Shown here: in pieces, positions 1-49,044 of the stretch
Position numbering within the stretch: the first letter of the stretch is position 1
How the letters are laid out: every line of letters starts with the position of its first letter
Assembly: GCA_964351175.1 (NCBI GenBank)
Contig: CAYGNU010000001.1
Coordinates: 1-49,044 of the forward strand
Source: an uncultured Roseivirgaceae bacterium
Lineage (GTDB): Bacteria > Bacteroidota > Bacteroidia > Cytophagales > Cyclobacteriaceae
Direction: 5' to 3'
DNA: 49,044 nucleotides
Translations under genes and position numbers: made by a program
Notes under the pieces: generated by a model
Told to the model about the DNA's origin: nothing
The model's input: the letters and a program-made list of their open reading frames with translations, nothing else
The model's database searches: none

Positions 1-55
1 TAAACATTGAACTCATATTGGTTACTGAGCTAACATCCCATCCGCTGATGTTTTG
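1..55. repeat. 55-bp terminal direct repeat (copy 1); probable assembly overlap of a circular contig
   Basis: 1-55 is identical to 48990-49044. Confidence 0.95.
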
Positions 56-1408
56 ATTGAACGATGTAGCCCCATAAAACATTTCTGATGTGTTCGTTGC
101 TCCTGACATATCCCATCCGCTGATGTTTTGGTTGAACGATGTATTGCTTTGAAATGTGCTGTTGAAACTTGTTACACCAGAAACATCCCATCCGGTAATG
201 TCTTGGTTAAACGGGCAACTCTCAAAGGTTTGAAAAAGAGATGTATTTGAACTAACATCCCACCCAGATATATTTTGATTGAATGAAGTTAGTCTAAACA
301 TTGAGCCAATATTTGTTACAGAGCTTACATCCCATGAAGTTATATTTCCATTGAAAGCTGAGGCAATGTTAAACATTGAATCCATAGTAATAGGATCACT
401 AGAGAAAACCCAACTATTTAAACTCTGATTAAATACTGAGCAAGAAGAAAACATTCTTTCAAAGCTTATGCAAGAGCTAACATCCCAAGAATCAACATCA
501 GGCTCATTAAAACTTGTACATCCAAAAAAGAATCTTCCTAAGTCTGTGCAAAGTGACATATCCCAGTCCTCAATAAATGGAATAGTCGTTAAAGATGTGC
601 ATGAGTAAAAAAACTCTTTTCCATACGTCATTTGATAATTAAGTCCGTCTTCTATCCCTGTTAAAATAAGATTAGAACAACCATAAAATGCTCCACCTTC
701 TAAAGTTAAACTTCCATGATTAAATATACCCCATCTTGTTATTGATAGCATCTTTAATCTATCAAGGGAATTATCAAACGCCCATCCGATAAATGAAGTT
801 CCCCAAATCTTAATTATATAGGTGTTGTCAGTTGAATAAGTATGATCGATTTCAGCTTGAGCATATCCTGTGATATGGTCAACTGATCCTCCATCTCCCC
901 AATCAATATAGTAATCATAAGTTCCCGTTGATACTGTTGGAATCTTAAAATGAGTGGCCGCTGTTGAACCTGTACTTGTGTTGGCTGTATTTACCGTGAA
1001 AACGAACGGATTCAAAGTTGTTGCGCTTGCCTCGGATGTGAAATTACTATTCAGAGTGTCGCCTATTGCCCTGACTTTATAGTAGTAAACAGTATTATGA
1101 GCAAGCCCTGTATCTTCATAACTCGTTGCATCAGCTGCTGTCGTTGCTATAAGGCTAAATCCTGATCCTGAAGTCGTGCTTCTGTAAATCTGGAATCCTG
1201 TTTCCGTGTCGCTGTTGTCAGTCCATGATAAATCAAGTTGCTCTGGAACTGTTGCTGCAACTGCAAGTCCGCTCGGGGCTGTTAGAAATAATTGAATTGA
1301 ACATTTTGTTGTTATAGGCAAATCAGAAACATCTTTATTAGAACCCGATATTCTTCTGAACCTAAGAAAATTAAATGTGTTATCTGGAAATCTGTTCTTG
1401 CAAGCCAT
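1..1408 (-). CDS. 5' part of a ~554-aa FN3 + PKD-like + DUF285/BspA-repeat protein (putative tail fibre/adhesin); continues at 48989..48733
   Basis: ATG at 1408 (MACKNRFPDNTF). FN3 motifs APSGL..LSWTDNS..GFQIYRS..YYYKVRA; PKD-like IDWGDG; repeats of the FNQNISGWDVSSVTNMSSMF type; in frame with ORF 48733..49005 across the overlap. Missed by the ORF track. Confidence 0.85.
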   Translation of the reverse strand, partial: MACKNRFPDNTFNFLRFRRISGSNKDVSDLPITTKCSIQLFLTAPSGLAVAATVPEQLDLSWTDNSDTETGFQIYRSTTSGSGFSLIATTAADATSYEDTGLAHNTVYYYKVRAIGDTLNSNFTSEASATTLNPFVFTVNTANTSTGSTAATHFKIPTVSTGTYDYYIDWGDGGSVDHITGYAQAEIDHTYSTDNTYIIKIWGTSFIGWAFDNSLDRLKMLSITRWGIFNHGSLTLEGGAFYGCSNLILTGIEDGLNYQMTYGKEFFYSCTSLTTIPFIEDWDMSLCTDLGRFFFGCTSFNEPDVDSWDVSSCISFERMFSSCSVFNQSLNSWVFSSDPITMDSMFNIASAFNGNITSWDVSSVTNIGSMFRLTSFNQNISGWDVSSNTSLFQTFESCPFNQDITGWDVSGVTSFNSTFQSNTSFNQNISGWDMSGATNTSEMFYGATSFNQNISGWDVSSVTNMSSMF

Positions 1409-1427
1409 GATATAAAGTTAAGCTAAA

Positions 1428-4163
1428 TTATGATTTTTTTCCCCAACCGGTGATTTCTGTTTGTTTGTTCTTTGGTTCGTAAATAACCTCAGTCGGGTAC
1501 ATTTTAAAGGCCGTTCCCTCATTATCAACCGATGACACGTATCCCCAATCTTTCGACCCGTGTTCGCCTGATAAAGCCCTTAATAAAACAATTAACTCGC
1601 TGTCATACTCAAGTGAGCAAATCATTCTATATTTCTTCCTGTTTAAATAGGTAGGATTAAAAGCCCTAACGGCTGTCAGTGTGTGATCTTGAGATTCGGA
1701 TATGGCTGTTGCGCCTGTCAAATCACCTCCTGTTTTCTGTAAATCAGTGTTGTTAACTCTAGAGGTAAACTTTATTTTCAACGAACCATCTTTTTCGTTA
1801 ATTACCCCTCCAAAATAATCCCACCACTCAAAAAGAATTCCTGATGGTGTGTGTGTTAAATTGTAAACAGATGGAGGGTCTGTTATGCCTGTAATCGCTG
1901 AAAATCCTTCTATCCTTTGAGGTAAAAATATGTCAACATCAAAATCGAAAGCATAGTATAAATTGAATGTTCCTGTGTAAGATAGAACCTCGTTTGTTGT
2001 TATGATTGTTCGGTTGTTCTTTTTATCATATTCGACTTGATAAATCGTATAGGTATCCTCATTTAAAGACAGAAGCACACTATTAATTCCAACGTTTATT
2101 TCTGTGGCTGAATCTAATTGACCTTCCAGATAGTACCCATTAAGAATCAATTCATAAGCCCCATCCATCTCAACACTTTGACGAATTTCGTTTGCTGTTT
2201 CCGTAATACCTGATATATGAATTACTCTGTTGCTAGAGTTGAACCTTTTTGTGTGGATAATGAAAACAGCTTCATCGGATTGGTCTGATTCTTTGTTCTG
2301 CCTTTTAAGCCTTTTTATTCTTTCGATTTCTACATCATCCGTAATAACATCGCAAACGATAGATTCTTTTTCTTTTACGCTTTCAATTGGCAATAAATAT
2401 CCCCTCGTGGTATTGAATGAATCCGAACCTCCGCTTTCGTTTGTTTTGGCGTATTTACTATATCCAACTTCTACCTCGTTGAATATTAAATCATCGTTGT
2501 TATCGATAATTAATTCCTCATAAGTAGTTATTGACAATATTTCAACATCTTGAAAAAAGTGTGAAGCCCTTTCGACAACAACTTTTTCATTTCCAGAATA
2601 ATCAACTATCGCGAAACCTGCATTATATCGAACCCTTATAAAATCAAGAATATCTCTTATGCTACAAATAAGCGATTTTTCTAAAAGCCGTATTTTTTGG
2701 CCTGTTGTTATAAAGTTCATCGACGCAACACCATCACTCACAGCTCCATCTTCAGTTCTTTGTAAAATGGTTGATACTAATGGGTTATAAGTTTGATTTC
2801 CGATTGCTTTTTGAATTAGTTTATTGAGTAACGGATATATAAAATCACCCTCTGTTGTGCTTGGTTCGGAATATGTGTCTGCGTTTATAATTACATAATC
2901 ATCACGAATAATATTTCCGCTTGCCTCACCTATTGGAGTTTGATAGAAAGATTTATCCGTTGCGCTTGTAAAGAATATGAATACCTGACTTCCTTTACTT
3001 AAAATTATTTGAGTATCTAATTCATACTCAGCATATCCAGTTCCAAATGTCGGGTCTGTTGATGTTGATTTGGTAAAAGTTACATCCGTGACATTTTCGC
3101 CTGTTGCATCGGTGTATCTTAGAACACAATTATCAGGATTCCCCCATCCACTAGTCACGCCCAAAAATCCGTTCTGAGTGGTGAACCTTGCCTCTATATT
3201 ATAGACACCATCATATTCAGCTTCATGGAAAACACCTAAATCGGCTTCACTGTGCCATTCATTTCGGCCAAAACCAACCACACTCAAAGAACTTTTTATC
3301 TGAACTGTTGGTGCTACATCCATAAAACCACCAGACCCTCCCCCTTTTGGTTGAAAAAAGCCAGTATCAATAGAGACGACATCTTCTGTGTAAATACTGA
3401 AAACATAATCGCCCTCGTATTCGAGTAAAATAGCTCTAGAATGAAGCGGAATTGTTTTTAATGTTAAAGCCGTATCAGACACTCCGTCAAGGTTTTCAGA
3501 TGATTCAACATCAATATCCGTGTCTAGTCTAGTCCTTAATTTATCGTTTAGTCTTACACGTTTTAACCTGCAAGAAAAAGCGTAATCAAGTTGCTTCGCT
3601 GAATCAAGGTTAATTTTCCATTCTTTATATTCCTCGCTTCCTCCTGTTGGTGTCCTGTAAGCCCTTAACATTAAAAGACAATCAAAACCCCCTGTTTCTT
3701 GAACATTTAATATGAAACTAAATGGACTATATGTTTCGCCCGCTGCCAATATCTTATCGAAAAGAACAGTTAACTCACCATCAGAATATTCACTATTAAA
3801 GCCTCTGTATTTTAAGCTTCTTACTAGACTAAATTTTTGGTCTGCGAAAGCCTCGGGTTCATCTAAATCTATGTAATCAGATTCTAAAGTAAAATCATCG
3901 ATATCATTTATGGTGAAATAAAGCGAACCACTATTGACAGTCTCGTTTTCAAATGTCCCTGTAATTCTTCTGATTTTTACATAATCGTTTCTTTCATACT
4001 CAACAACCTCACCCGTCGCCCCACTTGTTGCTCCTGTTAAAATTGACCCCACCGGTATAGAACCAAGACTGGATGTAATATCACGAAAAACGAGAGTGCT
4101 AATTAAAACACCGTTCACATCTACAATAGTGAATCTTTCATTAAACTGTCCGAAATAACTCAT
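1428..4163 (-). CDS. Tail/baseplate structural protein (911 aa)
   Basis: Large ORF directly after the tape measure gene; N-terminal ILTGATSGATGEVV motif typical of virion proteins. Confidence 0.6.
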   Translation of the reverse strand: MSYFGQFNERFTIVDVNGVLISTLVFRDITSSLGSIPVGSILTGATSGATGEVVEYERNDYVKIRRITGTFENETVNSGSLYFTINDIDDFTLESDYIDLDEPEAFADQKFSLVRSLKYRGFNSEYSDGELTVLFDKILAAGETYSPFSFILNVQETGGFDCLLMLRAYRTPTGGSEEYKEWKINLDSAKQLDYAFSCRLKRVRLNDKLRTRLDTDIDVESSENLDGVSDTALTLKTIPLHSRAILLEYEGDYVFSIYTEDVVSIDTGFFQPKGGGSGGFMDVAPTVQIKSSLSVVGFGRNEWHSEADLGVFHEAEYDGVYNIEARFTTQNGFLGVTSGWGNPDNCVLRYTDATGENVTDVTFTKSTSTDPTFGTGYAEYELDTQIILSKGSQVFIFFTSATDKSFYQTPIGEASGNIIRDDYVIINADTYSEPSTTEGDFIYPLLNKLIQKAIGNQTYNPLVSTILQRTEDGAVSDGVASMNFITTGQKIRLLEKSLICSIRDILDFIRVRYNAGFAIVDYSGNEKVVVERASHFFQDVEILSITTYEELIIDNNDDLIFNEVEVGYSKYAKTNESGGSDSFNTTRGYLLPIESVKEKESIVCDVITDDVEIERIKRLKRQNKESDQSDEAVFIIHTKRFNSSNRVIHISGITETANEIRQSVEMDGAYELILNGYYLEGQLDSATEINVGINSVLLSLNEDTYTIYQVEYDKKNNRTIITTNEVLSYTGTFNLYYAFDFDVDIFLPQRIEGFSAITGITDPPSVYNLTHTPSGILFEWWDYFGGVINEKDGSLKIKFTSRVNNTDLQKTGGDLTGATAISESQDHTLTAVRAFNPTYLNRKKYRMICSLEYDSELIVLLRALSGEHGSKDWGYVSSVDNEGTAFKMYPTEVIYEPKNKQTEITGWGKKS

Positions 4164-7100
4164 TTACCAATCATTTTCAGTTCTTACTGCTTTGTCTGTG
4201 TGGCTTCCCCTTTTTCTATCTCTAGATAAACCAAGAACACCGAATTTGAATTGATGTATCTCAGGGAGTGATTTAATTGCACTATGAAACTCGCTTGCCA
4301 AATAATCATTTTCAGCCTTCTGATTTTTTATCAAAGTGTTTATTAATTTGGCCTGTGTTGGATTTAAATTATTCAATTTATCGTTTTCAGACACATTAAA
4401 ATCAATAGAGCTATCTATTTTATTTAAATCCTTTGTTTTTTCCAGAATATTTCTAGTTATAACATGATTCAAGACTTTTGATCCAGCCGGTAAATCAACA
4501 ACCTGAGGTTCGTTTGCTATACTAACACTCCCATCGGGTTTCGCTATAATCTCAGCCCCTAATTCACCGACTATCGCCTTTCCTAGCTTGGAGTGCTCTG
4601 TCCCTTTAAAGTAAGCCGGTAACGGCTGAGACGCTGCTGCTGCAAGCTGAACTCCTCCTGTTATGCCTATGGCAATCGATAGAGGGATATTTAGTGTGGC
4701 TAAAGCAGCCGTCACACCTTGAGCGGTATTTAAAGCGATATTAAATAACGCCTGAGCTTTTGCTGCTTTAGCTTGCTTCCTTTGGTTCTTTAATCGCTGA
4801 TTATCTATCCTTTCCTCAATGCTGTTTATTGAAGATTCATATCTTCTGTTAATTGCTTCTTTCTGTTGAGCTGTTAAATCTTCATTATTAAGCTCCCTTT
4901 CCCTTCTTGCTTCAAGCCTATCTATCTCCGTTTGATTTATTTCTTCAAACCTTGCAAAAGCATTATCCCTCCTTATTGATTGATTATCAAAAAACTGATT
5001 AACAGCAATTGAGGCCACATCAAAAGCAGTATTAAGAGCCAACTCAATCTCTTTGCTAAACTGCTTCCAGTAAAAAGCCAACTTATTAGTCACCTCCTCT
5101 GTTTTCGATACATAAGCATCTAGTGATTTGGGAAGATTTACGGTGTTATCAACCTCTATGTCTTTAGCTACCTTCCGAGATACTTTGCCGTATTTCTCAT
5201 AAAACTCGATTTGAGTTTGTCGCTTTTCATTTAAAGCATCTTGAGCAGCTTGTAATTCTAGAGATTTTTTAAGCTCTTCTTCTGTTTGTTTCTTAACATT
5301 ATCAGAGTAAAGAGTTTGAATTCCTGCTAATATTTCAGTCTTGTTAATGTTGCTATCAATGGCCGAAGCAAATCTTTTTTCGTAATCAGACCAATTTTCT
5401 GCTCCATTTTGGACTGCCTCATTATATAAATACTGAGCTTGTGTTAGAATGCTTTTTTGCTTTCTTTCTTCTTCAGCGATTTTAGCTAGTTCAGCTCCTT
5501 TAATTTTAGCTAGTGTAACAGCTGAAACAAGTGGGTCTTTTAAAGCCACAATTAACTCACCCGATGATATTACCCCGTCATTAAATGCTGTTAACAATGT
5601 TATAAAATCTCCAAAAGCAGAAATAAATCCTGACGCAATTTGCGAGAAGAACCCTTGTCCATTTTCCAAACTAAAGACAAATTCTTGCCAACCTGAATTC
5701 AAAATATCAATCTGAGCGGATAGTGATTTTAGTTGCTTTTTAGTTAATTCATCAAGTGTCCCACCTGCATTTCTAAATGATTCAGCATATAAATTAGTCT
5801 TAGCAATATTATCAGCTAAAATCAAACCCAAAGCAGCCGACTCAACACCAAACAATTCAGAAGCTTTTTTGGCTATTATAAGCTCGTCCGTCGTTGTTGC
5901 TTTTGTTTCGTTTAATTCCGTCAAAGCTTGGTCAAGTGTTATTCCTAACTCAGATAATCTTAGAAACGAACTACTCATCAAACGTCCTGCTCTTGCTGCC
6001 TTAATTCCATTATCAACCAAAACACCAAGAACCGCTCCTGTTTTAGCAAAATCTAATCCAACAACCCTCGCGACAGGCGCAAGAAATCCGAGTGAATCTT
6101 TTATTCTTTCGAAATCTAAAGCCGTACTCGTCCTCATCTTAGCGATTATATCTGCGTATTCCTGAGCTGAATCGCTTGATTTACCGAATGCGTTAAGTGT
6201 TTGAATTAGTAATTCGCCTGCTTCGTTTGCAGGTGCTTGAAGTGCAATTGATAAATCATTGACGGGCTTTAACAGCTTTTTTATTTCACCCTCTGATTTA
6301 CCTAATGTGAAAAGGGCTGTCGCTGTTTTTGCTACCTCGTTCGCTGTATTTATAGAGGTTTTAGCAACAAATCTAATCACCTTTTCAAGACCAGAAAGTT
6401 CGCTTCTGTTTTTGCCTGCAATCGCTGCCATGTTTACAAGCTCTTTATCGAATTCCTTTATAGCATTGAAGGCATTCTTAACAATACCAACCAAAGCAAA
6501 CAAAACACCGGCAAAGCCCAAAGCCGAAGCAGCTTGACGAGCTATGTTTGTGAAACCTTTTAAAGCTAATCCATATTGACCGACATTTCTTTGATATTGA
6601 CCTGCACTCGCGTCTATTTGCTTAATCTTTGAATCAAGGTTGTTTAATTCTGTTCTCAGCTTTCTGCTTTCGGCCGAGTTAACACCTGATTGAATTGCGA
6701 CAGCTTTGTATGCTTTTCGCAATGTTTCAAGCTTTTGAGTTTCTTTTTGATACGCATCTACTAAATTTAAACTCTCTTGAGCTTGCTGTTTTAAAGCCTT
6801 GTTTTTTTCGGTTATCAACAACCGGAGTTCAGCCTGCTTTTTTGCGCTTTTACTGTCTGATATATTTAATTTTTCTTGAAGTGAAAGATTTGATTGCTGT
6901 ACCTTTTGAAGTTCTTTTATAGAGGTCGATACTTTGCTTTTTTCATTTGCTAAAGCTTTCCCGATTTCTGTATTTTCTTTTTGCTTCTTGTTATTAGCAT
7001 CAAAAGCCGCGACCTCATTGTTTACCGCTGTCGTTAATTCTACTGAGGCCTTCTGAGCTGCTTGTGTGGTGATGTTTGAATCCTTCAAGCTTTTTTCAAG

Positions 7101-7277
7101 TAATCCAATTCTCCCGATTAACTTGCTTTGAGATTCATCTATTTTCTTCCCATTGTTGATGACAGAATCTATGAAACTTGTGTAAGCCGATTCGATAGCT
7201 TGCAGTTTCTTAACGTAATTATCAAATAAAGCTAAATCAGATGATAATAATTGTTCGACTTTTATTTGCTCAGTCAT
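4164..7277 (-). CDS. Tail tape measure protein (TP901-family core)
   Basis: 1037 aa, helical, Ala/Lys-rich; core EFDKELVNMAAIAG...TANEVAKTATALFTLG; C-terminal QPLPAYFKG..AIVGELGAE. Confidence 0.9.
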   Translation of the reverse strand: MTEQIKVEQLLSSDLALFDNYVKKLQAIESAYTSFIDSVINNGKKIDESQSKLIGRIGLLEKSLKDSNITTQAAQKASVELTTAVNNEVAAFDANNKKQKENTEIGKALANEKSKVSTSIKELQKVQQSNLSLQEKLNISDSKSAKKQAELRLLITEKNKALKQQAQESLNLVDAYQKETQKLETLRKAYKAVAIQSGVNSAESRKLRTELNNLDSKIKQIDASAGQYQRNVGQYGLALKGFTNIARQAASALGFAGVLFALVGIVKNAFNAIKEFDKELVNMAAIAGKNRSELSGLEKVIRFVAKTSINTANEVAKTATALFTLGKSEGEIKKLLKPVNDLSIALQAPANEAGELLIQTLNAFGKSSDSAQEYADIIAKMRTSTALDFERIKDSLGFLAPVARVVGLDFAKTGAVLGVLVDNGIKAARAGRLMSSSFLRLSELGITLDQALTELNETKATTTDELIIAKKASELFGVESAALGLILADNIAKTNLYAESFRNAGGTLDELTKKQLKSLSAQIDILNSGWQEFVFSLENGQGFFSQIASGFISAFGDFITLLTAFNDGVISSGELIVALKDPLVSAVTLAKIKGAELAKIAEEERKQKSILTQAQYLYNEAVQNGAENWSDYEKRFASAIDSNINKTEILAGIQTLYSDNVKKQTEEELKKSLELQAAQDALNEKRQTQIEFYEKYGKVSRKVAKDIEVDNTVNLPKSLDAYVSKTEEVTNKLAFYWKQFSKEIELALNTAFDVASIAVNQFFDNQSIRRDNAFARFEEINQTEIDRLEARRERELNNEDLTAQQKEAINRRYESSINSIEERIDNQRLKNQRKQAKAAKAQALFNIALNTAQGVTAALATLNIPLSIAIGITGGVQLAAAASQPLPAYFKGTEHSKLGKAIVGELGAEIIAKPDGSVSIANEPQVVDLPAGSKVLNHVITRNILEKTKDLNKIDSSIDFNVSENDKLNNLNPTQAKLINTLIKNQKAENDYLASEFHSAIKSLPEIHQFKFGVLGLSRDRKRGSHTDKAVRTENDW

Positions 7278-7816
7278 TTTATTCGATAGCCGATTTTAAT
7301 TTCGTGTTTAAGTCTTGAATTCTGCTTCGGTGTTAATGAATATTGATATTGAAATTTGTTTTTCAAATACGCTGCTCCTATATTGAATTCTGAGCCTGTG
7401 TTTATACCTGCTAAAGCATAAAATCCGCTCGGCTGAATGGTATTTGTTATAGTTTTCTCACGTTCTACTATTCTAACCACCTCAGGCCGGTAATCTATAA
7501 AGCCAAATTTTATCCAATTTAATGAGCCTGATATATTGGCTGTGTAAGTAATTTTTACGTCTTGGATTACTTCTGCTGTGTCTTTATATATTAACGTGCT
7601 GTCGCCCCCTGAAACAACGGGAGCGTCCTTGTAAATGTATCGAGTAGTAAATAAAGTATCTGTTTCTTTTATTATTACCTCTTTATAAATCAGGCTGTCT
7701 TTTGTTACTGTTTTAGTGACTGTTTTGGTTTTGTATATCACATCACCATCATGAGTTAACGTAGATAACAAATAACCAAACACCAACCCGATAACAAAAT
7801 ACAATAAATTTCTCAT
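7274..7816 (-). CDS. Membrane-anchored protein, possible spanin-like lysis protein
   Basis: N-terminal TM segment, Thr/Val-rich stalk, beta-rich C-terminus ending KIGYRIK. Confidence 0.4.
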   Translation of the reverse strand: MRNLLYFVIGLVFGYLLSTLTHDGDVIYKTKTVTKTVTKDSLIYKEVIIKETDTLFTTRYIYKDAPVVSGGDSTLIYKDTAEVIQDVKITYTANISGSLNWIKFGFIDYRPEVVRIVEREKTITNTIQPSGFYALAGINTGSEFNIGAAYLKNKFQYQYSLTPKQNSRLKHEIKIGYRIK

Positions 7817-8157
7817 AACGCCTTTTTTAGTATCTCAACAATAAACGAACCCGTGAAACCAATTAAATAAGCAGCCCCAACCTCGTCAAGCCCTTCAGGA
7901 AATGACATATTTTCACCGAGCCACGCCTGAAGATTATCGACACCTATGTAAAGAGCTGAGAAACTAAAAAAGACATGAGCCAAAATATTATCATTTCTTT
8001 TTAGAAGCCACTCTTTTAGCCATAAATACAGGCTAAAACTTTCATCCTTTTCATCTGCGATATCTTTTTCCTTGGAATATTTTAAAATCCAAACAAGCGC
8101 GATTCCTAGAATAACGCCTATTAGTTCTTCGGTTGTTATATGAGCTAAATGTTCCAT
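7813..8157 (-). CDS. Membrane protein, holin candidate
   Basis: 114 aa with about 3 hydrophobic segments and a basic C-terminus. Confidence 0.4.
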   Translation of the reverse strand: MEHLAHITTEELIGVILGIALVWILKYSKEKDIADEKDESFSLYLWLKEWLLKRNDNILAHVFFSFSALYIGVDNLQAWLGENMSFPEGLDEVGAAYLIGFTGSFIVEILKKAL

Positions 8158-8190
8158 TTTTGGTTCTTTAGCTTAAAAATAACGATAATT

Positions 8191-8499
8191 CTAACTAGAT
8201 TTTGATTTAGAATGCTTCTTTTTATAATACCTCACTCTAGAATAAAATTTATAAACGCTTAATTCAAAAGGTTTTTTTACACCTAATTCTTCAAGGTTTG
8301 CTGATAAATCCTCATAACTTTCTATTAACTGAGATACGACGTTTTTAGAATCATCAGGGTCGAAGCTTTTTGGTTCGGCTTGTTCTATAATCCAATCATC
8401 TATAGATTTAACCTTTTCAAGTATAGATTCATCGCCTCCGCTCAAGATATATTCACACTGAAATAATGCTCTTTGATTTAATTGGCTGTAATAATTCAT
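8191..8499 (-). CDS. Tail assembly chaperone, frameshift extension (gpGT-like)
   Basis: Lies in the -1 frame of 8538..8960 and is open back to the slippery A-run at 8553-8562. Confidence 0.7.
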   Translation of the reverse strand: MNYYSQLNQRALFQCEYILSGGDESILEKVKSIDDWIIEQAEPKSFDPDDSKNVVSQLIESYEDLSANLEELGVKKPFELSVYKFYSRVRYYKKKHSKSKSS

Positions 8500-8537
8500 C
8501 AGATAATCACCCCCAATTAATTCGGGGAAACTACCTA

Positions 8538-8960
8538 CTAATTCCGATTCCAGTTTTTTTTTAATTCTTCCTGAATCTTGAATAAATCTCCGGCTGTTAT
8601 GCCTGTTTTATTTATCCTTTCGCTTGTTCGTTTTAAGCCCTCGTCAGATATGTCAAAACAAGGATTCCCGTCTATACTAGAAACCAAACAGGCCAAAGAA
8701 ATAGATTTGGTATTCATTTTTTCTAGAATGGTGTAAACGTTGTATCTCTTGTTTTCACGTTCTTTGATGGCTGATTCGTATTTGCCAGAGTAAAGGAATA
8801 AATCTATTGTTTCCTCGTGCTTATCGTAATCCTCTATTGACGAACCTATTCCAATATCTTGAAGATTTATAGATTGAAATTTTATAAATCTTTCCATTGG
8901 TAATTCATACGGACTGCTCCATAATTGTAATTCTGATTTTCCTGCTTTTGCTGTTATCAT
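8538..8960 (-). CDS. Tail assembly chaperone (gpG-like)
   Basis: 140 aa ending TTA AAA AAA AAC TGG (slippery A AAA AAC); upstream of tape measure gene. Confidence 0.7.
   Translation of the reverse strand: MITAKAGKSELQLWSSPYELPMERFIKFQSINLQDIGIGSSIEDYDKHEETIDLFLYSGKYESAIKERENKRYNVYTILEKMNTKSISLACLVSSIDGNPCFDISDEGLKRTSERINKTGITAGDLFKIQEELKKNWNRN
8553..8562 (-). other. Programmed -1 ribosomal frameshift site
   Basis: A9C run; -1 frame reads KKKLESELVGSFPELIGGDYLMNYY with no stop. Confidence 0.7.
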
Positions 8961-9208
8961 TTTCTTATCACATAATTAATAGAAGTTGATGCAATACCCA
9001 TAAAAAATGAAAGAATAATGATTTTTAGACTAAAAAATTCATTATAAATAACAAGGTGAGCCGTGAATGAATACCAAAACGTTAAGCAATGCTCACAGAT
9101 ATTTGGCATATAAGATCTCTTTCTTACTTCATACCATTCCCGAATTCCTGTTTTATCCAATGTCAGGAAAAAACCTGCCATGAATAGACCTGCTAATATG
9201 CTGCTCAT
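8957..9208 (-). CDS. Small membrane protein with CxxC
   Basis: 83 aa, hydrophobic segments, CEHC. Confidence 0.5.
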   Translation of the reverse strand: MSSILAGLFMAGFFLTLDKTGIREWYEVRKRSYMPNICEHCLTFWYSFTAHLVIYNEFFSLKIIILSFFMGIASTSINYVIRK

Positions 9209-9513
9209 TTTTTCATTAACTCTTTTACCTGCTTTCTTAACTCTTCGATTTCTTTATTCTTTTCCGATAGCTGTTCTTCCCTGATTTTAGCTATTAAAGC
9301 ATCTTTTTTTCTCATGTAATTCCATAAGAAATATAATGCCACTACAGACAGAAATAAAGCTCCTAGAGGTCCGAGAATAAAATCAATCCACCTTGATTCG
9401 GCTGTGTACATCTGAGCTATACTATTCCCGAAAAACCCTATACTATAAAGAAGCGAGAGCATTAAGATTTTCAAATCTAAAAACTTTTCTAGTGCGACTA
9501 TTATTAAATACAT
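9205..9513 (-). CDS. Membrane protein with C-terminal coiled coil (holin-like)
   Basis: Two TM segments followed by a charged coiled coil. Confidence 0.45.
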   Translation of the reverse strand: MYLIIVALEKFLDLKILMLSLLYSIGFFGNSIAQMYTAESRWIDFILGPLGALFLSVVALYFLWNYMRKKDALIAKIREEQLSEKNKEIEELRKQVKELMKK

Positions 9514-10085
9514 TTCTGAATAAATGAGGTTGATAAATCTATCCTAAATCCCGAATATGGGTGTTTTAATTCTTGTTGTTCCAAGTGGTTCAACGTGTAT
9601 CCTTCGTAAACCTTTGAAGGGCTGTAATAAATATTTTCAATTATTGCCCCTGACATTTTTAGCACATCTAGAACCTCGGCCAACAAAACTTCAGTAAATC
9701 TATAATCTAGAGTATCATACGGTGAATCCCTTGCTATTATTTCCAAATTGAACCAAAATATACAACTTAAATTTAAAGTAAAATTCAAATCAGAAAAAGA
9801 TTCTGCATCGTTGATAGAAACCGGCTCGTTTACCTTGAAAAAGCTTTGAGATTTTAGCTTGTTATTCGGAAGACATGATTGATATTGTTTTTTGGTTTCG
9901 CTTGTGTAAACCTCTGGATAAATTATCTCCTTGCCTCCTTCTTCTGTTCTTCCTGTTTCGGCTTTTCCATAACTTTTATCCAACCAAGCCAAATCAGACA
10001 AAGCCACTTGCAAGACCTGTATTTCGTTGTCAACGTTATACGGATTAGTAATTAGAGGGACGTTTGGGTTCTTATAAGTGCTCAT
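9504..10085 (-). CDS. Putative tail terminator/completion protein
   Basis: Position in the neck cluster, 193 aa. Confidence 0.45.
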   Translation of the reverse strand: MSTYKNPNVPLITNPYNVDNEIQVLQVALSDLAWLDKSYGKAETGRTEEGGKEIIYPEVYTSETKKQYQSCLPNNKLKSQSFFKVNEPVSINDAESFSDLNFTLNLSCIFWFNLEIIARDSPYDTLDYRFTEVLLAEVLDVLKMSGAIIENIYYSPSKVYEGYTLNHLEQQELKHPYSGFRIDLSTSFIQKCI

Positions 10086-10534
10086 CTCAATAACAAAGTT
10101 AATAATCTATTTCGCATGAATATGATTGCATCTGAATTTAACTTTATTCGACTGTCTTTTGTAAGACCCATTAAGCTTCCTCCATATTTTAAATCAAGTT
10201 TCCCATCCTTTTTGTCGGTGTTGGTTATATTGATTTCATATTTCGTGACTTTAGCTGTTATGCCTTTATGATAATCGCCTTCAAGCCTTAAATTCACTTT
10301 ACTGACGTCAAAACCTAGACCCTTTTTAAACTCTGCGTATTTTGGACTATATTTCGGGCTGATTGTCGTACTATCTGCTCGAACGCCTGCTTCTAGTTGC
10401 TCAGCGTTTAAATCTTCGATAAGGGCTGTATTTTCGGCTAAAAAATCAACCATAATATCTTTCAGGTTAACCGAATTAAAATTTCCGATTAAATGAGTTA
10501 TTGCGTTGTTTTTTTTTATTGATTGCAAACTCAT
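10082..10534 (-). CDS. Putative neck/tail completion protein
   Basis: PKYSPKYAEFKK...VNLRLEGDYH, typical of phage morphogenesis proteins. Confidence 0.55.
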   Translation of the reverse strand: MSLQSIKKNNAITHLIGNFNSVNLKDIMVDFLAENTALIEDLNAEQLEAGVRADSTTISPKYSPKYAEFKKGLGFDVSKVNLRLEGDYHKGITAKVTKYEINITNTDKKDGKLDLKYGGSLMGLTKDSRIKLNSDAIIFMRNRLLTLLLR

Positions 10535-11841
10535 ATCGCGCTCATTGTTACCCCGTTTTTAGTAGGTGGAGGAAGACATCTGCTGTTTAAAGAACTCAAA
10601 TCAATATTTAAAGCCTCATACATTAATTTGAGCTGTGTCATTAGACCCTGAGTATTGTTTTCCCTGTCATCTAATTCATACAAGGCCAATTTTCTGTTCT
10701 TTTCTGCAATAGCATTATTCTCGGTTGAGTATGCCATAGCATAAATCAAATCGTGAGCAACTTGCAAACCTAGAGCATCAGTGAAAAGCGTTTTATTCCT
10801 AACTATAAAATCAGTCAAATCACATTTTAGATTTAATGATAGGTTTAATCCCCAATTGGTGTCATAGGTGTAACTATTCTTCGAGATATCCCACAATGTA
10901 CGTCCATCTAAATCAAGGTAATCATCAGCAACACTAAAAGGATGAATCGAAATATACTGATTCCAGTTTTTATAAAGCGTTTGATTAACAGGGGAGCAAC
11001 CACCACAAGGAGCAACGCTTAAATCGACAGGATTTTTAACAAATTGACCAGTCACTTCGTCTTCATAGTATCCAATATAAAATGAGCCTCCTGCGTTTAA
11101 GCTGCTATTAACAAAATTCAAAACAGGGTTATTTCCGTTTGAATCTGTAAGCTCGTACCAACCAAATGAAATCGCCTTTGTAACATCAATGTCAAACGTA
11201 TATATCGCCTCAGTTTGGCTGCTATGATAGATGTAAATGGTCAACGGGTTTTGAAGTGTGTCGGTCTGAATACCAATCTTTTTAATGGACATTACAAGAT
11301 CCTTCATGTATTTGAATTCTATTTCAAACCCACAAAATCTATCTGCTTTGACTATACGGCTGCTCATGTTTCCGCTTCCTTGATATAAGGCTAAATCAGC
11401 GAATAGTTCTTTTGTGTTTTGCGCTTTCTTTTTAGCTGCAAAAGTTTGTTTTATTACTTTAGGAATTGCCCCCAAAATAACGTCCTCTAGATAGCCACTT
11501 AGATATCCAAACGGCTCCCACCACTCAGTATCAGAAGTTAATTTTCCAACATTAGGAACAAGGACAGTTCCTTTTTTGCTTCTGAAAAATGTTGTGTCTT
11601 TTACGATTTGACCTTTTATGTATTCTGTCGAACCAGAATAATCCGGTGTAACATAACTATCATAATCAGGGCAACTCGCGTCAATGTTTACGATATTAAC
11701 CAACGGATGAACATCTTCATAATATTGACCGCTGTCACTTGTTAAAAGAAAATCTTTCAATAATTCTATATCGCTTGTTCTTGTTTGCTTGAAAGCGAGC
11801 AAGGTTTTAAGTGATTGCTGTACTGTGTCGACGTTGAACAT
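10531..11841 (-). CDS. Putative head-tail adaptor/structural protein (436 aa)
   Basis: First minus-strand gene after the capsid gene; position-based call. Confidence 0.5.
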   Translation of the reverse strand: MFNVDTVQQSLKTLLAFKQTRTSDIELLKDFLLTSDSGQYYEDVHPLVNIVNIDASCPDYDSYVTPDYSGSTEYIKGQIVKDTTFFRSKKGTVLVPNVGKLTSDTEWWEPFGYLSGYLEDVILGAIPKVIKQTFAAKKKAQNTKELFADLALYQGSGNMSSRIVKADRFCGFEIEFKYMKDLVMSIKKIGIQTDTLQNPLTIYIYHSSQTEAIYTFDIDVTKAISFGWYELTDSNGNNPVLNFVNSSLNAGGSFYIGYYEDEVTGQFVKNPVDLSVAPCGGCSPVNQTLYKNWNQYISIHPFSVADDYLDLDGRTLWDISKNSYTYDTNWGLNLSLNLKCDLTDFIVRNKTLFTDALGLQVAHDLIYAMAYSTENNAIAEKNRKLALYELDDRENNTQGLMTQLKLMYEALNIDLSSLNSRCLPPPTKNGVTMSAI

Positions 11842-11939
11842 GGTTTCTTCCTTTGTTTGTAAGTTACTAAATTAAATAGTGAATAATAAATATTAACTTT
11901 TTAATAAAATATTCCTTTAATATCTTGTTTTATAACTCA

Positions 11940-11957
11940 GGTAATTATATCTTTACC
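11940..11957 (+). promoter_or_regulatory. GGTAA-N8-TTACC palindrome overlapping a TATCTTTA (-7-like) promoter element
   Basis: ggtaattatatctttacc, 21 nt upstream of ATG 11979; TTG further upstream. Confidence 0.6.
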
Positions 11958-11978
11958 TTACATTAAAGGAATAAGAAA

Positions 11979-12224
11979 ATGAAACACGAAGCTAGAATAT
12001 TAAATAAAGGAGTTTTTTACCTCGTTAATATAGTGGTTATAACTAAAGGAACATCTTCTTTTTTTAACAACGGGCAAAAAATAACCAAAGATGAAATTTT
12101 CGAAGATGTTGTTCTTACAATTGGAAAGCAATTTCAAACAGATGATGAGGCTTCATTGTACGTAAACGGAAAGGAATTTAAAAAGCTTCTAGCTTTTGTT
12201 TCAAAAAATGAATTCACAAACTAA
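11979..12224 (+). CDS. Hypothetical protein (plus-strand moron)
   Basis: Own AT-rich promoter; fills a gap with no minus-strand gene. Confidence 0.6.
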   Translation: MKHEARILNKGVFYLVNIVVITKGTSSFFNNGQKITKDEIFEDVVLTIGKQFQTDDEASLYVNGKEFKKLLAFVSKNEFTN

Positions 12225-12234
12225 TAACAAAGCC

Positions 12235-12471
12235 ATGACACAACAGGAATTAAAAAACGGACAAGATTTTCATTTTAATAATGAAGAATGGTGTGAGCAA
12301 AATTCATCTGACGATTTCCGTGAAGGATGGATTACTTGGAACAATAGATTTAAAAACTTTGCTATCTTTTTTAATGGTGCTTGCATACATACCTCTAGAA
12401 CCTTTTCATCAGCGAATAAACGATTAGAAAAACTCATGAGTGATTGGGGCTGCAATTTTGTTGATGAATAA
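12235..12471 (+). CDS. Hypothetical protein (plus-strand moron)
   Basis: Likely start MTQQELK at 12235; ends next to the hairpin at 12470-12499. Confidence 0.65.
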   Translation: MTQQELKNGQDFHFNNEEWCEQNSSDDFREGWITWNNRFKNFAIFFNGACIHTSRTFSSANKRLEKLMSDWGCNFVDE

Positions 12472-12499
12472 AAAAACCCCGAGCAGGTCAACTCGGGGT
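12470..12499 (-). terminator. Intrinsic terminator after the capsid gene
   Basis: accccgag/ctcggggt stem with a U-tract on the minus strand. Confidence 0.75.
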
Positions 12500-12534
12500 C
12501 TCATTCAACTAAAAAGCAAAGCAGGCTCTTTATT

Positions 12535-13584
12535 TTAAGCAGCGTCCAAAATCTCGAACTTCACAATAGGCTTGTATTTCGTAGACGGTGAGCTGTTGTA
12601 AGAAGTAATTGTCACTACATCTGTACTCCACTCGAAACCTTCTACCAAAGTTTGAGTCAGGCCACTTGTTCCAGAGTGCAAAGCACTTCTGTCAGCGCAA
12701 TCCTGAGAGTAAAATGCTCCCATTTTTTGGTTCACAATAGGAACTTCAACTTCTTCCCATTGTTTTTCGCCTCCTTTTGTTTGGTGTCCCAAAATAGCGT
12801 CAGGCGAGTTTCTGTTTTCAATAGCAACTGTCGCAGGTGCTATCAAATAACCGGTATCATTAACACCTGAACCATTCGTCAGTCTATTTGTGTATCCGAA
12901 ATTGAAACCTTGAAACTGAAATGCATCGTTTTCATCGTTTGATGTGCCTTGTGCATTCAAATCAGATATTAACGCCTTGTGACCCGTGTTGGCAATAACA
13001 TCACTCGAGTCATAAAAATCCATCAATTCCAAGATTGAAGTCGCATAGTTGTAAAATCTTGACCTCTCTGTGTATGGAATTTGCAATGCGTTTCCACTTT
13101 GAGAGTAAATATCAGTCACAGGCGAACCCCAATACTGATTCTTATCAGCACTCAATTTCGCTAAACAAAGCGAATCAAGAGTTGCAGCATACTTCAAAAG
13201 ATACGCTTTCAATTTCTTTTGGAAATCAGCTTCGTATCCGATATCGTTGTTGTAATACTGTGATGGTATCATAGTGAAACCAAAGGCGTAAGTCGTGAAT
13301 GTCAGAGTTATCAGGTTTGAAGTATTTTCAAGATCCTGAATAGTACAACTTCTCACATTCCCGATAGTAACTTCTGGATCATCCAAAACAGGGATAACAA
13401 CGCTATTCCCGAAGCTCATCTTGATGGCTTCTTTGTTTTTGGCCGTCAGGATACCAAGTGGGTCGGCTGCCTGCTTTTGGAACAAATTCAAAGCACCGTA
13501 ACGAGACGGTCTTGTTTCGTTCTTATCTAAAGATGGAGTATATTGCTGACGGAGTGATTGAGTAAGAGTATTGAGTAACGACAT
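12535..13584 (-). CDS. Major capsid protein
   Basis: 349 aa after the scaffold gene; LDKNETRPSRYGALN...ENTSNLITLTFTTYAFGFT resembles (from memory) the B40-8/B124-14-type capsid. Confidence 0.85.
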   Translation of the reverse strand: MSLLNTLTQSLRQQYTPSLDKNETRPSRYGALNLFQKQAADPLGILTAKNKEAIKMSFGNSVVIPVLDDPEVTIGNVRSCTIQDLENTSNLITLTFTTYAFGFTMIPSQYYNNDIGYEADFQKKLKAYLLKYAATLDSLCLAKLSADKNQYWGSPVTDIYSQSGNALQIPYTERSRFYNYATSILELMDFYDSSDVIANTGHKALISDLNAQGTSNDENDAFQFQGFNFGYTNRLTNGSGVNDTGYLIAPATVAIENRNSPDAILGHQTKGGEKQWEEVEVPIVNQKMGAFYSQDCADRSALHSGTSGLTQTLVEGFEWSTDVVTITSYNSSPSTKYKPIVKFEILDAA

Positions 13585-13703
13585 TTTTATAAGAATTTTA
13601 TGATTAATACCTATTATTTAACGTCGTCTCTTAACGTGTTGAACAAATATACTTTTTATTCATTTACTCAAAAATGATAAAGGAATATTTTTTTATTTTA
13701 GAT

Positions 13704-13729
13704 AAAAAAGGGCTTCCGTAAAGAAGCCC
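13704..13729 (-). terminator. Intrinsic terminator
   Basis: gggcttc/gaagccc stem plus A-run on the + strand. Confidence 0.65.
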
Positions 13730-13753
13730 CATTCATTGACAACATAAACCAAT

Positions 13754-14704
13754 TTATCGATTATTCCTCCTCATTAAAGGAAGCTTCACTTCTGTTTTAT
13801 AATGCTTCATGATTTTATCGTAGACTTCCGATGTACTTGAAACAGCATTCTTTTTAAGTAAATCATCAAGTTCTTCCATACTACCAATAGTATCAGGAAT
13901 TTCAAAGTTTACACCAAAATCAACTCCACCACCTGCTCCACCTGAACCACCTGAACCTCCCGATCCTGCTCCTGCTCCTCTTCTGTCTTCAGCTAAAACA
14001 TCAACCAAAAGCTCTGTCGCGATTTGTTCGGCTGTTTTAATGGTGTTATCTGTATTCCTTAAAGCGTGTCCGTTCTTATCAAGAAATACAAGCGTTTTCA
14101 CACCATCTTGCTCCCTGACCTCTGATTCCATTTCTAGCATGGTATTAACAGCCCAATTCCTCTCTCTGGATATGGTGCTTGCAGGCAAAGTGTCTTTGAA
14201 TTTGAAATTAGAAAACCCTTTTGAAATTTCATTGGTTTTAAGGATTACTTCGTTTTCCTTTTTCAACCTTGCAATTTCTTGAGTGTGTGTTTCATTCATT
14301 TTAGGAATGCTTTCACGTAACTCTTCTAATTCTTTCTTCAAGATTGGGTCAATATTACCGGATTTCTTCAATTCGGCCAATTGTGCCTCTAGATTTGAAA
14401 CTTTTGTCGGGTCGCCTTTTACCAAAGGAACGGTTCGTTTCAAATACTGATGATATTTCTCGTTTGCTTCTTTTGGCAGACCAGTCAGTTCGAGTATATC
14501 GGCCTCAAGTTTAGTAGACCACTCGGCTGTCCTGTCGTCTATTGCTTTTTGAATGGCTGATGTTTTTTCTGATTCAATCTGTGAAGGTGTTGAAATGTAA
14601 AGACCTTTTTCTGAAAGTGGTTTTAACAATTCAATTTCTGTGAGTGGTTTTCCTGATGTAATTCCATCAGTGATCTGCTTTACTTCTTCTTCTGATAATG
14701 GCAT
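13754..14704 (-). CDS. Capsid scaffolding protein
   Basis: Coiled coil with a Gly-rich linker (GAGAGSGGSGG) near the C-terminus; directly before the capsid gene. Confidence 0.7.
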   Translation of the reverse strand: MPLSEEEVKQITDGITSGKPLTEIELLKPLSEKGLYISTPSQIESEKTSAIQKAIDDRTAEWSTKLEADILELTGLPKEANEKYHQYLKRTVPLVKGDPTKVSNLEAQLAELKKSGNIDPILKKELEELRESIPKMNETHTQEIARLKKENEVILKTNEISKGFSNFKFKDTLPASTISRERNWAVNTMLEMESEVREQDGVKTLVFLDKNGHALRNTDNTIKTAEQIATELLVDVLAEDRRGAGAGSGGSGGSGGAGGGVDFGVNFEIPDTIGSMEELDDLLKKNAVSSTSEVYDKIMKHYKTEVKLPLMRRNNR

Positions 14705-14706
14705 GA

Positions 14707-14723
14707 TTAACGTCTCTTGTTAA
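14707..14723 (-). promoter_or_regulatory. TTAAYAAGAGACGTTAA motif just upstream of a late-gene start
   Basis: Near-identical copy at 34007-34023; variant at 13618-13637. Confidence 0.45.
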
Positions 14724-14728
14724 TGGTT

Positions 14729-14756
14729 AAAAAAATAAGGGGCTAATATTAGCCCC
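14729..14756 (-). terminator. Intrinsic terminator
   Basis: ggggcta/tagcccc stem plus A-run. Confidence 0.6.
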
Positions 14757-14769
14757 CTTAAAGGTTTTA

Positions 14770-15147
14770 TTAAGCGACAACACAATACTCAATCGTCACA
14801 TAACATTGGCTATATACCGACAAATCGCTTCCTGTCGTTATAGAAATGTTATCGCCAATGATGGAGGCAATTGTGATTCCAGAGTGGTTTTCGCTTATTG
14901 CTAAAGCAGGAGGTCCGGCATCTGGATCACTTGCATTGATTTCAACAACCCTTCCGAGTTTTGTTAAATCCATATTTCCAGACGCTGTTCCGGCTGTTAA
15001 GCCGTGAGCGACGGTTTTAGATGTTGCATTTGGCAAAGCTCCGAAAGAGACTGTTTTCCTATAAATAGGTGTCTTGCCATCGCCAATCCACTTCTTTCCG
15101 GTGTCTTGCTGTCCTGTGTTATAGTAATTCGCTAAATCTTGATTCAT
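14770..15147 (-). CDS. Stand-alone fibre-like domain; putative head decoration protein
   Basis: QQDTGKKWIGDGKTPIYRKTV resembles the TG..WIDGKPIYRK motif of phage fibre proteins. Confidence 0.5.
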   Translation of the reverse strand: MNQDLANYYNTGQQDTGKKWIGDGKTPIYRKTVSFGALPNATSKTVAHGLTAGTASGNMDLTKLGRVVEINASDPDAGPPALAISENHSGITIASIIGDNISITTGSDLSVYSQCYVTIEYCVVA

Positions 15148-15170
15148 GGTTTTTTATTAAAAGTTGAAAA

Positions 15171-15719
15171 TTATTCTTCAGACTGTTTTGATTCAAGAGC
15201 CAAACGTGCTTTTTCCAATGAGGTAGGTCTTTCAATCACCGTGTCAGGTGATAACAAACCATAAGCCTCATCAATTTCTTTTAGTGTGTCGACGGCCTCT
15301 TTAAGCTGTGCAATTGTAAGACTTTCATCTGGCTCTACTCCGAATGCGTCCGTGTAATCTTTTTGAGAAAGTTGTTTACCTGTTAAGGTTGTTTTCTTCT
15401 CACCGGTTACCTCGGCTTTATTTGGGTCATGAACCAGAATGACCTCTGTCGCTTTACCGTTTAGGCTTGCTTTAATTGACGGCCATTCTTGAGGATAACA
15501 TTTTTGGTTCTTGTTCCAAACCCCCCTATCCTTTCCTGTCGCTTGGTCAAAATTGTGATGAATAAAATCAAAATGAATCAAATCATCCTCATGTTCAAGG
15601 ATGGCGATTTCTTTTTGAATGTTTGCCTTAATGGTTGGCAAATCTTTACCCTCTTTTAAAAGCTTTTTTATTGCTTTTGCTCTTTCGGTTTTATTCAACT
15701 GCTTTAATGACTGTGACAT
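15171..15719 (-). CDS. Hypothetical protein in the head module
   Basis: 182 aa overlapping the portal stop. Confidence 0.6.
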   Translation of the reverse strand: MSQSLKQLNKTERAKAIKKLLKEGKDLPTIKANIQKEIAILEHEDDLIHFDFIHHNFDQATGKDRGVWNKNQKCYPQEWPSIKASLNGKATEVILVHDPNKAEVTGEKKTTLTGKQLSQKDYTDAFGVEPDESLTIAQLKEAVDTLKEIDEAYGLLSPDTVIERPTSLEKARLALESKQSEE

Positions 15720-17421
15720 AAGATGTTAAAGTTTTTTTAATTGATTCGATTTTATTTGAATAGCTTGCTTCGCTTCCAAAGGCTACCAAATTTAATTCTT
15801 CTCGTTCGAACTTCCTAATATAATTATCGAAATTTAATTTCAGGTTAACCAATACAGGGTCTAATTTATCTATGAATGTTTGAATTTCATTTATAGTTAA
15901 ATCAGGATAAGGCTCTAAATCTGCCAATATTTTAGACCTATCCAATAGTTCTTGATTGCCTTTGAATTTAGTTTCTGCAATTACTGAGCGGGTCTGACTT
16001 AACAGATAAAAAGGCAATCCGCTAGATTTTTCTTCTTTGTACTGCTCATTAAGTTCTTGAACTGTTTTTAAGTAATATTTTCTTCCGAGTTTTCTTTCGA
16101 TACTTTTTACAGCATCAGCCCCGAAAATAATTATTGCTTTAGTCCTTAAAACCCAATTCTCAGACATTTCAAAGTTGTCAGATATCCATTCAAGGATATT
16201 AGTCTTGCTTTCGAAACCTCCTTGAATTTGCTTTTCGTTTTTGGCTTGATTGTTTACTGGCTCGCCCCCATCACCCACACAATATTTGAATATATTGTCT
16301 TTTCTTTTTTCAAGATATTCATCGGCAAATTTTAAACTATCGACCTGAATTTGCATGAACCCAAATGGGTCTCTCAAATCTGCATCGGTGCTATCAGTTG
16401 GAGCAGGTATAGTCACGAAACTTCCAGAACCTAAAAGCCCTTTACCTTTATTCTCCCTCCATTGCTGATTCTTTTGGATTTCAGTGTAAGCAGGATGAAA
16501 GGCGTCTAGAGGTAAATCTATTCCGCCTAATGTTTCAAGGTTTAATGTATCGGAAGATTGTGAATTTTCTTCGTTTTGCTTTTGCTCATAAGACCATATA
16601 ATAGGAAATACTCCATAGGTATTATAATATTCAATACTAGTTTCCCAAAACAGAATCTTATCTAGCTGCGATAGACTTTTGGTGATTGCACTTTGTTTCT
16701 GAATGTTATCGCTGCTATTCAGGTTAGTGTTCCAAAATGGCTTTGCAGGGCAATATCCTATATCATGCGAAACCTCAGATTCAATAATATACTCCCCCGC
16801 TGTGTTTTTTCTATACCAACGATAAAAGCTATCATCAAAAACATAAACGACATCTTCATCTGTTGCGCTAGTGAAAATGATATATTCGCACTGAGTAGAA
16901 TTAGATTCAACCTCCATATCTATAACCCTGCTAATATCAAGGAAATAACAATACGGACGAGGAGGTGAAACCTCTTCTGATGGTTGGTCTATTATTAAAA
17001 TACTATGAATTGAATTTTTAAAAGCTTCCCACGCTTTTGATTTCCACTTTTCAGAATGCTTTATTGATTTCAAATATTCTTTAAAGCTGTTTTCTTGCGA
17101 TTCGCTTTGAAGAGTTATTTTAGTGAAACCTCCACCCCCTTCAAGAGCTCTGCTCAATTCTGAGTAGATTGCATCTGTTAGTTCATTCGTGGGGACAGGG
17201 TACTGAAAAAGCTGCGAGAACCTAGTGTATTTCTCTGATGGAAGGAAATCTTTGACTTGTTTTAAAAAGCGTGTCGCGGCTTTATTTTCGTCTTTCTTAT
17301 CTAAAACCGGCTCGGTGTGAAATCTGATTCTTTCATCGTGCTTGATGCACTTATCAATCCGGCTTTTGTTGTTTGGAGTCTTTATTAGATTCTGAGCCTC
17401 CTGTGTTGATAAGTTTGCCAT
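15691..17421 (-). CDS. Portal protein
   Basis: 576 aa upstream of scaffold/capsid; HDIGYCPAKPFW portal-like motif. Confidence 0.75.
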   Translation of the reverse strand: MANLSTQEAQNLIKTPNNKSRIDKCIKHDERIRFHTEPVLDKKDENKAATRFLKQVKDFLPSEKYTRFSQLFQYPVPTNELTDAIYSELSRALEGGGGFTKITLQSESQENSFKEYLKSIKHSEKWKSKAWEAFKNSIHSILIIDQPSEEVSPPRPYCYFLDISRVIDMEVESNSTQCEYIIFTSATDEDVVYVFDDSFYRWYRKNTAGEYIIESEVSHDIGYCPAKPFWNTNLNSSDNIQKQSAITKSLSQLDKILFWETSIEYYNTYGVFPIIWSYEQKQNEENSQSSDTLNLETLGGIDLPLDAFHPAYTEIQKNQQWRENKGKGLLGSGSFVTIPAPTDSTDADLRDPFGFMQIQVDSLKFADEYLEKRKDNIFKYCVGDGGEPVNNQAKNEKQIQGGFESKTNILEWISDNFEMSENWVLRTKAIIIFGADAVKSIERKLGRKYYLKTVQELNEQYKEEKSSGLPFYLLSQTRSVIAETKFKGNQELLDRSKILADLEPYPDLTINEIQTFIDKLDPVLVNLKLNFDNYIRKFEREELNLVAFGSEASYSNKIESIKKTLTSYVTVIKAVE

Positions 17422-17569
17422 CTTTGAAAGTGTATTTAGAATCTTTTAAAATCCATCCTGAGTGCTTTTGATTTAATATCTCTTCGGCCTGATTTAAAGG
17501 GAAATTTCTTTCCCTTTTAAGGCCTTCAGCGTAAAGAATTACAATGTCACTTGCTTTCTTTTTAGACAT
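17354..17569 (-). CDS. Hypothetical protein
   Basis: 71 aa between major tail and portal genes. Confidence 0.55.
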   Translation of the reverse strand: MSKKKASDIVILYAEGLKRERNFPLNQAEEILNQKHSGWILKDSKYTFKDGKLINTGGSESNKDSKQQKPD

Positions 17570-17570
17570 T

Positions 17571-18221
17571 TTACAGTTGGGTTAAAGGATTGAAATCTAG
17601 AGTACTTCTTAAAGTACGGGATAATCCAGAATCCCAATTACCATCCATGTAAAAGCTGAAATTCAAGATATCATCTTTAGCGAAACCCTCTGTTCCTCTA
17701 GAGCTTGTCCTGAAATTATATATTTCAATTGGCAAAGGTTCGTCATCACCATCAAGTTTGTGGAAAATATTTCCTGCTCTGTTTATGAAATAAGCCCCTA
17801 AAAGAGCCGCTCCTGCTGCACTCGCCTCACTTTCACATGAAAGAAGTCTTAACTGATCTGCAATAGCAGGTTCAAGATTCCTGAATTGACCTGTAAATTT
17901 TACAAACCCCTCACCCATGTACAAAGGAATACCATTCACGGTCGTGTTATCATTTCCACCCTCCTCAAGTGCTTCACTTTGTGGAAGTTGTGGGTTTGAA
18001 AATAAAGGACTTATGATGTGTTTATTACTATTCGTCAGGGCTTTATTCGCTGTCCAACTTGCCAAAGCTGTTATCGCATTCGACGAGACAGGAAAAAGTG
18101 AAGCCGTATGGTTTCTCACAAATGCAAGACGAACGGTCTGATCTATTTTAAACGCACATGAAACGGCTGTGATAGCTGTAAGAGCTGAAGGTTTTGGACA
18201 CGCACACGAAAGGATACTCAT
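17571..18221 (-). CDS. Major tail (tube) protein
   Basis: N-terminal CACP..ALTAI...C...IDQTVRLAFVR and GGNDNTTVNGIP resemble (from memory) Bacteroides siphovirus major tail proteins. Confidence 0.65.
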   Translation of the reverse strand: MSILSCACPKPSALTAITAVSCAFKIDQTVRLAFVRNHTASLFPVSSNAITALASWTANKALTNSNKHIISPLFSNPQLPQSEALEEGGNDNTTVNGIPLYMGEGFVKFTGQFRNLEPAIADQLRLLSCESEASAAGAALLGAYFINRAGNIFHKLDGDDEPLPIEIYNFRTSSRGTEGFAKDDILNFSFYMDGNWDSGLSRTLRSTLDFNPLTQL

Positions 18222-18267
18222 GGTTCTGAATTTTAATTTTGAGTTAATTCAGACATAAAGATAGCTT

Positions 18268-18744
18268 TTATTCTATACTACCAAAAAAAAGTCCGATTTT
18301 TTTACGCAAAACAGTCAAAACTTTACTCGCTTTGTAAATACATATTTTTATGAATGTGGCTTTGTCTAGATTTTTTTCCTCTAAAATCATTTTGAAATAA
18401 AAACTAGCTAAATAGAAAGAATAGAAGCCTGATTCATCTTTCAAATAATTCCTTTCAATTTCAGATTTATGATTAAAGCCTTTTTTAATCATGTAATCTG
18501 TAAGAATTAACTCATTGATATCGCATTCTTTATTCCATTTCTTAACATACCTGTAAATGAATTCGATAGGAAATCCAGTAACCCAACCACAACGAGGACA
18601 CTTAAATTGTCCTATTGATGCATCCCATTTTGTTCTCGGGTTATTGCAACCTCCTTTTTCACGTGCTGCAATATTATTTCCGCAATAACCGGTATAATTA
18701 TCAGTTTTCATCAAATTATCCCTAACAATATTTATTTCTTTCAT
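18268..18744 (-). CDS. Hypothetical zinc-ribbon protein
   Basis: YCGN..GC..FKCPRCGW. Confidence 0.55.
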   Translation of the reverse strand: MKEINIVRDNLMKTDNYTGYCGNNIAAREKGGCNNPRTKWDASIGQFKCPRCGWVTGFPIEFIYRYVKKWNKECDINELILTDYMIKKGFNHKSEIERNYLKDESGFYSFYLASFYFKMILEEKNLDKATFIKICIYKASKVLTVLRKKIGLFFGSIE

Positions 18745-18756
18745 TGTAACAAGTTA

Positions 18757-19035
18757 TTAGTCCCCCCAATTTTCGTTCCTGCTTTTTTCATACACCTGAG
18801 CATCGGTTGGCTTAAATGTAATGCATCCCCAACGAGTGTCGATGTAGTATTCACCTTCATCATTTAATGCATCTGAATCAAGCCGGCTTAATATCTGCTC
18901 AGGTGTTGTTCCTCTTGATATCAGAGTTGCTGAGTAAGGAATCCATTTGCTTTGAACAAATGGAATAATTCCTTTCTCTTGCATTTTTAGACATTCGCCT
19001 ATTACTTCCTCTTTAGTGAAAAATAAATCAATCAT
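18757..19035 (-). CDS. Hypothetical protein
   Basis: 92 aa overlapping the upstream stop. Confidence 0.55.
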   Translation of the reverse strand: MIDLFFTKEEVIGECLKMQEKGIIPFVQSKWIPYSATLISRGTTPEQILSRLDSDALNDEGEYYIDTRWGCITFKPTDAQVYEKSRNENWGD

Positions 19036-20053
19036 TTCTTAGTTGTTCAACGGCCTGCTCTATTGATGCACGTAAACCAAGAGTTTCGAATAGTTCTTGA
19101 ATTGTTTCTTTTACTGCTTCTTTTCTTGCTTTAAACCTATCTAGAGCATCTAAACCTAAGAAAGATTCTATTGCTCTTTGACACAGTAAACGACCCATTC
19201 TTGGTTGAGTAACCAAAGCATTCGCCTCGCATTTTCTTTCTCCAACCGTGTGAAGGTAATTTTGGAGATAATCAAGCTTGAAATTCGGGTGTTTGTGGCT
19301 TGCAAGGTTTTTTCCTGAACCTGTTATAAGGTTGTCAATCCATGTTAGATTATTTTGAATTATAAAATCATAATCCAAACCAAATCTTTCAATAATCAAA
19401 TCTTCTGGATCATATCCATTGGTTCCATCGCTCCAGTAAACATCCTTTACATCTTGCAGGTTTTTACGTAGTGTGTCGCTAATTCTAAGGCCGTCAGGGT
19501 CATGGTCACCGCAATAAAGTAAAACGCATTTCAAACCCATTTCTTCGGCCTCACGGAAACGCCTTGAATATTCTGCTCTTTGTAATATTGAGCTCCATCC
19601 TTTAGCGTTCGCAATTGGAATATGATAATCCCTGCAAAGGGGTTCGAATAAAGTGATAAGGTCAATTTTTTCGACAACCATTTGGATGTAGTATTCCTCA
19701 CCATCCCACCAATTCGGGTGATAATATCTTTCGCACTCTAGAGCAGCCTCAAGCCACTCAGCAACGTGAATTTCGTGTGACACATCTGTAGGAACGTGAA
19801 CTTGCTTGAATTGCCTTGCAGATTCTTCGGCCACAAAATCAACAGGAAGCAATCCCTCTTTCCTGCATCTGTTGATTAAGTCTTCTATTTTACCGAATTC
19901 ATTTTTGGTTATAATACCATTCTGTTCGAGGATGTAACCCCAACCTCTAGATGAAACCTTAAAGCCAATTTCACTTGAAATTTGCCGAATAAAAGAAGTG
20001 AATTCTCTTATGTTGTTTTTTGTCATTCTCTGACCGAAATCGAACGTGCTCAT
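19028..20053 (-). CDS. TopoVI-A/Spo11-like TOPRIM protein (Mini-A-like)
   Basis: N-terminal SSRGWGYIL (R..Y); TOPRIM motifs MVVEK, AKGWSS, LLYCGDHDPDG; late CEANAL. Confidence 0.7.
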   Translation of the reverse strand: MSTFDFGQRMTKNNIREFTSFIRQISSEIGFKVSSRGWGYILEQNGIITKNEFGKIEDLINRCRKEGLLPVDFVAEESARQFKQVHVPTDVSHEIHVAEWLEAALECERYYHPNWWDGEEYYIQMVVEKIDLITLFEPLCRDYHIPIANAKGWSSILQRAEYSRRFREAEEMGLKCVLLYCGDHDPDGLRISDTLRKNLQDVKDVYWSDGTNGYDPEDLIIERFGLDYDFIIQNNLTWIDNLITGSGKNLASHKHPNFKLDYLQNYLHTVGERKCEANALVTQPRMGRLLCQRAIESFLGLDALDRFKARKEAVKETIQELFETLGLRASIEQAVEQLRND

Positions 20054-20273
20054 TTTGCTTTTTTTTAGTAGTTAAACAGGCGAGATGCTCCGGATGACAT
20101 CCCCCTGTTTTTTTCATTAAGAACCAGCTTTTTATTCCGGATTTTGAGGATTAAGGCCACTTTTCAAACTAACATTAATCCTCGGTGTGGCTTGTGCTAA
20201 ATGTTCGAGCATCTAAAACACAATAATGAACGTTCTGAAAGTTGCCTGCTTTCATAGACGGCTTAAAGCCGTA

Positions 20274-20465
20274 TTAAAAAAAAGTCTTTACCCCTGTATG
20301 GATGTTTTGCTTGCCTATAACCTTATAACAGTCTAAATAATAGTCACCAATTACTTTATCATGAACTAGTATTCTGCTTTTTTTATCAGAAGTTATCGCT
20401 CTGTGTGATTTATCTGATTTATGATATTGCTTTGCAAATTGTTGGGCTTTTCTAGTAAGATTCAT
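20274..20465 (-). CDS. Hypothetical protein
   Basis: Likely start MNLTRK at 20465, downstream of the motif at 20497-20514. Confidence 0.55.
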   Translation of the reverse strand: MNLTRKAQQFAKQYHKSDKSHRAITSDKKSRILVHDKVIGDYYLDCYKVIGKQNIHTGVKTFF

Positions 20466-20496
20466 TTTCGTTTCCTTTTCGTTTCCTTTAATATAT

Positions 20497-20514
20497 GGTA
20501 AAAGTAATATTACC
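20497..20514 (-). promoter_or_regulatory. GGTAA-N8-TTACC palindrome / TACTTTTA promoter element
   Basis: ggtaaaagtaatattacc. Confidence 0.55.
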
Positions 20515-20561
20515 CAACCATAAAACAAAACAATAAACAATATATTTTTTAATATATAAAT

Positions 20562-20595
20562 AAAAACCCCTTTATCGTTTTAAATAAAGGGGTTT
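20562..20595 (-). terminator. Intrinsic terminator
   Basis: aaacccctttat/ataaaggggttt stem. Confidence 0.7.
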
Positions 20596-20610
20596 CCAGA
20601 TGGTTAATGG

Positions 20611-20961
20611 TTATATATTCGATGCAAATTTTGTGAGATAACCATAAGGAGGTGCTCGTCCGCCCCTGATTAGTTGTTTATCCCTGACATAAAGCCTTGC
20701 AAAATAGGCCGGCTCAGGATAAACCCCAACGACCACTTCATTAACACTTTCAGGAATAATTCCAACGTAACCAAGAAAATGAATCTTTATTGCGGCTGCA
20801 TCCGTTACAAATGCAACCAAATCAACAGATTCATTCTTTAAGTCAAAAGAACAGTCCTTATCATAATCCACTGATTCGATGACATGAGTATTTGCAAGAC
20901 TCACGACCGATAGAAGCATTAAAAGCAAACTACCGATAATCATGTGTTTATAATTAGACAT
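20611..20961 (-). CDS. Signal-peptide protein with a near-C-terminal RAPP motif
   Basis: Hydrophobic leader ending SLA; IRGGRAPP followed by 11 residues. Confidence 0.6.
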   Translation of the reverse strand: MSNYKHMIIGSLLLMLLSVVSLANTHVIESVDYDKDCSFDLKNESVDLVAFVTDAAAIKIHFLGYVGIIPESVNEVVVGVYPEPAYFARLYVRDKQLIRGGRAPPYGYLTKFASNI

Positions 20962-21115
20962 AAGTAAATGTAAGGTCTAAAAAACCCAATTCCAAAGTAT
21001 TTTTATCGGAATGCTTATTATTTGGAACATCCAATATCCTAACACCCAAACAGCTAGAGCGAGTAAAAAATAGAATATTGTTTTTACTAGAATTAAGAAT
21101 AGATTTTTCATATTA

Positions 21116-22657
21116 TCAGTTAATTGTGATTCCTCCTTGCTTTGGTATTAAATCGAAGTATTTCCTCATAAGGATGTTATCCCCGTAATCAGGCGACCTC
21201 CCGTTTAAGTACTCTTTTTGAATGTCTTTGTCTTGTATTTTCAGCTTTCCTTCGTTTGTTCTTTCAGCCCTTTTGTAACTTCTTAAATCTTGTTTTATCA
21301 AATCTTTAATATCAACAACCTGACCCCCGACTTTTACTTTTGTGCTTCTTATATTTTCAACCATGCAAAGTTCTGAATGAACATTGATTCTGATATCGCC
21401 TGTGTTAATGTTTTCTTCTGCAACCTTGTAAGCGCATTGAGTTTTTAGATTGTGATAATTTTCAACTCGTTGTTCTTTGTGTGAACGTGGTTGTCCTGCC
21501 TCCCTTTTTTCTTTTAATGGCTTTGCCCCACCACTGAAACCCCTATATCCTCCAAGCTTAACAGTTCCACCCCCGACACCATCTTGGTCGACTAAGACGT
21601 TAAATTTTGGAATTCCGTAACGTGCTCGAAGTGCTTCGGCTGAATTGACAATATCTTGAGCCTCTGTTTTGTACATGGTCACAATAAAAACAACTTCCCA
21701 ACCCTGCCAAACAAACAAGACAGTAAAATCTCGACCGAACCGGCTTGCATCAATCGTGATATACCTGCCTGTCTTGCTTTGTGGTCTATTATCATGGATG
21801 TTCTCTATACCCATGTAATCAAACAACATTAAGCCGTCAAGCCTTATTTTCCAGTTACCATCTAAAAGCCTTTTTTTCTCTTCCTCCTCTAGTGCTAAAA
21901 GGTTTCCAAGATATTGAGGGTTCTTTTTTAATAATTCTTGATTGTCTTGAATTTTACCGCTTATGAATGTGACGCTTTTTACTAAATCTTTAAGCTCAAT
22001 TCCTTTTACTGCTTCATTTTCGAATATATGAGGGGCTTTTGATATAACTTCATCAACGCTGTCGCCCCATATAGCATCACCTCCATCGGTTGTCATGTAA
22101 CGCAAAACACCGTCTCGCTCAGGTATTGGAAAGCCTGTTTTCTGGTCAATCCACCAACTAATGAAATAAGAAACCCAACTATCAGGATCAGGATTACAAG
22201 TTGCTCGGATGTATGGTGGAACACCACTTGTCGACCTGTTACGGCTTAACATATAAAAGAACATCCTCTTTGTGAAGTGAGTTAATTCATCAAACATTAT
22301 AAGAGGAATTTCTGAGCCTTGAAAATCTATGATGTTTTTTTCGTGCTGTAAGTGTCGGAAACTAACTTTCATTCCGCTTGGAAATTTCCAAGCCTTGTCG
22401 CTTTCGTTTGCCCTGCCATTAAGCAACGGATAAATTTCTTTGCTGCTATCCCAAAGACCACCCTCTAGAGTTATTTGTGGGAACGTACGTCTGAAAATAA
22501 CGCAACCAAAATCACGATTATCATGATGTCGCAATGGTTCAAGTAATTCACAAAATGTTTTCCCGACACCGGCTGCTCCTCCTCCTATTGCGATGTCTGC
22601 TGTCGTTGATAGGAACTTTTCTTGAAATCCTGCTTGTGGTTTTAGATTAATCATCAA
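21116..22657 (-). CDS. terL: Terminase large subunit
   Basis: Walker A GGAAGVGKT, Walker B FDELTHF, ATCNP, nuclease IDASRFGRD and SPDYGD. Confidence 0.95.
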   Translation of the reverse strand: MMINLKPQAGFQEKFLSTTADIAIGGGAAGVGKTFCELLEPLRHHDNRDFGCVIFRRTFPQITLEGGLWDSSKEIYPLLNGRANESDKAWKFPSGMKVSFRHLQHEKNIIDFQGSEIPLIMFDELTHFTKRMFFYMLSRNRSTSGVPPYIRATCNPDPDSWVSYFISWWIDQKTGFPIPERDGVLRYMTTDGGDAIWGDSVDEVISKAPHIFENEAVKGIELKDLVKSVTFISGKIQDNQELLKKNPQYLGNLLALEEEEKKRLLDGNWKIRLDGLMLFDYMGIENIHDNRPQSKTGRYITIDASRFGRDFTVLFVWQGWEVVFIVTMYKTEAQDIVNSAEALRARYGIPKFNVLVDQDGVGGGTVKLGGYRGFSGGAKPLKEKREAGQPRSHKEQRVENYHNLKTQCAYKVAEENINTGDIRINVHSELCMVENIRSTKVKVGGQVVDIKDLIKQDLRSYKRAERTNEGKLKIQDKDIQKEYLNGRSPDYGDNILMRKYFDLIPKQGGITIN

Positions 22658-23043
22658 CTAAAGTTTTCCTTCATCCATCGTTTTGTTTCAACAATGGACA
22701 TTCCAGTTTCTTTTGATACAAGATAGCAAGGAATTTTTCTTTTACCGTTTTTCCATTCCTTTATCGCTTCTTCAATGTTGTTATGAGGTAACCTTTTCAG
22801 CTTTCTTAAAGACATAATTACAAAGCCCCTTTTTAAGCCGAATTCTTCTGCGTCCTTTAAAATATAAGTAACTAACCTAAAACTCTGTCGATCTGTCATT
22901 GATTGCTTGACGGGGTTGAAATCCTTTAATACAAGCACATCACCAACAGAGTATTCCCTATCATCCAACCTTAACTCAAAGCCCTTGTCTTCGCTTTCAA
23001 CTTTATTGAAATATTTCGTGTGAGTTTTTATATAATGTACCAT
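22654..23043 (-). CDS. DUF3850/ASCH-like protein
   Basis: HYIK...YF..V....K.FELRLDDREYSVGDVLVL. Confidence 0.8.
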   Translation of the reverse strand: MVHYIKTHTKYFNKVESEDKGFELRLDDREYSVGDVLVLKDFNPVKQSMTDRQSFRLVTYILKDAEEFGLKRGFVIMSLRKLKRLPHNNIEEAIKEWKNGKRKIPCYLVSKETGMSIVETKRWMKENFS

Positions 23044-23168
23044 AATTCAAGACCTATTATTTTGAATACCATTAAAACTATGATTATAATTGATATGATA
23101 AAAAAGGGGATTCCGTGAATTGGATTAGTGGTTACAACCTGCCAAAATAACCTCAAGACATTTTTCAT
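23028..23168 (-). CDS. Small single-TM protein
   Basis: Likely start MKNVLRL overlapping the upstream stop (ATGA); one long hydrophobic segment. Confidence 0.45.
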   Translation of the reverse strand: MKNVLRLFWQVVTTNPIHGIPFFIISIIIIVLMVFKIIGLELWYII

Positions 23169-23527
23169 GATGTTTTGTTGGCTAAATACTTTATTAACCA
23201 GTAACCCCACAAAATAACAGAAAGAAACAAGCAAAGAATGCAAACAATTATAGTCATTAAAACTATTCCGAAAATACCTCCTTTATCTATGTGATAATCC
23301 TCTTTACTATCAGCCCAATATGCTTCAGCGCAATGATTTTCTCCATCAACAGGATAAAAAGTTGTATCGATAATCCAATTGATTATTTTCCAATACAGGT
23401 TTTTTCTATCTTTATAACCAACACGAGCAGAAATTGAAACAGAAGGATTCCCTCCGCTTATTGCGTTTCCCAATTGACTAAGAGCAATTAGCAGCCTGCC
23501 AAAATAAGATGAATTATAATCAGTCAT
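23165..23527 (-). CDS. Lysin-adjacent membrane protein
   Basis: LIALSQLGNAISGGNPSVSISARVG...HC motif plus a C-terminal TM. Confidence 0.6.
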   Translation of the reverse strand: MTDYNSSYFGRLLIALSQLGNAISGGNPSVSISARVGYKDRKNLYWKIINWIIDTTFYPVDGENHCAEAYWADSKEDYHIDKGGIFGIVLMTIIVCILCLFLSVILWGYWLIKYLANKTS

Positions 23528-24050
23528 TGAATGTTAATTTAGATATGAAATATTCCCATTTAAAACCAAATCCTGGATCGAACTTTCTTTCAGGGCTTAA
23601 ATCGCTGTGTCTTACGACTTTTTTAATTCCGTAAAAATCGATTATCCCTTGACACATTTTGATAAGTTCTGGATATTGAATAAGTGTGACCCAATCTGTT
23701 TTGATTTTCTTTAGAAATTCATCGTAATCATAAGTTCCTTTTACGAGTACTTCTATTCCGATTGAGTTTGTGTTGTATCCTTTAGCGTGCCAACATATTT
23801 CTCTCGTGCTCCTTTGCTTTGTAAAAGATCCATCAGGATGTTCAAGAAAATGACATGAAAGACGTAATAATTTAAGCCACTCATGAGCAGGATATACGCC
23901 TGCTTTTATAACACGTATTACAATTCCTTTTGAATTCTTTATTTCCAGATCTTTTCTTAATCTAACGTTTTCAGCCATAGCATGAATCACTATCATTTCA
24001 GGCTTTTGCGCCCCCCCTCCGATGTAGGTATAATCTTCTAAAACTTTCAT
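23520..24050 (-). CDS. Endolysin, N-acetylmuramoyl-L-alanine amidase (Amidase_2)
   Basis: IVIHAM, SCHF, WHAKGYNTNSIGIEV, VRHSDLSPERKFDPG. Confidence 0.9.
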   Translation of the reverse strand: MKVLEDYTYIGGGAQKPEMIVIHAMAENVRLRKDLEIKNSKGIVIRVIKAGVYPAHEWLKLLRLSCHFLEHPDGSFTKQRSTREICWHAKGYNTNSIGIEVLVKGTYDYDEFLKKIKTDWVTLIQYPELIKMCQGIIDFYGIKKVVRHSDLSPERKFDPGFGFKWEYFISKLTFND

Positions 24051-24114
24051 TATAGTAATTTAAGCAATTAAATTAATGATTTTTAATAACGATGTTTAAG
24101 TTAGTATTTCAACA

Positions 24115-24166
24115 CGATAACACTCAATAAAAGGCATTAAAACGTCCTTTTGTTTTGGTGTTGTAG
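24115..24166 (+). other. attC-like site 1 (52 bp)
   Basis: CGATAAC...GTTGTAG; aacac/gtgtt and aaaagg/cctttt pairing; loop cattaaaacgt. Confidence 0.75.
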
Positions 24167-24190
24167 TGCATTAAAACGTCCGCTTCGCCA

Positions 24191-24394
24191 CTACAACACG
24201 TAATATAAAACATAAAATTATTCACCTTGTTCGGTTCTTAGAGGGCTTAGGTATTTACCATACACCGCCATTAATTTATCCTTTATACTATTGCGTTCTT
24301 CGTTGTTCAGTAATCCTAAACCATCTAATTGCCTCCACGCTGTAATGGCTTTTAATGCTTTCAACTTTTGTTTTTCTTTATCCATAAGTTGTAG
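24191..24394 (+). other. attC-like site 2 (long, weak arms, ORF inside loop)
   Basis: CTACAAC...GTTGTAG; both cores pair with the neighbouring sites; inner arms only A-rich/T-rich. Confidence 0.55.
24218..24385 (-). CDS. 55-aa hypothetical protein inside attC-like site 2
   Basis: MDKEKQKLKALKAITAWRQLDGLGLLNNEERNSIKDKLMAVYGKYLSPLRTEQGE; below the ORF-track cutoff. Confidence 0.6.
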   Translation of the reverse strand: MDKEKQKLKALKAITAWRQLDGLGLLNNEERNSIKDKLMAVYGKYLSPLRTEQGE

Positions 24395-24399
24395 GGCAT

Positions 24400-24537
24400 T
24401 TAATTCCCTATGTTGTACCTAGTCCAGTTGCCGAACTCTTTGTTTATATCTTCAATCAATCCTTGTTTTGTTGTTGATCGGCTGTAAATTGAGCCAATGA
24501 AACTATCTCCGTTATACACTTCTAATTTTGTCCACAT
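24400..24537 (-). CDS. 45-aa hypothetical cassette protein
   Basis: MWTKLEVYNGDSFIGSIYSRSTTKQGLIEDINKEFGNWTRYNIGN; fills the space between sites 2 and 3. Confidence 0.6.
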   Translation of the reverse strand: MWTKLEVYNGDSFIGSIYSRSTTKQGLIEDINKEFGNWTRYNIGN

Positions 24538-24549
24538 AATCAAAACGCC

Positions 24550-24646
24550 CCACAACAAACGCTATCAATGAATCGGGCTTATTAAATTCAGTGATAGTTT
24601 CGGGATTACTCAGGATTGCCCGACTCCTGATAGCTGATCGTTATGC
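24550..24646 (+). other. attC-like site 3 (97 bp)
   Basis: CCACAAC aaac gctatca..tcgggc / gcccga..tgatagc tgatc GTTATGC. Confidence 0.85.
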
Positions 24647-24874
24647 CTTATGTATTTTATCATATTGGCAATTGATAGTCCTGCAAGGTGAAGTCTTAGT
24701 TGAGCAATCGCCACAAGGCATAACACCATGTATGACGCTATTTTTATTTACTAAGTCTTCTATTTCATCGGCTATGTCCTTAATGTAGCCGTTTGGTATT
24801 ACCTGAATCAATCTGCCTTCATGAGACATTGTTTCAGTATATTTTAGTAGTAGTCTTACTATATGCTTATTCAT
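24641..24874 (-). CDS. 77-aa cassette protein with Cys-rich tail
   Basis: Starts in the loop of site 4 and reads through its left arm; its TAA is the TTA of the site-3 GTTA core. Confidence 0.65.
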   Translation of the reverse strand: MNKHIVRLLLKYTETMSHEGRLIQVIPNGYIKDIADEIEDLVNKNSVIHGVMPCGDCSTKTSPCRTINCQYDKIHKA

Positions 24875-24928
24875 AAGTTCTGCTGTTTAAATCGTAAATA
24901 AAACCATCGCATACACTTGTCATTAGAG
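24718..24928 (+). other. attC-like site 4 (right core GTT>ATT)
   Basis: GCATAAC acca tgtatg..ttttatttac / gtaaataaaa..cataca cttgtc ATTAGAG. Confidence 0.7.
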
Positions 24929-25087
24929 TTCATATTTTGGGCTGCTGCGTTTTCTTCGTTTGTTGAACTTTCCTGCACTTACACCATTACAGTTGGCTTA
25001 ATAATCTCACTTCCGTAATACAGCGATGTTTCATCAATAGCTCTATGAATCACTCCACCAGTTTACCTCCTTCGAGTACGCCCAAAA

Positions 25088-25139
25088 CACTAACATTATT
25101 TAAAATGCATTAAAACGTCCTTTTGTTTTGGTGTTAGGC
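25088..25139 (+). other. attC-like site 5 (52 bp, apparently chimeric)
   Basis: CACTAAC...GTTAGGC; 25107-25135 is identical to 24134-24162. Confidence 0.75.
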
Positions 25140-25184
25140 GAAAGCACTACCAGACTGCTAATCCGATAGTGCATTGCTTTTAAT

Positions 25185-25802
25185 TTACTTTTTAATATAG
25201 TACTTAAAAACCGACTTTAATTGTTTGGGGTCTTTAAGAATACTATAATAACATTCATTATTACCCTCAATATAATCAAGGTTTCGGCTTTCCGCTTCCT
25301 CTTTTGTAATTGGAACTCGAACTACATCAATGTAAAATCTTTTCGGCTTAAATGGTAGTTTTACAAATTGACTACTACCAATCAATTCAAAATCTTTATC
25401 ATCAATATAAACTCTACCAGTAAATGTGTCCCAATCTTCTTTTCCTTTCCAAATAATCGCATCCAAATAATAAGGTGGATTTTTTGAGTTCTTGTCTTGA
25501 AATAATGCTGAACATCTTTTGTTTTGATAATAAGGCTCACTGCCATCTCCCATAGCGGAAACATCACTCCATTCGCTTTCGTGTCCAGTTACATCACAAA
25601 TAGGTTCTTGTAGTAACAATTTTTTAACTGCTTGTGAAATTGTAGAAGCTGTGTAAGGTGCTGAACCACCACTTTGTCCACTATTGCCAAATGCTTCACA
25701 TAAGGCAAGGATTTCTTTTGCGAAAGGAGTTACAATCGCATCGGGGACTGTTGCTGCAAGAATATCTAGCTCTTGCTTTGCAAATTTTTGTGTATTTGTC
25801 AT
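25185..25802 (-). CDS. Conserved-looking phage hypothetical protein (cassette cargo)
   Basis: Likely start MTNTQKF; FGNSGQSGGSAPY and YYQNKRCSALF motifs. Confidence 0.75.
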   Translation of the reverse strand: MTNTQKFAKQELDILAATVPDAIVTPFAKEILALCEAFGNSGQSGGSAPYTASTISQAVKKLLLQEPICDVTGHESEWSDVSAMGDGSEPYYQNKRCSALFQDKNSKNPPYYLDAIIWKGKEDWDTFTGRVYIDDKDFELIGSSQFVKLPFKPKRFYIDVVRVPITKEEAESRNLDYIEGNNECYYSILKDPKQLKSVFKYYIKK

Positions 25803-25866
25803 ATTATATATGCGGTTCGCCTTTACACCACAAGGTTCTAAATTTCTACTTTTAATCCGTGCCATC

Positions 25867-25960
25867 GCCTAACACCCAATAAAAAACAGGCTTTAGGAGT
25901 GTGGTGTCTTTGTTCCGAGCTTAGCCTGTAAAGCCCGATTTTTTATTTTCAACGTTAGCG
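25867..25960 (+). other. attC-like site 6 (94 bp)
   Basis: GCCTAAC accc aataaaaaa..ggcttt / aaagcc..ttttttatt ttcaac GTTAGCG. Confidence 0.85.
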
Positions 25961-26283
25961 TTCATTTGCCAACTCTCTCTTAATTCTAATCCTAAGTGAG
26001 CCAAATCACCAATAGTTTTAAACTGATGCAATGCTACTGTTTTATATTTTTTAGAAATATCAGAAACCCATCGCATTCCAATATATCTATCATCTTCAGT
26101 GTATCTCCAATCTCCATCAAACAACACTTTTTCTTCACTTAATGAATTTGAGCATATAAACATTTCTAGTTTTAAAGGTTGCTTTAGAAATTCAGAGTAA
26201 TCCCTTAATTTTTTTAGTTGTTCAACTGCACAACCAGTTTCTATGTTTTCAGAAAGAAATTCATTTAATGTTTTTAGTTTCAT
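25921..26283 (-). CDS. Hypothetical cassette protein
   Basis: Likely start MKLKTLNEF; YSEFLKQPLKLEMFI motif; stop lies inside site 6. Confidence 0.7.
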   Translation of the reverse strand: MKLKTLNEFLSENIETGCAVEQLKKLRDYSEFLKQPLKLEMFICSNSLSEEKVLFDGDWRYTEDDRYIGMRWVSDISKKYKTVALHQFKTIGDLAHLGLELRESWQMNANVENKKSGFTG

Positions 26284-26322
26284 GATGTTATTGTTGTTTA
26301 CTGCCAACGCTACAAAAAGAAA

Positions 26323-26384
26323 CGCTAACAAGGTTTAAAATTCATTCCGCTTTGCTCCACGAAATTTTACACTAATCGTTAGGC
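26323..26384 (+). other. attC-like site 7 (62 bp)
   Basis: CGCTAAC aaggtttaaaatt..ccgctttgct..aattttacactaatc GTTAGGC; loop resembles the CGCTTCGC loop of classical attC. Confidence 0.85.
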
Positions 26385-26668
26385 TTCATATTACCTTCAA
26401 TCATCTCAGTTAGCTTATCTGCTCCTGTCCACATCATCATAAATTCACGCTCGGTATATCCTTTGCTTAGACAGTATTCTCTTATGTACACCTCAATCTT
26501 TTCCTTATCAGGCAACGAAAGCCTAATATCCGATGTAGGTAAATTTTCAGCCTTAGTAAGTGCTATTAATTTATCCTCTAACCATTCTGAATAGTTAGTG
26601 ATGTTTTCGTTCATTTCAGAAAGTCCGTGCTCTGATTTGAACTCTTCTTTTAATTCTTTTCCATTCAT
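26372..26668 (-). CDS. Hypothetical cassette protein
   Basis: 98 aa; reads through partial site 8; stop in the right arm of site 7. Confidence 0.65.
   Translation of the reverse strand: MNGKELKEEFKSEHGLSEMNENITNYSEWLEDKLIALTKAENLPTSDIRLSLPDKEKIEVYIREYCLSKGYTEREFMMMWTGADKLTEMIEGNMKPND
26521..26545 (+). other. Partial attC-like site 8 (left arm only, AAC>AAT)
   Basis: aagcctaat pairs with gttaggctt of site 7; no right arm found. Confidence 0.45.
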
Positions 26669-27177
26669 AATCTTTCATCGTTTAAGCAGGATGAATTTAA
26701 AGGCGATTTAGGTTTTGGCCTCCAATGAGTAGGATTAAAATCTTTGCCTTGTTCACATTTCCATTCAGCATGAGTGTGATAATGGTCTTGCTCATTGTTC
26801 CATTTAGCACTAGTCCAATTTCCATCACCATCAGGAAAGCAAATTCTTATTCCATCAGGATTAAAATCTTCGTCAATCCATTTTTCATTATAACCCAACA
26901 CCTCTTCGTATTCTGGAATTCTTTCTGATACAAGAATCCACTCAAATTCTGACGTTAACTCTAAATTAAACGCCTGCTCGATTATACCGGCTGCATCTTT
27001 AGGTTCTACGTTTTTAGAAAACAGCTTGTTCAGCCACTTATTAAGCAATCCTTCGTTAACATTAACCCAAACCTCGTTCTCATTATAAAAACGTTCTGTC
27101 ATGGCGTCAACTACTTTGTCAGCCCAATAATCAAAACCATCATCGGGAGGGGTGAAATATTTATCTTGATTACTCAT
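26665..27177 (-). CDS. DUF551-like protein
   Basis: Likely start MSNQDKY; EWILVSERIPE...PTHWRPKPKSP. Confidence 0.7.
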   Translation of the reverse strand: MSNQDKYFTPPDDGFDYWADKVVDAMTERFYNENEVWVNVNEGLLNKWLNKLFSKNVEPKDAAGIIEQAFNLELTSEFEWILVSERIPEYEEVLGYNEKWIDEDFNPDGIRICFPDGDGNWTSAKWNNEQDHYHTHAEWKCEQGKDFNPTHWRPKPKSPLNSSCLNDERL

Positions 27178-27211
27178 GGCGTTATTGGGTAAATTGTTGC
27201 TTTGTACTGTT

Positions 27212-27409
27212 TCATGATTTGAATAAACGCCTTCTATTACTGTGCGCTGATTCATTTTTGAAAAATCTTTGATCTTCAATTGAGTTTCCGACTTCCATCT
27301 TTGTTAATTTTTCATGGTAGTCCACCAATCTCATCAGATAGACACATATAGATATTGGCAAATTACTATCTGATATATGACTTTTTAAGTCTTTAAAATT
27401 TGGTTTCAT
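27212..27409 (-). CDS. Hypothetical protein
   Basis: 65 aa, ATGA-coupled to the upstream gene. Confidence 0.5.
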   Translation of the reverse strand: MKPNFKDLKSHISDSNLPISICVYLMRLVDYHEKLTKMEVGNSIEDQRFFKNESAHSNRRRLFKS

Positions 27410-27639
27410 GATTTGAATATTTTAGGTAATCTGTAAGATGTTTTGTCAGTTGCAGCGTTGTAAACTTTCTCAAAAGTGAAGTCAAAAGTTTCATTGTCCA
27501 TGATGAACAAAGCTGTTTTAAATCCTCCCATGTTTACAGCTAGTTTTTCAGTTTCTGAAAAAACACCTTCAATTACAGTTTTACTTGTCATTCCGTTTGC
27601 TGTTGCTACTGTTTCGATTTGTGTTTTTGTAGTTGTCAT
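27406..27639 (-). CDS. Hypothetical protein
   Basis: 77 aa behind the repeated promoter module. Confidence 0.65.
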   Translation of the reverse strand: MTTTKTQIETVATANGMTSKTVIEGVFSETEKLAVNMGGFKTALFIMDNETFDFTFEKVYNAATDKTSYRLPKIFKS

Positions 27640-27705
27640 GTTCGTTTCGTTTAATTATAAGGTAAAGATATAATTACCTTTCCTTTATTCCAAACAAAAC
27701 AGAAT
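27627..27705 (-). repeat. 79-bp promoter/leader module, copy 1
   Basis: 77/79 identical to 34340-34418; TTTG-N20-TATCTTTA, AAGGTAA-N8-TTACCTT, start codons MTTT. Confidence 0.9.
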
Positions 27706-27731
27706 TTATTTTCTGTTTTAATCTAAAATAT

Positions 27732-28145
27732 TCAAGGATTTGAAACGCTACGATAAAAACTCACACCATACTCATTGAAATCAAACGAATCTTTGACTTC
27801 ATTGTATTTTTCGACTAAAATATCTTTGTAATGCGAATTAATATTCTGAGTGGTGAACACTTTAGACATAATATCTAACTGCAATTGAAGCTCTGCGATT
27901 GCTTTGGTTACTTCTGAATTAGCCCTTACAGCCTCTAGACCAACCGTGTTCGTCCTGTGTTTTACTGCCATATCCAAATTTCCAGTCCTCTCGAACACAT
28001 CATTCAGCATTGAATTAAATGTGAATTCATCTTTAATGGCTGCTTTAGCTATAAGTGAGACCAATACATCTTTCAGCCTGCTTTCCACTTCCGGATACTC
28101 CATCATTAACCCGATAATCGGCTTTGATTCTGTTTTCTGTTTCAT
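27732..28145 (-). CDS. Hypothetical protein
   Basis: 137-aa ORF in the operon direction. Confidence 0.6.
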   Translation of the reverse strand: MKQKTESKPIIGLMMEYPEVESRLKDVLVSLIAKAAIKDEFTFNSMLNDVFERTGNLDMAVKHRTNTVGLEAVRANSEVTKAIAELQLQLDIMSKVFTTQNINSHYKDILVEKYNEVKDSFDFNEYGVSFYRSVSNP

Positions 28146-28162
28146 TTCTTTGCTCTTATTAG

Positions 28163-28450
28163 TTAAATTTCATAGAATTTATTCATCAGCTTGTTTATCG
28201 TATCAATCTTGAATATCATGTCGGTTTTAGATAGATACATTCCTTTGAATGTTTTGACAATGATTGCGTCTTTGTCTTTTGGCTTGTGGTCTGTTAAGAA
28301 GTACTGTCGGAAGGCAATCATTTGTTCTTTTGTGTCTGCGTCATATATTTGGGCGATGTATGACTTTGCTTTTATTCCTGACGTGGATATTGATTTCACG
28401 AATGTTGATTTCAGTTTAGCTCTGTTCATTTCGTTTTGTTTATGTCCCAC
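28163..28450 (-). CDS. Hypothetical protein
   Basis: 95-aa ORF. Confidence 0.55.
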   Translation of the reverse strand: MGHKQNEMNRAKLKSTFVKSISTSGIKAKSYIAQIYDADTKEQMIAFRQYFLTDHKPKDKDAIIVKTFKGMYLSKTDMIFKIDTINKLMNKFYEI

Positions 28451-28611
28451 ACAGTTAAATCAACATTCAATAATTCACACTTTTCGAATTGCTTCTTTAG
28501 GAGCTTTTTGAGTTTTCTTGGAATTCGTTTCATTGGATAAAATTTTGATGTGTTATTACTCATCTTTGCATTCTTGACATTGTATAGGACATCTTTCTTT
28601 TTGGACTTCAT
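28426..28611 (-). CDS. Hypothetical basic protein
   Basis: RIPRKLKK motif common in phage small ORFs; start uncertain. Confidence 0.45.
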   Translation of the reverse strand: MKSKKKDVLYNVKNAKMSNNTSKFYPMKRIPRKLKKLLKKQFEKCELLNVDLTVWDINKTK

Positions 28612-29077
28612 TCCAGTACCTATTACAGTAATATTTTTTCGGTTCTTGTTTTACGTACTCGAACGAATACGAACCAGACCATCCGACACTAATCAAATCA
28701 ACTTTATCCTTCGTATCAAAAAAAGGACTGTTTTTAACAACCTCCCATATTCTCAAAATTTTACCAGTTTTAAAGCCGAAAACTCTTTCGTGTCTTGGTT
28801 TTGGCTTTACTACTGTTTTAGACCTAAAATTAAAATCAGGGAAATGTCCTGTGATAATATCACCTATCAAGTAATCAGATCTAAACAATCTAGATGCATT
28901 AATGCCCTTCATTGTTGCATGGTTGTCATAAATGTTTATCACTAAATTACCCTCGTAATATTCGGCCTTTTGCATAGAGTATGATGTTTCGTGTTTATCA
29001 ACTTTACCCATAAACATGATGACTCTCATATTGACTTTGTCAATAATTACTCTTTCGCAACAATATTGATCTTCCAT
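28556..29077 (-). CDS. Hypothetical protein
   Basis: 173 aa, Cys-rich C-terminus. Confidence 0.55.
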   Translation of the reverse strand: MEDQYCCERVIIDKVNMRVIMFMGKVDKHETSYSMQKAEYYEGNLVINIYDNHATMKGINASRLFRSDYLIGDIITGHFPDFNFRSKTVVKPKPRHERVFGFKTGKILRIWEVVKNSPFFDTKDKVDLISVGWSGSYSFEYVKQEPKKYYCNRYWNEVQKERCPIQCQECKDE

Positions 29078-29215
29078 TTTCTTTTGTTTATTCCCACGAC
29101 TTAATTTTTTTACATCTTTAATCTAAAATACAAATTCCATTTTTCAGGAATGTGTATCCTCCTAAATCACGAAACCAACCGGTAAACTCTTTATCTCACC
29201 AAGAAGGCTGATATT

Positions 29216-29404
29216 TTATCGTGATTCTTTTAAAAGGTTATCGACTTCTTCGTCTGTGAAATCATGTATTGTTTCATAACCTTTTTTAAGGCCGTATTCA
29301 AGCACTTTCTTCGCTTCGGCTTTAGTCATACGTTCGCCCCTGTGTTCTAACGACCTGTAAGCTGTATTAAGCCGATTCAAGCATCCTTTTATGTCTGCGT
29401 TCAT
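29216..29404 (-). CDS. Hypothetical protein
   Basis: 62-aa ORF. Confidence 0.55.
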   Translation of the reverse strand: MNADIKGCLNRLNTAYRSLEHRGERMTKAEAKKVLEYGLKKGYETIHDFTDEEVDNLLKESR

Positions 29405-29660
29405 ATCTTGATTTGGTTACGGTTAAATCATTGATTTCAATTATATAATCAGGAAGCCAATGTGTCACGGCTTCACATCTGAATCTTAACCTGTTTTTTA
29501 CAGATTGAATTTCTGTTATTTCCTTTTTTAAATCAGGTGATGGACGTCTGTCATACTCGGCTTTTAATGCTTTGTACTTTGCTTGAGCTTTGTCAAATTC
29601 TACTTTCCTTTCTTTTGCTATAAGGATGTTCTCGTAATATTTATTCCCTTTAAACCTCAT
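29367..29660 (-). CDS. Hypothetical protein
   Basis: 97 aa, coupled to the RNase H gene. Confidence 0.55.
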   Translation of the reverse strand: MRFKGNKYYENILIAKERKVEFDKAQAKYKALKAEYDRRPSPDLKKEITEIQSVKNRLRFRCEAVTHWLPDYIIEINDLTVTKSRYERRHKRMLESA

Positions 29661-30100
29661 TTTGTGTGTTTTTTAGCTTCTCTATCACACCAGTCATTCA
29701 CCCAACTTCTAGCATCGTTTTTTCCTGTGTGAGCTTTGACGTGCCTGAATTCACAGAAATCTTTAACCATACCGAAATTTCCATTCTGCTTTTTTATGGC
29801 TTTTATTTTTCTGTGAATATATCTTCCTATATCAAATTTCGATTTTTCTTTGATATGCAAAATTGCCGGCTTGCAGTCTGTATTTATTATGATTTTAGTA
29901 ACCCCTTTATTCAGGTCTGAGCCTTTGAACATATACAAGGCGTTCGCTATCGCTTTCATCTCACAGTCTAATGATTTATCAGGGTTTTTAATTTTACCTG
30001 ATTTCAATATTTTACCATTATTGCAGACTATATAAAAAGCGTATCCACCTTTTTGATTATGGAAATTATAAGATGCGTCGGTGTTTATTGTTACTATCAT
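29657..30100 (-). CDS. Ribonuclease HI-like protein
   Basis: INTDAS, CEMKAIANAL, IINTDC, RHVKAH...NDWCDREAK. Confidence 0.88.
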   Translation of the reverse strand: MIVTINTDASYNFHNQKGGYAFYIVCNNGKILKSGKIKNPDKSLDCEMKAIANALYMFKGSDLNKGVTKIIINTDCKPAILHIKEKSKFDIGRYIHRKIKAIKKQNGNFGMVKDFCEFRHVKAHTGKNDARSWVNDWCDREAKKHTK

Positions 30101-30103
30101 TAT

Positions 30104-30121
30104 GGTAAAGATGTAATTACC
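30104..30121 (-). promoter_or_regulatory. GGTAA-N8-TTACC palindrome
   Basis: ggtaaagatgtaattacc, 3 nt upstream of the RNase H start. Confidence 0.5.
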
Positions 30122-30270
30122 TTTTATTAAAACCTAATTGAATAGAGGCTGTTTTGTTTGAGTTTAAAATTTCCTTTAATAAGTTGTTTTCACCCCAATG
30201 AGTTTCGATTATTTTATTTTCCTTATTCACCCACTCCCACTCTAGAGATATAGGGCTTGGATAAATGCCT

Positions 30271-30594
30271 CTAGAGTATGTCATCTAAAAAGTATTTAAC
30301 AACCGGCAAACAATTAGAGACTACTTTGTTGCATTCCTGAGGGGTGTTGGATTTTGCAACACCCCTTAATAATTTTAAAAAAGCAGCTTCGACCCTGTCC
30401 TGTTTATAAGAAAATTCATCAGTTATATTTTTGATATAAAGCTTCTTTAAGATGTTTTCATCATCTAATAAAGCGGAACATATCTTATTTATGCTTTCCC
30501 TTTCTGCAACTATACAATCGAATAAATTATCTGATTTGTTGTGCTTTGCCCAAATACTCTCTGTTAATTCTAACGACTTAGATATTAGTGTCAT
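30271..30594 (-). CDS. Hypothetical protein
   Basis: 107-aa ORF. Confidence 0.55.
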   Translation of the reverse strand: MTLISKSLELTESIWAKHNKSDNLFDCIVAERESINKICSALLDDENILKKLYIKNITDEFSYKQDRVEAAFLKLLRGVAKSNTPQECNKVVSNCLPVVKYFLDDIL

Positions 30595-30853
30595 GTAATG
30601 CTGATTTTATTAGTTCGTCTGCGTTTTTTGGGGCTCCTTCTTTCTGGAAAAACTCGCCCAACATTTCTTCCTCTTTTATACATCCCTTTAGAATTCCGTC
30701 GTGTTTGTTGGTGTAATTAATGAGCATCATCGCATACAATTCACTCACGGCCTCCATTCCATATTCTCTATCAATTATCCATGTTTTTGAACCCTGATGA
30801 AGTCTCACGTAACTACCCCTCTCCCATACTATATGACTTGATATTATAATCAT
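30578..30853 (-). CDS. Hypothetical protein
   Basis: 91-aa ORF. Confidence 0.55.
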   Translation of the reverse strand: MIIISSHIVWERGSYVRLHQGSKTWIIDREYGMEAVSELYAMMLINYTNKHDGILKGCIKEEEMLGEFFQKEGAPKNADELIKSALHDTNI

Positions 30854-32001
30854 GAGTACATTGGGACACCTGTCAATAATTTACCTCTGCTAAATATCCC
30901 CCAACCATTAAAAGCCTCTTTTATTTCTAAATCCTCAACACGACCAAATCTTTCGTAATTATTAACAATATCAAGCACGACACAAGCCTCTTTCGATGCG
31001 TGAGGCCTAACACCACGTCCAATCATTTGATAATACAGAGCGAGGCTTAATGTAGGCCGTGACAAAACAATTGTATCAAGCTCAGGGAAATCAAATCCAG
31101 TTGTTAACACCCCAACATTCACAACGCATTTAATTTCACCTGATTTAAACCTATTCAAAATATCCTCGCGGTCTTTTGCTTTGGTTTCGCTTGTTACAAT
31201 AGAACATCCAGTTTTTTCGACGACTACTTTGGCGTCATCTATTGTTTTCATAAAAACTAGAATATGTTTTTGTGAAGTCTGATTTATGAACCTAACTGTA
31301 AGTCCATTCACATCAGATAAATTCATAGCTCTTTTCATGCTAGAATCTGAGAATTCTGCTCCTGTTGAGTTTGGCTTTAGCGCATCCTTTCTGAACATTT
31401 TATTAACCCTGTAAATTATAGGGGAAAAATATCCATCAGCTGCTAAATCTGAGACTTGAGTTACATAACAGAAATTATGATAGCTTTTTGGGATTTGCCT
31501 GTTAAGCATATTCAATTGACTGTAATTTCCTTTAAAACCCGAGTAACTTTTGAGCCTGATTGGCGTTGCTGTAAATCCTAAATTGTTAAGACCTGTTTCA
31601 TTGAAGAATTTCTGATACATTGTTTCAGAATTTGGGTTAACCAAATGACACTCATCTATAATGCAGTATTTAAAATCCCTGAATAAATGGCTGTGTTTTA
31701 TGACGCTCCCTATTGTGGCATAGGTGACTTTACTGATCTTTTTTTGGTTTTTAGATGCTGAGAATATACTAGCGTAATTTCCATAAGAAATATATTTCGC
31801 GTAATTCTGTTCGAGTAATTCTTTAGACGGTTGAAATATTATAGTCGCTCCATCCAACCGGCTAACAATATCAGCGATTATCAAGCTTTTTCCTCCCCCT
31901 GTTGGTATTACAACGACTGAATTTCTGTTCTTAACTGTTGTTAGAAACTTTAATCCTGCATCGCTTGCTTCCTGCTGATATTTCCGTAAAGTGTACTTCA
32001 T
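30850..32001 (-). CDS. SF2 DExH helicase (RadD/UvsW-like)
   Basis: Likely start MKYTLRKYQ; PTGGGKS, IIDECH, TATP, LTTGFDFP, QMIGRGVR. Confidence 0.92.
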   Translation of the reverse strand: MKYTLRKYQQEASDAGLKFLTTVKNRNSVVVIPTGGGKSLIIADIVSRLDGATIIFQPSKELLEQNYAKYISYGNYASIFSASKNQKKISKVTYATIGSVIKHSHLFRDFKYCIIDECHLVNPNSETMYQKFFNETGLNNLGFTATPIRLKSYSGFKGNYSQLNMLNRQIPKSYHNFCYVTQVSDLAADGYFSPIIYRVNKMFRKDALKPNSTGAEFSDSSMKRAMNLSDVNGLTVRFINQTSQKHILVFMKTIDDAKVVVEKTGCSIVTSETKAKDREDILNRFKSGEIKCVVNVGVLTTGFDFPELDTIVLSRPTLSLALYYQMIGRGVRPHASKEACVVLDIVNNYERFGRVEDLEIKEAFNGWGIFSRGKLLTGVPMYS

Positions 32002-32675
32002 TATTTTAGCGATAAATTCAAGGCTGATTGGCCTGTCATTAGGCAATAGACATTCGCCTGAGTAAAGACATCAGCCTCACAGTATTCTGAAATACTCACA
32101 ATATCATCTTCTATAAAAAAATCATGAACACTTTTTTCGGCTGTGTGGATTTTGGGGTTTGGAAACCCGAAAACGGCTGCTAATACCTCAAGCGATGTTC
32201 CTCCTTTAAAACCACCACATCGCCAAATTTCAAGCGTGTCAAGGATGTGATTCATCTCCCACGGTTTACGTCCGTAAATCTCGAAAAAATGAGGTATTTT
32301 GGCGCAAATGATTGTCGCTCTTTTAATAATAAAGGGAATGTCAAATTCCTTTATATTGTGTCCGCTGCAAAATGAAATCCTCGGTGGGAGTTTGCTTAAA
32401 TCTCTTTCAAATTCTTCTAAGATTTTAAGCTCCTCACCGATGTATGATTTCAGCCTGAGTTCGTTGTTTGAAACCAAACCGACAGAAATGCAAACTACTC
32501 TAGAGTACTCAGGCAAAAGACCAATCATCGACCAATCTTCATCATCGTGTCTCTTAGACCATGCCTCAGCGAGTTGGGGTGCTTTAAGCGTCATTTCGAT
32601 AAAACTTTCCCATAAAGGGACAGTTTCAATATCGAAAAAACATATTTGTTCGGGCTTAATTCCTACTTTTATCAT
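32001..32675 (-). CDS. PolB-type 3'-5' exonuclease
   Basis: FDIETVP, GHNIKEFDIPFI, YCEADV. Confidence 0.88.
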   Translation of the reverse strand: MIKVGIKPEQICFFDIETVPLWESFIEMTLKAPQLAEAWSKRHDDEDWSMIGLLPEYSRVVCISVGLVSNNELRLKSYIGEELKILEEFERDLSKLPPRISFCSGHNIKEFDIPFIIKRATIICAKIPHFFEIYGRKPWEMNHILDTLEIWRCGGFKGGTSLEVLAAVFGFPNPKIHTAEKSVHDFFIEDDIVSISEYCEADVFTQANVYCLMTGQSALNLSLK

Positions 32676-32926
32676 TTTGCTTTTTTAAAGTTTATACAAC
32701 CAAAATCTCTTCCAAAGAATATTTCTGTTTTCTCAGTCATTACTAATTGAATTGTCATCCAATCGATAACAGGGTAATTAATCAAAGGAAAGGGATATTC
32801 GTTTTTTGGCCGTATTACTATTCCTTTGATGTGGTTTTTTGTCTGCGAAATTCTTTGGTTAGATTTTTCGCAAAGACCTTCCATTCCGTCAACCGATTTC
32901 CAGTATTTACAATTTCCGCAATTCAT
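32672..32926 (-). CDS. Hypothetical Cys-containing protein
   Basis: CGNCKYW...FGCINF. Confidence 0.6.
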   Translation of the reverse strand: MNCGNCKYWKSVDGMEGLCEKSNQRISQTKNHIKGIVIRPKNEYPFPLINYPVIDWMTIQLVMTEKTEIFFGRDFGCINFKKAK

Positions 32927-33159
32927 TTAAACGGATTTAAACTGGTGATAGTAATAGGAGGATGAGTGTTTCCTCTAACATAGAAATAAATGCATTCTGT
33001 TTTCTTAATCTCATTTAATTCTTGTTTGGTTAATTTCCATTTACTAAGAACGACAGGATATTTTCCATCTGTTGTTCTGCAAATTGGCAAATCAAAACAA
33101 TCTTCATTCTCACCTGCTTTGAGTACATCGTTTTGCTCGGGAAAATTTACTGCTTCCAT
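32923..33159 (-). CDS. Hypothetical protein
   Basis: FPEQN...DLP...SKWKLT..EL...THPP. Confidence 0.65.
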   Translation of the reverse strand: MEAVNFPEQNDVLKAGENEDCFDLPICRTTDGKYPVVLSKWKLTKQELNEIKKTECIYFYVRGNTHPPITITSLNPFK

Positions 33160-33383
33160 TTTGATTCAATTATGTTGATTAATCCTAGTTGGTCATAATA
33201 GATATCTGTGACAACTTTTCTTAAAACCTTAAAATCAATTTTAGAATCCCTGACAAAATAGTTTCGAGCTGAATCAATAGAATATTTTTTTTCTGGCTTG
33301 ACTATTTGATAATATCTGAAAGCGATATCACCCATTGTCATTCCTTTAGAAATATGCTTGTTAATATCTGTTACCTTTGACAT
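33147..33383 (-). CDS. Hypothetical protein
   Basis: 78-aa ORF. Confidence 0.5.
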   Translation of the reverse strand: MSKVTDINKHISKGMTMGDIAFRYYQIVKPEKKYSIDSARNYFVRDSKIDFKVLRKVVTDIYYDQLGLINIIESKWKQ

Positions 33384-33435
33384 CTACTTGTTTTAAATTG
33401 TAAATTAAAGGTAAAGATTTTATTATTAAAAATCC

Positions 33436-34005
33436 TTATGAAGTTACGTTTTTAGTGGATTCCTTCCCGTTTGATGGTAAACTTATAACAACCTGAGCGA
33501 CTTGTTTCTGGCTGTTGTCTTTCTCATAAATACCTGTGTGTTTTCCTAGTTGTTCTAGAGCGTGGGATTTGCTGTGAAACTTGTATTTCCTGTCTATTAC
33601 TGTAATTCCTGCATCATTATCCCTATGGATCTGACGCTCTGTTATTTCTGAAATAACAGCACTATCCTCAGGCGACATTTCTGATAAGTCTTTCAACCGG
33701 CTTGACATTTCACCTGTTTCCTTATTGTATGTTGTTTGCTTGATGTTGCGTGGATTAAAAAATGCAATCTTTGCGAGTTCCTCTATTACCTTATCTCCCG
33801 TGACTGAAGTTCTTGCATTTCTTTCGGCCGTTAAGAATTCGATGAAATCTTTTATTTTAGGCTCGTTGATTTTTTTGTGTGAATTTACAGAAGCCGTCGA
33901 GTAGTTTGTGGAATATCCTGCTCTGATATATGCTGCTGTCTGATTATAATCTACTATGTATTCATAGCAGAACCTCTTTTCTTGATGGCTTAATTCGTTT
34001 TTCAT
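33436..34005 (-). CDS. terS: Terminase small subunit
   Basis: LSHQEKRFCYEYIVDYNQTAAYIRAGYS...VIEELAKIAF...ALEQLGKHTG. Confidence 0.92.
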   Translation of the reverse strand: MKNELSHQEKRFCYEYIVDYNQTAAYIRAGYSTNYSTASVNSHKKINEPKIKDFIEFLTAERNARTSVTGDKVIEELAKIAFFNPRNIKQTTYNKETGEMSSRLKDLSEMSPEDSAVISEITERQIHRDNDAGITVIDRKYKFHSKSHALEQLGKHTGIYEKDNSQKQVAQVVISLPSNGKESTKNVTS

Positions 34006-34051
34006 GTTAACGTCTCTTATTAACTAATAAGGCAAATTAAAAGGAAAAATT

Positions 34052-34077
34052 AAGCCCTGCAAAATTCAGGGCTTTTT
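34052..34077. terminator. Intrinsic terminator
   Basis: aagccctg/cagggctt stem flanked by A/T runs. Confidence 0.6.
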
Positions 34078-34127
34078 ATTGTTATACATTCCCGTTTTTA
34101 CCATAAACAGAACAGCAACACTCTTTC

Positions 34128-34352
34128 TTAGATTATTATATTAGCTGCTTCATTAAATCTATCCATAGCCCTTTCAAGTGTATCAAAACACTCATCCGTA
34201 GAATCTCCAACATACGTAAATCTGAAATAATTGCCCCCCACTTCCACTCCGTTTATATTAAACGTATGAGTGTAAACCTGAGCCGTTTTGGTTTTGAAAT
34301 AACCACCCATGTTCATTTGTCCTGTTTTTGTTGCTAAAATTGTAGTTGTCAT
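34128..34352 (-). CDS. Hypothetical protein
   Basis: Likely start MTTTIL inside the repeated module. Confidence 0.65.
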   Translation of the reverse strand: MTTTILATKTGQMNMGGYFKTKTAQVYTHTFNINGVEVGGNYFRFTYVGDSTDECFDTLERAMDRFNEAANIII

Positions 34353-34418
34353 GTTCGTTTCGTTTAAATACAAGGTAAAGATATAATTACCTTTCCTTTA
34401 TTCCAAACAAAACAGAAT
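34340..34418 (-). repeat. 79-bp promoter/leader module, copy 2
   Basis: 77/79 identical to 27627-27705. Confidence 0.9.
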
Positions 34419-34437
34419 ATTTCTTTCGAATTAATTC

Positions 34438-34470
34438 AAAAAAATAACCTCCCCGTGAAGGGAGGCTATA
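34438..34470 (-). terminator. Intrinsic terminator after the GHKL gene
   Basis: cctccc/gggagg stem plus A-run. Confidence 0.65.
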
Positions 34471-34485
34471 AAACGAAAACGAAAA

Positions 34486-35805
34486 CTAAATTTTTACCCC
34501 TGCTTTATCTAGGAGTGCTCTTGTGTACAAATTTATAAAATGTTGCTGAAAGCTCCTTGTGCAATCGTTCATTCCGGTTTGAAAATGTTCGTTTTCCTCA
34601 ATCAGCATAGCGCAAAACTCGAACAACGATGAATCCTTCATCTTGTGGCTAATCATTATCTCTTTTGCGTCTGTGTTTACACGAGCTAAAGTTGATTTAT
34701 TTCCAAATTCACCGTAAACGAATTTTAATTCAGGGTGAATGAAATACCCTATATCTTCGAGAATTACAATCGCCTGACTGTTTTTCAATACAAGCTCATC
34801 GTCGATTATTTCATAAAACTCATTCGTTTTATCAGCAACTCTCAACGCTCCTATCCCTTTAAAGCTTTGCGTCAAAGCCTTATAAATGTTTTTAGGAACT
34901 TCAATTGTATGGCTTAAATCGATGTTGACCATTTTTGAAATGATGTTTTTCTTTGCTTCTGGATGAATTACTTTAGCGTTTCCGATAACAGTTTCCCACG
35001 CCTTATTCATTTTATCATAATCCCTCCAGTAAGTCAAATCAACACAGGCCTCAAACAACTCCCCATCGTTTTCGCTGCTTTTATTGATGTTTTCAAGGAA
35101 ATACTCAATTGTTTTTTCGTCTGATATTTTGAATATTATATCAGAAAAATCGCTTGATAAATTGCCTTTGTACTCGCGCATCTCATTGATTGACGCATTT
35201 TTGATGTCGTAGTTGAAAACAGCTTTTGTTCCCTCTTCTTCATGAATCAGAATACCATTTTTGTAAATCTTAAGGTTTCCTGATGTTGGATGCAAAGCGA
35301 ATTGCTCGTTTTCATACATAGGTATTCTTCCGACAATGAAATAATCTTTCCAATCATTGAACACCCTCATGAAATCAGGTGTCATCTCTATTGCGAAAAC
35401 TGTTTTGCCGGTGTGGTCTTGATTGTTTAATTCTTGCTCAGAAACAACACCATAAGAAGCACCTCCCTCATCTAAAGCGTTACTATAAAGCTCCCTGACA
35501 ATCATCCACGGCTTCCACTCTAGACCCATTTTATCGGTTATCGATGTTTTATGGCCGTCAATTGTTATGATTTTGAAAAGAGTTTCGCTGATGGTTTCTT
35601 CTTCACAGCCAATTTCAACAGATTTTCCATCTATGTTTACCAAGAAATCTATTTCATTCCTAATCATATAGGCTAAAACATATTTCAGCCCTGTTCCAAA
35701 CTGACCAATTTTCTTTGATTGGCCTGTTTTGGTTGTTCCTCCCATTAATCCAATCAATCGGATATCAAGAAGTCCTTCGTTTTCAATTTTCAAATAATTT
35801 TTCAT
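34486..35805 (-). CDS. GHKL-family ATPase protein
   Basis: IENEG, IGQFGTGLK, and RELYSNALD placed after them; C-terminal LIEENEH. Confidence 0.75.
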   Translation of the reverse strand: MKNYLKIENEGLLDIRLIGLMGGTTKTGQSKKIGQFGTGLKYVLAYMIRNEIDFLVNIDGKSVEIGCEEETISETLFKIITIDGHKTSITDKMGLEWKPWMIVRELYSNALDEGGASYGVVSEQELNNQDHTGKTVFAIEMTPDFMRVFNDWKDYFIVGRIPMYENEQFALHPTSGNLKIYKNGILIHEEEGTKAVFNYDIKNASINEMREYKGNLSSDFSDIIFKISDEKTIEYFLENINKSSENDGELFEACVDLTYWRDYDKMNKAWETVIGNAKVIHPEAKKNIISKMVNIDLSHTIEVPKNIYKALTQSFKGIGALRVADKTNEFYEIIDDELVLKNSQAIVILEDIGYFIHPELKFVYGEFGNKSTLARVNTDAKEIMISHKMKDSSLFEFCAMLIEENEHFQTGMNDCTRSFQQHFINLYTRALLDKAGVKI

Positions 35806-36029
35806 TTCGCTTTTTCGTTTTGTGTTATAAATCTGTTTAATTCGGGTTTACTAAATGTGAAAATATCATCATGCTTGCCTAAAAACATGATTAAATCTAT
35901 AACCGTTTTAAACTCGTAAAGAGTGACCCCTCCTTTAGAGCTATCGATTTTAGATGGAACATTGAAAGTCTTTATTACCGGCTGACCCGCAACTATTGCA
36001 GGGAAAACCATTAATTTATCAATCATCAA
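35802..36029 (-). CDS. Hypothetical protein
   Basis: 75-aa coupled ORF. Confidence 0.5.
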   Translation of the reverse strand: MMIDKLMVFPAIVAGQPVIKTFNVPSKIDSSKGGVTLYEFKTVIDLIMFLGKHDDIFTFSKPELNRFITQNEKAK

Positions 36030-36523
36030 AATAAAGATTTCTGTTCTTTTGGAAATTTATTGTGATACCTGAGAATCGAGATGTGTTCTGCTGATTCCGA
36101 TTTAATATCAGATAAATATTTCATCTTTATAACAGGCCAATAAACTATGATACCAGAGTGGGTAATTTCTTCTTTCGGGTAAACAATACCCTCAAACTCG
36201 AAAGACCTCATTAATTCTGATAAAGTGTTTGAATAAATGCTGTAAGCTGTTAAATCAAAAAACACAAGTAAAACATCATCGCAATTATTTAAAGCCTGCT
36301 TAATCTCAAGCTTTGCGATTTGTTCTTTGTTTTTTCCTGTGACGTTTATTCCTTTGATTAAGCTTGGTTTGATGTTTGCGCTTAAAATGTACTTTTTACC
36401 GTTAATTGAAACGACTGTTCCCCTTGCTTCGTCTTGCTCTATTTCGTATCCGTTTCGGATTAAAGCTTTTAGACATAATTCTTTGCCGTACTCATGAATC
36501 TTGTGATTGTTTTGACCTGACAT
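36026..36523 (-). CDS. Hypothetical protein, possibly a degenerate PD-(D/E)XK fold
   Basis: HEYGKELC...IKP...TG...LLVFFD. Confidence 0.5.
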   Translation of the reverse strand: MSGQNNHKIHEYGKELCLKALIRNGYEIEQDEARGTVVSINGKKYILSANIKPSLIKGINVTGKNKEQIAKLEIKQALNNCDDVLLVFFDLTAYSIYSNTLSELMRSFEFEGIVYPKEEITHSGIIVYWPVIKMKYLSDIKSESAEHISILRYHNKFPKEQKSLF

Positions 36524-36731
36524 CTGCTTCTGTGTTTTCGTTTATCATTTTTTCTACGTAAGCGATTTTTTCCTTTATGGTGTATTTTTCACTAAAAAAT
36601 TTATCACCCATAACCATGAAATTTCCTGTTGTTTTGAGTGTTTCAAGCCTTTCTTTCCATAATACAAGGGCTCTAGATTTATTATAACTAAAGTCCATAA
36701 TTCCAAACAAGTTTATCGCCTGTATTAACAT
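36492..36731 (-). CDS. Hypothetical protein
   Basis: 79-aa ORF; start uncertain. Confidence 0.45.
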   Translation of the reverse strand: MLIQAINLFGIMDFSYNKSRALVLWKERLETLKTTGNFMVMGDKFFSEKYTIKEKIAYVEKMINENTEADVRSKQSQDS

Positions 36732-36787
36732 ACAAACAAAGTAATAATATTAAAACCGTATTAACAAGACTTTTAATAAATTTATTT

Positions 36788-37147
36788 TTAAACATATAGT
36801 TTTCTAGTGTTGTACCCCTGTTCATCGTGTATTTGTAGAAATTCCATTCTTTCATCGAAATTCAAATGCTTTGCAAAATTACCATTTTTAAACGATTCCC
36901 AATCGTTATGACATTTTCCGCAACTATAAGACCAGTTTCTTGAATCCCATATTAGCTCCGTCTTATGTAATATTTTACACATTCTTTGAGATATTGTGTG
37001 GTCATGATGTTCCCACCGGTTAACACCACAACACTCACAGAAAAAAGGTGCTTCTAAATCTGCTTCTTTGTAAGCCTTCGATAATCTGCTTTGTATAATG
37101 CTTTGAGAAACTGACGTCCCATTTGATAGGTAATTAGCGATTGACAT
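36788..37147 (-). CDS. HNH-like nuclease
   Basis: CECCG...HHDH...WDSRN...CGKCH. Confidence 0.7.
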   Translation of the reverse strand: MSIANYLSNGTSVSQSIIQSRLSKAYKEADLEAPFFCECCGVNRWEHHDHTISQRMCKILHKTELIWDSRNWSYSCGKCHNDWESFKNGNFAKHLNFDERMEFLQIHDEQGYNTRKLYV

Positions 37148-37156
37148 ATTAGCTGT

Positions 37157-37182
37157 AAAAAAAAGGGCTTAAAAGCCCTTTT
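37157..37182. terminator. Intrinsic terminator
   Basis: aaaagggct/agccctttt stem. Confidence 0.65.
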
Positions 37183-37185
37183 AAA

Positions 37186-37902
37186 TTAATCGATGTTTAC
37201 AATACTCATTATCGGAAAATTTGGCTGACCAAACCTTTTTAACTCATCTTTTAGATAAGTTTCCTTGAGCTCCTCTTGTAGTGTGTAAAGACCCTCAGAG
37301 TAAAGAAATATCTTTGTTTCAGCACTTGTGACATCAAGCCCTACTTCAACAGGAAATGATTTCTTTCCATATCCTAGATAAATAGGAAAACTCAGGTTAA
37401 AAACAGGCAAGACATTCGCTTCTTGAACTTTGCTTTCCAACAACAGTTTCGAGTTCCCGTCATTCGTGTTTTCATTGTGATATATTTTTATCACTTCTGA
37501 TTTGAATTTCTGGATAGAAACTAGTGTTTTATTGTAATCTTCTTTTGTGGCAAAAAAGAATGATTTCTTTTGAATGAATTGTCTGAAATCATTTATAGAC
37601 CACTTTTTGTCGGTGTTTATACCGAACTCGGCTGCAATTGGGTTCAATGATAACTCGCCTGTAATTGAATCTCCTTTTTCATCTTTTTCATTGAGTTCCA
37701 AGCAAATTATTCCAGATGAATTATGAACCTTTAAATGACATTCTAGTCCATGATATTTTGCCGTCTTGTGTTCAAGGAAATCGGCTGGAGCTTTTAGAGT
37801 TCCTTTAATTACGATTCTTCTTTCGGGAAATACCTCGACAGCTTTCCCTTCTCTGATTATAACCTCGTTACCATCATGATTGATGTTTACTTTAGTTTCC
37901 AC
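37186..37902 (-). CDS. Hypothetical protein
   Basis: 238 aa; EVIIREGKA N-terminus. Confidence 0.65.
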   Translation of the reverse strand: METKVNINHDGNEVIIREGKAVEVFPERRIVIKGTLKAPADFLEHKTAKYHGLECHLKVHNSSGIICLELNEKDEKGDSITGELSLNPIAAEFGINTDKKWSINDFRQFIQKKSFFFATKEDYNKTLVSIQKFKSEVIKIYHNENTNDGNSKLLLESKVQEANVLPVFNLSFPIYLGYGKKSFPVEVGLDVTSAETKIFLYSEGLYTLQEELKETYLKDELKRFGQPNFPIMSIVNID

Positions 37903-38317
37903 TTGCTGCTCTTTCGAAATTTACGTGCATTGTTCCAAGTTCCTCAGGTAGTGCTCGACGGCTTGACACTAAATTGCCGTCGATATCATAATACCCTGCC
38001 ATTTTTGATTCCCTGTCAATTATAACAAAGACCTCACCTTCCATCTCTATACTCCTTGTTCTGATGGCTTTCATGTGTTCTTTGATTTTAGCAGACAAAG
38101 GATTTAACCTAGCTTTGAATTCTTCTTTTACTTCTTCAAGCTCTTGCTCTGTTGCGTCCTTCCTGATTACGGTGTTTCCTAGTTCCTTGTAATGGAAGTC
38201 AATTTCATCTTCGTTCAATGGCTTTGAGTAGATACTAGTATCTGTCTTTATAGCCATCTCGCGAATAATTTCAGACCTTCTTTCTGAAGGTACGTCTTCA
38301 AATAATCTTTGATCCAT
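37892..38317 (-). CDS. Hypothetical coiled-coil protein
   Basis: 141 aa; GYYDIDGNLVSSRRALPEE. Confidence 0.65.
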   Translation of the reverse strand: MDQRLFEDVPSERRSEIIREMAIKTDTSIYSKPLNEDEIDFHYKELGNTVIRKDATEQELEEVKEEFKARLNPLSAKIKEHMKAIRTRSIEMEGEVFVIIDRESKMAGYYDIDGNLVSSRRALPEELGTMHVNFERAASGN

Positions 38318-38327
38318 GTTTAATATA

Positions 38328-38606
38328 TTAAGAGTTAAATAAATCCGATTGTTTTTCTTCTTTTTCAGGCAATAACAGAATATCGAAATCTGATTCTAAC
38401 CTTTTTGACTGTTCTAAAACACTTTGTCTTCTACTTTTGAAATATTCCTTTTGCATTTCCCTCATTCTTCTTCCTTTAGCAATTATTAAAGCTGCCTTTT
38501 TATGAGATTCTTTGAATGCTTCTATGATAATTTCTTCGGCTTGTGTTTTATTTAAGCTGCCTAATTCAAATTCTTTTAGGGTTGTTTTTAATGTATCTGC
38601 GAACAT
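38328..38606 (-). CDS. Hypothetical protein
   Basis: MREMQKEYFKSR...SKRLESDFD. Confidence 0.6.
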   Translation of the reverse strand: MFADTLKTTLKEFELGSLNKTQAEEIIIEAFKESHKKAALIIAKGRRMREMQKEYFKSRRQSVLEQSKRLESDFDILLLPEKEEKQSDLFNS

Positions 38607-38940
38607 TTTTATTATCTATTAATGCAATTTTAATTTCATACTCGTTCTGAACAGCCAATATTTTCATCCTTGATGTTTGTGTCAATACCCCTTTAGTATC
38701 GACATATTCTGTTCGATTATGATAATTAACCTTAAAATCTAACAAGTAAGTAAATAATAAAAATCCCTTATTACTAAAAATCTTGTAAGGAACTTGATAC
38801 TCTACATTTAAAACACGATTATCAATGCTTGATGACTTTCGTAACAAATCCAACGTTCTAGAATATGATGCTTCAAGATTGCTATCATACTTTCTTCCGT
38901 TGTATTCTGTTTTTCGATTCTTATACTTGCTTTTCACCAT
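38566..38940 (-). CDS. DUF1064-like PD-(D/E)XK endonuclease
   Basis: KYKNRKTEYNGRKYDSNLEA...YLLDF...VDTKG. Confidence 0.8.
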   Translation of the reverse strand: MVKSKYKNRKTEYNGRKYDSNLEASYSRTLDLLRKSSSIDNRVLNVEYQVPYKIFSNKGFLLFTYLLDFKVNYHNRTEYVDTKGVLTQTSRMKILAVQNEYEIKIALIDNKNVRRYIKNNPKRI

Positions 38941-39205
38941 TTATTCCTCTTTTTATAAGGTAGTGAAGCTCTGTTTCGTTTTCTTTTTCGAAGTTTTTTA
39001 AAAGGCCGGTTTGCAAAGTAGTCATTCTCTTTGATAAAGCTTCCATGTCTTTTTTCACACGTTCAATTTCTGCCATTAACAAGATATTTCCGATACTTCT
39101 TTTTAGTTGTTCGGATTTTTGTGATAGCACCTGATGGAGGTGTAAATAGTTATTCGAAAGATAACTGTATTCCAATAACTGTTCAATTTTTTCTAGTTGT
39201 GTCAT
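38921..39205 (-). CDS. Hypothetical protein
   Basis: 94-aa coiled-coil ORF. Confidence 0.5.
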   Translation of the reverse strand: MTQLEKIEQLLEYSYLSNNYLHLHQVLSQKSEQLKRSIGNILLMAEIERVKKDMEALSKRMTTLQTGLLKNFEKENETELHYLIKRGINGEKQV

Positions 39206-39681
39206 AATCCATTATTTATCATTTCAATTAAATGCTCTTCTGGAATTTCGTTTGGCTTTGGAATATACATTCCTTTTTCAGAAGCCCAAACAATAATTCT
39301 ATCTAGATACTCGGTAAAATCTTTCGTCGACATTAATTTGGTTGGTCTAGACAGCTCCTGAACCTTCAAACTAATTTCATTTAAAACTAATAATCCGGCC
39401 TGTGTTACTGCCATATTTTTTTCAACATGGAACTCAGTTTTCAGAGCAAATCTATGTTTAAAATACTCATGAAGCTCCTCGGGGTTTATTCCCGTCTCTT
39501 TACTTATTACAAATAAAACGACACCCCAATAATATCTATTCTGAGGCATACTGCGATTCTTCCTTTTTGAACAGATGTAAACATTATATTCACCGGATTG
39601 CAATACATTCAAAATATAATCAGTAAGTTTTCCAAGTTGGCTCGGAAGGCTTAATGATTTGAAACTCTTACTAACTGCCAT
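39202..39681 (-). CDS. NinB/Orf-like recombination protein
   Basis: RSMPQNRYYWG...ELHEYFK...TKLMSTKDFTEYLDRI...GMYIP. Confidence 0.75.
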   Translation of the reverse strand: MAVSKSFKSLSLPSQLGKLTDYILNVLQSGEYNVYICSKRKNRSMPQNRYYWGVVLFVISKETGINPEELHEYFKHRFALKTEFHVEKNMAVTQAGLLVLNEISLKVQELSRPTKLMSTKDFTEYLDRIIVWASEKGMYIPKPNEIPEEHLIEMINNGL

Positions 39682-40579
39682 AAATACTCATATTAACATT
39701 TGATATAAATTGTTGGCAAATTTTAAGTTCTTCATCTGTTGGGATTTGGTCTTTATTTATTTTCGCCCTGCTCGCTACGAGTCGCTCGTGTGTCGCCTTT
39801 CTTTTGATGGCCTCTTGCTCATTAGGTGGTAAACAATTAAAAAGGCTGACACGGGCTTGTTTTTGCTTTCTTAGTTCTTCAAGATAACGTTCGTTATCAA
39901 TACGCTTTTCCTCTTCTTGAAAAAATTTCTTCCTTGCTTCTTCTGCCTGTTGTTCTTGCTGATGTTTTAACCCATCTTCATAAAACTTTTTAGAATTAAA
40001 TTTACCGTTCTCATTGTATTGAGTATTATCGATTAAATCATGGTCTTTCTGCTTTTGAAGTTGCTTGTTTTGGTTACTGATATAATCTAATTTTTGCAGG
40101 CTTGTATCATAAGCAGTTAGAAAATCGATTATAACATCTCCAGTCAAACGGTCATAAACTTTGCCGTATTTTCCGAGCTTTACTTGGTTAAAGCAGTATG
40201 CAATTTCTTCGATTCTTAAATGCCAAAATGTTTTCGATATTATAGAAATGACCTGCTCGTAATCATACGTCCCCTCTAGAGTTCTTTTACATTTAAAAAA
40301 ATTGACTAAATCGTGTAAAAGCAATTTCATGAAATCGACATACTGTTTTTGATTTTGACTTCTAAGTGCTGACACCTGAAGCCCTTCGCTCATTGCAGTA
40401 TTAAAATCTATTTTGTTCACAAAGAAACTCACGACAGATAGTTTATCAGAAAAAACGTCTTGAGATTGATAACCTTTTGCAAGGCTTTCTTCCTCACGTT
40501 TAGATAAGACCTGTAATAGCTGACCTGCTGGTGTCGTTGAATTTATTGATACTGCCTGATTTGCTTTTTCTAATTTCAT
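39671..40579 (-). CDS. Replication-associated protein (possible helicase loader)
   Basis: Directly after the initiator; LRIEEIAYCF....GKYGKVYDRL; start uncertain. Confidence 0.5.
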   Translation of the reverse strand: MKLEKANQAVSINSTTPAGQLLQVLSKREEESLAKGYQSQDVFSDKLSVVSFFVNKIDFNTAMSEGLQVSALRSQNQKQYVDFMKLLLHDLVNFFKCKRTLEGTYDYEQVISIISKTFWHLRIEEIAYCFNQVKLGKYGKVYDRLTGDVIIDFLTAYDTSLQKLDYISNQNKQLQKQKDHDLIDNTQYNENGKFNSKKFYEDGLKHQQEQQAEEARKKFFQEEEKRIDNERYLEELRKQKQARVSLFNCLPPNEQEAIKRKATHERLVASRAKINKDQIPTDEELKICQQFISNVNMSIYGS

Positions 40580-41228
40580 CTTCAAATACTCTTCTGTAAA
40601 TATAATGATGTGGTCTTGTGATGTAGTTTGGATCATTGCTTGCAGCATATTCAGGATAATGAACCATGATGTGCTCTTTTTCCTTCTGCGACAGCTTTGA
40701 GCCGTCCTTTAATTTTTTCTTTCCAAACCAATATTCTTTCGCTTCTGCTTTACCTGTTTTATGTATAGTTAAAGACCAGAAGTCGTCAAACGTAGGCCAA
40801 AAATCAAGGACGTTATCAGTGCTTTCTCTTTTCTTTTTAGATAGGTTATAGAGATTAGTATTATTGGGTAAAGTTTCTTTACTCCCCTCTGGTAAAGTTT
40901 CTTTACTCCCCTCTAGTAAAGTTTCTTTACCGAGGGAGTAAAGTTTCTTTACCCCCGATAAAGAACTATACTCAACAAAAGTCACTCTATTAACTTCGTT
41001 TACATACCTAATAATCAATCCTGATTCGACTAGTCTTTTTAGGTTGTCTATTATAGTCGGCCTGCTTTTTCCAGTTGCTTTTTCTAAATATCTTAGACCA
41101 CCGGTGTATCTGCTTTCGCCATCCTGAGAAAAGCCGTGTATAATTGAAAACAAAATCAATTCTGTTCCAGAAAGATTGAGTTTATTAATCATCCAACCTT
41201 TAATGACAATGTAATTATCGTCATTCAT
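40500..41228 (-). CDS. Replication initiator (N-terminal HTH, lambda O-like layout)
   Basis: YIVIKGWMINKLNLSGTELILFSIIHGFSQDG HTH; internal iterons; C-terminal FDDFW...K..A...W. Confidence 0.8.
   Translation of the reverse strand: MNDDNYIVIKGWMINKLNLSGTELILFSIIHGFSQDGESRYTGGLRYLEKATGKSRPTIIDNLKRLVESGLIIRYVNEVNRVTFVEYSSLSGVKKLYSLGKETLLEGSKETLPEGSKETLPNNTNLYNLSKKKRESTDNVLDFWPTFDDFWSLTIHKTGKAEAKEYWFGKKKLKDGSKLSQKEKEHIMVHYPEYAASNDPNYITRPHHYIYRRVFEDEIRKSKSGSINKFNDTSRSAITGLI
40868..40952. repeat. Four 15-bp iterons GTAAAGTTTCTTTAC (putative origin)
   Basis: Copies start at 40868, 40892, 40916 and 40938; each has a GTAAAG/CTTTAC dyad. Confidence 0.85.
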
Positions 41229-41288
41229 ATTTTTATTGATTTAGCGATGTTTAGATAAGGAATACTGTCTAAACAATAAACAATTATT

Positions 41289-42305
41289 TCACAATCCTTC
41301 ATAATACGTGTTCTTTGGAATTATTTCATCAAAATGATTTTTGATTTCTTTTGGCTTGCCTTTATAAAATATCAAGACATTCTGATGTCTCCTTCCAACT
41401 TTTCTCCCTGAATTCATTGATTTACCTGCTCTCATTGGCAAAGTTCCGACGCTGTTTAGCAGGATAATATCGTTGTAATAAATAAAACCGGCCTTTTCCA
41501 TTATCTCAACAGTACGAGGAATAAAAGAAACATAACCTCCATCGCTATCACGTACCTCACTTATAACCAAAGCCGCGAATCTGTTGTTTTTTAAGGCTTT
41601 GAAAGATTTATTCATAATATCACCAAACACCTCATAAAATCCTTCTTTATCCATTGTCGAAAGATCTTGAGGGTCATCGCTGTAAACCTCGAGCCATAAA
41701 TAAGGAGGACAGGTCATTATATAATCAACCGAATTATCAGCGAAATCTTCATTTATATGAACGCTGCTTTTATGGATGTAATTAGGAATGATATCAGTTA
41801 GATGTTCGCTTGATTTTACTTTTTCAACATTTGAATCGACCTGCTCTTTTCTGATTTCATATCCAGAGTATTCCCTTTCCAGATAAGCACTAATAAAACC
41901 ACGTGTCACACTACCTGCAAACGGGTCTAAAACCTTGTGTCCTTTGTTACTAAACCATTTTATTAACAGCTCAGTCAAAGCACTATCAAAGATTGAAACA
42001 CTTTTTAAGCCTGCTTTAAAGTGGTGCTCATAGTACTCTTCTTTTGTGAGTTTTTTACCAATCTTAGCCTCGATTTTTGCCTTGTTTTTATGGTAGTTGT
42101 AATCGTGATCATTAGCATTTTTAAACAAAGTTCCTTCCCTTGTTTCGCCTGTATCTTTTGTCATCAAGTCCCACTTCTTTTTCCGAGCCCTCCATTCGGT
42201 TGTCGTTGTATCGATAACACTAAACGGAGCGACAAGAAAAAAATCTGACATTGTTCTCGCTGACTCGACAGTTACTTTGCCGAAAATATCTATTTGGTCA
42301 CCCAT
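41289..42305 (-). CDS. DNA amino-methyltransferase (N4-C/N6-A type)
   Basis: Motif I VLDPFAGS precedes motif IV TCPPY; no cognate nuclease seen. Confidence 0.85.
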   Translation of the reverse strand: MGDQIDIFGKVTVESARTMSDFFLVAPFSVIDTTTTEWRARKKKWDLMTKDTGETREGTLFKNANDHDYNYHKNKAKIEAKIGKKLTKEEYYEHHFKAGLKSVSIFDSALTELLIKWFSNKGHKVLDPFAGSVTRGFISAYLEREYSGYEIRKEQVDSNVEKVKSSEHLTDIIPNYIHKSSVHINEDFADNSVDYIMTCPPYLWLEVYSDDPQDLSTMDKEGFYEVFGDIMNKSFKALKNNRFAALVISEVRDSDGGYVSFIPRTVEIMEKAGFIYYNDIILLNSVGTLPMRAGKSMNSGRKVGRRHQNVLIFYKGKPKEIKNHFDEIIPKNTYYEGL

Positions 42306-42784
42306 CTGGCTGAATATTTTGAAATTCCTACAATCATTTTCAATCTCTTAACATCTGAACAATGTTTTGACATAAAAGCCATAAGTGTCTCATCCTCTAG
42401 ATGGCTTAAAATCCTGTTTTCTGTGTACTTTGTGCAAATAACAGCCCCATTCGATTTCACTTCAACTTCATCAAATTTTACTTTTAAGAAATCTGATATT
42501 TCATTTTGTTGTTCGGGTTTTAAGTTTGGAACAACGCTGTAAAAAATGAAAAAGTCGTAATTTTTCTTCTGAGCCTGAGTAAGATGTTTTTCTTGAACTA
42601 TTTCAAAGCCCAAATTAATTAATCTCGCCTTGCAGCTTTTAACATCTTCATCGGTGAACCTTGCAGGCATTTTAATTCCTGCTGTCGCATCAGAGCCAAC
42701 AGCAAAAACAACATCAGAACCGTAATATCTACTCAGTAAAGAGATTATATCTTCTTTGCTGTGTCTTGAAAGAATAGTTTCCAT
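42290..42784 (-). CDS. Hypothetical protein
   Basis: 164-aa ORF. Confidence 0.55.
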   Translation of the reverse strand: METILSRHSKEDIISLLSRYYGSDVVFAVGSDATAGIKMPARFTDEDVKSCKARLINLGFEIVQEKHLTQAQKKNYDFFIFYSVVPNLKPEQQNEISDFLKVKFDEVEVKSNGAVICTKYTENRILSHLEDETLMAFMSKHCSDVKRLKMIVGISKYSARWVTK

Positions 42785-42850
42785 AATTTTTTACCTTTTA
42801 ATTATAAAGCAATATACATATTTTTAAATAAAAACTTTATTTATTTTTAT

Positions 42851-43285
42851 TTAAAAAGGTAAATCATCAGCTTCATCTTCTGTTGAAGTTGCTGCCTGCG
42901 TTGCTGCTTGATATCCTTCGTATCCCTCCGTTGGTGGTGGTGGTGGATTGTTGCTAGAACCCGATTTAGAACCAATTAACTCAAGCGATTCAACGATTAC
43001 TTCAGTTGTCCATCTTGTGATTCCGTCTTTTTCCCAACTTCTATGTTCCGTTCGGCCTGATAGGTAAATTTTATCGCCTTTTTTGACATACTTTTCAATC
43101 ACATCAGCATATCCTCCCCACGCGACAATATTATGCCATGTCGTTTTCTCTTTCTTTTCGCCTGTGGCCTTATCTTTCCATCGTTGCTGAGTTGCAACAC
43201 TGAAAGTCACCACTTTGTTTCCTCCCTCAAGTGTTCTAACTTCGGGTTCTTTGCCTACGTTTCCGAGTAATTTTTGTTCGTTCAT
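42851..43285 (-). CDS. ssb: Single-stranded DNA-binding protein
   Basis: LLGNVGKEPEVR...TTWHNIVAW...KGDKIY; acidic tail DDLPF. Confidence 0.95.
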   Translation of the reverse strand: MNEQKLLGNVGKEPEVRTLEGGNKVVTFSVATQQRWKDKATGEKKEKTTWHNIVAWGGYADVIEKYVKKGDKIYLSGRTEHRSWEKDGITRWTTEVIVESLELIGSKSGSSNNPPPPPTEGYEGYQAATQAATSTEDEADDLPF

Positions 43286-43677
43286 TTCGTTTCTATTAAT
43301 AGTATTTTACAAAGCTTTTTAATTTTTGGGGTTAGATAAACCCTTTCTTTATTGTGTTTCTCTCCACCCCGTTTTCCGTTTATGACATTGCTTATCCAAG
43401 ACAATGAAAACTCAGGATATCGCTCATGGAATGACGTTGCGTTTTTGAAATTAGAGTATATTTTAACTCTAATCAAATCGCTTAACTCAGGCGTCAATTC
43501 CCTTCCCTTTATTGGCTTGTTTTCGGTTTTTTTGATTAAATCGTGTAAATCATCGATGTTACTTTCGTTTTTCAATGAGTTATGAAAATCAATTGTATCC
43601 CTTCCAATAAGCCGAGCGAACCGGCTTATACTGCCATATTTATCCCGTATGACTTTTTTTAATTCAGTGCTATTCAT
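43282..43677 (-). CDS. Putative DNA-binding protein (two HTH-like units)
   Basis: KYGSISRFARLIG; SLSWISNVINGKR. Confidence 0.55.
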   Translation of the reverse strand: MNSTELKKVIRDKYGSISRFARLIGRDTIDFHNSLKNESNIDDLHDLIKKTENKPIKGRELTPELSDLIRVKIYSNFKNATSFHERYPEFSLSWISNVINGKRGGEKHNKERVYLTPKIKKLCKILLIETK

Positions 43678-44410
43678 GAGCTTTCAGTGTTTTGATTTTA
43701 TCGTCCGTGATTATTCCTAATCTTTTAATTTCTTCGATTCCACCGTTAAGGTAATAATTCTTTAATATCTCAAGATTATCAGAACCCATATTTGCGATGA
43801 GGTTAACGACAGGAAATTTGTTCTTGCTTTCAGGTTTTTGGCTTATTACTTTTTCAACAACTAAATCGAAAGGAATATTAATGATAGTTCCTGCCATTTT
43901 TTGAACGCTGTCAAATGTGTCTCTGATTTGAGGAATACTGCTTTTATCGCCTTTTGTTGTAAATTCAAACATTCCGAAAACCCCTTTAATAGCAGGTATT
44001 ATGAACCTAATGGTCAGGATTACTTCCCATTTACCAGATGATTTCATTTTATCTCGGTCTTTTACAGCATCTACAAGGCTGTAATCTTTTCCGTCCCAAA
44101 GATACCAACCCGTTTCATCTCCTTTACCTGTTAATCTACCTTGAGAATCCCTGCACTCCCATCTTTCATCGCAACTATCAGTAAATTCATCGCTGACAAA
44201 AACTATTTGAATTTTTTTAGGTGTCTCACCGTATGCATCTTCAAAGAATTTTTGATACTTACTATCACATCGAAAATAATCAAGACTCACGGGGTATTCT
44301 TTTCCGTTGGCGTTTCTTCTTTTCTCCCCGACCTTTATTTTACCGATACGGGGCAATTTCAGCCCCGTGTCAGTAATATCTCTTTTAATCCGCCCTGTTA
44401 GCTTTCTCAT
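43670..44410 (-). CDS. Recombination-directionality-factor-like / putative recombination protein
   Basis: LPRIGKIKVGEK...YPVSLDYF...IPFDL; sits between exonuclease and ssb. Confidence 0.6.
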   Translation of the reverse strand: MRKLTGRIKRDITDTGLKLPRIGKIKVGEKRRNANGKEYPVSLDYFRCDSKYQKFFEDAYGETPKKIQIVFVSDEFTDSCDERWECRDSQGRLTGKGDETGWYLWDGKDYSLVDAVKDRDKMKSSGKWEVILTIRFIIPAIKGVFGMFEFTTKGDKSSIPQIRDTFDSVQKMAGTIINIPFDLVVEKVISQKPESKNKFPVVNLIANMGSDNLEILKNYYLNGGIEEIKRLGIITDDKIKTLKAHE

Positions 44411-45401
44411 TTTTGTTTTTGATAAATTGGCTTAATTCTATTTTATCGTAAAACTGCTCAATCCCATTTTCATCGGTTATAGCATCCAAATCAATGATCC
44501 CCTCTCCGATAGTTAGAATTCTGTTCATTCTTTTTGACATCTCAATTTTACCAATTGCAGCCAAAAAAGGAAGCTTTTGAATATTTACTGAGTTTGTTTG
44601 GTCTTTAAGATGAAAGGTTGGTTCTGTCTTCCAATCAGTAGGCGAGAAATTGTACATCGCATCAACATGAACACCGAATGTTTCTTTTATCATTTTTGTG
44701 TATGCTGCCAACTGGATCTCGTGCTCTTCATAAAAGCCTTTTTTTCCTGATTTATAATCAACGACGGCTCTTATTGTTACCCAATCTTTCGAAAGTTTTG
44801 GGTCGCCTATTTTACCATATTTCGAATTCGATTTATATGTTTCACCGTGATATCCTTCTTGTAAAACTTGCATCTCGCAATATAAATCAATCGCTCCGGC
44901 TGTATCATACTCATCATCACACAATACCACCTCAATAGCTAGAGGCTTGACTTTATGGGTGTGTACAAAAGAAACAAACGACAGGAAGTCTTTTTTTATC
45001 TCGTTGCTCCAAGATTCGAAAAGCGACATATTTACGTTTTCATCTTGCATATAAACGGACAACTCTTCAATCATTGCAGACAAATCGATTTTCCTGTTTA
45101 TCAAGAGATTTGTGAATTGTGTGTGCATGAAAGTTCCATATAATGCTCGTTCTCTTGCATAAGCTTGAGATTCTTCTTTCCCCATACTTATCATCCAATC
45201 GATTAGACCTTGACCTGTCGGGGTTGTTGAAGAAATCATATTCGTGACACTCATGTAGAATTTAATTTCCCCATCTATTTCACGATAATAAAATCGGCCT
45301 CCTTGATGATTGTTTAGCCGGTAAAGCTGATAATTAGGTGTTACTAAAGCATCCTCATCGAAATAAAGGGCTTTGCATTCTTCTAATGTTAATTTTTCCA
45401 T
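44385..45401 (-). CDS. PD-(D/E)XK exonuclease
   Basis: SVT...GTFMH...E...AGAIDL...VDYKSG...QLAAY. Confidence 0.85.
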   Translation of the reverse strand: MEKLTLEECKALYFDEDALVTPNYQLYRLNNHQGGRFYYREIDGEIKFYMSVTNMISSTTPTGQGLIDWMISMGKEESQAYARERALYGTFMHTQFTNLLINRKIDLSAMIEELSVYMQDENVNMSLFESWSNEIKKDFLSFVSFVHTHKVKPLAIEVVLCDDEYDTAGAIDLYCEMQVLQEGYHGETYKSNSKYGKIGDPKLSKDWVTIRAVVDYKSGKKGFYEEHEIQLAAYTKMIKETFGVHVDAMYNFSPTDWKTEPTFHLKDQTNSVNIQKLPFLAAIGKIEMSKRMNRILTIGEGIIDLDAITDENGIEQFYDKIELSQFIKNKNEKANRAD

Positions 45402-45438
45402 TTTGCTTGCTTTTTTAGTGTTAAAGCTAAATTAAACA

Positions 45439-45471
45439 AAATAGCTAACATTATAATAATGTTAGCTATTT
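45439..45471. promoter_or_regulatory. 15-bp perfect inverted repeat (terminator or operator) beside a TAGCTTTA promoter-like element
   Basis: aaatagctaacatta-taa-taatgttagctattt. Confidence 0.55.
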
Positions 45472-45497
45472 ATTTTTTAATAAAGTTGTAATAAAAA

Positions 45498-46346
45498 TTA
45501 GTTTCTTAAAACCTGAGCTTCTATTGTTTCAAAAACTCTTGCATCCATTTTCCTTCTTTCCTCTATTGACTTACTATTTACTTCGTTGTCAAAAATAAGC
45601 GAATTTATGGCGTTATAAACCAACCACTCGTTCGGTTCTGTTTTTAAAAGTTTGGCCTCATAGTTAACCAAACCCTCAGCAACAGAAACAAGCTTCTTAT
45701 CAAAAACACCTGTCACGCTAATAACCTCGAGGATTCTTTCGTTAAGTTTTTCAACTTTAGTATCGAAAAGAACTTCATATTTTTTGGAGGCTGTTTTAAA
45801 TACATCTCCATCTAAAAGCTCTTTCATAAATATTTTGAAATCAGAAAAGCTTTTTTGCATATTTTCAAAACTGTGTTTCCTTGAAATACTCACAGAAGAA
45901 TAACCGGCTTTTTTCAGCTCTTTTTCGCTTATTGGCATGGTTAACCCGTTTGAGCAAACCAAACGATGAAACCCTAACTCCATTTTGAATTTTAAGCTGC
46001 TGTCGTAGCTGTGTTCTACGTGTATTTGAGGCACTATTTTATCAGTACCTCCACCAATGGTCAACCCTTCTAAATTAAGGTTGTAGTCAGCATAGAAACG
46101 GGTGAAATTTCTGTGTGAGTAACAGGCTGTGAACTCAACACCCATATCATTCAACATATTTTCTATCTCAGGAAATACAAGCTTGTTATTTATAAGCTCG
46201 TAATTCTGTGAGCAAAGGTTCAATAAATGAGGAACCCCATCTATTTCGCCTATCACAACAGCGTTTCTTCCTGCTGTTCCACCGTAACCGATTTCAGTTG
46301 TTGATTTCTTTTCAACGTCAAATAAAATTGTTTCAATTTTGCACAT
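45498..46346 (-). CDS. DUF932-family protein
   Basis: SQNYELINN, HSYDSS, RLVCSNGL, WLVYNA. Confidence 0.8.
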   Translation of the reverse strand: MCKIETILFDVEKKSTTEIGYGGTAGRNAVVIGEIDGVPHLLNLCSQNYELINNKLVFPEIENMLNDMGVEFTACYSHRNFTRFYADYNLNLEGLTIGGGTDKIVPQIHVEHSYDSSLKFKMELGFHRLVCSNGLTMPISEKELKKAGYSSVSISRKHSFENMQKSFSDFKIFMKELLDGDVFKTASKKYEVLFDTKVEKLNERILEVISVTGVFDKKLVSVAEGLVNYEAKLLKTEPNEWLVYNAINSLIFDNEVNSKSIEERRKMDARVFETIEAQVLRN

Positions 46347-46356
46347 GATTTTTTAG

Positions 46357-46379
46357 TTTTGTTTCGTTCAGTAAAAGTA
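46357..46379 (-). promoter_or_regulatory. 23-bp promoter/leader repeat, copy 1
   Basis: ttttgtttcgttcagtaaaagta, identical at 47372-47394; contains TACTTTTA on the minus strand. Confidence 0.65.
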
Positions 46380-46453
46380 ATATTAATTATTAATTATACA
46401 ATATATTCAGCAAAATATTTCTTTAATTATTTTTATTTTAAACTATAAGGAAT

Positions 46454-46481
46454 AAAAAAAGCCTGTTTTTAGCAGGCTTTT
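46454..46481. terminator. Intrinsic terminator
   Basis: aaaagcctg/caggctttt stem. Confidence 0.65.
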
Positions 46482-46503
46482 AATGATTTTAAGGCTAAAG
46501 AAA

Positions 46504-47361
46504 TTATTTCCAAATGTAATCTCTTCCGTTAATTTCTTTGAATTTGGCCTTCATACTTGAAATAGTTGGGTAACTAACATCGCATCCAACAATTTCAGCG
46601 ATTTCCTTTGGCTTCATGCCTTGTGACATAAAATGCAAAACTCTTTCTTTTTTGGAAACTGTTTTCCCTTCTTTGCTGATTTTTTTCAAATCAACCGGCT
46701 CTCCACATTTGTAATCAAAACCCTCAGGAGTCAAAGCTGTTGTATTCATATCCTCAGAACAAACACCAATCAAGACCAAACCCAAATCGCTCAAGGCGTT
46801 CAAAGCTGCTTTAATTTGTGGTTGTGTTTTACCAACAAAATCAGATATTTCAGTGGTTGTTCTGCAATCAGGAGTTTCTCCTTTTACCGTGTTCTTTTGA
46901 AGGAAATCAAGAATCGCCTCACCTAATACAGTCGCTTTGACTTGTGGTGTTTCAACGGCCTTTTCTTCTTTTGCTTCTTCGGGGATAATTTCTGCCGATG
47001 GCTCCTCTTTTTTTGGTGCTTCTTCAGTCATTTCTTTTTCAGCGATAATTTCTGATTTTTTTACTGTGTGGATTACTTTTTTCTTTCCACCCGACTCAAC
47101 CTTTACAGAATCCCCGTCTTCCTCGATTACTGTTCCTGTGATTTTTGAACCTGCGAACATGAAACTGACTGTTTCACTTTTATCATCGCTTAAAGGCTTA
47201 ACGGCTGTTATCAGATACCAAAGAGGTTTTCCTCCTTCTTCGTTTTGAACCTGAACTTTTGTTTCAGAGCCTTTATCAGCTCCTACTCTTGTGACAGTAC
47301 CGTCAAAACTTAATCCCGCGAATTTTACGTGTACTTTACTTCCTGCTTCTAAATTTGTCAT
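46504..47361 (-). CDS. Multidomain protein: two SH3/KOW-like repeats, wHTH-like and C-terminal HTH
   Basis: V.F.FAG....GTV repeated; TTTEISDFVGKTQPQIKAALNALSDLGLV; GMKPKEIAEIVG. Confidence 0.6.
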   Translation of the reverse strand: MTNLEAGSKVHVKFAGLSFDGTVTRVGADKGSETKVQVQNEEGGKPLWYLITAVKPLSDDKSETVSFMFAGSKITGTVIEEDGDSVKVESGGKKKVIHTVKKSEIIAEKEMTEEAPKKEEPSAEIIPEEAKEEKAVETPQVKATVLGEAILDFLQKNTVKGETPDCRTTTEISDFVGKTQPQIKAALNALSDLGLVLIGVCSEDMNTTALTPEGFDYKCGEPVDLKKISKEGKTVSKKERVLHFMSQGMKPKEIAEIVGCDVSYPTISSMKAKFKEINGRDYIWK

Positions 47362-47371
47362 GATTTAATTA

Positions 47372-47394
47372 TTTTGTTTCGTTCAGTAAAAGTA
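47372..47394 (-). promoter_or_regulatory. 23-bp promoter/leader repeat, copy 2
   Basis: Identical to 46357-46379. Confidence 0.65.
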
Positions 47395-47437
47395 TAAACT
47401 CTAATTGAATAAAACAAAACAATTAAAAAATATATTA

Positions 47438-48187
47438 TTAATTTCTGTAATTAATTTCGCTAAAATTAGGGTCGTAGAATTCGATTGTCCCTTTCTGAAC
47501 GCTGTTTCTTTGGTTTGTCTCTATTTTCCAAGCTGTTTTCACCGTCAATGACTGTCCATTAATAATAATATCGTCATGGCCTGATAAAGCCAACATCATG
47601 TCGTTTATTTCATCGTCAAAATAATATCCCTCTAGAGTTATTGTTTTGGCTGCTTCAAACTTTTGATTTCTTATAACTCCAGATGATTGCTCTTTTGTGT
47701 TCTTTATAGAAACTTCAGGTTGTTGTTCTATAAGATTCATTTCTAGAAATAAAGTGTTGTAATTGTTAACGACTGAGTAATTGAAATTAAATATGTTGGT
47801 GCTATTCCTGAATGACAACATCACAAAGTTTTCAATTTCATCTGATGTTATTACCCTGATGCAATTAGATACATATTTTACCTCTAGAGTGTCGCTGTTG
47901 TAAATAGCGAAGTAATACTCACCGGCTGCAAGGCTTTCAGATATGGTAAAAGCACAATAATATCTATAATCAGTTCCGCTGATAATGTCTTTAGTCAGAA
48001 CTCCAATAGATGCATCAACTTCGGTTCCTCCTTTGAAAACAGAAATTACCCAATCATCAAAATCAGCATCACTAAGAAGTTCATCCAGATTTGCATAAAA
48101 GAAATGCTCGTATCCCCTGAGGTAACAAATACGAGTTTCCTTATCGTTCTTTCTGTAATTGTTTGGTATCTTATAAATAAAAGCCAT
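47438..48187 (-). CDS. Putative tail structural protein
   Basis: Last gene of the tail operon, 249 aa, beta-rich. Confidence 0.5.
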   Translation of the reverse strand: MAFIYKIPNNYRKNDKETRICYLRGYEHFFYANLDELLSDADFDDWVISVFKGGTEVDASIGVLTKDIISGTDYRYYCAFTISESLAAGEYYFAIYNSDTLEVKYVSNCIRVITSDEIENFVMLSFRNSTNIFNFNYSVVNNYNTLFLEMNLIEQQPEVSIKNTKEQSSGVIRNQKFEAAKTITLEGYYFDDEINDMMLALSGHDDIIINGQSLTVKTAWKIETNQRNSVQKGTIEFYDPNFSEINYRN

Positions 48188-48720
48188 TAGTAAATATTAT
48201 TAAAACCTCCGTTTGAATCAATTATTGGAATATTAGCTGCTTGAAGTTGAAACATATTTGCCCCCTGATTAATCAAGCCAACAAAGTAATCAAACTCCCC
48301 AACACCTCCAACGAGCTTCCCATTTGTCGCCAATGAAGAGTAGAATCCATCATCGTAAACATCAGTCACATGATTTCCATTAACATCAAAGTGACGGACT
48401 ACTATATTAAGTCTGAACTGTTTCTTTATCTGGTCTATCGACATTCCATAAACAAAGACTTTTCTCTTAATTGTTGGATCGCTTGGAAAGTCTGAAATAT
48501 CAATTTCAGGAGTTATGTCGCTTGGAACTATCCTGTCGATAAAGTCATTCTTCCAAAAGTAAGAAACATCCACTCCCCAAGAACTGAGCCTGTTAAAGCT
48601 GTTTTCTAAAGTGTCAATTATCCACCTGTAATTAGTGAATTTTGTGACTGTTTCCGTTGCTTGTTCGTTCTGAACACAATCAATGATTTTATTCAGATTA
48701 TAAATCACTCGATATTCCAT
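48187..48720 (-). CDS. Hypothetical tail-fibre-associated protein
   Basis: 177 aa directly after the DUF285 gene. Confidence 0.5.
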   Translation of the reverse strand: MEYRVIYNLNKIIDCVQNEQATETVTKFTNYRWIIDTLENSFNRLSSWGVDVSYFWKNDFIDRIVPSDITPEIDISDFPSDPTIKRKVFVYGMSIDQIKKQFRLNIVVRHFDVNGNHVTDVYDDGFYSSLATNGKLVGGVGEFDYFVGLINQGANMFQLQAANIPIIDSNGGFNNIY

Positions 48721-48732
48721 TTTATTTATAGT

Positions 48733-48989
48733 TTAAATTCCACCTCCATCAGTAATAGGCCAACCATCAGTAATTAAAGATGATCTTGCTGCTCCTGCTG
48801 TTGCAATAGTATAATTTCCGCTTCCACCGTGAAAAGGAACACTTGAATTATGAATATTAGCTTCCCATCCGTTATATATTGAGTCAAGATTTGCTGCGTT
48901 CAATGTTATACCTGAAAACATATTTGTTGCGTTTGTTAGGTTTTGAATGTCCCAACTTCCTAAATCCTGCTCAAAGGCGTGAGCATTCC
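48733..48989 (-). CDS. 3' part of the FN3/DUF285 (BspA-like) protein that begins at 1408
   Basis: AFEQDLGSWDIQNLTN...AARSSLITDGWPITDGG, typical DUF285 cap. Confidence 0.85.
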
Positions 48990-49044
48990 TAAACATTGAA
49001 CTCATATTGGTTACTGAGCTAACATCCCATCCGCTGATGTTTTG
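48990..49044. repeat. 55-bp terminal direct repeat (copy 2)
   Basis: Identical to 1-55. Confidence 0.95.

Follow-up and report, generated by a model that had tools for sequence, protein, structure and literature searches.

Integrase-less clusters of attC sites are already known from phages. Qi et al. (2023, PMC9892861) report 17 of them (phage CALINs), one in the Bacteroidota phage P12002L, so the view of the earlier note that arrays of this kind are described mainly from chromosomes and plasmids, and not from phage genomes, has to be given up. IntI1 is reported to have recombined five of the six phage sites tested, P12002L attC2 included; for P12002L attC1 the IntI1 product was not verified (PMC9892861). 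attC sites range from 57 to 141 bp in length (PMC5371416). Recombinases without the IntI domain found near attC sites have been judged not to be IntI (Cury et al. 2016, PMC4889954), and genes for defence against phages are reportedly kept in host integrons (bioRxiv 10.1101/2024.07.02.601686).

The locus compared here lies in the window, i.e., the whole stretch of 49,044 nt that was analysed. The contig is circular with a 55-nt terminal overlap, which bears out the impression of a complete genome, and represents a marine 49-kb siphovirus of Bacteroidota. The portal is about 34% identical to that of the nearest annotated phages, all of them from Bacteroidota or unassigned. Scans of viral contigs with the terminase and the endolysin returned no relative; thus, the locus cannot be compared with an empty or reordered version. 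The exact patterns of the S4 and S3/S7 hairpins matched zero viral contigs, and the S0 pattern matched one, without an array. The host link comes from binning, with a tetranucleotide correlation of 0.936 vs. 0.95–0.997 for all but one of the other 24 large contigs listed. In the co-binned genome, a spacer-like match, a prophage match and a common cassette are all absent.

Seven hairpins and a half site are found where the earlier note had placed them, making up six whole cassettes and a partial one (Table 1). The + strand of each site reads AAC ... G|TT. R''(AAC) and R'(GTT) cores frame paired L boxes in seven sites, one of them degenerate, and the cores depart from the GTT/AAC consensus in S4 (ATT) and S0 (AAT). 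As in a CALIN, at least two sites are clustered with no integrase nearby. Two sites are about 52 bp long, two are 204–211 bp, and three fall inside the 57–141 bp range. The hairpins had been described as separating small ORFs, which is so in part, but the 55-aa ORF lies inside a loop and the 77-aa and 98-aa ORFs cross a hairpin edge; the 120-aa ORF extends 34 nt, and the 98-aa ORF 7 nt, past the next crossover. No distal arm of S0 was found within 2.5 kb. S0 was considered as an attI and ruled out, as its arm runs on into a loop common to other contigs.

Table 1. Hairpin sites, cassettes and genes of the array at 24115–26668, with the flanking gene.
Feature	Position	Strand	Description
Amidase endolysin	23520–24050	-	flanks the array; context, not a cassette
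Hairpin S7	24115–24166	+	38-nt core; top strand (attC type) is +; crossover usually G|TT at 24160; loose ends of seawater contigs before 24159
Cassette a	24161–24388	+	228 bp: 38-bp body without a gene, plus hairpin S6; pieces end at 24387 in two seawater runs
Hairpin S6	24191–24394	+	190-nt core; crossover 24388; 190-nt loop contains the 55-aa ORF
55-aa ORF	24218–24385	-	within the S6 loop; no family
Cassette b	24389–24640	+	252 bp; 45-aa ORF at 24400–24537 (- strand), no family; loose ends behind 24642–24643
Hairpin S5	24550–24646	+	83-nt core; crossover 24640
Cassette c	24641–24922	+	282 bp; carries the 77-aa ORF
77-aa ORF	24641–24874	-	begins within the S4 loop; runs across the second edge of the hairpin at Val51 (24724)
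Hairpin S4	24718–24928	+	197-nt core; ATT replaces GTT; crossover 24922 (A, not G); a seawater piece begins at 24923
Cassette d	24923–25133	+	211 bp; no ORF of 30 aa; probably a remnant; seawater piece 24923–25095 ends at AAC
Hairpin S3	25088–25139	+	degenerate, probably chimeric; crossover 25133; one 26-nt arm identical to an S7 arm
Cassette e	25134–25954	+	821 bp: 741-bp Tad3 body plus hairpin S2
Tad3 homologue ORF	25185–25802	-	205 aa; 226 aa if the upstream ATG at 25865 is used
Hairpin S2	25867–25960	+	80-nt core; crossover 25954; occurs alone (25871–25958) in seawater contigs
Cassette f	25955–26378	+	424 bp; 120-aa ORF at 25921–26283 (- strand), phrog_12560, function unknown
Hairpin S1	26323–26384	+	48-nt core; crossover 26378
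Partial last cassette	26379–26668	+	149-bp body, half site S0 (AAT at 26525–26527) and 98-aa ORF (26372–26668, - strand)

The ends of the units are self-complementary. With sites placed by eye from the first list, the R-type ends match the start of their own segment at 42 of 49 bases and the adjacent core at 21 of 49, and the own-segment pairing is the best of all 40,320 assignments. For an end to pair with the start of its own segment, and not with the neighbouring core, is characteristic of circular cassettes. Scored as a chain in which self-complementary segments alternate with hairpins, the array reaches 21.0, vs. a maximum of 4.2 in the 14 tiles of the window outside the array and of 6.6 in 60 shuffles. 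Folding energy alone was dropped as a test because it fails to separate sites from shuffles: single hairpins mostly fold no better than their shuffles (z +0.8 to -2.5). Bulges are present in the predicted folds, without a pattern common to the sites by which two extrahelical bases (T-N6-G type) could be assigned on the bottom strand. The strict finder used for the host arrays returns zero sites in the window and zero in P12002L. Scans for tRNAs, PADLOC systems and sigma-70 sites were uninformative, the promoter scan being at chance level.

The exchange of neighbours at GTT/AAC cores that the earlier note foresaw is found in other phage contigs, where homologous units switch neighbours at the 3-nt core, give or take a base or two, and have nothing in common past that point. 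Exchange also takes place at the opposite edge of the hairpin, though less frequently, and there it brings different protein halves together. The front half of the 77-aa protein occurs joined to five further back halves, and three further front halves precede its back half; Val51 is the joint in every case. In addition, three seawater runs from one further study contain pieces whose ends lie at 24159, 24387, 24642–24643, 24923, 25095 and 25871–25958; run X1, which may be the source of the window, was left out of this support. No joint that skips or circularises a cassette is seen in seven sequencing runs, each of them represented by contigs, and no RNA run is among the sequencing-run matches listed.

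The polarity of the array follows from two observations. First, in flank counts from related contigs, which are non-independent samples, the Tad3 unit occurs whole in 29 copies among 73 loci with 22 distinct flank pairs, and of 231 pairs, 30 share the gene-upstream hairpin only and one the downstream hairpin only; for unit f, found whole 32 times among 69 loci and with 27 distinct flank pairs, the figures are 53 and one of 351 pairs. Second, when read along the gene, 49 of the 54 phage hairpins whose register is clear have a spacer offset of +1 to +3, and the offset is positive at the sites of the window, S3 being tied; the bottom strand of aadA7, read by eye in Table S3 of PMC9892861, has an offset of +1. 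Spacer asymmetry and the breakpoints in other phages thus put the usual crossover at the + strand G|TT, so that the bottom strand of attC carries the genes, and a hairpin stands upstream of each. Since exchange mostly takes place at AA|C in the direction of the gene (G|TT on the + strand), each cassette consists of a hairpin followed by a gene. A first parse, with the cassette as a gene plus its downstream hairpin, was dropped after the flank comparison and the spacer offsets. A non-circular test used 73 anchors picked by the cassette 3' end only: a hairpin follows in the + register at 35 and in the - register at two, vs. two and four for 380 control AAC motifs.

By these comparisons, gene orientation in this array is inverted and the hairpin stands upstream of the gene, whereas a typical attC follows a top-strand gene. 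In the arrays of the co-binned genome, nine of 10 sites (six from one array) have the classical orientation, and in an order-wide sample all six measurable sites behind a recombinase, one of them from the co-binned genome, face the classical way. The attC-like architecture of the earlier note is upheld; its polarity was overlooked, as these cassettes face opposite to classical ones, and exchange involves the two edges of the hairpin. As in classical integrons, there are AAC...GTT cores, two paired boxes with unequal spacers, ends that pair in a circle, and a top-strand G|TT crossover. Unlike classical integrons, the locus has bottom-strand genes, loops of up to about 200 nt holding genes or start codons, exchange at the second edge too, and a candidate recombinase without the IntI insertion; the phage has no intI, and no attI or Pc was recognised in it. 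With the CALINs of virulent phages, especially Polaribacter phage P12002L, it shares phage-borne attC-type sites and the absence of an integrase (PMC9892861). P12002L attC1 has the S3/S7 loop motif in common, and its stated bottom strand is the coding strand. The passages of PMC9892861 on these sites treat them as IntI substrates and mention only 'divergent directions'; inverted cassettes, genes in loops, both-edge exchange and an Xer-like enzyme do not appear in them.

The tyrosine recombinase that the earlier note failed to see in the phage is indeed absent: PHROGs show none among the 73 ORFs, and when the window was searched by tblastn and by a six-frame HMM scan, the lowest E-values were 1.2 and 0.55. 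In three of the 142 loci searched (flanks of 1.5–5 kb), an Xer-like recombinase of about 275 aa without the IntI insertion directly follows the last AAC. These phage contigs, L097, L011 and L035, have it at the downstream end of the array, where the present phage has the endolysin. The adjoining unit is the Tad3 unit in L097 and resembles the 38-bp unit of the window in L035, where a cassette-a-type body lies at the docking site next to the recombinase. As intI does in integrons, the recombinase points away from the array top strand in all three. The candidate enzymes score 174–220 bits (cut-off 220) against NCBIfam NF040815 (Xer/XerA-like; PDB 4a8e, 5hxy), their best or near-best family. They fall below the TIGR02249 cut-off, and their alignment lacks the IntI insertion. 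Unlike Xer/XerA, the enzyme here adjoins hairpin-bounded cassette arrays. Known Xer sites are double-stranded dif sites that serve dimer resolution.

In the co-binned genome, no protein exceeds the cut-off for the integron integrase (TIGR02249), the best matches being two-piece with model positions ~185–239 missing; several candidate Xer-like enzymes are encoded. Among 22 order-level recombinase loci parsed, eight were positive for a cassette and 14 negative. The docking motif of the three recombinase loci has 0 matches in the window vs. 1.75 expected. A scan with it gave more than 121 stretches, and just one of the 80 with DNA examined had a recombinase downstream (the same contig as L035); thus, the motif is unspecific and not diagnostic. 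It had been proposed that the array is serviced in trans by a host IntI-like or unrecognised recombinase. The phage has no recombinase, and the candidate is an Xer-like enzyme without the IntI insertion and not IntI proper.

The product of the largest cassette is a Tad3 homologue, predicted to inhibit type I Thoeris and scoring 72.8 bits (cut-off 27) against Pfam PF25185 and matching Tad3 in PDB 9b7d over residues 22–204 (E 6e-28). It is a full-length sequence match to known Tad3; the difference is that the gene here sits in a mobile cassette. Tad3 is reported to bind the ThsB sensor (review PMC13728456). ThsB (PF08937) was not found in the 92%-complete co-binned genome, and searching bacterial genomes for Tad3 yielded a single match, weak and partial. 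Cargo that counters host defence is common to this locus and the published CALINs, which carry methylases (PMC9892861). The Tad3 homologue and its 22 different neighbour pairs suggest the reverse of what is reported for host integrons, i.e., that phages trade counter-defence genes through the same kind of site. Hairpin-bounded phage genes may thus serve as a shortlist for anti-defence screens.

The locus is probably a row of mobile cassettes joined by attC-type hairpins, with the genes opposite to the classical strand, and likely moved by a short Xer-like tyrosine recombinase from the host or a co-infecting phage. The coding strand would fold and be cut, as the bottom strand is in integrons, and the cassettes would pass through circles. 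The enzyme may be the Xer-like protein seen next to such arrays; missing from this phage, it would be supplied in trans by the host or a co-infecting phage. The cassettes would be expressed from the phage's own leftward transcription. Speculatively, the inversion might keep the genes in the direction of phage transcription and put the recombining strand on the lagging-strand template, favouring folding.

A wider proposal, which we advance tentatively, as possible rather than probable, is that Bacteroidota phages run a mirror-image integron, as follows. A short Xer-like recombinase without the IntI insertion would act on folded single strands; phage genes would lie on the recombining strand and host cassette genes on the other; both hairpin edges would be cut, loops and bodies being dealt separately and proteins built from halves; and recombinase-less phages would borrow the host enzyme to load counter-defence genes such as Tad3. 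Such a system would account for much of the small-gene mosaicism in Bacteroidota phages and would test the need for the IntI insertion in recombining folded single strands. It may also give a testable reason for the failure of one published phage site with IntI1. Integrase-less clusters are known; of the inverted, putatively Xer-served version, no description was found in the open-access literature.

The same system may instead have built the array in an ancestor with its own recombinase and docking site, the array now being inherited without site-specific rearrangement. A frozen relic of this kind would explain why the window has neither recombinase nor docking motif, with the endolysin in the recombinase's place, why S3 is degenerate, S0 one-armed, two cores altered and cassette d geneless, and why no variant arrangement is seen in four runs from one study. 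However, some units are nearly unchanged elsewhere, which fits recent traffic: S6 has 0 differences over 193 nt in a seawater contig, and the Tad3 of phage contig L096 has 98% protein identity to that of the window. The candidate enzymes of the co-binned bacterium also speak against a relic, which we consider unlikely. An ordinary phage CALIN, served by the classical IntI of some host, would share the core and spacer layout of attC, and the activity of IntI1 on most phage sites tested, including P12002L attC2, is in its favour (PMC9892861). Yet the co-binned genome has no protein over the TIGR02249 cut-off, cores of 38 and 190–197 nt lie outside the range of attC sites (PMC5371416), and the site without a verified IntI1 product, P12002L attC1, is the one with the S3/S7 loop motif (PMC9892861). 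This reading is very unlikely.

The hairpins might also be RNA or transcription signals, with genes shuffled at the shared motifs through homologous or illegitimate recombination by the phage itself. The phage encodes exonuclease, SSB, NinB-like and resolvase genes, S3 resembles a microhomology chimera, and the transcribed sense strand is the folding strand. Against this, neighbours switch no more than a base or two from a 3-nt core and share nothing past it, neither the pairing of a unit's own ends over as much as 741 bp nor a neighbouring tyrosine recombinase would be expected, and the sites have no terminator and no Rfam family, the Rfam scan of the array being without a match; we regard it as highly improbable. 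Chance palindromes in AT-rich DNA, to which the weak z-scores of single hairpins and the many places across the window matched by a loose AAC...GTT scan might point, are refuted by the permutation, shuffle and comparative tests and have practically no likelihood left.

The array is, on the sequence comparisons made here, a real cassette array that appears to work like an integron CALIN, i.e., a cluster of attC sites lacking an integrase. It is not a complete integron. Compared with classical integron cassettes, it departs in polarity, in the cargo of its loops, and in having a second exchange point; its enzyme probably differs as well.

All seven of the AAC...GTT hairpins described in the earlier note, and its half site, were found in place. 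That note also saw no tyrosine recombinase in the phage, and this stands: PHROGs assigned no integrase among the window's 73 ORFs, and no recombinase was found in any reading frame. Along the genes, bodies (GTT...AAC, 38–741 bp) alternate with hairpin cores (AAC...GTT, 38–197 nt), and the ends of the bodies are self-complementary. By the alternating-chain score, the array reaches 21.0, whereas no non-overlapping tile exceeds 4.2 and none of 60 shuffles exceeds 6.6. The individual hairpins fold weakly. End pairing is the decisive signal: at 42/49 positions the bases preceding each AAC agree with the beginning of their own segment, as against 21/49 for the adjacent GTT, and this own-end assignment is the best among 40,320. 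Other than the homologue of Tad3, a type I Thoeris inhibitor, no array ORF could be given a named family.

Features of the array and of the phage genome (window coordinates)
Feature	Coordinates	Observation
Cassette array	24115–26545	genes on the − strand
Tad3 homologue		encoded in the 741-bp body; PF25185, 72.8 bits; PDB 9b7d, E 6e-28
55-aa ORF		inside one hairpin loop
77-aa and 98-aa ORFs		each begins within a loop and extends into the following body
Arm of S0, the half site	26529–26549	12 bases match the endolysin gene start, same orientation; probably chance
Endolysin gene start	24018–24038	see S0 arm
Small and large terminase genes	33436–34005; 21116–22657	11 kb apart, array and endolysin in between
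Adjacent ORFs upstream of tape-measure gene	8191–8499; 8538–8960	hit the C-terminal and N-terminal portions of a single PHROG (8914); arranged as for tail chaperones made by frameshifting
72–75-nt repeats	1–377; 48733–49044	within the ORF spanning the circle junction; resemble BspA/DUF285 surface repeats
24-bp tandem repeat	40867–40960	in replication-initiator gene; two exact copies and one partial; possible iterons
Dispersed repeat	11901–11982; 20483–20557; 27627–27728; 30101–30155; 34340–34441; 46329–46430; 47344–47441	upstream of gene blocks; coding strand has TTTG-N19-21-TAnnTTTA, which resembles the Bacteroidota promoter consensus
Repeat copy	~27660–27694	would drive the array-containing gene block

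Comparison with other phage contigs bore out the proposal that neighbors are exchanged at the GTT/AAC cores. We gathered 72 loci that carry a Tad3 relative, along with 68 in which the 3′ end of the 376-bp body (the one with the 120-aa ORF) occurs. Both ends are present in 29/73 (Tad3) and 32/69 (376-bp body) loci, and in these homology begins at GTT and ends at AAC. After removal of duplicates, among the 231 Tad3 pairs, the gene-upstream hairpin alone is shared by 30 and the downstream one alone by 1; for the 376-bp body (351 pairs), the counts are 53 and 1. Therefore, the mobile unit is a hairpin plus the gene downstream of it, and the frequent crossover, G|TT on the + strand, reads AA|C in the gene direction. 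The other hairpin edge is also exchanged. The gene-upstream hairpins are of 10 types for the Tad3 unit and 9 for the 376-bp body, hairpin S2 occurs alone in seawater contigs, and the 77-aa protein's two halves are found with 5 and 3 other partners, the junction always being Val51. In a separate study, three seawater runs hold contigs that begin or break off at the crossover points of the array. No excised cassette circle was found in the sequencing runs examined, nor was a relative of the window phage. Some Tad3 relatives (in loci L002, L003, L007, and L010) lack cassette ends; the gene thus exists in a fixed form outside arrays as well.

The polarity of the sites can be read from their spacers. 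In the aadA7 bottom strand (PMC9892861, Table S3), AAC is followed by a spacer that, read by eye, is 1 base longer than the one preceding GTT. Along the genes, this offset is +1 to +3 in 49/54 phage hairpins; in the window's own sites it is likewise positive, with a tie at S3. Among 73 anchors picked regardless of folding, a hairpin in the + register accompanies 35 and one in the − register 2; for 380 control AAC motifs, the counts are 2 and 4. This identifies the bottom strand with the coding strand; the crossover seen here is hence the classical crossover. Classical polarity is found in 9/10 chromosomal sites of the co-binned Roseivirgaceae genome and, in an order-wide sample, in 6/6 sites behind a recombinase. 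One chromosomal array of the bin (G000:C347:48-4406) has at least seven cassettes with near-identical 76–115-nt hairpins in classical polarity; no recombinase was matched on that contig.

The earlier note's view that attC arrays are described mainly outside phages must be revised: Qi et al. 2023 (PMC9892861) report 17 phage CALINs, with 5/6 tested sites recombined by IntI1. Polaribacter phage P12002L attC1, which gave no verified IntI1 product in that work, shares a loop motif with S3/S7, and its bottom strand, too, is the coding one. P12002L attC2 (NC_028924, 29170–29245), recombined by IntI1, has no AAC box at its far end. It reads as a palindrome plus GTT at the array head, like the docking sites behind Xer-like recombinase genes, and may be an attI-type site. 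The two sites reported for P12002L are far outnumbered by the alternating units in its genome. The available portions of PMC8138268 and PMC8618304 make no mention of a Bacteroidota system of this kind, and the open-access literature searched contained no account of phage cassettes that are inverted and served by an Xer-like enzyme.

In the likeliest mechanism, the coding strand folds, an Xer-like enzyme cuts it at AA|C, and cassettes travel as circles. Such cutting would resemble IntI action on the bottom strand (PMC3053210). The rarer exchange would arise if the other strand or the other edge were used. Placing the bottom strand on the lagging-strand template increases both folding and excision (PMC5371416), and such placement is a speculative reason for the inverted cassettes; the window's skew fits it but is also compatible with plain coding bias. 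The array may have current recombinase service or may be a relic.

The bin encodes five Xer-like proteins, which score below the cut-off of the integron-integrase model, align to it as two separate stretches, and lack the insertion by which Cury et al. 2016 (PMC4889954) define IntI. Behind 3/5 of their genes lie a short palindrome and then a GTT-started unit. The family is present in 35/121 genomes of the order, with a cassette behind the recombinase in 8/22 parsed loci. A tandem pair of Xer-like genes lies on G000:C548, the second followed by a transposase-like ORF, presumably IS91-type, and then a GTT-started unit. Directly behind the last AAC, a ~275-aa member occurs in 3/142 cassette-bearing loci (L097, L035, and L011). 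The unit adjoining it is the Tad3 body in L097 and a 38-bp body like the window's in L035; in L011, Tad3 lies within the array. Position only thus ties the window's units to this family. The docking motif of these loci has no match in the window and did not generalize to other loci.

The window contig is circular (55-nt overlap of termini), with almost every ORF on the − strand; PHROGs assigned portal, head, tape-measure, terminase, amidase, and replication genes. The portal matches 75 annotated phages, all Bacteroidota phages except one unassigned record. The link to a host is by binning only. GldK gave a partial match in the bin (5.2 Mb, 92% complete, window as contig C1). No match of spacer or prophage type joins the bin to the window, whose tetranucleotide correlation is below that of most large contigs. 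Window DNA is present in biofilm and seawater metagenomes.

Follow-up and report, generated by a model that had tools for sequence, protein, structure and literature searches.

The locus raises the question of how a phage without an integrase came to carry a row of small DNA units with integron-style ends, and which enzyme may have assembled it. The window, i.e. the whole 49,044-nt stretch analysed here, is a complete 49-kb phage in the form of a circular contig, and no tyrosine recombinase is encoded in that contig, as is the case in CALINs. The array comprises seven units in 2.4 kb, with four well-pairing and three weak sites, CALINs being arrays of at least two attC-type sites within a few kb. 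Its parts are as follows.

23520..24050, - strand: amidase endolysin (PF01510) flanking the array, downstream of it in the direction of transcription.
24119..24162, + strand: site 0, a short attC-like hairpin (AAC-A ... T-GTT) that opens the array; right half identical to that of site 4.
24160..24197, + strand: unit 1, 38 bp, gene-less, kept in other phages with compensatory cores.
24195..24390, + strand: site 1, long-loop, with weakly pairing arms and a whole gene inside.
24218..24385, - strand: 55-aa ORF within the loop of site 1, family unassigned.
24388..24556, + strand: unit 2, with a 45-aa ORF (24400-24537, - strand), family unassigned.
24554..24642, + strand: site 2, attC-like hairpin (AAC-A ... 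C-GTT).
24640..24724, + strand: unit 3, coding for the 27-residue Cys-rich tail of a 77-aa protein.
24641..24874, - strand: 77-aa head-plus-tail ORF, starting in the loop of site 3 and stopping at the first cassette bases.
24722..24924, + strand: site 3, long-loop hairpin with a 197-nt body ending in C-ATT; its loop codes for the protein head.
24922..25094, + strand: unit 4, which has partly decayed cores and lacks its own ORF.
25092..25135, + strand: site 4, a non-folding mosaic, its left half resembling site 6 and its right half identical to that of site 0.
25133..25873, + strand: unit 5, a mobile cassette with a Tad3-family gene.
25185-25802, - strand: Tad3-family ORF, 205 aa; the frame is open from 25865.
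25871..25956, + strand: site 5, attC-like hairpin (AAC-A ... C-GTT).
25954..26329, + strand: unit 6, whose ends are also found around unrelated genes in other phages.
25921-26283, - strand: 120-aa ORF of unit 6 (phrog_12560), reading through the core and stopping in the neighbour's hairpin.
26327..26380, + strand: site 6, short, attC-like, weakly folding here; near-identical in Maribacter phage Panino.
26378..26527, + strand: unit 7, coding for the tail of a 98-aa protein.
26372..26668, - strand: 98-aa head-plus-tail ORF, in which residue 48 falls at the last inverse core.
26525..26556, + strand: site 7, left arm only with inverse core AAT, a half-site.

The earlier note had listed seven motif pairs, all of which were located at their coordinates; its list of sites was incomplete, the opening hairpin at 24119-24162 having been overlooked. 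Two cores are mutated, as unit 4 starts with ATT at 24922 and unit 7 terminates with AAT at 26527. Within each unit, the GTT and AAC ends pair with each other (50/70 matches over the 10 bases after each GTT), and the cores within single in-array sites match worse (21/60), both as had been claimed. Among all 5040 permutations of the ends, the true pairing ranks first by number of matches, by length of perfect runs (35 vs a mean of 11) and by duplex energy (-55.1 vs a mean of -25.4 kcal/mol), so the junctions are better paired than random combinations. The pairing of unit 4 is weak, with a run of 2, and the cores of units 1 and 2 resemble each other. Cores of the GTTRRRY and RYYYAAC types that pair within a cassette are those of classical integrons. 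The unit boundaries were originally chosen by eye, and they are independently supported by breakpoints in homologous loci and by a blind detector, which made three cassette calls on the + strand of the window, all within the array, none on the - strand, and one in ten shuffles. Site counts rest on a purpose-made detector rather than on IntegronFinder's model. A motif-free hairpin scan was noisy, with 94 hits. No Rfam match was found within the window, and a 13-nt repeat at 24020/26529 was treated as chance.

Accumulated terminators or chance inverted repeats are a most improbable source of this pattern. On the coding strand, a T run comes after the hairpin of site 5. Nevertheless, a terminator scan was at chance level (1 found vs 1.5 expected), in line with the rejection of terminator accumulation in the earlier note, and the pairing spans whole genes, the cores co-vary and the breakpoints are exact in homologous loci. 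The homologous loci already contradict this reading.

The hairpins are of uneven quality. The arms of the sites starting at 24119, 24554, 24722 and 25871 beat random arm pairs (fractions 0.035, 0, 0 and 0 of 400), and those of the sites at 24195, 25092 and 26327 are not clearly better than random (0.12, 0.71 and 0.33 of 400). Three sites have whole-site z-scores of only -1.6 to -1.8, and two have values of about 0 to +0.8; bulges are visible in the site folds. Site 0 could also be usable as a docking site. A search for a right arm that pairs with site 7 was unsuccessful; position 26680 may be that of a decayed right core. With three of seven hairpins at chance, two mutated cores and a half-site in last position, the array may be partly dead. 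Circularising each unit and folding it, as had been proposed, yielded energy gains at most sites, of 5-10 kcal/mol at 4/6 sites with the hairpin assigned to the left unit and of 5-8 kcal/mol at 5/7 sites with the hairpin assigned to the right unit. Since gains were obtained under both assignments, this reconstitution does not distinguish which side is cut.

The unit 5 protein matches Tad3 (PF25185, PDB 9B7D) over residues 22-204 of 205 (E 6e-28), and its Pfam score of 72.8 bits, for a cut-off of 27, makes it a member of that family. Its first 21 residues are unaligned with Tad3, whose contact with ThsB is made by N-terminal helices according to the available part of PMC13728456. Based on its sequence, the protein is likely a Thoeris inhibitor (Tad3 inhibits ThsB of type I Thoeris). 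Of 66 Tad3 loci, some of which are duplicates, 27 lose their DNA likeness to the window exactly at 25133, and five more do so within 5 bases of it. Complementary, co-varying cores are present in 27 of the 33 sequences with both ends called, with three co-varying core variants. The neighbours of the unit differ, the new sequence starting exactly at G|TT, and even the closest unit (94% DNA identity) has different flanks on both sides. A 457-nt cassette is found in locus L083 and missing from L084, and this difference positions the cut after the first base, ahead of TT. Crossover at G|TT is that of classical integrons. Thus, the co-varying cores and neighbour changes at G|TT in homologous loci substantiate the serial site-specific insertion proposed earlier. 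By the related proposal, each unit would once have existed as a circle; no circle was observed in four runs of the phage.

Exchange is likewise seen at the other core, AA|C, a feature absent from the predictions of the classical model. In the Tad3 loci the right-hand hairpin differs from AA|C onward: L083 and L084 have their left side and the unit in common and different right hairpins, and L069 and L070 have the unit and right hairpin in common and different neighbours. One unit with different right-hand hairpins departs from the bottom-strand selectivity of classical integrons, in which the attC travels with its cassette. The 31 sequences, which include two mis-called ones (the truncated loci L062 and L093), comprise 23 left and 13 right flank families, which indicates that exchange at G|TT is commoner. 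No inversion of the unit accompanies the hairpin changes at the inverse core. An all-against-all breakpoint count was dominated by within-gene breaks and too noisy to serve as a count; it revealed no clear case of a hairpin and right-hand unit common to different left units.

The inverse core is also where proteins are joined. The 77-aa ORF crosses it at Val51 (24722-24724). Among 21 representatives of its relatives, eight match the head only, 12 the tail only, one neither and none both, the last figure being partly built in by clustering at 50% identity. The aligned junction is V or I in 15/20 rows (manual count), the tail occurs behind 12 other heads, and heads whose terminal arm sequences are dissimilar share one tail and one Val as the joint. 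Sequence comparison shows the 77-aa protein to be a chimera whose halves meet at the inverse core. Similarly, all three relatives of the 98-aa protein keep its head and carry other tails, diverging at the core. Only two weak loci were recovered for the 98-aa head, none for the unit 6 protein, and none in cultured phages for either chimeric protein; a match of locus L094 to 26536-26683 was not confirmed at the protein level. Unit 4 is likely an unused tail. Among 123 sites, 31 have long loops, and 14/14 loop-started ORFs that cross the inverse core read it in the Val frame, for which one third would be too simple a chance expectation, as many cores carry a stop codon in another frame. In shufflons (R64 Rci), site-specific recombination also exchanges protein C-termini in frame, by inverting segments behind one fixed gene; here, in contrast, many heads and tails would swap between mobile units at single-strand hairpins.

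These joints and hairpin changes might alternatively stem from homologous or microhomology recombination at similar arms in an ordinary phage CALIN whose cassettes move only at G|TT. We regard this as unlikely, even though the left flanks are more variable than the right ones, the arms form families with common words, the phage codes for recombination functions (exonuclease, SSB, NinB-like, resolvase), and IntI strongly favours the bottom strand (available part of PMC5027507). The hairpin changes start 1-2 bases past AAC, between arms of little likeness, with both arms changing together, and heads with unlike arm ends meet the same tail at the same Val.

All ORFs of the array are on the bottom strand, and three begin inside or beyond the inverse core. 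The top strand is the + strand; hence, the array genes are antisense to the integron norm. Taking the - strand as the top strand was rejected, as all 8 of the left halves carry AA(C/T)-A on the + strand, like those of host arrays; this choice would also split the 77-aa ORF. Classical integrons (IntI, attI, attC; class 1, Vibrio superintegron) have the same cores, hairpin sites, G|TT cut and within-unit pairing ends. Nevertheless, their site bodies measure 57-141 bp in the available text of PMC5027507, vs 190-400 nt or more here, their genes are on the top strand between the cores, whereas here they are antisense and some start in hairpin loops, and they use IntI, in contrast with a candidate enzyme that falls below the TIGR02249 cut-off and has no IntI insertion.

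Phage attC arrays without integrase are already published (Qi 2023, PMC9892861), including that of Polaribacter phage P12002L. In the accessible portion of that report, phage CALINs are, like here, attC-bounded cassettes in integrase-free phages with counter-defence cargo, methylases in their case. P12002L_attC1 is of the same polarity (AAC-A ... C-GTT) and contains the GCATTAAAACG loop also present in sites 0 and 4, which places the published array in the same site family, and the purpose-made detector found more than a dozen such sites in the P12002L genome. Two P12002L sites were tested with IntI1, and attC1 yielded no verified junction (PMC9892861, same portion); that portion makes no mention of a XerA-like enzyme, antisense or loop-borne genes, inverse-core exchange or protein fusion. 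Unit 1 is present in Nonlabens phage P12024L and seven viral contigs, one of which is that phage. Such modules are thus present in cultured phages (Panino, P12024L, P12002L).

No attI is present in the window, unlike classical integrons with their attI adjacent to the integrase; attI-like cores follow recombinases on other contigs of the genome bin and in locus L122. In the bin, a GTT core and cassettes come after XerA-like genes, as they do in 25 of 120 family genomes, where the first cassette was found in 6/16 loci that are long enough and no upstream site was found in 27. XerA-like relatives also adjoin such arrays in the viral or metagenome loci L122, L066 and L073. No protein of the bin scores above the TIGR02249 cut-off of 265 bits, the candidates reaching 196-223 bits. 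They have 12 residues where IntI4 has 56 (about 44 missing), i.e. no I2 insertion, which in IntI docks the extrahelical bases of attC (available part of PMC7790495). The Bacteroidota chromosomal arrays beside these recombinases (NF040815-like) have the same site anatomy in the bin and in the family. Unlike in the phage array, their genes are on the top strand within units (12 top, one bottom, one without ORF in the bin vs one top, 20 bottom, 14 without ORF in viral loci). The bin may not be that of the phage's host, as no DNA is common to the phage and other bin contigs. Our literature search, in which subscription journals were thinly covered, retrieved no description of these chromosomal arrays, nor of a XerA-like, inverted or tail-swapping form; IntegronFinder 2 reported one complete Bacteroidetes integron, in Salinibacter, in the available part of PMC9024848.

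The array might no longer recombine in this phage, as a block taken once from a phage with its own recombinase. This reading, which concerns present activity only and not origin, is possible but doubtful. The window has no recombinase or clear attI, sites 1, 4, 6 and 7 and unit 4 are decayed, the arrays of L122, L066 and L073 have their own enzyme, and no excised or rearranged form was found in the four runs of the phage, from contigs, which drop rare variants. Conversely, sites 2, 3 and 5 are intact, the closest Tad3 unit is flanked differently on both sides, and separate modules are nearly unchanged in runs from other studies: 24195-24387 occurs with 0 differences in an unrelated sequencing run, and 25978-26241 of unit 6 with four. 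A different unit follows site 2 at GTT in run X6, a relative of unit 4 with six extra bases is present in run X7, and the arm of site 7 is located behind other sequence in runs X2, X5 and X6. No close relatives of the phage were recovered via the amidase, the site pattern or the portal in viral contigs, family genomes and genome contigs, and distant portal loci have no arrays; thus, no empty or different slot was observed.

Altogether, the locus is probably an integrase-less, integron-type phage cassette array whose units differ from their relatives exactly at both cores of the hairpin sites, assembled by an outside XerA-like tyrosine recombinase. The enzyme would be supplied by the host chromosome or by another phage. 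Cutting at G|TT would carry a unit along with its right-hand hairpin, keeping each gene whole; cutting at AA|C, the rarer event, would carry a hairpin along with its right-hand unit, such that a loop-encoded head gains a new tail. The strand selectivity of the enzyme would be below that of IntI, owing to the missing I2 insertion. The array would be an accessory-gene slot, here with a likely Thoeris inhibitor. A borrowed Xer-like enzyme thus likely both reorders genes and joins new protein halves in frame. With somewhat less confidence, we lean towards extending this to Bacteroidota phages at large: an I2-less Xer-type recombinase that cuts the cores of both strands would create chimeric proteins from loop-encoded heads and tails in 'empty' units, joined in frame at Val, and through the other core would reorder whole genes such as that of Tad3.

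If so, many small 'hypothetical' proteins of Bacteroidota phages would be chimeras of a head and a tail produced by a site-specific enzyme, and their clustering and annotation would have to change. In the evolution of integron integrases, a tyrosine recombinase that handles hairpin sites without the I2 helix would represent an intermediate. The origin of cassettes could be approached through the empty units and through the unit ends that stay fixed around unrelated genes, and conserved empty units taking up unrelated genes would show cassette birth. Such arrays would also provide a short list for new counter-defence proteins, and phages would load anti-defence genes by a cassette chemistry that their hosts also use.

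The earlier note had read the array as a recombination footprint in which each unit's two ends pair with each other. The seven core pairs that it listed are all present at their positions, and cores within one site do pair worse (21/60 bases in the array versus 50/70 within the same unit). By three measures, the true assignment ranks first among 5040 possible ones. The footprint is real.

Main features of the array in phage contig C1 (top strand, +)
24160-26527, +: array of units 1 to 7, with a GTT start (core, cut G|TT; ATT in unit 4) and an AAC end (inverse core, AA|C; AAT in unit 7), hairpin sites 1 to 6 lying between units
24160-24197, +: unit 1, empty, 38 bp
24722-24924, +: site 3, with a loop in which a 77-aa ORF starts
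25133-25873, +: unit 5, Tad3-family gene
25954-26329, +: unit 6

The note had proposed refolding of reconstituted sites as a check. Folding improves with the hairpin assigned to either neighbour, and the footprint thus proves recombination but not the side of the cut. The hairpins are uneven: four are well paired, three are not, and the last is a half-site. Position 26680 may hold a decayed right core for site 7: like the ORFs at sites 5 and 6, an upstream DUF551-like ORF (26665-27279) has this core as an Asn codon and terminates shortly afterwards. No unit end matching this putative core was found.

Unit 5 allowed the G|TT boundary to be followed across genomes. Its product belongs to the Tad3 family (Pfam; PDB 9B7D, E 6e-28) and has 1195 relatives, versus 24 for the portal protein. 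DNA likeness stops exactly at 25133 in 27 of 66 loci and at most 5 bases away in 5 more, the other loci being cut short or ending near the stop codon and the set including some duplicates. Both ends could be called in 33 sequences; in 27 of them all six core bases are complementary, with three co-varying variants. Two loci (L069 and L070) share the unit and its right-hand hairpin but differ in their neighbours. A 457-nt cassette is present in locus L083 and missing from L084, which places the cut after the first base and before TT.

The polarity of the sites came from the genome bin that contains the phage contig. On three of its contigs (C574, C424 and C772) a GTT core comes after a XerA-like recombinase gene, and where DNA suffices there are also cassettes, with sites reading AAC-A ... 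C-GTT. A strict scan of the bin added 12 sites, spread over 8 other contigs; a shuffle gave none. By this rule, the top strand of the phage is +, which makes its genes antisense. ORFs of detected units lie on the top strand, on the bottom strand or are absent in 12, 1 and 1 cases in the bin, versus 1, 20 and 14 in viral loci and 6, 44 and 9 in metagenome loci. In the Tad3 loci, our detector called 88 cassettes antisense to the Tad3-family gene and 4 sense, with 1 in shuffles. Cuts at G|TT on + keep every ORF of cassettes 1 to 6 inside one cassette, the 77-aa ORF terminating on the first three bases of its own.

The inverse core is a second point of exchange. Among relatives of unit 5, the right-hand hairpin differs from 1-2 bases past AAC, both arms changing together, and 31 sequences fall into 13 right versus 23 left flank families. 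Units and left flanks are identical in L083 and L084, but their hairpins are different; that of the window's closest relative (L068, 94%) is different again. Misassembly was rejected as an explanation, being able to permute flanks but unable to create junctions at the inverse core. IntI systems are described as favouring the bottom strand, and a cassette is inverted when its top strand recombines with attI (PMC5027507), whereas orientation is kept here. Kept orientation at AA|C would fit top-strand exchange between two hairpins.

Such junctions fall within proteins. The 77-aa ORF crosses the inverse core at Val51; its head alone is found in 8 of 21 other representatives, its tail alone in 12 and neither in 1, although clustering of representatives would mask full-length relatives. 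The aligned junction residue is V or I in 15 of 20 relatives. Similarly, the first 47 residues of a 98-aa ORF are common to three proteins, whose tails differ from the core onward. Among 123 distinct sites in the fetched loci, 31 have long loops, and 14 of these carry a loop-started ORF that crosses the inverse core. It is read as Val in all 14, with the chance level set below its apparent value at some cores by stops in the other frames. Of three ORFs that reach across the GTT core, one has its stop on the core itself, and the other two have AAC as an Asn codon and terminate within the arm of the neighbour. In Nonlabens phage P12024L (L121:1510-2177), a pair of apparent hairpin arms, separated by 667 nt, has two annotated genes between them, and loops may therefore carry small operons. 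Two arrays in Polaribacter phage P12002L (L132:29000-33000 and 38000-41000) together hold more than 12 sites of the same family, and genes start in the loops of several of them.

Modules recur across phages. Empty unit 1 has 8 matches in 7 viral contigs, the adjoining loop carrying different genes or none; in phage L122 it directly adjoins a gene for a 277-aa recombinase. In Maribacter phage Panino and in L130, unrelated ORFs sit between the ends of unit 6; L131 shares the start of the unit, there with a fourth ORF. Within these conserved ends, a short direct repeat brackets the variable ORF (GCGTTGGCA in L130; window 25954-25990 and 26310-26329; also L120), as if an empty unit of 40 bp had received genes at an internal GTT.

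The window is a complete contig of a bin of 913 contigs and 5.2 Mb. It begins and ends with the same 55 bases, indicating a circular phage genome of ~49.0 kb. Terminase, portal, tape measure and amidase genes are all on the - strand; the array has small early-type genes on one side and the amidase gene on the other. A 13-nt direct repeat flanks the array (24020-24032, amidase start; 26529-26541, arm of site 7), which we treat as chance. A DUF285 repeat gene with 75-nt repeats spans the circular junction (48733-49044 and 1-340). A 102-bp direct repeat (27627-27728 and 34340-34441, 89% alike) ends in identical first codons of two - strand genes and resembles a phage promoter and start module present in several copies, with related copies at 11939-11982 (inverted) and 20470-20552; contigs from sequencing runs X1 and X2 branch there. 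Region 43670-46346 encodes a gp3-like recombination directionality factor, a Cas4-like exonuclease and a DUF932 protein, without an integrase. The phage shares no DNA with the rest of the bin, which need not be its host; cultured phages with modules in common point to a Bacteroidota bacterium.

No tyrosine recombinase was found in the window, and we infer that XerA-like recombinases act in trans on the phage sites. Of 120 family genomes, 25 encode homologues of the C574 enzyme (E <= 1e-90). In most, a GTT core lies ~45-55 bases 3' of the gene; of the 16 loci with 600 or more bases available, 6 showed a first cassette, and no site was found upstream of the gene in 27 loci. The C574 gene is oriented towards its array. 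That of L122 points away, in a divergent, integron-like arrangement, on the same strand as the cassette genes. On bin contig C548 (L005, L006), two XerA-like recombinase genes lie either side of an ORF resembling an IS91-type transposase. C574-type enzymes score under the IntI cut-off and are devoid of ~44 residues of IntI4 at the region of the I2 helix, which is described as docking the extrahelical bases of attC (PMC7790495). Absence of I2 may loosen strand choice.

The array answers the description of a phage CALIN; it works like an integron cassette array, yet does not belong to a classical integron. Cassette arrays in phages are not new, since Qi et al. (2023) described 17 phage CALINs, including that of P12002L (PMC9892861). 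In that report, IntI1 recombined 5 of 6 phage sites, the exception being P12002L_attC1, one of two P12002L sites tested in print and a member of the same family as the window's sites. Our literature search returned nothing on a XerA-like enzyme, antisense or loop-borne genes, inverse-core exchange or head-tail fusion. Single array modules are almost unchanged in runs from three other studies, and no excision joint was found in four runs of the phage's own study. The window array might be a relic that is no longer active, a reading to which we give a real but limited chance. We favour exchange at two cores by a borrowed Xer-like recombinase, which probably both reorders genes and builds chimeric proteins.
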